Origin: an uncultured archaeon
GTDB taxonomy: Archaea; Asgardarchaeota; Thorarchaeia; Thorarchaeales; CAZPUN01
Direction of reading: 5' to 3'
Assembly: GCA_964589775.1 (NCBI GenBank)
Contig: CAZPUN010000023.1
Coordinates: 120,001 to 152,000, forward strand
DNA: 32,000 nt
In this document: in pieces, positions 1 through 32,000 of the stretch
Position numbering within the stretch: position 1 is the stretch's first letter
Layout: each line of letters starts with the position of its first letter
Notes under the pieces: generated by a model
Databases searched by the model: none
What the model was told of the DNA's origin: nothing
What the model saw: the letters and a program-made list of their open reading frames with translations, nothing else
Program-made: the position numbers and the translations under genes

Positions 1-81
1 TTCTAATGCCTTTTCTCCAGTTGCTTGCGGATATGTCTTAAAATTTATGACAATTGCGGGTGTTTTTAATTTATATCCCAT
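1..81 (-). CDS. tpiA: Triosephosphate isomerase, archaeal type (5' part only; runs off the window start)
   Basis: Not in the ORF track. My translation from the ATG at 81 is MGYKLKTPAIVINFKTYPQATGEKALE, containing the archaeal TIM N-terminal motif INFKTY..ATG.KAL. A GGTGA RBS lies at about 89-93. Confidence 0.9.
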   Translation of the reverse strand, partial: MGYKLKTPAIVINFKTYPQATGEKALE

Positions 82-94
82 TTAATATTCACCT

Positions 95-601
95 TTATCT
101 GCCCAATACTAGCATCTTTAAGAATGGTGATTTTGCGAATCCTTTCTTGTTTAATTCGAAAATATCCGTACGAATATCAACTTTTACATAGTGATCTGCA
201 GTTTGTGATTTTGCATATTTTCTAAAAATCTCATTGAATGTGTTGAAATCTGGGGCTTCTACGAGTTCTTCGACCACTGCCTCACTAATTCTAATAAATA
301 CATCTTCGCCTCGTGTACGTGATGGTTCGATATGTGGCTGCTTTAATTCTTCTTTTATTATGAAAAATGCATCTCCACCAGCTAAGAATTGTATTTTAAA
401 TGATACGGGAGCCGGAATTGGATCTAGATTCTCCGGTAGATTCATGAATTCATTAATTTTTTCTTGAATTGTGATTTTTGGTTTTTCCGGTTCTTTTACT
501 TCTGGTTGGACCTCTTCGACTGTTTCAGCTACTTCCTCTTCTTCAGCTGGTTTCTCTTCTTTCTTGCCAATTAATTTTTCCTTTAATTTCTTAAAAACCA
601 T
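95..601 (-). CDS. Hypothetical protein: basic amphipathic N-terminus, acidic linker, possible SCP2-like domain
   Basis: 168-aa ORF with a GAGGT RBS. The C-terminal pattern FKIQF..G...FFI....D.FIRIS....L resembles SCP2 lipid-binding folds (weak, by eye). Confidence 0.55.
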   Translation of the reverse strand: MVFKKLKEKLIGKKEEKPAEEEEVAETVEEVQPEVKEPEKPKITIQEKINEFMNLPENLDPIPAPVSFKIQFLAGGDAFFIIKEELKQPHIEPSRTRGEDVFIRISEAVVEELVEAPDFNTFNEIFRKYAKSQTADHYVKVDIRTDIFELNKKGFAKSPFLKMLVLGR

Positions 602-745
602 TTTAATTACCTCACTTCTTTTTATAATTAATTTTAATTGTTTCTTACTATTAAGAATAGCTTTTCTTGAAACTGTAACATAATAGCGAATGATGTACTT
701 TTTATTAAATTAATAAAAGAAAAAAAGAATGTTTTGGATTTTTTG

Positions 746-931
746 TTATTTTGTCAATTCTGAAAATTGTACTTTTTCAACTGGTGGTTTGACGCCCCAC
801 AGCTCCTGTTTTAGCATGTCTCTAACTGCGATTCTTATGATTTCACTTCTGCTGGGATACATGCCTCTTCTAATTAATTCATCCATTGCTTCCACGTAAC
901 TTTCTGGACAATTTACTGTAATAAGTTTCAA
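746..931 (-). CDS. Ribbon-helix-helix transcription regulator (CopG/Arc/MetJ family; CdrS/aCcr1-like)
   Basis: LITVNCP beta-ribbon, MDELIRRGMYPSRSEIIRIAVRDML helices. TTG start with GGTGA RBS. Confidence 0.9.
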   Translation of the reverse strand: MKLITVNCPESYVEAMDELIRRGMYPSRSEIIRIAVRDMLKQELWGVKPPVEKVQFSELTK

Positions 932-1041
932 AACTTTTCACCAAGAAATAAAGGTGCAAAAACAGTGTTAAACCCTAGTCTTGTGTGGATAATACTTACT
1001 TCTTAATATTAGGCTCTAATAAAAAAGATGAATGGACCGTT

Positions 1042-1368
1042 TTAGCTCAAGATATCCATTAATGTTATGTCAAAAACTAATGTTTTTCCTGCTAATCTGT
1101 GTTTTCCACTCCGTCCATATGCCTTTGATGGTGGAATCGTAACAGTTTTTGTTTCCCCGATTCTCATTCCTACTACCGCTTCTTCAAAGCCTTTAATTAC
1201 TTGTCCTTTTCCTATTGTAAAAGTCAATGGCTTGTAATCATGATTCGGGTCATAAATACCTAATTCTTTTGCAAGTTTTTTTCTTGAAGTATCAAATACA
1301 GAGCCATTTGTAAGCTTTCCCGTATAATGGACCGATACGGTATCTCCATATTTTGCTACGCGTGCCAT
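1042..1368 (-). CDS. FKBP-type peptidyl-prolyl cis-trans isomerase, short form
   Basis: GDTVSVHYTGKL..GSVFDTS, GQVIKGFEEAVVGM, IPPSKAYG, LAGKTLVFDI. Confidence 0.95.
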   Translation of the reverse strand: MARVAKYGDTVSVHYTGKLTNGSVFDTSRKKLAKELGIYDPNHDYKPLTFTIGKGQVIKGFEEAVVGMRIGETKTVTIPPSKAYGRSGKHRLAGKTLVFDITLMDILS

Positions 1369-1398
1369 TTTTATCTCCTCTCAAAATAAAAAGTTAAG

Positions 1399-1414
1399 AG
1401 GGAACTATGTCCCT
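1399..1414 (-). terminator. Possible hairpin terminator after fbp
   Basis: AGGGA-N6-TCCCT inverted repeat adjacent to the fbp stop, followed by a T-rich tract on the minus strand. Confidence 0.4.
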
Positions 1415-2506
1415 TTAATCTGCTTTTGTGAATCGATCTTTCAGTTTTTCTAAGACACCTGGTAAGGTTGTGTATTCCATGTCATCTTCATGCAATCTGT
1501 GTGGCATGAATGGTCCATGGCGTCTTAGATAGTCCATCATTTCAAGTGCTCTCTGGCGAGTGATATCAAATGCTTTGTCTGCAAAGAAATCAACTGGTCC
1601 AAATAGCTTTCCATTGGATACTTGGAATCCTAAACCAATGATTCGTGGAGGCCCATCAAATCGTGTGCATTTTGCGTCCTCAACTGCAACAGGCATTAGT
1701 GGTCCGGTGTGAGAGCCTCTCATCCATCCTGCAACAAGATGTGGCATGGTAAATGCTTCTAATATTTCACCCATTGCAGGGAGTCCGCTATGTGCTCGTA
1801 CGATTGCTACAGGGTCATCCTTTCCAATGTACTTGTTCGCAATTGCGTATAGCTTATCTGTACTAACCGCAGCTGCAGGCAAGTCATCATATCGCCATAC
1901 TTTCTTGATTGTATATCTACCAGTTGACCCAATTAAAGCAAGTAAATCATACATTTCCTCTGGTGTTTTCAGTGTGACTAACTTGTTTTCTTTTATGTCC
2001 ATTACTTGAAACTTGAATCCTCCATGGATCTTTGGATCAATTACAAGTCCTGCGGTATTGAAGGGGTCTGCGAAAATCTTGAAAATTGGTAAGTTGAATG
2101 CTCCTGGTTCGGTCTTATCTGCCATAAATACAGCAATTGGATCTGATTTTCTCTCCTCGAATTCTAACTCTGCAACTCCCGGACCCATACCCTTTACATT
2201 TCCACTGAATGTGTCTTTTAGAAGGTCCTGTCCTGCGCCATAGAGCTTTAAGTTTCTTGCTTCTTGAGCGCATTTCATAAATGTGTCCCATGCAAGGCGG
2301 TGGACCTCTTCATTCATTTCGCCTTTGTTGTGGGTCATAATCAATTGTAAGTCGTCTCCAACATGGGTAACATGAAAATCAAGAATAATGCCCTTTTCAA
2401 CGGCTGCCTTTAATTCCTTTTTCGCTATACTCATTAGTTCCTCAGGAACAACAACGTGTCCTCCAACGGAACCAATGTCTGCTTTAATTACAGAGACTGT
2501 GGTCAT
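1415..2506 (-). CDS. fbp: Bifunctional fructose-1,6-bisphosphate aldolase/phosphatase (class V FBPase)
   Basis: SVIKADIGSVGGH, VGDD, YGAGQDLL, DKTEPGAFN, YIGKDDP, GWMRGSH, RFDGPP, EYTTLP motifs. Confidence 0.97.
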   Translation of the reverse strand: MTTVSVIKADIGSVGGHVVVPEELMSIAKKELKAAVEKGIILDFHVTHVGDDLQLIMTHNKGEMNEEVHRLAWDTFMKCAQEARNLKLYGAGQDLLKDTFSGNVKGMGPGVAELEFEERKSDPIAVFMADKTEPGAFNLPIFKIFADPFNTAGLVIDPKIHGGFKFQVMDIKENKLVTLKTPEEMYDLLALIGSTGRYTIKKVWRYDDLPAAAVSTDKLYAIANKYIGKDDPVAIVRAHSGLPAMGEILEAFTMPHLVAGWMRGSHTGPLMPVAVEDAKCTRFDGPPRIIGLGFQVSNGKLFGPVDFFADKAFDITRQRALEMMDYLRRHGPFMPHRLHEDDMEYTTLPGVLEKLKDRFTKAD

Positions 2507-2616
2507 TGTTAAAGCACCTCGCTTATATTAGTTGATTAATTCGAAACGTAATTACTTTAATAGTCTTTCTAATCCTAAATATATCTTGTTAATAATTTCG
2601 TAATTGGTTGATTAAA

Positions 2617-3444
2617 ATGAAGTACTCGTCTGCAGACCGTCCTGAAACTGAAGATCGTAAACAATATCATATTCAGTTAAAACCGGGTGATCTTACCGAT
2701 ACTGTATTATTACCCGGTGATCCCGAACGCATAATTCGTATTAGTGCGACTTGGGACTCTTTTGAGTTTGTTGCATCGCACAGGCAGTTCGTTTCTCATA
2801 GAGGTGTTTACAAAAGAACGCTGATTTCGGCAGTGTCTACAGGAATTGGTTGTCCTGCAACTGCTATTGTTGTTGAGGAGTTAGCAAATATTGGCGTAAA
2901 AAATTTGATACGCGTAGGTACTACAGGCGCCATTCAAAAAGACATTAAATGTGGCGATCTGGTGATTTCTTCTGCTGCAGTTAGGCTTGATGGAACATCA
3001 CATCAATATGTACGCCCTGAATTTCCAGCATTTGCTAGTTATGAAATTTTGCTAGCTCTAATTGAAGCAGCCGAGACTTTAGGCTTTAGATATCATGTTG
3101 GAATAACAGCATCGACAGATTCATTTTACACTGGACAAGGAAGACCTGGTTATGGTGGATACTGGCAATCCTGGATGGACAATATAATTCCTGATTTGCA
3201 AAGAGCTGGTGTTTTAAATTTTGAAATGGAAGCTGCTACGCTATTCACACTATCTAGTTTATTCGGACTTCGTGCAGGTGTAGTAACAGCAGTTTACGCA
3301 AATAGAGTAACGAATGAGTTTGATACGGTTGGTGAGCCTGATGCTATAGCTTGTGCAAACGAAGCCGTAAAAATTCTTCATGAGATGGATCGTGAAAAAT
3401 TAGCATCAAAGAAAAAATATTGGTATCGTCGGTTAGCAAGATAA
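2617..3444 (+). CDS. udp: Uridine/nucleoside phosphorylase (PNP_UDP_1 family)
   Basis: QYHI, LLPGDPER, STGIGCP, IRVGTTG, DSFYTGQGR, NFEMEAATLF. ATG 2617 is preferred over TTG 2608. Confidence 0.9.
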   Translation: MKYSSADRPETEDRKQYHIQLKPGDLTDTVLLPGDPERIIRISATWDSFEFVASHRQFVSHRGVYKRTLISAVSTGIGCPATAIVVEELANIGVKNLIRVGTTGAIQKDIKCGDLVISSAAVRLDGTSHQYVRPEFPAFASYEILLALIEAAETLGFRYHVGITASTDSFYTGQGRPGYGGYWQSWMDNIIPDLQRAGVLNFEMEAATLFTLSSLFGLRAGVVTAVYANRVTNEFDTVGEPDAIACANEAVKILHEMDREKLASKKKYWYRRLAR

Positions 3445-3459
3445 ACTACATTGTTTAAA

Positions 3460-3486
3460 CAAAATGGAGCTTATGAGCTCCTTTTG
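3460..3486. terminator. Bidirectional hairpin terminator between convergent genes
   Basis: CAAAAT-GGAGCT-TATG-AGCTCC-TTTTG, lying between the stops at 3444 (+) and 3493 (-). Confidence 0.7.
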
Positions 3487-3492
3487 CTTATT

Positions 3493-3837
3493 TTATGATT
3501 GAAGCTCTTGTGAAATTTCTTTCTCGAGTTTATCTAGCTCCTGCTCATCTTCTACAAGTTCAATTTCATCTGATTCTAAATTGAAAATTTCATCATCATG
3601 ATCGTCTGTTACAGTTTCGAGTTTATAAAGTACTTTAAAGCCAGATAAAGTCATATGGATGGCGTTTCCGATCTCTACAATATCATCTAGCACGATGTCC
3701 CCTTTGTGTTCATACACAAAATCATATGCGCCCTTTATTGGCTTGAATCCCAATCCCATTAATTTCTCAATTACTATGGATGGCGGAGCACCCTCAGAGT
3801 TAAACCATACAGTTAGATATGTCTTCAAATATGTCAC
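3493..3837 (-). CDS. Conserved-looking archaeal hypothetical protein with an acidic tail
   Basis: KTYLTVWFNSEGAPPS...LGFKPIKGAYDFVY...YKLET core, followed by a D/E-rich tail. Confidence 0.7.
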   Translation of the reverse strand: MTYLKTYLTVWFNSEGAPPSIVIEKLMGLGFKPIKGAYDFVYEHKGDIVLDDIVEIGNAIHMTLSGFKVLYKLETVTDDHDDEIFNLESDEIELVEDEQELDKLEKEISQELQS

Positions 3838-3956
3838 GCTCCATGTGAATATTTAATGTATTTCTCTATTTAATTATATACATTTATCCAATATTATTAT
3901 ATCCCATCTATTGTATTAAAAATAATCGTTTCCTTTTTATTAATTAACGTTTCGAT

Positions 3957-5009
3957 TTATCGTCTTAAAGACTCATAATTGAGTTCGGATTTCCATTTTA
4001 TTTTACAATCACATGTTAAATTATCAAATACTTTTGGATTCTGGTGTAATGCGTAATTTCTGATGGCCTCTAGAACCGTTGTATCACACTTTCCACAGTT
4101 ATGTGCGCCTCTATCTTTTCCTGCCGCAGTTGGATCACAATCAAATCGAATTTGCTTTGTGTATTGTGCTGTTCTTTTTAGTACCTCTACGACACTCCAA
4201 AGCCAAGGTGGTCTATAACTACCTGCTTTCCACACTTTCTCAACTAATGTACCCGATTGTATATTCATTGGATTTATTGATATCGTGGTAGTTCCAGCTT
4301 TGATTGCAAACTCAATTGATCTAAGTGCATCATCGATTGCTTCTGCCTCTGATAGAAATAGAGGTTTAAATAGCAAATATGTTCTGACACCAAATCCAAG
4401 TTCTCTTGCAGTTCGGACTGCTTTTAGATATAATTTGTTTGTAAATCCTTTATTGATCGAATGGACTCTTACAAATTCGTTACTTGATTCAAGACCAATT
4501 GCAATTTCTACCGATTTATTACTAAGTATCTGCTTTATGTCTCGTAGATATTGTTTCCGAACAAATTCAGGTCTTGATTCCAATACAATTTCTTTTACTT
4601 CATCTATATTTGATAAAATTTGGAGGATTTCGTTTCGTGCATCGGTTGGGACCTCTTTTGGGTCGAGAAAACTGCCTGATGTATATATTTTCACAATGTA
4701 CGGTGGCTTTTTATTTCTTAGATTTTCCAAGGCAACATTCAATTGTGATACTAGTATATCCTTAGTTGCAGTTCCTTCTATATATTCACTAACATACCCA
4801 CACATTGAGCATCCGCCGGATTTAGATCGGGACCAGAAACAACCTATTGTTTCTAAGACTAAAGACAGTCCTGTACCAATTTGACCCTGAACGCTCTCGG
4901 GTGCAAACCAATATGTTGCAGGTCTATTGCCTATTTGTTTCTTATGCTCAAATGTTCGACTTCTAATTTCATAGACTTCTGCAGCTAATGCTTTATCGTA
5001 ATACTCCAT
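3957..5009 (-). CDS. raSEA: Archaeosine biosynthesis radical SAM protein RaSEA (TIGR01210 type)
   Basis: GCFWSRSKSGGCSMCGY cluster motif, KIYTSGSFLD, ESRPE, YLLFKP, YRPPWLWS, RGAHNCGKCD. Adjacent to arcS. Confidence 0.93.
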   Translation of the reverse strand: MEYYDKALAAEVYEIRSRTFEHKKQIGNRPATYWFAPESVQGQIGTGLSLVLETIGCFWSRSKSGGCSMCGYVSEYIEGTATKDILVSQLNVALENLRNKKPPYIVKIYTSGSFLDPKEVPTDARNEILQILSNIDEVKEIVLESRPEFVRKQYLRDIKQILSNKSVEIAIGLESSNEFVRVHSINKGFTNKLYLKAVRTARELGFGVRTYLLFKPLFLSEAEAIDDALRSIEFAIKAGTTTISINPMNIQSGTLVEKVWKAGSYRPPWLWSVVEVLKRTAQYTKQIRFDCDPTAAGKDRGAHNCGKCDTTVLEAIRNYALHQNPKVFDNLTCDCKIKWKSELNYESLRR

Positions 5010-5015
5010 TGTGTT

Positions 5016-6857
5016 CTACCTCTTATGTCGAATCTGTACTGCAACTCCCCGTTCAGAATCAATCATTTCTGAACCAGACATTAAGCTTTTTCCGGAAGCA
5101 ATAACATTACCATTAATGTCTAAAATAACAACCTCATCAAATGGTCGAATTTGCTTATCTGCGTCTTCAATTCCCTTTGCAAACAAAGAACTGCCCTTTA
5201 ATTCAGTTCCATTGAAGCGAACCCAATAAACTTCATGCTCTGCTAAGATCTCTGCACCTTTTAATCCCAATGACAGAAACCCAGTTTCTGGATTCTGATA
5301 TGCTATCTGGTTCTTGTTTAACATAACTTTCTTAGGACGGCGAGGTTTACCTAATATTTTTGTTTCATCATTTATTAATTCGTGACCAATTCCTTTTCCG
5401 AATTGATAATCTGCAATTGCTCTTAATTGCTCTTGTAAATAATCTATTTTTTCTCCCGGTTCGGAAATTATTGTCTTAAGCGCATTTTGAAGATTTTGTA
5501 TTGCGTTTTGTGAAGTTGGTGATATGTTACGTGATGTATAGATTATCTCTTGCCTGATATCATTTTTTATGTGTTCAAATGATAAAAGATATCCCCCAGA
5601 TAAATGTACAATCACTTTCGTATTTTCATCAAATTTGTTCAAGTAATCTTTAATGGCTTGTGCAGTGAGTATTTGTTCCTCATAACTCCAATCACCAGTT
5701 ACCGGAATATCATAATGTGCTGCAGGATATATTTCTTCTAATTCTCTTGGAACAAGTCCTAACGGTGAAGTAACTATTGCTTCATGAATTAGTGATCTAC
5801 TCTTTTTTGCAACAGATTTTATTGCATTTTGATAGACTCTATGTGTTTTTGATAATGAATATGGCTTCTTAGATGAGCATGGCAATAAAATAATCACATC
5901 GACTTTTTTACGATATGAACTGTATCGCTCTTTAACGCGTTTTATAAACGTTTGAACTTCAGGAGCGTATATACTCAAATCACTATTACATATTAATTTG
6001 AATGATTTTTGTGTGGGCGTATATGCTTCTAAATACGAATAATAATCCCGTAATGCGATACGTGTAATCGTATGTAATTCTGGTAAAAAGTACGAATATG
6101 CTTCAACTACTCGGCGTATCCATCCTTCATTTATGGACTCATTTGTTAGGTTCAAAATTCGCATGGCAAACTGATAATTTTTAATTAATAACTCCTCATA
6201 TGGGGTTTCATTTTTTTTCCAACCAAAATCAAATAATTCTCTATGTTCTGCAGTTGAATATATTATTTCTGACATATCAAACAGATCAATTCCTAAATAC
6301 ACTAGTAATGGATAATATGATGGATGTATTCTTCCTGTTAAAAGTCTTGGAATATCCGGAGGTAATTCTTGAATAATTCTTAATGTTCTGATAAATTTAT
6401 AGTGATTTTCAGTTGGTACATCTGTTAATATGAATAGTTTAGTTCCTTGTCTTTTGAACTTCTTTGCAAAATCTATCACTTGTTCTCCTGCTGAAAGTGG
6501 AATCTTTACTGCCAAGTTTTCTATTTTTAAATCATCTATGATTTTATATTGACGCTGTAAAAGCTCCTTAATATATTCGGTACTGAGTCCCCATCTTATT
6601 CCAGTTTCAGGCGCAACGTATATTTTCTCAGGGTCAATATTTGGCCTTCGATTATAATACACCATATAATTTGGCAAAATTGTGATGTTTATCTTATTAG
6701 GATTATACTTTTGAGAGTCATTTAGTCCAAATAAAATGTTTGTAGGTAAATTATCATCTCCGAATGATGCAAAAGATGGTGTTTTGATTGTGATATCCTT
6801 ATGTTTTAATTGACCGATTCTTGCGGGGCCATCATGCTTTTTTAAAGAAAACTCCAC
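5016..6857 (-). CDS. arcS: Archaeosine synthase ArcS (degenerate TGT barrel, catalytic domain, PUA domain)
   Basis: HDGPARIG start, GIDLFD, LPCSSKKPYSLSKTH, TSPLGLVPRELE..YPAAHYDIPVTGDW, and a C-terminal PUA domain (LFAKGI...IRPFDEV..G..RGVAVQIRH). Confidence 0.92.
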   Translation of the reverse strand: MEFSLKKHDGPARIGQLKHKDITIKTPSFASFGDDNLPTNILFGLNDSQKYNPNKINITILPNYMVYYNRRPNIDPEKIYVAPETGIRWGLSTEYIKELLQRQYKIIDDLKIENLAVKIPLSAGEQVIDFAKKFKRQGTKLFILTDVPTENHYKFIRTLRIIQELPPDIPRLLTGRIHPSYYPLLVYLGIDLFDMSEIIYSTAEHRELFDFGWKKNETPYEELLIKNYQFAMRILNLTNESINEGWIRRVVEAYSYFLPELHTITRIALRDYYSYLEAYTPTQKSFKLICNSDLSIYAPEVQTFIKRVKERYSSYRKKVDVIILLPCSSKKPYSLSKTHRVYQNAIKSVAKKSRSLIHEAIVTSPLGLVPRELEEIYPAAHYDIPVTGDWSYEEQILTAQAIKDYLNKFDENTKVIVHLSGGYLLSFEHIKNDIRQEIIYTSRNISPTSQNAIQNLQNALKTIISEPGEKIDYLQEQLRAIADYQFGKGIGHELINDETKILGKPRRPKKVMLNKNQIAYQNPETGFLSLGLKGAEILAEHEVYWVRFNGTELKGSSLFAKGIEDADKQIRPFDEVVILDINGNVIASGKSLMSGSEMIDSERGVAVQIRHKR

Positions 6858-6869
6858 ACAATTTCACCT

Positions 6870-9533
6870 TTAGATAAATGGTTTTTCAGCCTTATACTCT
6901 TCTTTGAATGTTGTTTCGCTTCCTGCCATTACCAATTTAAATGATTCTAAAGCACCATATTTGAATAGTGGTGTATTGTTATTTCCACATGAATAACTGT
7001 ATGTACAATTTGGGCAGCCACTAATACTTTTACAAGAACAACCTTCTAAAATTAAGATACTTCTCCGAATAGCCTCTTCCAATCTGTTGTATAATAATTT
7101 TGACGCACCATTACCACCTGGGGTTCCATCATAAACAAAAATGATCCCGGACGCCCCCATCGAAATACCGCCAATTTCACGAGAACCCCCACCTGTTAGC
7201 ATATCGCTTGATTCAATAAGTACGTGCTCGAATGCGTGGAAAGCCCCCATAATTAATTGTAATTCTTCTCTATCCTTTGATTTATTATCCGCATATTTTA
7301 GAACTGATTCTCTTGGTTCAGGAGCTTTTAGTACGAATCCTTTTGTTTCAAAAGTATATTTGATTGGCTCTGGCAAGTCTTTCTTTCGCTTGAATGTTCC
7401 TTTGTAAATATCTTTAACTACATAGCCAGTAACAACTTCAGTAATTCGAAGGTCACAATATTTTACATTAATTCCCATTACATTTCGTTCTTCTAATACT
7501 TTTACTATTTCTGGAACCGAATACCTTAATGCGGTAGTTTTTTCTTTTATATCCTCTTTGATCTCTGACACGATGGCTTTTCCGACTCCTCCTAAATACT
7601 TGAATGATATTGACTTGTATTTCTTTCCGCCATGCAAGTAGATTGCTTCAGGAAATAATTCGGACGCTGCCATTGGCATGTTTCGTTTTCCAATTACTTT
7701 ATTTTCCTCATTATAGATATAGACGACGTCTCCTATTCCTCTTATATTATATGCGTTTAACAACTTGCGAGCTTTATATCTATCAGCTATTATCACACGT
7801 TCATCATCTAATATCTTTATCAATCCATCTCGCTCTAATTTTTCATAAACATCTCTATGTCGTTCAAATGTCTTTAATTGTAATCCGCCTTCCATGGCAG
7901 TTGCAAGAATTTGATAGTATGCAACTACATCATTCATTGGTTCGATATATCCATTCTCAATATCTGTGAAATATTGGTCCGGATAATTTTTATAAAATGC
8001 AGAAATTGGGTCTTTCTCGCGTAATGCAAGAATTGCGATACTCTCTTGACCTTTTCGTCCTGCTCTTCCAATTCGTTGTGTTAATCTAGTAATGTTTGTT
8101 AGAAGGCTCACTACTGCATCCAAATCTCCAATGTCAATTCCCAACTCCAATGTGGGTGTGGAAACTAATACTTGTAATTTTCCTGTTTTGAAATCATGTT
8201 CGACAGTTCTTCTATGTTTTGTTCCAAGTCCAGACCTGTGTATGTTTGAATTTATCTTATTTTTTCGAAGCATTAGATTTAGTAGTTCTGCCTCAACATG
8301 TGTATTTCCAAAAACTAAAACTTTGAATCCGCCTCGGATTAGTGAAGTAACTGCATTCACGATCATTGAGTATTTGCTACGCTGTGTTGGATACATCATT
8401 ACAAAATGAATTGTGCCTCTTTTTCCTTTTTCAGATATTATTGCGTGTACTGGACGGTCAAAAAGGAGTTCTGCGAACTCTTTGGGATTACCAATTGTTG
8501 CGGAAGCACCAATAGTTTGTAGGGGTCCTGTAAGCCTTTCAAGACGTTTTAATATGAAATATACGTTAGTGCCGAAGGAACCATTATACAGATGGATCTC
8601 ATCAAATACAATTATTCTAACGGTAAACAGCAGTTCTCTTAGGCGTGAGTCCAATCTTCCCAAATGGTAATGAAGTACATCTGGATTTGTTATCAATATA
8701 TCTGGTGGGCTATCATAAATTCTCTGCCGTTCTCTTTCAGGGGTATCTCCATCAAATATTGCAACAGATATTCCAGTTGCCCTAGCAAACGTTTTGATTT
8801 TTTCAAATTGATCTCGTGCAAGTGCCTTTGTAGGATAAATAAGTATTGCTTTAATTTCGTGGCTGAATATATTATCATCCAGCATATTTATAATTCTCGT
8901 AAAAATTGGCAAAATGAAAGCTTCTGTTTTACCTTGTCCTGTGGGTGCTACAATGACTACATTTTCGCCTTTAGTAATCGCATTATATGAATCTTCCTGG
9001 AATTTGTATAATTTACGTATTCCACGTTCTTTTAAAACCTTCAATAAGGGTGCGGGCAATTGCAAGTCTTTTGTATCGCATCCATATTCTGCATCTGTAG
9101 GCCTAAATTGCTTATATTTTACAATATAATCCATTCGTGTTGAGAGTATCTGTTGTAATGCTTTGGGAAGGTCTTCGAAATCTGCCCCCTCTTTTTTAAC
9201 TTCATTCATTATGCTTCTTATACTTCTTATTAATTCATCAATTCCTGGTTGTCCTTCACTTACTTCTTCAATAATTTCTATTGGTGTCTCTTCAGCTATT
9301 ATTTCATCATTTTCAGTTATTTTCACTGCCTGTCCTGGCTCGAGAATTTTGTTTTCTACAAGATCTACGAATCGAAAATAAGCATCGAGCAAGTCATTCG
9401 GGCGTTTTTGTTCTTTTATCTCAATTGCAAGAATTAGTGACATTTCACAATCGCGGCAAACAACATTCCACGAGCCATTTTCTTTTTTAATACGTAATCT
9501 GTTCCCACATATTGGGCAATGTAAGACAGGCAT
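6870..9533 (-). CDS. SF2 DEAD/DEAH-box helicase with C-terminal DUF1998 Zn domain (Hrq1/MrfA/SftH-like) and an N-terminal Zn ribbon
   Basis: LYKFQ Q-motif, APTGQGKT, YPTKALARDQ, DEIH, SAT, TLELGIDIG, QRIGRAGR, IFVYDG.PGGNG, CSC...GCPNC. N-terminal CPICG..CRDC. Confidence 0.93.
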   Translation of the reverse strand: MPVLHCPICGNRLRIKKENGSWNVVCRDCEMSLILAIEIKEQKRPNDLLDAYFRFVDLVENKILEPGQAVKITENDEIIAEETPIEIIEEVSEGQPGIDELIRSIRSIMNEVKKEGADFEDLPKALQQILSTRMDYIVKYKQFRPTDAEYGCDTKDLQLPAPLLKVLKERGIRKLYKFQEDSYNAITKGENVVIVAPTGQGKTEAFILPIFTRIINMLDDNIFSHEIKAILIYPTKALARDQFEKIKTFARATGISVAIFDGDTPERERQRIYDSPPDILITNPDVLHYHLGRLDSRLRELLFTVRIIVFDEIHLYNGSFGTNVYFILKRLERLTGPLQTIGASATIGNPKEFAELLFDRPVHAIISEKGKRGTIHFVMMYPTQRSKYSMIVNAVTSLIRGGFKVLVFGNTHVEAELLNLMLRKNKINSNIHRSGLGTKHRRTVEHDFKTGKLQVLVSTPTLELGIDIGDLDAVVSLLTNITRLTQRIGRAGRKGQESIAILALREKDPISAFYKNYPDQYFTDIENGYIEPMNDVVAYYQILATAMEGGLQLKTFERHRDVYEKLERDGLIKILDDERVIIADRYKARKLLNAYNIRGIGDVVYIYNEENKVIGKRNMPMAASELFPEAIYLHGGKKYKSISFKYLGGVGKAIVSEIKEDIKEKTTALRYSVPEIVKVLEERNVMGINVKYCDLRITEVVTGYVVKDIYKGTFKRKKDLPEPIKYTFETKGFVLKAPEPRESVLKYADNKSKDREELQLIMGAFHAFEHVLIESSDMLTGGGSREIGGISMGASGIIFVYDGTPGGNGASKLLYNRLEEAIRRSILILEGCSCKSISGCPNCTYSYSCGNNNTPLFKYGALESFKLVMAGSETTFKEEYKAEKPFI

Positions 9534-9668
9534 AATTATTCCTCTAGTTTTCTTATTGTGTTTGGGATATTAATTTTTTTCATGTGGTTCTATGTTCCTT
9601 ATGTTAAGGCTTAAATAATAATATGAGTAATAAGTCTTTGAGGTGAAATTTAATGGAGGATTCCAACA

Positions 9669-18195: not shown

Positions 18196-19449
18196 TTACT
18201 CTCCCCCTAATATTTCGTTTAATGCGTCTGTAATTAGTTCGACCAAAAAGTCTTCATTATATTCTTCAGGAATTGTAAGCTCTGATATGAATTCTCGGAC
18301 TTCCTCTTCTGGGTCCTCAATTAAATAATCTGTATCTTCTGTTGGATTTATTATATCGCCCATATCTTCTTTATATACCTCGTAGTCCCATGTAAATTGT
18401 ACAATATTATATTCGTCTGATTTCAAAATATCTGTTACATAATAACTCAAACGTGATTCTATTTCCCAAGATTTTGTAAGGCTTGTTTTTCCTTCAATTT
18501 TAATTTTCAGGCGTGCTGCAGTTTGAGGGTCAAAGGGTGCTTTCAGTCCAAGTTGTTCTAATATCTTCTCGATTCGGTTCAATATATTTTCTGCAATATC
18601 TTTATTCGTTATTTCAATCTCTTTGACATACATTGGTCTTTGAGTCGGAATTATTATCTTTTCCACAATTGGTTTCTTGCCCTTTTCTGCATTTACTAAT
18701 AGTATTCCTTTTTCATGTTTATATTCATCAAATCGCCATTTTTCTATTGAACCTGCGTAATATCCATTTGCTGTATACTGGTGCATGTGATGGTCATGTC
18801 CCAATGCTAAATAATCATAATTATGTTGCTTAATCTCAGGTGGTAGTGTTTCATCTAATTCCATTCCATGCGCAACAGCAATCGATGTTTTAGTTCCCGG
18901 TTTTTGCTGCGTTAATATCCATTGTTTATATATTTCACGTAGTTGTGGATTTTGTAGAGTGTCTCGCGATACATATGGAAATGCAAAAACTTCGAAATCA
19001 TCAAATTCGAATTTTAGTGGTTTCCGTTTATTTAATGCATCTTTAAGATCCACATAAGTTGCTATGTATATTTCTGGGAATGCATACTTAAATGATGAAA
19101 GTAATGATGCATCAATTCCCTTGTATAATCCATGATTGCCTTCAATAATTATTAGGGGCTTGCCTACTTTTTTGAAGTATTTTTCAAAAGTATCAAATGC
19201 GATTTCCCTTGCAACTTCACTAACCGGATACGGATTACGTTCCCATGGTGCATCGAATAAGTCTCCAGAATGAACTACAACATCATATTTATCTTTCATC
19301 TCAATTATTTTGTCAAATACTCTCTGGAATTGCTTATAGAAATCATCCTCAACCCATCGTGATCGTAATGTAACTGCCCAGCCATCTCTGACGCCATTCC
19401 GCTCTTTATGCCCTAAATGTGTATCTGATAAGTGAATTAATCTAACCAT
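18196..19449 (-). CDS. mre11: Mre11/SbcD metallophosphoesterase nuclease
   Basis: HLSDTHLG, SGDLFD, EGNH, AHG, YLALGHDH, YAGSIE...FDE. Confidence 0.92.
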   Translation of the reverse strand: MVRLIHLSDTHLGHKERNGVRDGWAVTLRSRWVEDDFYKQFQRVFDKIIEMKDKYDVVVHSGDLFDAPWERNPYPVSEVAREIAFDTFEKYFKKVGKPLIIIEGNHGLYKGIDASLLSSFKYAFPEIYIATYVDLKDALNKRKPLKFEFDDFEVFAFPYVSRDTLQNPQLREIYKQWILTQQKPGTKTSIAVAHGMELDETLPPEIKQHNYDYLALGHDHHMHQYTANGYYAGSIEKWRFDEYKHEKGILLVNAEKGKKPIVEKIIIPTQRPMYVKEIEITNKDIAENILNRIEKILEQLGLKAPFDPQTAARLKIKIEGKTSLTKSWEIESRLSYYVTDILKSDEYNIVQFTWDYEVYKEDMGDIINPTEDTDYLIEDPEEEVREFISELTIPEEYNEDFLVELITDALNEILGGE

Positions 19450-19461
19450 AAAACTTCCCCA

Positions 19462-21303
19462 TTAAAATTGAACATCTGGTTCATTATTATCTGTTAGTTC
19501 AAAATTATTTAACTCTTGTTGTATCATTTCAAATCTGTCTGGGAATCTAGGAACATTAAATGGTAATGGTGTACTGCGATAAGATGCTGTAAGTATTCCA
19601 TGCCCAACTTCAAGGGTATTATATTCTTCAGTAAATCCCGATAATGGTGCGCTTGCACTTTCTATTGCCGCACGTGCTTCTCTTTCATTGCCTAATCTTA
19701 AAAAGAACTGTGTATTTATTTGTGATAATATATCTGCATCTATTGTGCTCACCTGCTGGCTAATCACAACTAAACCTATACCAAACTTACGGCCTTGTCT
19801 AGAAATGTCTTTGAATAATGAACTTTGCCCTAATATTTCAGAATTCAAAATTTGTGGGGCTTCTTCAATTGTAATCAAGATAATCGGTAATGTTCGAATT
19901 TCTCTTAAAGTGTTATTTGATTCCCGATATATCTTCAGTGCTTTAGGTCTAAAATTATCCCAAAACTTTGCAGTCAGTCCCATTTTCGCTTTGTTTGTAA
20001 ATGAGTCTATGGAATCTGAACTTGCTAATGCTTGCCTTAAATTAAAAAGAATTCTTGCGACAATGGTTGTTACTAAGAATTGTTCATGTACTGACAAAAG
20101 TGATGTATTTATATCAATGATTCTTCCACTTTCTAATGCTTCAATGATTTGTGGTAATATCGATTCTTGAACTGGAATGTCCTTGAATATTCGTGACCTG
20201 CGCAGGAAATATAATCTTCTCTGTACTGCATTATGAGTTTGTTTTGTCTCGCCCTCTATAGGGTCATTATTGTTTAGAATCTCATTAATCCAATTATCTC
20301 CGAAAATTCCATATGCTCGATTCATATACGCTATTTGTAATGGATTTAATGAAAGGATAGATATGATATCCTTTGGCAGGATCTCTGTCCATGCTATTTG
20401 TAATTTACGACCATAATTTTTTAATTCATGTGGCATTCTTTCAGTTGAAGCTGTGAGATAGAAAAAGTCTCCAATTACATTATTTCGATCATTTGAGCTC
20501 ATTTCGTTTACAATATGTGCAATTCCTCTTCGATCTTCATCAGTTCCGGATCCCAATGCATATTCATCATGTGGATCAATTATCAAACTTCCAATTCTCG
20601 GAATATTAATCGTAGATGATTTAAGCGATCTAAAGTTCGACAGAATCATAGATGAAATTAGAACTTGCATCAAATTGCTTTTTCCAGCACCAGTTGTTCC
20701 AAATATTCCCATATGTGTTGCTAGATTTCGGACTGGTAAATTCATTTCTACATTTAGAACCGATTCTCCGGAAACTAGGTTTCCAAAATAAAGTTCGCCT
20801 GCAATCTGGGTCCCTAACAAATCACGAATAAAATCATCACTTATGCCCGCTTGCGGTACATATACTCGTGCGAGATGGTTTGGTATTCTACGTGGGCGTT
20901 TGAATTCCCATTTTCTTTTATTTATGTTGTATTCAGAGTATCCAATGAAGCTTCCCCTTATATCTAAAATCAAATATTGATTTGCATCTACAAAATAAGT
21001 ATCGTTCCTTCTAAGAAGATCTGTAGCAATATCTTCAAGATTTTTTATGTATGTGATACTAGGTGAAATTGAAATTGCTCTGAAGAAAAACACTCGCTCT
21101 ATGCCAATATCTTCATCCTTTGATGTTCTAATATAACTTGGAATAATAAATATTTCACCAATACTTGAATCATATAAATTCCCGATTACTTGCATCATAG
21201 ATTGGTCTCCGGATGCAAGCCTTCCGAAATAGTATCCTAATTCATCTTGGTGAAGTCTTAATTCGGGACCTAAATCTTGTTGGATATACGTGTTGTCTGA
21301 CAT
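19462..21303 (-). CDS. herA: HerA helicase/translocase (FtsK-HerA superfamily)
   Basis: HMGIFGTTGAGKSN, IIDPHDEY, ITIEEAP (Walker B), RQGRKFGIGLVVISQ, ILSQINT. Probable N-terminal HAS barrel. Confidence 0.92.
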   Translation of the reverse strand: MSDNTYIQQDLGPELRLHQDELGYYFGRLASGDQSMMQVIGNLYDSSIGEIFIIPSYIRTSKDEDIGIERVFFFRAISISPSITYIKNLEDIATDLLRRNDTYFVDANQYLILDIRGSFIGYSEYNINKRKWEFKRPRRIPNHLARVYVPQAGISDDFIRDLLGTQIAGELYFGNLVSGESVLNVEMNLPVRNLATHMGIFGTTGAGKSNLMQVLISSMILSNFRSLKSSTINIPRIGSLIIDPHDEYALGSGTDEDRRGIAHIVNEMSSNDRNNVIGDFFYLTASTERMPHELKNYGRKLQIAWTEILPKDIISILSLNPLQIAYMNRAYGIFGDNWINEILNNNDPIEGETKQTHNAVQRRLYFLRRSRIFKDIPVQESILPQIIEALESGRIIDINTSLLSVHEQFLVTTIVARILFNLRQALASSDSIDSFTNKAKMGLTAKFWDNFRPKALKIYRESNNTLREIRTLPIILITIEEAPQILNSEILGQSSLFKDISRQGRKFGIGLVVISQQVSTIDADILSQINTQFFLRLGNEREARAAIESASAPLSGFTEEYNTLEVGHGILTASYRSTPLPFNVPRFPDRFEMIQQELNNFELTDNNEPDVQF

Positions 21304-21318
21304 GATTTTTATCCTCCC

Positions 21319-22626
21319 TCATCTAATATGTATGAGCTCTCGTTGATTTAAAAACAGATTTGAGTTAAATCCGAGTCCGGTTGCAATTTCAATTAGCATA
21401 TTATATAATATGCGTTCAGTATCTCGTGATATCTTACAATTATTGTGAGCAACTGCAAGTGGAGCTGGATATCCTACCCAATATATACCTCGCGACATGA
21501 AATCTAAATCTTGGAATATTTGATGTTCATTCTCATGCAATGTGTTAATATCTTCATCATAAATATTTTCTCGCCACCATAACGCATCGAAATCAACTCG
21601 TAATGTTGGCTTGTTTGGATCAAGCTGGACTAAATACGGAACTGTTAATGGTGGTGGGATATATCTGCGATTTTCTAAAATTCTAAGGCCTTGCTCGCTT
21701 GGTATTCCTCCCGGCAGTCGAATATACCATCTGGAATTATTGCCAAAAATCTCATTTGCAATTGCTATAGCTTCATTTGTAAACGGAATTGTATGTGTTT
21801 TTGAGACCGCCATAACTATTACATTGTGGTCTCTCGCTGTTTTTAGTATATCTCTTAATAAATATCCAATTATGTCCGTGGGTAGCATAGTTGTTGGATC
21901 ATATTTAAAGCTTAATGAACCATCTAGTAGCATATATCGTAAATTGCTACCTTCAACTATTGCTCTCTTTGCGATTCCTAATTCTCCAATTCGCATTGAA
22001 GTTGAAAATAGATTTGCGGCTGAAATTGTAATTCCTTCAATTAGCATATCTTCATTAAATAACGGTTTATTCTCTATATTATAGTGTTTTTTCATTTCTT
22101 CATAATATGTATTGATAATTTTTTGAAAATCTGCAGCTGTTGGTTCTTCAATTCGGTTGTTTGTATCATCATATACAGGATAATATTCAATTAATTGTTC
22201 ATGAATATATCTAATAGGTTCTCCATCATCTTGGCTAATCCATTTTGTTTCTAGATGGCCTTTACTAAAAAAGTTAGGATTTTCTTCTTTTGATACATTA
22301 TGGAACAAGTTTCGTTCATTTGTTCCCGTATTATGTACCGCTAAATAATAACTTTCAACAATTATATCAATATCTTCAATTGTGACCAGTGGGTATACAC
22401 CAGAGCCATCTACAGCTGCAATATTAAAATCATCTGGTTTTCCGAGTTCATTTGTGTATTTATGAGAAATCTTTAGTGGTTCGATTTTTTGGATTAATTC
22501 ATTCATAATGCGTTCGCGGTCTAGTTCAAATCTTTTCTTGTTTTGCTCTCGTGTCCGCCTAATATCCAATAATGTTGCAGTAATTTGTCGTCTGAACTCA
22601 TTTTGAAAAATTCTTATTAGTGACAT
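21319..22626 (-). CDS. nurA: NurA 5'-3' nuclease
   Basis: IAAVDGS, GE, LLDGSL, AVSK, GYPAPLAVAHN. Located next to herA. Confidence 0.9.
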   Translation of the reverse strand: MSLIRIFQNEFRRQITATLLDIRRTREQNKKRFELDRERIMNELIQKIEPLKISHKYTNELGKPDDFNIAAVDGSGVYPLVTIEDIDIIVESYYLAVHNTGTNERNLFHNVSKEENPNFFSKGHLETKWISQDDGEPIRYIHEQLIEYYPVYDDTNNRIEEPTAADFQKIINTYYEEMKKHYNIENKPLFNEDMLIEGITISAANLFSTSMRIGELGIAKRAIVEGSNLRYMLLDGSLSFKYDPTTMLPTDIIGYLLRDILKTARDHNVIVMAVSKTHTIPFTNEAIAIANEIFGNNSRWYIRLPGGIPSEQGLRILENRRYIPPPLTVPYLVQLDPNKPTLRVDFDALWWRENIYDEDINTLHENEHQIFQDLDFMSRGIYWVGYPAPLAVAHNNCKISRDTERILYNMLIEIATGLGFNSNLFLNQRELIHIR

Positions 22627-22809
22627 TACCCACTCAGCTCCAATGTAATAATTAAAGCAGAGAAGAGTTTAAAAGAATAACAGATATCCGAAAGTATTTT
22701 AAAAAAACGTAATACTTGATGAAATATCAAGAGCTTTTATATACGAGTAAAACAAATAGTTATAGTGGAGTAAATCTTTTTGTAATTTAAGAATAAAAGG
22801 GTGATAAAA

Positions 22810-23505
22810 TTGATAATAACATATTATGGACATACGGCATTCAAAATAGAATCATTAGGTCATACAATATTAATTGACCCGGGTGTAGTTCAAGGAAATC
22901 CATTAATCTCAAGCGATGAACATGCGGATCTCATACTCATTACAGTAGATCAGGAAGAAAGCCTAGGTAATGCTGTTGAAATCTCCACAAAATCTAAAGC
23001 ATGGATCCTAGGTAATGATAAAGTTATTGAAAAGCTTAAACTTAAGGGTGCGAAGCCATGGTTGCTACACGAAATCAAGCCTGAAGAAATATATGAATTA
23101 CCTTGGGTAACAGTGCATGCATATGGTCTTGAGCGTGGTCCATTAAATAGTGGCTCAGAGAAAAGTATCTTGGGTTACTTTATCGATTTTGATGAAATGA
23201 AAATTGCACATATGGGCGAGTCCATTACCCGTGGCTATTTCGAAGACTTGAACATGAATATTCTAATGATACCGATTGGTGGTGTTGAGTCTTTTGATGT
23301 TAAGAGTGCAGTCAGCTTGACAGTAGATTCCAAACCAAATCTTGTAATTCCTATGCGATGGACCGAAGCTATACATAGAACCAAGTTCCGTAAATATATC
23401 AATCAATTTGCTCCGGATATTGGGGTTGCTGATATTGAACCCGGTGAATCTATTGAAGTTCTCTGGGCTGCAGGTAATGAATTCCGTTGGTTAAAGAATG
23501 AATGA
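22810..23505 (+). CDS. MBL-fold protein (UlaG/UPF0173-like) with degenerate metal ligands
   Basis: ITYYGHTAFKIE..ILIDP, ADLILIT, IPIGG, P.LVIPM. HxHxDH is replaced by VDQEES. TTG 22810 follows GGGTGA (the track start is 22801). Confidence 0.82.
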   Translation: MIITYYGHTAFKIESLGHTILIDPGVVQGNPLISSDEHADLILITVDQEESLGNAVEISTKSKAWILGNDKVIEKLKLKGAKPWLLHEIKPEEIYELPWVTVHAYGLERGPLNSGSEKSILGYFIDFDEMKIAHMGESITRGYFEDLNMNILMIPIGGVESFDVKSAVSLTVDSKPNLVIPMRWTEAIHRTKFRKYINQFAPDIGVADIEPGESIEVLWAAGNEFRWLKNE

Positions 23506-23622
23506 AACTTTTTTATAATTCATTTATAATATATATTTACAAAACAATAAAATAACGTCGTAAAAATCCATAAATAGTTGTTTGAATATATTTATATTAC
23601 GCAATATGTAGGGGTGAGAAAA

Positions 23623-25401
23623 TTGTCCCAAGATGAAGTAAAAAAAGTGATTATTGATCTTGAAGAAACTGAAGAGACGGAAATCGGCGAACACAGCGAG
23701 CAGCTTGGTATAGCTGTTGAGGGTGTCCTGACCGTAAAGAATGTCTCTGAGCAACACAGAATCTGGAATACCAAAGTAGATGTATCTGAAGGCCGAGATT
23801 CCACAGACTTTGATGCTGACAGTCTGCATGTTGGAGAAATAAATCCACAAGATAAGTGGTCTACAAATTATGGTGTGAAATCTGAGGCACCAATACTCAA
23901 AGTAACTGAAATATTCGATGCATGTAGAACTGTAGAGTCAGAGGATCCGCATTATGCCTATGTGTATGGTTTTACAAATCCTGTAAAATTTACAATTACT
24001 CTCAAGAACGAAATCGATGTTCAGATTGATGACATTGTGCTTAAAAAAACCATTCCTCCTGAAATTACCTCTGTAAAAGTTGAAAATGCAAGTGTAGGTA
24101 ATGCGGTGTTTGATGAAGAGAATCATGTTGTAACATGGAGTGACTTCATTCTATTTCCGGGCGAAAGTGCTACTTTAGAGCTTGTTGCGGATGCTGAGAT
24201 GCCTGATGTATCTGTCAAGAATGCCGGTGAAATCGTTGTAACGTACAAGGCAGAAAATGCCCAGAAAAGCAGTCTCAATCCTGACTTGACAGCATTAACA
24301 GAAGTTCTTGTAGGTATCGATAAAGAAGAAACTGAACCAAATCACTGGGTATGTACTCTTGAATTCGAAAACACAACTGATATCCTTGTGCGTCTAGATA
24401 AGGCTGAAGTGTTCTATACTGATGAAAGTGGAAATACACAAAAGATGATTGATGAGGAACCACATTTAGAAATTCCACCAGGTGAGACATGGAGTAAATC
24501 TTTTGAACTTGATTCAAAGACACCTCCAGAATGCAGTCACAATGTCGTACATACACCGGTAAAAACCATAACTAAGCGTGTAATTGGTACTGTAAAGAAA
24601 GTTGCCCAGACTGTGCCTGTCTATCGCGTTGAGCTGAACAAAGTATTTGATCCACCTGAAGTAAATAGCTTCGATAAGACTCCAGTTGATGTCACCCTAG
24701 AAGCAATTAATGCTGGAACCGCACCGTTGAACAAGGTTGTCATTATTGACACAATTCCTGAGGATGTCATGCCACCAAAGAAAGAACATATTACCATAAT
24801 GATTGGTGACCGTGAATACGATGGTGAATTCGATTTCCTTCTGGATCCAAATGATGAAAATCCTGAGAATGCTCATACTATGACAATTACACTAAATCTA
24901 AGTGATGATTGGATTCTCCAACCGGACCAGAAAGTTGTTGTTAACTATGCAATTATGGCTTGGAAACCAAGACCTGAGAAAACTTATCCTGCGCCTCTTA
25001 CTGTAAAAGGTAATGTGCTTCCTGAGGGAATCTTTGCTGAGGTTTCTACTCCTGAAGAAGAACCCAAATTACTCATCAAGTATCGAAGACGTCGTATCAG
25101 CGCATTCAAAGCAATCAATAAGGGCAGTCAGTCCGGTCAATTTGTCATACCATTACGAATTGAAAACCGCGGTGAAGTTACTATTGAAAATGTAGTAGTC
25201 AAGGATTGGATTCCAAAAGGCTACAAGTTAGTATCAGTTGAGCCTGACGATTTGCAACCCGAGACACAAGCAGTCGAAGATGGTACACTACTTATTTGGA
25301 CCTTTGTTAAGATGTTCCCAGGCGACAAGAAAGAGATCAAATATGTTGCAGAGGGTGAAGGCGAATACGAACGCCGTGATCCTGAAGTAAGTGGAGATTA
25401 G
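23623..25401 (+). CDS. Acidic all-beta multidomain protein: mu-homology-like domain plus DUF11/Ig-like domains, no signal peptide
   Basis: Repeated [IL].N.G.....V...D.IP...W...PG units. TTG 23623 follows GGGGTGA (the track start is 23578). Confidence 0.65.
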   Translation: MSQDEVKKVIIDLEETEETEIGEHSEQLGIAVEGVLTVKNVSEQHRIWNTKVDVSEGRDSTDFDADSLHVGEINPQDKWSTNYGVKSEAPILKVTEIFDACRTVESEDPHYAYVYGFTNPVKFTITLKNEIDVQIDDIVLKKTIPPEITSVKVENASVGNAVFDEENHVVTWSDFILFPGESATLELVADAEMPDVSVKNAGEIVVTYKAENAQKSSLNPDLTALTEVLVGIDKEETEPNHWVCTLEFENTTDILVRLDKAEVFYTDESGNTQKMIDEEPHLEIPPGETWSKSFELDSKTPPECSHNVVHTPVKTITKRVIGTVKKVAQTVPVYRVELNKVFDPPEVNSFDKTPVDVTLEAINAGTAPLNKVVIIDTIPEDVMPPKKEHITIMIGDREYDGEFDFLLDPNDENPENAHTMTITLNLSDDWILQPDQKVVVNYAIMAWKPRPEKTYPAPLTVKGNVLPEGIFAEVSTPEEEPKLLIKYRRRRISAFKAINKGSQSGQFVIPLRIENRGEVTIENVVVKDWIPKGYKLVSVEPDDLQPETQAVEDGTLLIWTFVKMFPGDKKEIKYVAEGEGEYERRDPEVSGD

Positions 25402-25417
25402 AGGAAATTATTTCCTC
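25401..25417. terminator. Hairpin between convergent genes
   Basis: GAGGAAA-TTA-TTTCCTC between the stops at 25401 (+) and 25420 (-). Confidence 0.6.
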
Positions 25418-25419
25418 AA

Positions 25420-27243
25420 TTATTTTTTACTTTTTGTATCAACAAAATAATATTGTCCAGTTGCTTTTTGTTGTGTATCCATCTGGCTTCCTTCTTTGTT
25501 AATTCGTGGTCTTCCTGTTTGTGGGTCTCTTCTGAATGTTACTCCCATATCTTTCAAGAATTTGTTCATTCCTACTTTTAGTGGCAGTACTGAAGATGCA
25601 TGTCCTTCAACACCGGGAGTTCCATCGAATACTACAAGACTATCACTGATATAATCCGCCGTAATCATAGAATGTTCAACAATGAATGCCGCGGCAAATC
25701 TGCTTTGGATTACCTTTCGAATGGCGCGTGCAGCTTCTAATCTTTGTTCAACGTCCAAGAATGCAGATGGTTCGTCCAATAGATATAAATCTGCATCTCT
25801 CGCAAGACAACCTGCAATGGCTACACGCTGTAGTTCGCCTCCACTTAGCTCCGGAACTGGGCGCTCCATTAACTTATCAAGTTCTAATCTTTTTATGACG
25901 GTTGTTTGAAAATCTGCGGTGGATGCGTATTCGCCCCCTATCTTTGCAAGAAACATTCTCACTGTACCATCAAAATCTGCTTTGAGATATTGTGGTTTAT
26001 AACTAACTTTTAGCTTTTCTTCTTCTTCTTTTGAAATTGGTGAATCGCCCTTATCCGGTGCGAGCACGCCTGCAAGAATTTTTACAAATGTTGTTTTTCC
26101 AATTCCATTTGGTCCTAAAATTCCAATAATTTCACCTTTATGAACTCTGCCCGGACTGATCTTGAGCTTGAATTTTTCAAAATGCTTTTCCATTTCTCCA
26201 TATTCTAGCAATACTTCTTGTGCGGAAAAATCAGTTCCCGCACCACTTCCATGATGGAAGTAAATCTTTGTATCTCGAAATCGGATATTTTCGTCGGGCA
26301 GGAATCCATCTAAATATATGTTTATACCAACTCTTGTCCCGTGAGGATTTGATACAATACCGTATACACTTGGCTTGCCATAAAATATAGAAACATAATC
26401 TGAGACATAGTCTAATATAGATAAGTCGTGTTCGACTACAACTACGGTTTTTCCTTTTTCGGCTAGTTTTCTGATCGCTTTTCCCGTCTTTAATCTTTCA
26501 GCTACATCCAAGTATGCTGTTGGTTCATCAAATAAGTATATATCGCCTTCTCGTACGATTGCTGCAGCTATTGCTATTCTTTGCAATTCTCCTCCACTAA
26601 GATGCTTTATTTTTCGATTCCATATTTTATCTAATGTCAACATATCTTTTACTTCATCAAGTCTTCCGGAAGTATTTACTTTCTCTAATAGCTGTCCTAC
26701 GGTTGCTTCTGCTATGCTTGGCAGTTTTGGTAAATCCGTAATATTCTGAGGTTTGAAAATTGCTTTTATTTTTCCATCTCTCATCTTTTCAAAGAATGGT
26801 TGGAGCTCTGAACCTCTGTAGTATCTAATTATCTCATCCCAATCTGGTGGATCATCAAATTTACCTAGATTTGGCTTGATTTCTCCTGCTAATATTTTCA
26901 TTGCGGTTGATTTTCCTACTCCATTTGGTCCTACAAGTCCTAATACCTTCTGTGGTTTTGGAATAGGAAGTCTAAATAGCTTAAAGCTATTGGCACCATA
27001 TCTATGGGATGTATCACTATCTAATTCCTCTGGAAGATTAATTATAGTTATTGCATTAAATGGGCATTTCTTAACACAAATTCCACAACCCGTACATAAT
27101 TCTTCCACGATGACTGGTGGTTTTCCTTCGACTGGAAATACAACAGCGTCTGAACCGGTTCGGACAATTGGACAGAAACGTCGGCACTCTTGAGTACAAT
27201 CTTTTACTTTACATCTATCTTTATCTACTATTGCTAACCTCAC
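25420..27243 (-). CDS. rli: Ribosome recycling ATPase ABCE1/Rli1
   Basis: N-terminal 2x[4Fe-4S] domain (C..C...CP; CTGCGICVKKCP), two NBDs (GPNGVGKS, GPNGIGKT, LSGGELQR x2), TFRRD..GRPRINK. Confidence 0.97.
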   Translation of the reverse strand: MRLAIVDKDRCKVKDCTQECRRFCPIVRTGSDAVVFPVEGKPPVIVEELCTGCGICVKKCPFNAITIINLPEELDSDTSHRYGANSFKLFRLPIPKPQKVLGLVGPNGVGKSTAMKILAGEIKPNLGKFDDPPDWDEIIRYYRGSELQPFFEKMRDGKIKAIFKPQNITDLPKLPSIAEATVGQLLEKVNTSGRLDEVKDMLTLDKIWNRKIKHLSGGELQRIAIAAAIVREGDIYLFDEPTAYLDVAERLKTGKAIRKLAEKGKTVVVVEHDLSILDYVSDYVSIFYGKPSVYGIVSNPHGTRVGINIYLDGFLPDENIRFRDTKIYFHHGSGAGTDFSAQEVLLEYGEMEKHFEKFKLKISPGRVHKGEIIGILGPNGIGKTTFVKILAGVLAPDKGDSPISKEEEEKLKVSYKPQYLKADFDGTVRMFLAKIGGEYASTADFQTTVIKRLELDKLMERPVPELSGGELQRVAIAGCLARDADLYLLDEPSAFLDVEQRLEAARAIRKVIQSRFAAAFIVEHSMITADYISDSLVVFDGTPGVEGHASSVLPLKVGMNKFLKDMGVTFRRDPQTGRPRINKEGSQMDTQQKATGQYYFVDTKSKK

Positions 27244-27333
27244 GGGATGGCACGCTCACATAATCTCTACTTTCTCATGTTTACTCTTTTATTATATGTC
27301 TTATTGTTAGTGTTAATTTGTTATATTTAACAA

Positions 27334-27447
27334 GTTTCCTCGCCGAGATATAGCGAGTATGTTCATGAAACACCATCACAAGGCAGCCTGTACGCAGAAC
27401 TCTCGCTTTTTAATGCAGCGAGTATGTTAGGACTGATCTGTGGTCCT
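27334..27447. ncRNA. Candidate structured RNA / cis-element
   Basis: GC-richer island with two CTCGC..GCGAG hairpins, each followed by TATGTT, plus an AGGAC..GTCCT hairpin. Confidence 0.35.
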
Positions 27448-27515
27448 TAAATATGTTTATTTATAGAAAAATAATGAAACTGGGGACGTTCTCCTTTTTC
27501 TCTCGACCCGACATG

Positions 27516-28328
27516 TCATATCCGACCCTCGTCCCCAGAACTTTTCTCCTTGTATGCTTGATGCCATTGTTCAAAAATATTCATATACATACATTGATCT
27601 GGCGGCATCCACATATCTTTTGATTCAAATGTTTTATCTACAAATCTAACTGGTGCACCACGAATAATAACTGCTGGAATAGACTCATTTGATTCCCCCA
27701 TAAGAACTTCTGCAGCAGAAGTCAAATTATCTGCGACGGCTCTTCGTGTTATTCTTAATGGTTTTCCAAAAAGATCTTTTCTTCCTCGTTCATCTTCTAC
27801 TGGAACAAAACCTGATACCGCAAGTGCCATACCAATATTTCCAACACGTAATGGTTGTGTTCTACTGTCTGCAATTATAACTCCAATACTTTTTCCAGTT
27901 TTTTCTTTTACGATGCTTCTTATTTTTTCAGCACTTCCTGCAGGATCTTTAGGAAGTACTTGTGCGTATCCCTCCGGAACATTAGATTTATCTACTCCTG
28001 CATTTGCCATTAAGGTGTTATATTTGATTGTTAGAATAACATGCGGTATTCCCCCAAGAATTTCATCTGATTCATCAAGAACTAATTGTGCGATTTCAGG
28101 TAATAATTCATATTTTTCTGCCATTTTGATAGCTTCTTCTGATGGTTTAATGTCTGTCAATTTAATAGTACATCCTTCAGTTGTTCCTAGAGGTGTTTCC
28201 GCAATTACTAAAATATCCTTATCTTGAAAACTCAGATTTTGTTGTTTCATTGCTTCAAAAATTACATCCATTAGATCATCATCAGGAGTTATAATTCGAG
28301 TTTTTATAGGGAATAGTTCCATTTTCAT
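27516..28328 (-). CDS. cofE: Coenzyme F420-0:L-glutamate ligase
   Basis: DILVIAE, ANAGVDKSN, LPKDP..SA..IR, GVIIADS, DERG.KDLFG, VAD.L.SAA.VLMGE..E.IPAVIIRG. Confidence 0.9.
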   Translation of the reverse strand: MKMELFPIKTRIITPDDDLMDVIFEAMKQQNLSFQDKDILVIAETPLGTTEGCTIKLTDIKPSEEAIKMAEKYELLPEIAQLVLDESDEILGGIPHVILTIKYNTLMANAGVDKSNVPEGYAQVLPKDPAGSAEKIRSIVKEKTGKSIGVIIADSRTQPLRVGNIGMALAVSGFVPVEDERGRKDLFGKPLRITRRAVADNLTSAAEVLMGESNESIPAVIIRGAPVRFVDKTFESKDMWMPPDQCMYMNIFEQWHQAYKEKSSGDEGRI

Positions 28329-28372
28329 TATTGTCGCCCCTCAAAAAAGAAAAAAATGAAAATATACCTGCT

Positions 28373-30223
28373 TTATCTATATCCAGGTCTCTGAGATAAT
28401 AATCGAGGTATCGTAAGTTCTCGTTTTGGATATCCTTTTGTTTCTTCGGTTATTTTCTCGATTAATTCGTCTTCTGTAATTTTGATATTTTCTCTAGTTG
28501 CTCTAACACGTACTGATAGTTTTCCGGATTTTATCTCTTGCTCTCCAAGAACCACAATAAATGGTATCCATTTTGTTTCGGCTTCTCTCATTCGATATGA
28601 TAGTTTTTCATCTCTATCATCTATATCTACTCGGAATCCCGCTTGTTCAATTTTATCTGCGAGTTCGTTCGCCTTTGATAGCATTTCTGAGCCCATTGGA
28701 ATTATTCGAACTTGAACTGGTGAAAGCCAGACTGGTAGCATTGGTTTCTTACCTTGTTTCTCCATTAATACAATGCTATCTAGAACTGTGTACAAGTATC
28801 GTTCGATTGTTCCAATTAAAGCTGTATGTATTATGGGTGGATATTGCTTCTGATCGTTTTCATCTCTGTATGTAATTTCAAATCTCTTTGCATTACCAAT
28901 ATCGATCTGGAATGTGCCAATTTCTCTTGGGCGTTTCATAGTATCAACAATGCAGTATTCGATATTAATTACCCAATAGAATTTATTTTCTGGAACAAAG
29001 TGTAGTAATACTGGTTTGCCTTCCTTCTTCACAAGACTCATAATATAATCCTTTTCTTTCTCAAAATATGATTTTGTTAAATTATATAATGATACATATT
29101 CACGTCCAAGGTTCTTTGCTTCGTTTAGAATTATTTCATGTAATTTCAGAGTGACTTCTTGACTATCTTTTACGTCTTTTGTGAATACATGAAAGTCAGG
29201 CATATGCAGCTTTCTAGTCCTAAAGGACAGCATCAATTCTCCTTTTTGTTCAAGTCTATATGAATCTGCTACTTCAAAGGCTCCAAATGGTAGATTCTTG
29301 TAGCTAATTATCCAGTCTTTTACCATTGCGAATTGTTGATGACATGCTGCATATCGCATAACAAAATCTTTCTCATCCACTGAAACTTTATACAATCTAT
29401 CTCCGAACAATTCTGCATGTGTTCTTACTGGTGGTGCTGATAAATCAAACATGTTTGTTCCCTTGACCATCATCGTGGGAACGCCTGATTTCTTTACGAC
29501 AGTCCATGCATAATCTGCAATCAAATCAAATATGATAGTTCCCTCAGGACCATATCTCATATGGCCCGCATCTGAAAGTGGTTCCCACTCGATGCCAAAT
29601 TTTTTCAAATATTCTTGATATTTCGGAGTACCCTTTACTTCAAATGGTTCCTTGAAAACTTCTTTTGCGACAAGTCTTTCAAAGTCTTTGTCTTTCTTTG
29701 TAAACTTGTATTCCTTAGGATCGTACGTTTTCCCATCAGGTGTCAAAATTAGAAATTCTTCTGCTGCTTCTTCTGCTTTTGCAGTAATCTTTTTTGGTTG
29801 TATGTGTCGGGATAATTCTGATAATGGATGCCCTTTACACGATACTGTAAAGCTCTTATACCAACCAAACATAGCTCTATGTACCTCAAATTTTTCAGCT
29901 TTGAGTGCTTTCTCAAGTTCCTTTAGCACCCGCAATGCAACATCTGGAGACGAAAGATCTGAGGATATGTGGGCAAAGGGATAAATGACTATTTTTTCTG
30001 CATTAACTTGCTCAGCAACTTTCTTGATTTCTGTTACAGCATTTTCAATAAGTGCAGGTTCATCTCTTGAATCCCCTTTTTCCACAGCAGTGAATACTAC
30101 AAGGCATTCATCAATTCGCTGGGGTTCCATTGAATCAATTTCTTCTGCACTATCAATAGCTTTTTTCTTTGGTTGGAACTCTAAGAAATCTGAATGTATT
30201 AACAATATTCTCAAGTGACACAC
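28373..30223 (-). CDS. thrS: Threonyl-tRNA synthetase, archaeal type with N-terminal editing domain
   Basis: RILLIHSD, IYPFAH.SSDL, FGWYKSF.VSCKGHPLSELSR, AACHQQF, MPDFH, IHTA.IG.IER, and an anticodon-binding domain. The start may be TTG 30214. Confidence 0.97.
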   Translation of the reverse strand: MCHLRILLIHSDFLEFQPKKKAIDSAEEIDSMEPQRIDECLVVFTAVEKGDSRDEPALIENAVTEIKKVAEQVNAEKIVIYPFAHISSDLSSPDVALRVLKELEKALKAEKFEVHRAMFGWYKSFTVSCKGHPLSELSRHIQPKKITAKAEEAAEEFLILTPDGKTYDPKEYKFTKKDKDFERLVAKEVFKEPFEVKGTPKYQEYLKKFGIEWEPLSDAGHMRYGPEGTIIFDLIADYAWTVVKKSGVPTMMVKGTNMFDLSAPPVRTHAELFGDRLYKVSVDEKDFVMRYAACHQQFAMVKDWIISYKNLPFGAFEVADSYRLEQKGELMLSFRTRKLHMPDFHVFTKDVKDSQEVTLKLHEIILNEAKNLGREYVSLYNLTKSYFEKEKDYIMSLVKKEGKPVLLHFVPENKFYWVINIEYCIVDTMKRPREIGTFQIDIGNAKRFEITYRDENDQKQYPPIIHTALIGTIERYLYTVLDSIVLMEKQGKKPMLPVWLSPVQVRIIPMGSEMLSKANELADKIEQAGFRVDIDDRDEKLSYRMREAETKWIPFIVVLGEQEIKSGKLSVRVRATRENIKITEDELIEKITEETKGYPKRELTIPRLLSQRPGYR

Positions 30224-30452
30224 TTCCAGATCTTTTATTTTGTTAATTTATTCTTTTATTTTTAAAATAATATTGTATATCTTGTGACCATTTACATCTT
30301 AAGAACGTTGCGACTTGTTCTACCATGAAAAAAAGCTAGTTTTTTATATAGAATTTCATATATATTATATTTAAAATAGCAATATGCATTTAAGTAGCGT
30401 TTATAATTATTTAAAATTGAATTATTTTATTCAAAAATTAAAAATTTAATGG

Positions 30453-31334
30453 GTGGCCACATTGATAAGAGAATTACACGTCTTTGATAAAGAAAAATTG
30501 GTCTTCAAGGATTCAATAGTTCCTACAAAAGGAATTGATTTGGAAAAGATTCTTTACGTTACAGTAAGTTCTGCATTTCAGCAAAAGGAATGGCGAATTG
30601 ATAGTCTTGAAATTTCACGCTATAGATTTACTTACACAAATGCCCATGGGTATGCTTTTGTTATGACGTCTGATAGGGCCGCCACAAAAGAGAAAATTGA
30701 AGAAGCTTTTATGAAGGTAATTACTGAATTTGTCAAGATTTGCATGGATTCAAAATGCAATGATGAAGATACAAAAGAAGACTTTAAGGATGCTTTTAGA
30801 CGGATTGCAGGACGATTGCCCATTAAATTCTGTCTTGCAGGACATGGTGGAACTGGAAAAACTACATTGTTAGAACTTGCTATTCTGCCTACAAAAGGCC
30901 CCCCTCAGAAATATGTTCCTACATTCTTTGGCGATAAAGCCATGTTAAAATCAGATTTTGATCCATATGTACTTTCACTATTTGACCTTGGTGGTCAGGA
31001 TCGATTTGTACAAGAATGGAGCAAAATAATTCGAGCGAGTAGTGGCGTAATTGTTGTAAGTGATTCTACACCCGCAAATATATCTTGGCTACGAAGAGTT
31101 GCATTGCCAGTTCTCAAAGCGAATTTGCCATATTCTCGTGCAATTGCTCTTGCGAATAAGCAAGATCTGCCCGGTGCATTATCCCCTGAAGAAGTAGAGC
31201 GCCGTCTCGGAATTCCCGCATATCCTATGATTGCGAATCGGAAAGAAAATCGCGATAAATGGCTGAAATTGCTAAAGGATTTATTGTTCGAGAATTTAAG
31301 ATTTATAGTTATAGGAGATGTTCCCGATGAGTGA
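30453..31334 (+). CDS. Longin-like domain fused to an Arf-like small GTPase
   Basis: G1 GHGGTGKT, G2 YVPT, G3 DLGGQ, G4 ANKQDLPGALS. The N-terminal ~120 aa show a longin beta-beta-alpha-beta-beta-beta-alpha-alpha pattern. Confidence 0.88.
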   Translation: MATLIRELHVFDKEKLVFKDSIVPTKGIDLEKILYVTVSSAFQQKEWRIDSLEISRYRFTYTNAHGYAFVMTSDRAATKEKIEEAFMKVITEFVKICMDSKCNDEDTKEDFKDAFRRIAGRLPIKFCLAGHGGTGKTTLLELAILPTKGPPQKYVPTFFGDKAMLKSDFDPYVLSLFDLGGQDRFVQEWSKIIRASSGVIVVSDSTPANISWLRRVALPVLKANLPYSRAIALANKQDLPGALSPEEVERRLGIPAYPMIANRKENRDKWLKLLKDLLFENLRFIVIGDVPDE

Positions 31335-31893
31335 TGAATTGTCTTCAGTGATTTCAAAAATAGAAGACGCAACAAGAGAGTTACGACAGAAAATCACAGT
31401 GGAGCAGGATACAGAAATTAATAAAAAATTAGATAATATCATTGAGGACATTTCTACACTTAAGATTACTATTAATCGTATAGCTTCGACCATTGCAACA
31501 ATATCTACAAAAAATGACCAAATACTTAGTATTCTCTCAAGTAAAAAGATTCCTGTTGTTGAAGAAAAGCCATCTGAGCCTGAAATGCCAGAAATTCATA
31601 TTGAAGAGTCTTCTATGGCCAAAAACGTTGAGGCAGCTACTGAAGAAGTATCTGAAGTATCCGAAGTCTCAGAACTTTCAGAAAAAGAACGTACAAGGCT
31701 TGAACAAGAACTTAGAACATTAGAAAGCAATCGTGATATTCTACAAGAGCGATTAAATGAATTATATGAATTGAGTCTTTCAGATCCAACATCTGAAAGC
31801 GAATATGAAGCTGAAATTGAGGAAAAAGAATCATCATTAAAAGAAACGAAAAAGAAAATACGATCAATTAAAAGAAAGCTTGGGAGGTCGTAA
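31327..31893 (+). CDS. Coiled-coil protein with an acidic linker and C-terminal helical hairpin
   Basis: Heptad repeats; overlaps the GTPase stop. ATG 31327 follows GGAG. Confidence 0.75.
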   Translation: MSDELSSVISKIEDATRELRQKITVEQDTEINKKLDNIIEDISTLKITINRIASTIATISTKNDQILSILSSKKIPVVEEKPSEPEMPEIHIEESSMAKNVEAATEEVSEVSEVSELSEKERTRLEQELRTLESNRDILQERLNELYELSLSDPTSESEYEAEIEEKESSLKETKKKIRSIKRKLGRS

Positions 31894-31895
31894 AG

Positions 31896-32000
31896 TTGGG
31901 TATTTTTGATTCATTGTTAAGAAAGAAATACAAGAAGAAAATGGTTCATATTGAGCCCAAAGAATCCGAAGTTGCCCCTAAAAAGGAAGAAGTAACTAGC
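31896..32000 (+). CDS. Partial ORF (runs off the window end), third gene of the GTPase operon
   Basis: TTG 2 nt after the previous stop, with a GGAGG RBS. Translation: MGIFDSLLRKKYKKKMVHIEPKESEVAPKKEEVTS. Confidence 0.65.
   Translation, partial: MGIFDSLLRKKYKKKMVHIEPKESEVAPKKEEVTS

Follow-up and report, generated by a model that had tools for sequence, protein, structure and literature searches.

In eukaryotes, every adaptor or coat of the AP/COPI/TSET family reads cargo and partners through mu-homology domains (MHDs), in which one beta-sandwich (subdomain B) is nested within another (subdomain A). In the AP-2 complex mu2 docks on PIP2 via basic patches, and its YxxPhi tyrosine pocket is formed by residues F174, D176, K203, W421 and R423; the MHDs of the muniscins and delta-COP are hubs for proteins and peptide motifs and not YxxPhi readers. 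An archaeal MHD protein bears on the origin of these domains.

Archaeal candidates have been described by Eme et al. 2023 (Nature 618:992, PMC10307638), who reported that Asgard archaea have each of the five AP domain types, and listed stand-alone Adap_comp_sub (PF00928) proteins in their Supplementary section 4.3.1 and candidate table. None of their candidates carries a fused Clat_adaptor_s domain of the longin type; they were recognized by Pfam domain matches only, and their distribution was called sparse. The protein analyzed here matches these candidates (from Jordarchaeia, Thorarchaeia and Helarchaeales, in the last with a 1782-nt gene) in length, in an N-terminal R-I-W-N motif and in the subdomain-B stretch, and by these shared motifs appears to be their orthologue. 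The basic finding is already in the literature and the family is not new; the first-pass annotation of the locus, which had called the architecture unfamiliar, was right that it is unusual when set against eukaryotes, but the family itself had been listed by those authors. Structure-based surveys of Asgard proteins (PMC12962969, PMC13734099) mention AP homologues in passing only. Literature searches on the Asgard mu-homology domain or Adap_comp_sub, and on muniscins, delta-COP and TSET in Asgard archaea, returned nothing relevant, and neither the full architecture nor the DUF11 relationship and pairing with a metallo-beta-lactamase-type (MBL-fold) protein set out below was found in the literature searched.

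The gene and the properties of its product

In the window, i.e., the whole 32,000-nucleotide stretch of DNA that was analyzed, the gene occupies 23623..25401 of the + strand, on which its parts and the upstream gene described below also lie, within an open reading frame that spans 23578..25401 and ends in a stop codon at 25399-25401. We prefer the TTG start at 23623, which is preceded by a Shine-Dalgarno-like GGGGTGA and gives a protein of 592 aa; in-frame alternatives are a GTG at 23614 (595 aa) and a TTG at 23578 (607 aa), and the cluster of 92%-identical sequences includes annotated proteins of both these lengths. The 2.16-Mb genome carries one full copy.

The protein is very acidic (pI 4.56, net charge about -50, with all domains acidic), and DSSP assigned only strands to its predicted model. 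Its highest 19-residue hydropathy is 1.12, so that it has no transmembrane or signal-like segment; these properties agree with the acidic, all-beta product lacking a signal peptide or transmembrane helix that had been noticed on first reading. The same hydropathy scan detected no hydrophobic N-terminus in this protein or in 268 of 270 relatives (the other two have one), which points to a soluble, probably cytoplasmic protein.

A complete mu-homology domain in the predicted structure

We obtained an AlphaFold2 model of the protein from 44 sequences (pLDDT 95, pTM 0.78) and compared it with known structures. The best match returned by VIA-align was AP-2 mu2 (5wrk_A; Z 18.9, 3.0 A, 225 residues aligned), with model residues 5-328 covering the complete MHD of mu2 (169-435) and both termini aligned. 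All 50 top VIA-align rows from the PDB are MHDs, namely those of the AP-1 to AP-4 mu subunits, SGIP1 and delta-COP (Z 15.5-18.9; SGIP1 5awt at Z 16.9 and delta-COP 4o8q at Z 16.4), and Foldseek gave TM scores by target of up to 0.71. In the model, subdomain B is nested in subdomain A and the chain returns to A at the end, and we can state with high confidence that the front half of the protein is predicted to adopt the two-part MHD fold of eukaryotic adaptors. The stand-alone MHD-like protein proposed by the first-pass annotation is thus seen in the model with its nested topology from the first to the last residue of the domain, and not as the independent tandem Ig beads that had been considered as the contrary case.

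The first part of subdomain A (23635..23946; residues ~5-108, from model strands, with approximate borders) contains the conserved family residues E15, G34, N40, W48, Y83 and E96. It is followed by subdomain B (23947..24288; residues ~109-222), which shows a profile match to the mu subunits of AP-3, AP-2 and AP-1 and to delta-COP, and in which W172 is invariant in the family. An extra beta-sandwich of ~87 aa is then inserted (24301..24561; residues ~227-313, DSSP strands 229-312) with conserved residues E236, W242 and P302. This insertion, already suspected from the sequence, is borne out by the 324 model residues that are spanned against just 225 aligned to mu2, and by Foldseek alignments of ~240 versus ~340 columns; judging from the model, the exact insertion point would lie just ahead of the last MHD strand. 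Subdomain A is closed by the strand or strands at 24562..24606 (residues ~314-328), including the ITKRVIGTV that had been singled out as a candidate closing strand: it corresponds to residues 316-324 within the predicted strand 314-326, and the alignments end at residue 328 on the last residue of mu2.

The two further sandwiches foreseen behind the closing strand are modeled as Ig domains of the DUF11/CLIPPER type. Ig domain 3 (24616..25086; residues ~332-488; pLDDT of the C-terminal model 94.8) is CnaA/CLIPPER-like, with structural matches to the pilin SpaD (Z 13.8), TTHA1873 (Z 13.6) and CLIPPER 9ifr (Z 10.8). K340, in the first strand of this domain, is nearly invariant across the family. 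Ig domain 4 (25093..25398; residues ~491-592) gives the best DUF11/CLIPPER match, with PF01345 on residues 506-577; it superposes on subdomain B of AP-2 mu2 (7ohz_B 286-391, Z 10.4, 2.4 A) and in profile comparison shows faint similarity to the ear of gamma-adaptin (1gyv, E 0.0028).

Sequence affinities with adaptor subunits and with DUF11 domains

When a profile of the N-terminal region of the family was searched against PDB sequences, 26 of the 28 matches were to mu or delta-COP. Its residues 108-215 align with AP-3 mu (4ikn 122-231, E 0.0027) such that the conserved tryptophan, W172, is included, and the E-values against PDB mu chains range from 0.0027 to 0.06. Together with the 50/50 structural rows, these 26/28 matches place the likeness to MHDs far beyond chance. 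PF00928 was matched at E <= 0.01 by 20 of 44 N-terminal regions of the family (best 2e-10), and close homologues reach 24-27 bits against a gathering score of 31.6. The 592-aa protein itself did not match PF00928 in the Pfam search, and the sequence support therefore lies at the level of the family, mostly under the Pfam threshold. Three segments had been noted as resembling those of eukaryotic MHDs; the second and third (residues ~133-219) hold up in the AP-3 mu profile alignments, whereas the first (residues 9-39) does stand at the start of the structural alignment (model residue 5 = mu2 169) but falls in a stretch of the sequence HMM alignment that is sub-significant. It is only in this non-significant stretch that D12 pairs with mu2 D176, and the position is an aspartate in 17 of 44 members; across the same 44 members no conserved tryptophan or arginine was found in the closing strand.

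The presence of DUF11-like repeats, likewise remarked on at first reading, was confirmed by PF01345, which scores 53.3 bits on the whole protein (cut-off 24.6) over three stretches, and by matches to TIGR01451. PF01345 also matches subdomain B (residues 119-212, E 2.7e-5), hhalign scores subdomain B against the protein's own C-terminal DUF11 domains at 97.4% and 95.4%, and 24 of 44 N-terminal regions match DUF11 on the same segment that matches PF00928. At the level of profiles, subdomain B is a homologue of the protein's own DUF11 domains. The protein combines Pfam scores above the gathering score with the CnaA-like Ig fold, as expected of DUF11/CLIPPER proteins; neither the signal peptide nor the sorting or anchor domain of their exported surface members was detected, as judged by the hydropathy scan. 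A feature search of the ESM Atlas returned DUF11 clusters only and no eukaryotic family.

A family near-universal in Asgard archaea

A whole-protein profile detected the family, as full-length proteins uninterrupted by stops, in 357 of the 400 genomes from the Asgard phylum; it is present in 77 of 90 high-quality genomes and in 80 of 85 genera. This taxonomic survey, for which the first-pass annotation had called, shows the family to be near-universal in the phylum, in contrast to the sparse distribution reported for the Eme candidates. The sequence relatives that could be named are all from Asgard archaea, among them a Jordarchaeales homologue (P0125/P0274) at E 5.6e-97. Some relatives are extended by proline-rich or helical regions at the N-terminus or by a Zn-ribbon or helical regions at the C-terminus, extensions that fit the expectation for an interaction hub. 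We sought a hidden longin domain in ten paralogues that have N-terminal extensions of 110-170 aa and rejected it, the search returning only noise (best IMD, E 0.0038).

Beyond sequence similarity, a 776-aa ESM Atlas cluster superposes on residues 1-519 (TM 0.73, 484 aligned residues, 3.3 A). It is mostly labeled Thermoplasmatota, with labels coming from 16 of its 52 members, and structural relatives of this Thermoplasmatota type were not detected by sequence search.

Gene neighborhoods and a candidate partner

Directly upstream of the gene and co-oriented with it is an MBL-fold gene (22801..23505; PF13483 by Pfam, 234 aa), whose product is a candidate partner and has, by motif comparison, lost the HxHxDH metal-binding motif. 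In the Jordarchaeales pair this motif is intact. The survey of gene neighborhoods identified it as the only conserved neighbor: it lies directly upstream and co-oriented in three families (f2, f15 and f16), in which the other neighbors vary, and the pairing is absent at 13 loci in ten other families. Moreover, two genera without the MHD gene lack the MBL gene as well. In five genomes of this order from which the MHD gene is absent (90-99% complete), MBL matches stay at paralogue level, with 78-88 bits against 320-366 bits in genomes bearing it. The gene upstream of the distant homologue P0144 (locus L007) was also considered as an MBL gene and rejected, as it aligns poorly and looks crotonase-like.

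Prediction of a complex between the two proteins gave an ipSAE of 0.53 (runs 0.56, 0.48 and 0.53) with 0.00 for the best of three controls; at least 83% of contacts recur among the runs, and the partner has a pLDDT of at least 88. Among solved complexes 58 of 80 attained the score mark, compared with 2 of 110 mismatched pairs, counts that hold roughly for the present run, as custom alignments were used. At an ipSAE of 0.60 or less, just 7 of the 80 solved complexes passed along with both of the passing mismatches, and the tool warns that scores in this zone are wrong in the majority of cases, unless the pairing was likely in advance. Its verdict on docking of the MHD protein to the MBL-fold protein is weak support.

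At a distance of 5 kb (30453-31334) is a longin/Arf-like GTPase gene. At the Thor, Loki and Jord loci, coat and GTPase genes are not among the conserved neighbors, and neither, at the loci compared, are adaptin-like or sigma-like genes. A link to the nearby GTPase operon was rejected, since the operon is not conserved beside the homologues at the Thor, Loki, Jord and 'Odin'-labeled loci, and we treat its proximity as coincidental in the CAZPUN01 genome.

Functional interpretation

On balance, though with limited assurance, we favor the reading that this is a soluble, MHD-based hub protein acting in the manner of muniscins, stonins and delta-COP, probably with the MBL-fold protein as its partner. 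The complete MHD, the third sandwich ahead of its closing strand and the two DUF11/CLIPPER-type Ig domains would, by analogy with those proteins, most likely form a rigid beta platform on which partner proteins or short peptide motifs are bound, and less likely an enzyme or a membrane binder; in the CAZPUN01 lineage and two other Asgard families it would probably work with the MBL-fold protein encoded upstream. We infer homology to the eukaryotic MHDs, partner binding and any membrane-traffic role, and the cargo-adaptor or coat function proposed in the first-pass annotation is a suggestion of the predicted fold. A simple mu-like mechanism is disfavored by the net charge of -50, by the variable position that pairs with the YxxPhi pocket aspartate and by the absence of coat genes among the conserved neighbors.

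A genuine part in membrane traffic, as a primitive cargo adaptor or coat subunit that reads the cytosolic tails of membrane proteins with Arf-like GTPases, longin proteins and adaptin-like solenoids, is conceivable but rather unlikely. It could draw on the full MHD fold common to AP mu, delta-COP and muniscins, on the weak likeness of the C-terminal Ig domain to the gamma-adaptin ear and AP3B1_C, on the GTPase gene 5 kb away and on the full set of five AP domain types reported for Asgard archaea (Eme et al. 2023, PMC10307638). Intracellular vesicles have also been described in a Heimdallarchaeon (2025 preprint), but that organism is said to be without the proposed trafficking complexes. Further, no longin domain is fused to the protein, the sole conserved neighbor is the MBL-fold protein and not a coat or GTPase gene in the Thor, Loki and Jord loci, and a structurally similar family exists in Thermoplasmatota. 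The acidity of each domain is also at odds with the basic PIP2-docking patches of mu2, and the position that pairs, in a non-significant stretch, with the YxxPhi pocket aspartate is itself an aspartate in only 17 of 44 members. Less probable still is that the protein is a cytosolic DUF11-type array in which one domain came to be nested by chance, its kinship with MHDs reaching no deeper than the Ig-like superfold. The hhalign scores of subdomain B against the DUF11 domains, the 24 of 44 N-terminal regions matching DUF11 where PF00928 matches, the superposition of domain 4 on mu2 subdomain B (Z 10.4) and the Atlas feature neighbors, all DUF11 clusters, are what one would see in that case; a Z of 18.9 that extends over subdomains A and B, with their nesting reproduced and the two termini aligned, is not. 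MHDs fill 50 of the 50 top rows, pilins and integrins scoring as scattered domains only, and the sequence matches are specific to mu and delta-COP with the conserved tryptophan aligned. The two views can be reconciled should subdomain B of the eukaryotic MHDs have a DUF11-type domain as its own ancestor.

[quoted passage not shown] Like 268 of its 270 relatives, the protein has no signal peptide, transmembrane helix or anchor, it opens straight on the first MHD strand, and the Zn-ribbon and proline-rich extensions of variants are of a kind usual in intracellular proteins.

If the soluble hub is seen in evolutionary terms, a speculative scenario, to which we would give only a minor share of our belief, is that the near-universal Asgard protein represents the pre-eukaryotic ancestor of the MHDs of AP mu, delta-COP and muniscins. 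The MHD would have been born by the nesting of a DUF11/CLIPPER-type Ig domain, as subdomain B, in another beta-sandwich, would first have served in a soluble two-protein module with the MBL-fold partner, and would later have been recruited to coats via fusion to a longin domain. To the published picture our analysis adds a near-universal rather than sparse Asgard distribution, the detectable relationship of subdomain B to DUF11-type Ig domains and a candidate MBL-fold partner lost together with the MHD gene, all three of which caution against taking the MHD as proof of vesicle coats. The gene at hand encodes a well-behaved, single-copy, full-length archaeal MHD protein suited to expression.

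Comparison with known systems

With the MHDs of the AP-1 to AP-4 mu subunits (for AP-2 mu2, e.g., 5wrk and 1bw8) the protein shares the predicted fold of the entire domain (Z 17-19, ~3 A over 210-229 residues) and, in subdomain B, a sequence similarity that is specific though weak and includes the conserved tryptophan. It differs from them in lacking the N-terminal longin domain (PF01217, Clat_adaptor_s, was not matched, and the first MHD strand opens the protein), in its strong acidity, in the variation at the position that pairs with the YxxPhi pocket aspartate, and in possessing the ~87-aa inserted sandwich and two extra C-terminal Ig domains. AP mu belongs to a heterotetramer with beta, gamma/alpha and sigma subunits; the data for the Asgard protein give no sign of a tetrameric complex. 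As it has no longin fusion, we do not file it as an AP mu subunit or delta-COP.

The muniscins (SGIP1/FCHo/Syp1) and delta-COP match in fold with Z of 16.9 and 16.4, respectively. Their MHDs form the C-termini of proteins that also contain F-BAR, APA or longin parts, and they function at membranes, whereas the Asgard MHD is N-terminal, has Ig domains behind it and comes without a membrane-binding module. The DUF11/CLIPPER adhesins (PF01345; 9ifr) share the CnaA-like Ig fold, with the C-terminal domains above the Pfam threshold; however, they are exported tandem stalks, often with isopeptide bonds, while the Asgard protein is probably cytoplasmic and, in its predicted structure, has one copy of the domain nested as part of an MHD.

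Predicted fold of the MHD protein

The longest frame of the gene under study spans 23578..25401 on the + strand. Translation from the TTG at 23623, which is preceded by a GGGGTGA Shine-Dalgarno-like motif 5-6 nt upstream with an AT-rich spacer, gives a protein of 592 aa (hereafter the MHD protein). An in-frame GTG at 23614 and the TTG at 23578 are possible alternative starts, and some members of the 92%-identical cluster are annotated at 595 and 607 aa. The protein has a pI of 4.56 and a net charge of about -50, with all its domains acidic, and a hydropathy scan found no stretch suitable for a signal peptide or TM helix, in agreement with the first-pass annotation. The DUF11-like repeats noted there are its sole Pfam/NCBIfam matches, strongest at residues 506-577. 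The host genome (2.16 Mb, 96.75% complete) carries one full copy of the gene.

From a diverse set of 44 full-length relatives, aligned and sharing 20-93% identity with the MHD protein, we obtained an AlphaFold2 model composed of strands only (mean pLDDT 95, pTM 0.78). Foldseek searches against the PDB listed multi-Ig proteins, for which the global rmsd is meaningless, together with compact mu-homology domains (MHDs; TM by target <=0.71, for AP-3 mu3A, 4ikn). With VIA-align, the best 50 rows were MHDs without exception (50/50), headed by AP-2 mu2 (5wrk_A; Z 18.9, rmsd 3.0 A, 225 residues aligned) and followed by the mu subunits of AP-1, AP-3 and AP-4 (Z 15.5-17.7), SGIP1 (16.9) and delta-COP (16.4). 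For the model, this comparison is decisive as to the MHD fold. Since both termini of the eukaryotic domain are aligned (model 5-328 to mu2 169-435), the chain is predicted to re-enter subdomain A, as in the nested two-subdomain topology that the first-pass annotation had itself chosen as its test. Within the 324 residues spanned, about 99 have no aligned counterpart in mu2. The extra sandwich proposed to lie within the domain corresponds to DSSP strands at 229-312, and the suggested closing strand ITKRVIGTV (residues 316-324) falls within a predicted strand at 314-326. The Foldseek alignments of ~240 columns (TM 0.62) versus ~340 columns (TM 0.70) are consistent with an insertion immediately ahead of the last MHD strand, its exact point being our inference.

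Sequence comparisons point to the same fold. Positions 108-215 of the family profile, covering the second and third of three segments earlier matched to eukaryotic MHD sequences, align with AP-3 mu 122-231 of 4ikn (E 0.0027). The profile likewise aligns with AP-2 mu, AP-1 mu and delta-COP, with invariant W172 matching the Trp that is conserved in mu, and 26 of its 28 PDB sequence matches are mu or delta-COP. The first segment is supported by the start of the structural alignment; by sequence it is covered by a non-significant HMM stretch only. PF00928 (Adap_comp_sub) has no match in the MHD protein sequence itself, by Pfam or by a scan of the N-terminal region; it is found at E <= 0.01 in the N-terminal regions of 20/44 family members (best 2e-10), and scores of 24-27 bits, under the 31.6-bit threshold, were obtained for seven close homologues, one of them spanning profile positions 15-194. 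The initial observation and its structural interpretation were correct and unusually precise.

The C-terminal Ig domains and DUF11

Modelled separately (pLDDT 94.8) and searched by structure without Foldseek, residues 329-592 contain two further Ig domains. Domain 3 (residues about 332-488) resembles the sandwiches of CnaA-type pilins, CLIPPER and cohesin (SpaD, Z 13.8; CLIPPER 9ifr, Z 10.8), and domain 4 (about 491-592) fits onto subdomain B of AP-2 mu2 (7ohz_B 286-391; Z 10.4, 2.4 A). DUF11 matches the same N-terminal segment as PF00928 in 24/44 members, and in the MHD protein it matches subdomain B (residues 119-212, E 2.7e-5). Profile-profile comparison of sub-alignments gave 97.4% for B with domain 4, 95.4% for B with domain 3 and 97.4% for domains 3 and 4. 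Subdomain A compared with B or with domains 3-4 gave nothing comparable (0.8-5.5%), and with the inserted sandwich a short 23-column match (73%). The DUF11 matches and profile probabilities thus identify subdomain B of the Asgard family, at the level of sequence profiles, as an Ig domain of DUF11 type that sits within a different sandwich.

Distribution and variants of the family

A six-frame search (E <= 1e-10) recovered the MHD protein in 357/400 genomes of the same phylum, including 77/90 high-quality genomes and 80/85 genera. Most matches run the full length and contain no stop codon, and genomes of one large family encode 3-4 copies each. The same-order orthologue G318:C105:179285-181054 (-) is otherwise full length and has a single in-frame TAG, which may reflect recoding, a pseudogene or an error in sequencing. 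When 1.84 billion representatives were searched exhaustively, 322 relatives emerged, 222 of which have E below 1e-10. All named sequence relatives are Asgard, with close homologues labelled Thorarchaeota, Lokiarchaeota, Odinarchaeota, Jordarchaeales, Ranarchaeia and Promethearchaeota. These relatives and the archaeal neighbour genes accordingly assign the window to an Asgard archaeon. Paralogues from other Asgard lineages vary at their N-termini (P0175, P0178), with proline-rich tracts or a conserved helical extension of about 110-160 aa, and at their C-termini (P0129, P0138, P0140; P0131, P0133, P0135), with a zinc ribbon of the form CxxC...CxxC or a ~115-aa helical tail. Just 2/270 relatives, P0222 (residues 5-35) and P0206 (13-38), have an N-terminal hydrophobic segment and may be membrane-anchored versions. 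By shape, row 3 of an ESM Atlas search is a 776-aa archaeal cluster, mostly labelled Thermoplasmatota, with DUF11 and AF2028_C; it superposes on residues 1-519 (TM 0.73), suggesting that an MHD-like architecture may occur outside Asgard archaea.

Genomic neighbourhood and a candidate MBL-fold partner

The neighbours in the window are archaeal housekeeping genes: a NurA-position gene, HerA, Mre11 and Rad50, then an MBL-fold gene, ABCE1/RLI, CofE, archaeal ThrRS and an Arf-like GTPase. The first four form a run at 16104-22626 (-), comprising a 435-aa ORF without Pfam match in the NurA position, DUF87, Metallophos and a short Rad50 (617 aa, zinc hook); next comes a gene resembling PMT_2 glycosyltransferases. 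The GTPase (293 aa; 30453-31334, +) has its Arf/Ras-type domain in residues 124-255 only, behind about 120 aa of N-terminal extension. One Lokiarchaeota MAG carries, about 2.5 kb from its MHD homologue and with two genes between, the end of a gene (L002:1-5465, -) that runs off the locus; its product, called at 9,975 aa, has no recorded Pfam match.

Directly upstream lies the co-oriented MBL-fold gene (PF13483; 22801-23505, +), the one neighbour whose conservation extends beyond the order. The pair is present in the window, in Thor family f2, in an Odinarchaeota-labelled MAG, in the Jordarchaeales family f15 and in f16, and the other flanking genes vary among these loci. In Thor and 'Odin'-labelled MAGs the NurA-HerA-Mre11-Rad50 block precedes the pair. 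In 13 loci of ten other families the MBL gene is not beside the MHD gene. HxHxDH is kept in the Jord and f16 copies (e.g., THSHPDH); Thor-type copies have lost it and other His positions, and look like pseudoenzymes. With the motif degenerated to TVDQEES, the window's MBL protein is therefore probably a non-catalytic partner.

Five same-order genomes without the MHD gene (90-99% complete) gave 0/5 matches to an MHD-only profile at E <= 1e-3. Their best MBL matches reach just 78-88 bits, against 320-366 bits for the adjacent orthologue and 22-75 bits for paralogues in MHD-bearing genomes; the two genes therefore appear to have been lost together, in at most two events across the two genera covered. 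A complex prediction with user-supplied alignments scored 0.53 (runs 0.56, 0.48, 0.53; best control 0.00), which the tool calls 'weak support': its mark is reached by 58/80 solved complexes and 2/110 mismatches, and at <=0.60 is passed by only 7 of those 80, plus both passing mismatches. At least 83% of contacts were common to the runs, with partner pLDDT of at least 88. Prediction and genomic evidence together give binding a roughly even chance.

Functional interpretation

The MHD protein is a beta protein, conserved, cytoplasmic and non-enzymatic, for which a complete MHD is predicted, and it would act as a protein- or peptide-binding platform. We lean slightly towards a soluble interaction scaffold, here paired with the MBL-fold protein. 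A membrane cargo adaptor is rather unlikely: the net charge is -50, just 17/44 members have Asp at the position tentatively aligned with mu2 D176, the closing strand lacks a conserved Trp or Arg, no longin domain was found by Pfam or in paralogue N-terminal extensions, and coat genes are not conserved as neighbours. The relation of subdomain B to DUF11 fits a true ancestry of the eukaryotic MHD and also a generic nested Ig array, a reading we consider improbable. A surface protein is the least credible reading, with very little probability. The scaffold is ranked over these because charge, pocket position, longin search and neighbours oppose a mu-like mechanism.

Relation to previously described Asgard adaptor homologues

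In the account of Eme et al. (PMC10307638), Adap_comp_sub is sparse in Asgard and in no case fused to Clat_adaptor_s; their candidate table has 44 entries, among which those from Jord, Hel and Thor are visibly members of the same family as the MHD protein. Later structure-based Asgard surveys (PMC12962969, PMC13734099) mention AP homologues only as patchy, and we found no paper stating that MHD subdomain B is a DUF11-type Ig domain. The MHD protein is thus an additional member of a catalogued family, and its novelty is modest; what is added here is the near-universality of the family, the relation of subdomain B to DUF11, and the pairing with the MBL gene together with the joint absence of the two; all three are testable.

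Follow-up and report, generated by a model that had tools for sequence, protein, structure and literature searches.

A predicted longin-Arf-like small GTPase and the proteins encoded with it in a conserved Thorarchaeota operon

Small GTPases, like longin or roadblock proteins, are encoded by the dozen in Asgard archaea, and almost no working partners have been assigned to them. According to the accessible part of the report on MK-D1, the GTPase genes of this archaeon generally lie outside operons with regulators (Tran et al. 2024, PMC10933270). The genes at positions 30453-32000 of the 32,000-nt stretch of DNA analyzed here (the window), which continue past its edge, are an exception to this usual non-operonic organization, which complicates the assignment of partners, and are conserved across the whole order and beyond. 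The locus raises the question which proteins work together with a GTPase of this type, and how it could be held at a membrane when the N-terminal amphipathic helix of Arf proteins is absent from its chain. The earlier note on this DNA proposed a self-contained membrane-remodelling switch. The stretch was found in two hydrothermal-vent metagenome DNA runs only, one of which is probably its source.

Organization and conservation of the operon

The three ORFs in the window (Table 1) open an operon of six genes. Their coordinates and tight coupling, already described in the earlier note, were found again, with an overlap of 8 nt between ORF1 and ORF2 and a gap of 2 nt between ORF2, read from its second ATG, and ORF3. 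Retrieval of the downstream sequence completed ORF3 and added ORF4, ORF5 and ORF6, which follow in this order beyond the window. The operon junctions (the 8-nt overlap and gaps of 2 nt and 7 nt) are accompanied by Shine-Dalgarno-like sites, and the gene layout shows ORF1 to be co-encoded with five other proteins in a predicted translationally coupled arrangement. The spacer upstream of ORF1 is presumed to be its candidate promoter region. A scan of the stretch for bacterial promoters and terminators stayed at chance level, using a sigma-70 model that does not apply to archaea. The true start of ORF1 is probably TTG 30462 (290 aa) and not GTG 30453 (293 aa), because the N-terminus of the product then matches those of all orthologues and a ribosome-binding-like site, GGTGG, is located 5 nt upstream; the family profile match in the genome itself also begins at 30462. 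ORF2 comprises 188 aa from ATG 31327 or 191 aa from ATG 31318.

Table 1 Features of the locus (window coordinates)
Feature	Position	Strand	Description	Evidence
Spacer	30224..30461	+	AT-rich, intergenic, between the divergent ThrRS gene and ORF1	Sequence read directly
ThrRS gene	ends at 30223	-	Divergent from ORF1	
ORF1	30462..31334 (or from GTG 30453)	+	Longin-Arf-like small GTPase (predicted)	Pfam Arf, AF2 model, homologues
Longin domain of ORF1	30462..30815	+	Residues about 4-121	DSSP, profile, Pfam, ESM Atlas
G domain of ORF1	30816..31298	+	Residues about 122-282	Motif columns, phmmer, Foldseek, VIA
ORF2	31327..31893 (second ATG; alternative ATG at 31318)	+	Acidic coiled-coil/hairpin protein	
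ORF2 C-terminal helical hairpin	31690..31881	+	SHOCT-like helix-turn-helix module	Conserved alignment block
ORF3	31896..32000 in window, off the edge	+	Small basic protein	Orthologues downstream of ORF1/ORF2
ORF3 N-terminal motif	31896..31940	+	Candidate membrane-binding peptide	Orthologue alignment

Conservation of the gene trio had been set beforehand as a test, and the order GTPase, coiled-coil/hairpin protein, small N-motif protein turned out to be kept in about 40 Thorarchaeota genomes. The arrangement is judged to be far beyond chance: about 40 independent genomes share the gene order at an ORF1 identity of 51-59%, and more distant relatives at 34-38%. Forms of the operon were counted in 40 Thorarchaeota-type loci that were fetched. 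ORF1-ORF2-ORF3-ORF4-ORF6 was found in 24 of these, one more contig (the 25th) stopping within ORF4, while ORF1-ORF3-ORF6 occurs in 12 and ORF1-ORF3-ORF4-ORF6 in one. Adjacency of ORF1 and ORF3 was observed in at least 37 of the 39 assessable loci, as well as in relatives down to 34% identity, and a winged-helix protein is present in every operon form. About one locus in three lacks ORF2 and ORF4, which, judged by gene content, are therefore not essential parts. The idea that the proposed switch is self-contained finds no support here. Besides the three genes seen earlier, the conserved module includes a coiled-coil/winged-helix protein and a small winged-helix protein, and ORF2 is predicted to be dispensable in a third of the genomes.

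A reduced form is found in Atabeyarchaeia and further Asgard lineages; in Atabeyarchaeia and isolate LC30 it consists of ORF1 with one ORF3-like and one ORF4-like gene. Both orthologues with 34-35% identity (n=2) have an ORF2-like gene right after the GTPase gene, and one of the two has an ORF3-like gene. In paralogues P0193, P0152 and P0181 an ORF3- or ORF2-type hairpin is fused to the C-terminus of the longin-GTPase, and a longin-GTPase paralogue in the genome under study is followed by an ORF2-like protein. The hairpin-GTPase fusions provide a predicted link between the operon parts.

Domains and motifs of ORF1

More than 200 homologues of ORF1 were found, of about 293 aa each and mostly from Thorarchaeota. 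The AlphaFold2 model of ORF1 (pLDDT 92.4, pTM 0.89) has two domains, and the whole-chain pTM implies that the packing of the longin domain on the G domain is fixed in the model. DSSP assigned strands to residues 5-12, 15-21, 50-54, 57-64 and 67-74 and helices to residues 30-43, 79-99 and 105-120. This order of elements in the N-domain, in which two strands and three strands are separated by a helix and followed by two further helices, is the longin topology. A profile built from 26 N-domains of the ORF1 family matched AP-2 sigma (E 7.4e-6 over positions 1-98), and it also matched AP-2 mu, AP-3 sigma and MON1. The best Pfam matches across family members were Fuz_longin_1 (3.2e-9) and Clat_adaptor_s (9.9e-5); ORF1 by itself reached Fuz_longin_1 at E 0.015 at best. 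Comparison of the domain with ESM Atlas clusters gave TM values of 0.72 for AP sigma and 0.77 for Sybindin. The models and profiles support a longin fold of the sigma-adaptin/TRAPP kind, bearing out the longin-like domain read earlier from the sequence. Longins of the GAP type are recognized by a Gly-Pro motif between the first two strands together with an arginine finger (PMC12290439). The Gly-Pro of such longins (FLCN/NPRL2/SMCR8) is absent from the loop between strands 1 and 2 in ORF1 and its orthologues, and the domain contains an invariant Arg6 in strand 1, plus Arg56, Arg58 and Arg75.

ORF1 scored 43.2 bits against Pfam Arf (cut-off 22.3; E 3.9e-11; residues 124-255) and passed the Ras cut-off narrowly (26.0 vs 21.6). 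The match to SRPRB was weak (E 0.004) and under cut-off. Gtr1_RagA was absent from the Pfam matches of ORF1 (E up to 1), and paralogues of ORF1 scored 20-21 bits for this family, under the cut-off of 22. A phmmer search of the PDB with the G domain gave Arf1 (5e-10) and Asgard ArfR as best matches, and the top Foldseek matches were GerdArfR1 (8oum), MglA (E about 4e-10) and Arf1. Structure comparison of ORF1 with VIA yielded Arf6 (Z 18.2) and SR-beta (2fh5; Z 16.0). The rank of the best matches, which favours Arf1/ArfR, supports the assignment of the G domain as Arf-like, in agreement with the earlier reading.

Criteria given for Arf proteins, in the accessible part of the source, are the Gly of DxGGQ with the catalytic Gln, the NKQD motif, and Leu-Asp at positions 2 and 3 of G1 (Zhu 2025, PMC11914678). 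ORF1 has D178-L-G-G-Q182 as G3, with Gly at the third position and the catalytic Gln182, and N235-K-Q-D238 as G4, both invariant in 24 orthologues. The P-loop, G-H-G-G-T-G-K-T, is likewise invariant (n=24) and is without the Arf-type Leu-Asp. Switch I Thr157 and many polar residues of the longin domain are invariant in the same orthologues. G5, which had been called atypical, is unusual in sequence, yet its invariant Ala (A261) is kept. The other motifs quoted in the earlier note (G3, G4, the longin-like strands and the ORF3 N-terminus) are all present. Judged from these motifs, the G domain should be catalytically competent. The N-terminal amphipathic helix of Arf is absent from the ORF1 chain, in which residues 1-121 form the longin domain, as the earlier reading of a replaced helix had it. 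Published AArfs likewise vary in the presence of this helix, as described in the accessible text (Zhu 2025, PMC11914678). Sequence comparison and modelling place ORF1 among the Asgard small GTPases of longin-Arf-like architecture, with a longin domain predicted to pack on a complete G domain.

The proteins encoded with ORF1

ORF3 comprises 111 aa in full; 35 of its 111 codons lie inside the window and the gene ends 231 nt beyond. The start codon is TTG, read as Met, and many orthologues have ATG at the equivalent site. The protein carries a hydrophobic-polybasic motif at its N-terminus and a helical hairpin at its C-terminus, joined by a variable linker. In the motif the start is followed by Gly2, two or three hydrophobic residues and then a Lys/Arg run. 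Orthologues directly 3' of ORF1 or ORF2 were collected (n=37), and G2, D5, R8 and R9 are nearly invariant in the ORF3 alignment. The family has a pI of about 9.6, and the gene is present as a single copy in its genome, sited solely in this operon. The N-terminus had been read as a membrane-binding-type helix; in Thorarchaeota it is a short hydrophobic patch with a polybasic run and not a long amphipathic helix. Its net charge there is +3 to +7 across 16 residues, its helical moment (Eisenberg scale) is not above that of shuffled sequence, and it averages about 0 in hydrophobicity. A clear amphipathic helix occupies the N-terminus of the deep orthologue P0271 (muH 0.51, H 0.44 over 18 residues). 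In the genome under study, a small GTPase and a Vps20-like ESCRT-III protein carry N-termini of similar style in cis. It is plausible that ORF3 supplies the membrane targeting of ORF1 in trans.

ORF2 begins with a coiled coil, continues with an acidic linker and ends in a helical hairpin, and its family has a pI of about 4.6. Orthologues of 183-194 aa occupy the equivalent position in 25 loci, and the hairpin with its D-P turn is conserved. Searches of Pfam and the PDB with ORF2 gave generic coiled-coil matches only, and PDB profile searches with the ORF3 family gave only generic hairpins and coiled coils. Kinship of ORF2 with BLOC-1/BORC was considered and rejected on the PDB profile result; sub-threshold Pfam matches of ORF2 members were to Snapin_Pallidin (6/16, best 0.0022), DASH_Dad1 and LOH1CR12. 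Some hairpin proteins match the CdvA coiled-coil model below threshold. Homology of the hairpin and winged-helix proteins to ESCRT-III and Vps25 was rejected as well: hhalign of ORF3 and ORF2 against the three ESCRT-III proteins of the genome, and of ORF6 and ORF4 against Vps25, gave probabilities of 0.1-1.6%.

The hairpins of ORF2 and ORF3 resemble each other in layout, but a common origin is unsupported (hhalign probability 2.3%). The ORF2-like protein of the paralogous locus showed a BLASTP E of 3.8 against ORF2 and a probability of 0.8% against ORF3, and the Thorarchaeota ORF2 family matched the deep ORF2-like protein P0272 with a probability of just 20%. The ORF2 hairpin is identical to that of a GIFT-domain protein in 15 of 64 residues (E 0.022), a likeness interpreted as a recurring module and not as a specific link. 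Hairpins of the ORF2/ORF3 type recall SHOCT (PF09851), a short module of two helices, in their pattern of helix, Gly/Asp turn and acidic-aromatic pair. They differ from it in being longer (about 65 residues) and coiled-coil-flanked, and all their scores are under the gathering cut-off of 27 bits. Deep ORF2-like proteins matched SHOCT at 4e-5 (P0272, the best of the hairpin proteins with 23.6 bits) and 0.0047, and matches were found in 5 of 24 ORF3 members (E up to 0.1); the ORF2 and ORF3 of the window itself have no SHOCT match in Pfam.

ORF4 is an acidic protein of 406 aa with a long coiled coil and a C-terminal winged helix. Its family pI is about 4.7, and that of the winged-helix domain ranges from 4.7 to 9.3. 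The C-terminus showed weak matches to TrmB, MarR_2, HTH_24 and ArsR. ORF6 is a small basic winged-helix protein of 113 aa (family pI about 9.2). Its AlphaFold2 model (pLDDT 87) has helices at residues 29-40, 47-56 and 61-74 and strands at 44-46, 79-82 and 85-88, corresponding to the winged-helix fold of a helix, a strand, two helices and a two-strand wing. VIA gave CzrA as best match (Z 8.5, 86 residues, rmsd 3.5), nearly all matches listed being winged helices, and ORF6 looks most like ArsR/SmtB repressors in this structure comparison. Foldseek returned no match for ORF6 at E up to 0.001, with E values of about 0.1. PDB profile searches with the ORF4 and ORF6 families gave generic hairpins and coiled coils and one weak ArsR match. 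No similarity of ORF6 was detected to DUF742 or other named families in Pfam, nor to the winged helix of ORF4, and for neither protein did a Pfam DNA-binding family reach cut-off. The acidic ORF2 and ORF4 (pI about 4.6-4.7) and the basic ORF3 and ORF6 (pI about 9.2-9.6) are complementary in charge.

ORF5 (493-510 aa) is known from its own genome alone. Because it is absent from 42 related loci and a search of 30 relatives gave two weak partial matches only, it is, on this comparison, regarded as a late insertion in its own lineage, outside the conserved module. In its ESM Atlas model, some 225-235 residues align with beta-COP and adaptin appendage regions, at poor model quality (pLDDT 0.63; TM 0.37-0.45).

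Possible roles and known systems

It is tentatively proposed, with slightly less than an even chance, that the operon products form a GTP-regulated scaffold at a membrane, with ORF3 as anchor, a hairpin/coiled-coil stalk and the longin domain as platform. The N-terminal peptide of ORF3 would anchor the assembly, standing in for the cis amphipathic helix of Arf proteins, by a logic resembling that of LAMTOR1 holding Rag GTPases. Their hairpins and coiled coils would let ORF2, ORF3 and ORF4 form a bundled stalk or tether. As a built-in platform, the longin domain would regulate or dimerize the G domain, comparable to the roadblock and longin platforms of MglA, Rag and Rab. Assembly would be set by the nucleotide state, and output may pass via the two winged-helix modules. 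Such a module may conceivably remodel membranes, as the earlier note proposed. The scaffold draws on the kept gene order, the fusions of GTPase and hairpin, the nearly invariant N-terminus of ORF3 and the charge complementarity of the products. A co-fold of ORF1, ORF6 and ORF3 (ORF3 as partner, own alignments) scored 0.00, a value that has no bearing on contact either way. In the accessible text of Zhu et al., Asgard Arfs bearing the N-terminal helix bind membranes in a GTP-dependent way, and longin-bearing Asgard Arfs are read as probably not membrane-acting (Zhu 2025, PMC11914678). Against the scaffold stand the N-terminus of ORF3 in Thorarchaeota, which falls short of a classical amphipathic helix in both length and hydrophobicity, the P-loop without Leu-Asp, and the loss of ORF2 and ORF4 in about one locus of three. 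Moreover, a nucleic-acid or transcriptional output would suit the two predicted winged-helix modules no less well than a membrane function.

Such an output is part of the explanation that survives next best, unlikely though far from negligible: a prokaryote-type cytoplasmic signalling module, in which the GTPase is fused to a longin/roadblock-type regulator, output passes via ORF4/ORF6 to DNA or another cytoplasmic target, and the coiled coils merely dimerize. Actinobacterial conservons, consisting of a GTPase, a roadblock protein and a small helix-turn-helix-like protein, are comparable, as is MglA-MglB. MglA indeed ranks high in the structure search with the G domain, each operon form has a winged-helix protein, the basic ORF6 comes closest to ArsR/SmtB repressors, and the weak matches of the ORF4 C-terminus point in the same direction. 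However, the ORF4 winged helix is inconsistently basic, Pfam DNA-binding families stay under cut-off, ORF6 resembles neither DUF742 nor any named family, and the nearly invariant N-terminal peptide of ORF3 is left unexplained. If the winged-helix proteins bind DNA, a eukaryote-like GTPase would be wired to a prokaryote-type output.

A primitive vesicle-coat module, made up of the sigma-adaptin-like longin, the Arf-like G domain and the appendage-like ORF5, is improbable. In its favour, AP-2 sigma is the best sequence match of the longin profile, the ORF5 model aligns with appendage regions, and a published account describes Asgard proteins in which longin, adaptin appendage and Vps28-C occur together (PMC10936438). 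TRAPP- and MON1-type longins match about equally to sigma, however, and the operon is without a large adaptin/HEAT subunit, a mu-homology domain or a cage protein, apart from the restriction of the poorly modelled ORF5 to one genome. The idea that the genes are co-transcribed neighbours without a common complex has a similarly low probability: ORF2, ORF4 and ORF5 come and go between genomes, but the lasting adjacency of ORF1 and ORF3, the fused GTPase-hairpin forms and the single ORF3 copy, located only here, speak against it. Most improbable is an ESCRT-linked nucleator under GTPase control, in which a Vps20/CHMP6-like ORF3 (Gly2 plus hairpin) docks on a Vps25-like ORF6, a likeness in layout only that can draw on the N-terminus style shared with the Vps20-like protein and on the sub-threshold CdvA matches, whereas the canonical ESCRT genes are sited elsewhere in the genome and Pfam gave no Snf7 or ESCRT-II matches.

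Returning to the scaffold, several known systems share parts of its design. Asgard AArf/ArfR proteins (8oum/8oun) have an Arf-like G domain with a longin domain instead of the N-terminal helix, and as far as the accessible texts go, this exact architecture, and with it the occurrence of longin-GTPase fusions in Asgard archaea stated in the earlier note, was already published in two papers (Zhu 2025, PMC11914678; Tran 2024, PMC10933270). Of the Foldseek matches of ORF1, that to ArfR is the best, and ArfR also ranks high in the sequence search. ORF1, compared with these proteins by best matches, differs in its conserved operon and in a P-loop without the Arf-type Leu-Asp. No partners or operon of longin-Arf GTPases are described in the accessible parts of either paper (PMC11914678, PMC10933270), and literature searches found no description of a conserved operon with a small protein, two acidic coiled-coil proteins and two winged-helix modules. 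The fused longin-Arf GTPase is a published type, and its conserved partner set appears to be undescribed. The operon names four or five candidate partners for one such GTPase, of which the hairpin link is backed by the fusions.

MglA-MglB of Myxococcus and archaeal relatives also combines a small GTPase with a roadblock/longin-type platform. MglB, however, is a separate roadblock homodimer, whereas the longin domain of ORF1 is in cis and its G3 and G4 are Arf-type, not MglA-type. In the SRP receptor the switch face of the Arf-like SR-beta is held by the longin-fold SRX of SR-alpha, and SR-beta and SRPRB are both among the ORF1 matches. Differences are that SRPRB stays under cut-off, that ORF1 has no transmembrane anchor and no SRP-type NG domain nearby, and that the parts are fused in ORF1.

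Rag-Ragulator (LAMTOR1-5) has the G domain and a roadblock/longin-type platform in one chain, and a separate small, largely helical, Gly2-anchored protein tethers the GTPase to the membrane. Tethering by a separate Gly2 anchor protein, with a platform in the GTPase chain, is what the scaffold model assumes for ORF3. The two chains differ in domain order, the longin of ORF1 being N-terminal and the roadblock of Rag C-terminal, and ORF3 has no detectable similarity to LAMTOR1 in profile searches of the PDB and Pfam. Lipidation is not known in archaea. The operon makes the anchoring of an Asgard GTPase by a separate protein testable with recombinant proteins, and bears on the origin of Arf, Rag and their scaffolds. 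It is speculated, as a rather doubtful extension of the scaffold, that the module is an archaeal forerunner of the logic of a GTPase, a separate lipid-binding anchor and a coiled-coil scaffold seen in the eukaryotic Rag-Ragulator, Arl8-BORC and Arf/Arl-golgin systems, in which ORF3 would recruit ORF1 in trans and ORF1 would control the assembly of a hairpin/coiled-coil tether. If true, Asgard archaea would already have possessed two alternative solutions side by side, the amphipathic helix of Arf and the separate anchor.

The operon and its conservation

The genome (2.16 Mb in 64 contigs, 96.75% complete, with the window at positions 120001-152000 of contig 23) is the sole member of its family, in the same order as 30 relatives. 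The stretch is present only in hydrothermal-vent metagenome runs, and nearly all named homologues of the studied proteins come from Candidatus Thorarchaeota MAGs. The earlier note described three tightly coupled ORFs, and this was borne out: ORF1, encoding a longin-Arf-like GTPase, overlaps ORF2 by 8 nt, and a gap of 2 nt separates ORF2 from ORF3. Inspection of the remainder of the contig (L002) revealed that the operon extends past ORF3 to ORF4, ORF5 and ORF6. Since orthologues begin four codons inside ORF1 as tabulated and a TTG at 30462 gives the matching N-terminus, this TTG, preceded by GGTGG, is the likely start. ORF3 starts with TTG as well, with GGGAGG before it; many orthologues have ATG at the same position.

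Genes of the operon (window positions unless L002 is named)
Gene	Position	Remarks
ORF1	30453-31334	
ORF2	31318 or 31327 to 31893	
ORF3	from 31896	111 aa in full; runs past the window end
ORF4	beyond the window	406 aa, coiled coil; C-terminus with weak TrmB/MarR/HTH matches
ORF5	L002:3470-4948 (1470-2948 nt beyond the window end), between ORF4 and ORF6	493-510 aa
ORF6	beyond the window	113 aa

Upstream of the operon, the opposite strand encodes an F420 glutamyl ligase and a threonyl-tRNA synthetase whose editing domain is of the archaeal type. Downstream lie genes for a small ribbon-helix-helix-like protein (L002:5556-5918) and for a KaiC-like ATPase with two domains (L002:7789-9327); in eight other loci the former is again found no more than a few kb from the operon. 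The window also harbours a DNA-repair cluster (16104-22626, minus strand) of a Rad50-like protein with zinc hook, a Mre11-like phosphoesterase, a HerA-like helicase (DUF87) and a 435-aa protein without Pfam match, possibly NurA. A 607-aa protein with DUF11 repeats (23578-25401, plus strand), for which Pfam gives only DUF11, adjoins ABCE1/RLI (25420-27243, minus strand).

The operon is real and conserved. A scan of one genome per species, with gene order taken from tblastn and ORF maps, yielded 42 loci, 41 of them with an ORF1 orthologue. The full order ORF1-ORF2-ORF3-ORF4-ORF6 was found in 24 of 40 Thorarchaeota-type loci; a 25th (L039) breaks off inside ORF4. In the 24 loci ORF2 is an acidic coiled-coil/hairpin protein (183-194 aa), ORF3 measures 113-132 aa, ORF4 is a coiled coil with a conserved C-terminal winged helix (427-489 aa) and ORF6 has roughly 112 aa. 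ORF1-ORF3-ORF6 alone occurs in twelve of the 40 loci, and one further locus lacks ORF2 only. In Atabeyarchaeum and isolate LC30 (ORF1 identity 38%) two genes come after that of the GTPase, one for an ORF3-like protein and one for a short ORF4-like protein bearing the same winged helix. Metagenomic ORF1 orthologues of 34-35% identity have a coiled-coil/Pro-rich-linker/hairpin protein directly 3' of the GTPase, followed at one such locus (L049) by a 101-aa ORF3-like protein. Because gene order recurs both in Thorarchaeota-type loci and in these deeper relatives, the proposed trio can be regarded as conserved, but its constant core consists of ORF1, ORF3 and a winged-helix protein, not of ORF1-ORF2-ORF3. 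Among 301 genomes sampled from the phylum, the ORF3 profile found matches in 96. These include 65 of the 77 genomes of the sister family and members of eight other families; several large families gave no match. In many Thorarchaeota genomes a further protein, some 200-230 aa long, matches this profile over the hairpin only (E about 1e-7 to 1e-9) and might have a paralogous GTPase as its partner.

The longin-GTPase ORF1

Several lines of evidence agree with the earlier view of the ORF1 N-domain as a longin domain. The AlphaFold2 model of ORF1, built with 33 family members, reached pLDDT 92.4 and pTM 0.89, and its N-terminal 120 residues show the longin order of secondary structures. The pTM, high for a two-domain chain, suggests that both domains pack in a fixed arrangement. 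The Fuz_longin_1 match of ORF1 is weak, and individual family members match Fuz_longin_1 (3.2e-9), Clat_adaptor_s (9.9e-5), Longin and Intu_longin_3 in Pfam. A profile of 26 N-domains matched AP-2 sigma from residue 1 to about 100 (E 7.4e-6) and, more weakly, AP-2 mu, AP-3 sigma, MON1 and VAMP7. The ESM Atlas model gave TM values of 0.70-0.77 against AP sigma, Sybindin and Fuz-type clusters.

The G domain scored 43.2 bits with Pfam Arf (cut-off 22.3). Its nearest relatives are Arf1/Arf2 and the solved Asgard ArfR proteins in sequence (5e-10 to 1e-8), and GerdArfR1, MglA, Arf1 and Arf6 in structure. The catalytic Gln and all nucleotide-binding motifs are invariant in 24 orthologues, and G5 retains Ala. 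Of the Arf-specific features (PMC11914678) the G3 glycine is present but the P-loop Leu-Asp is absent, so the domain is classed from its motifs as Arf-like and not assigned to the Arf clade.

Zhu et al. reported additional domains 'such as longin' at some Asgard Arf N-termini, from which they infer that many Asgard Arfs act off-membrane (PMC11914678). In MK-D1, GTPase domains occur in fusion with a longin or roadblock domain; these proteins were termed Rag-like yet close to Arf, and the GTPase genes generally lie outside operons with longin/roadblock regulators (Tran et al., PMC10933270). In view of these publications the architecture of ORF1 is not new but a further example; no description of the surrounding operon was found in the literature searched. 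This genome encodes at least six longin-GTPase paralogues of full length and about ten longin domains besides. The operon supplies a tractable set of candidate partners for a longin-GTPase.

The candidate partner proteins

In the alignment of ORF3 the N-terminus is nearly invariant (Gly2, Asp5, Arg8, Arg9); a basic and variable linker leads from it to a helical hairpin of roughly 65 residues, whose Gly turn is conserved. The Thorarchaeota N-terminal peptide opens with a short hydrophobic patch, and four or five basic residues come next; overall its hydrophobicity is close to zero, and its helical moment does not exceed that of shuffled sequences. In the deep orthologue P0271 this site holds a clear amphipathic helix of 18 residues. 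An MglA/Arf-like small GTPase with a 60-residue linker and a Vps20-like ESCRT-III protein of this genome also have N-termini in the style of ORF3. Both Arf-type GTPases and Vps20-like ESCRT-III proteins bind membranes by their N-termini in eukaryotes. For Asgard Arfs with an N-terminal helix, GTP-dependent membrane binding is reported (PMC11914678). The small GTPase just named, of 251 aa (L048:4291-5046, in a paralogous locus on contig 21; Pfam Arf 54 bits, MglA-like P-loop), starts with an ORF3-like Gly-hydrophobic-polybasic peptide, which a roughly 60-residue Pro-rich linker connects to the G domain. About 48 kb upstream of the window (contig 23, 71254-72330, minus strand) two ESCRT-III (Snf7) genes lie side by side, and the product of one starts like eukaryotic Vps20, with a Gly2 hydrophobic-basic N-terminus; contig 20 carries a third copy and contig 64 a Vps25 gene.

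ORF6 gave a good model (pLDDT 87), a winged helix with flanking helices, nearest to ArsR/SmtB repressors (Z 8.5; Foldseek values weak). By charge the four proteins fall into an acidic pair (ORF2, ORF4) and a basic one (ORF3, ORF6). The ORF2- and ORF3-type hairpins bear a resemblance to SHOCT modules, with every score below the Pfam cut-off, and profile comparison does not establish homology between the two families. An IFT52 GIFT domain (1.7e-24) is found in a 459-aa protein (window 13379-14758, plus strand) whose C-terminal helical hairpin aligns gap-free with that of ORF2 (15/64 identical, E 0.022). This hairpin seems to recur as a module within the genome. In three longin-GTPase paralogues of other metagenomes, P0193 (E 1.4e-5), P0152 and P0181, a long C-terminal extension ends in an ORF3- or ORF2-type hairpin, and several more share the turn motif. 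The gene after the nearest ORF1 paralogue of this genome encodes a protein of ORF2 layout. Synteny and coupling, together with these fusion-type and parallel-operon arguments, suggest that the operon products work together.

The paralogous pair of this genome, laid out as ORF1-ORF2, lies at L048:7391-9107 (contig 21, 15390-17106). It encodes a longin-Arf-like GTPase of 290 aa (Pfam Arf 71 bits) and a protein of 266 aa in which a coiled coil and a Pro/Glu-rich linker precede a C-terminal hairpin (sub-threshold CdvA coiled-coil match, 5.9e-5). Encoded 2.4 kb downstream (L048:11462-13879) is a protein of 805 aa that combines a long coiled coil with an EAP30/Vps36 domain at its C-terminus (3.1e-19).

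Possible modes of action

The best-supported reading, put forward tentatively, is a scaffold that would be controlled by GTP and anchored by ORF3, with the longin domain of ORF1 as its built-in platform. The main rival, a cytoplasmic MglA/conservon-like signalling module with output via the two winged helices, is considered rather unlikely. A proto-coat, a reading built mainly on ORF5, is improbable: the central part of ORF5 (residues about 110-375) resembles the adaptin/beta-COP appendage in a poor ESM Atlas model (pLDDT 0.63), but ORF5 lies outside the conserved module. ORF5 has no Pfam match; it may belong to the proteins combining longin, appendage and Vps28-C described by Makarova et al. 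(PMC10936438). Since it was found in none of the related loci scanned and had no clear match among the 30 relatives, it is best read as an insertion in this lineage. An ESCRT-like role failed the direct profile test and is very improbable. The proposed GTP-controlled scaffold would share its logic with Rag and Ragulator rather than with a vesicle coat.
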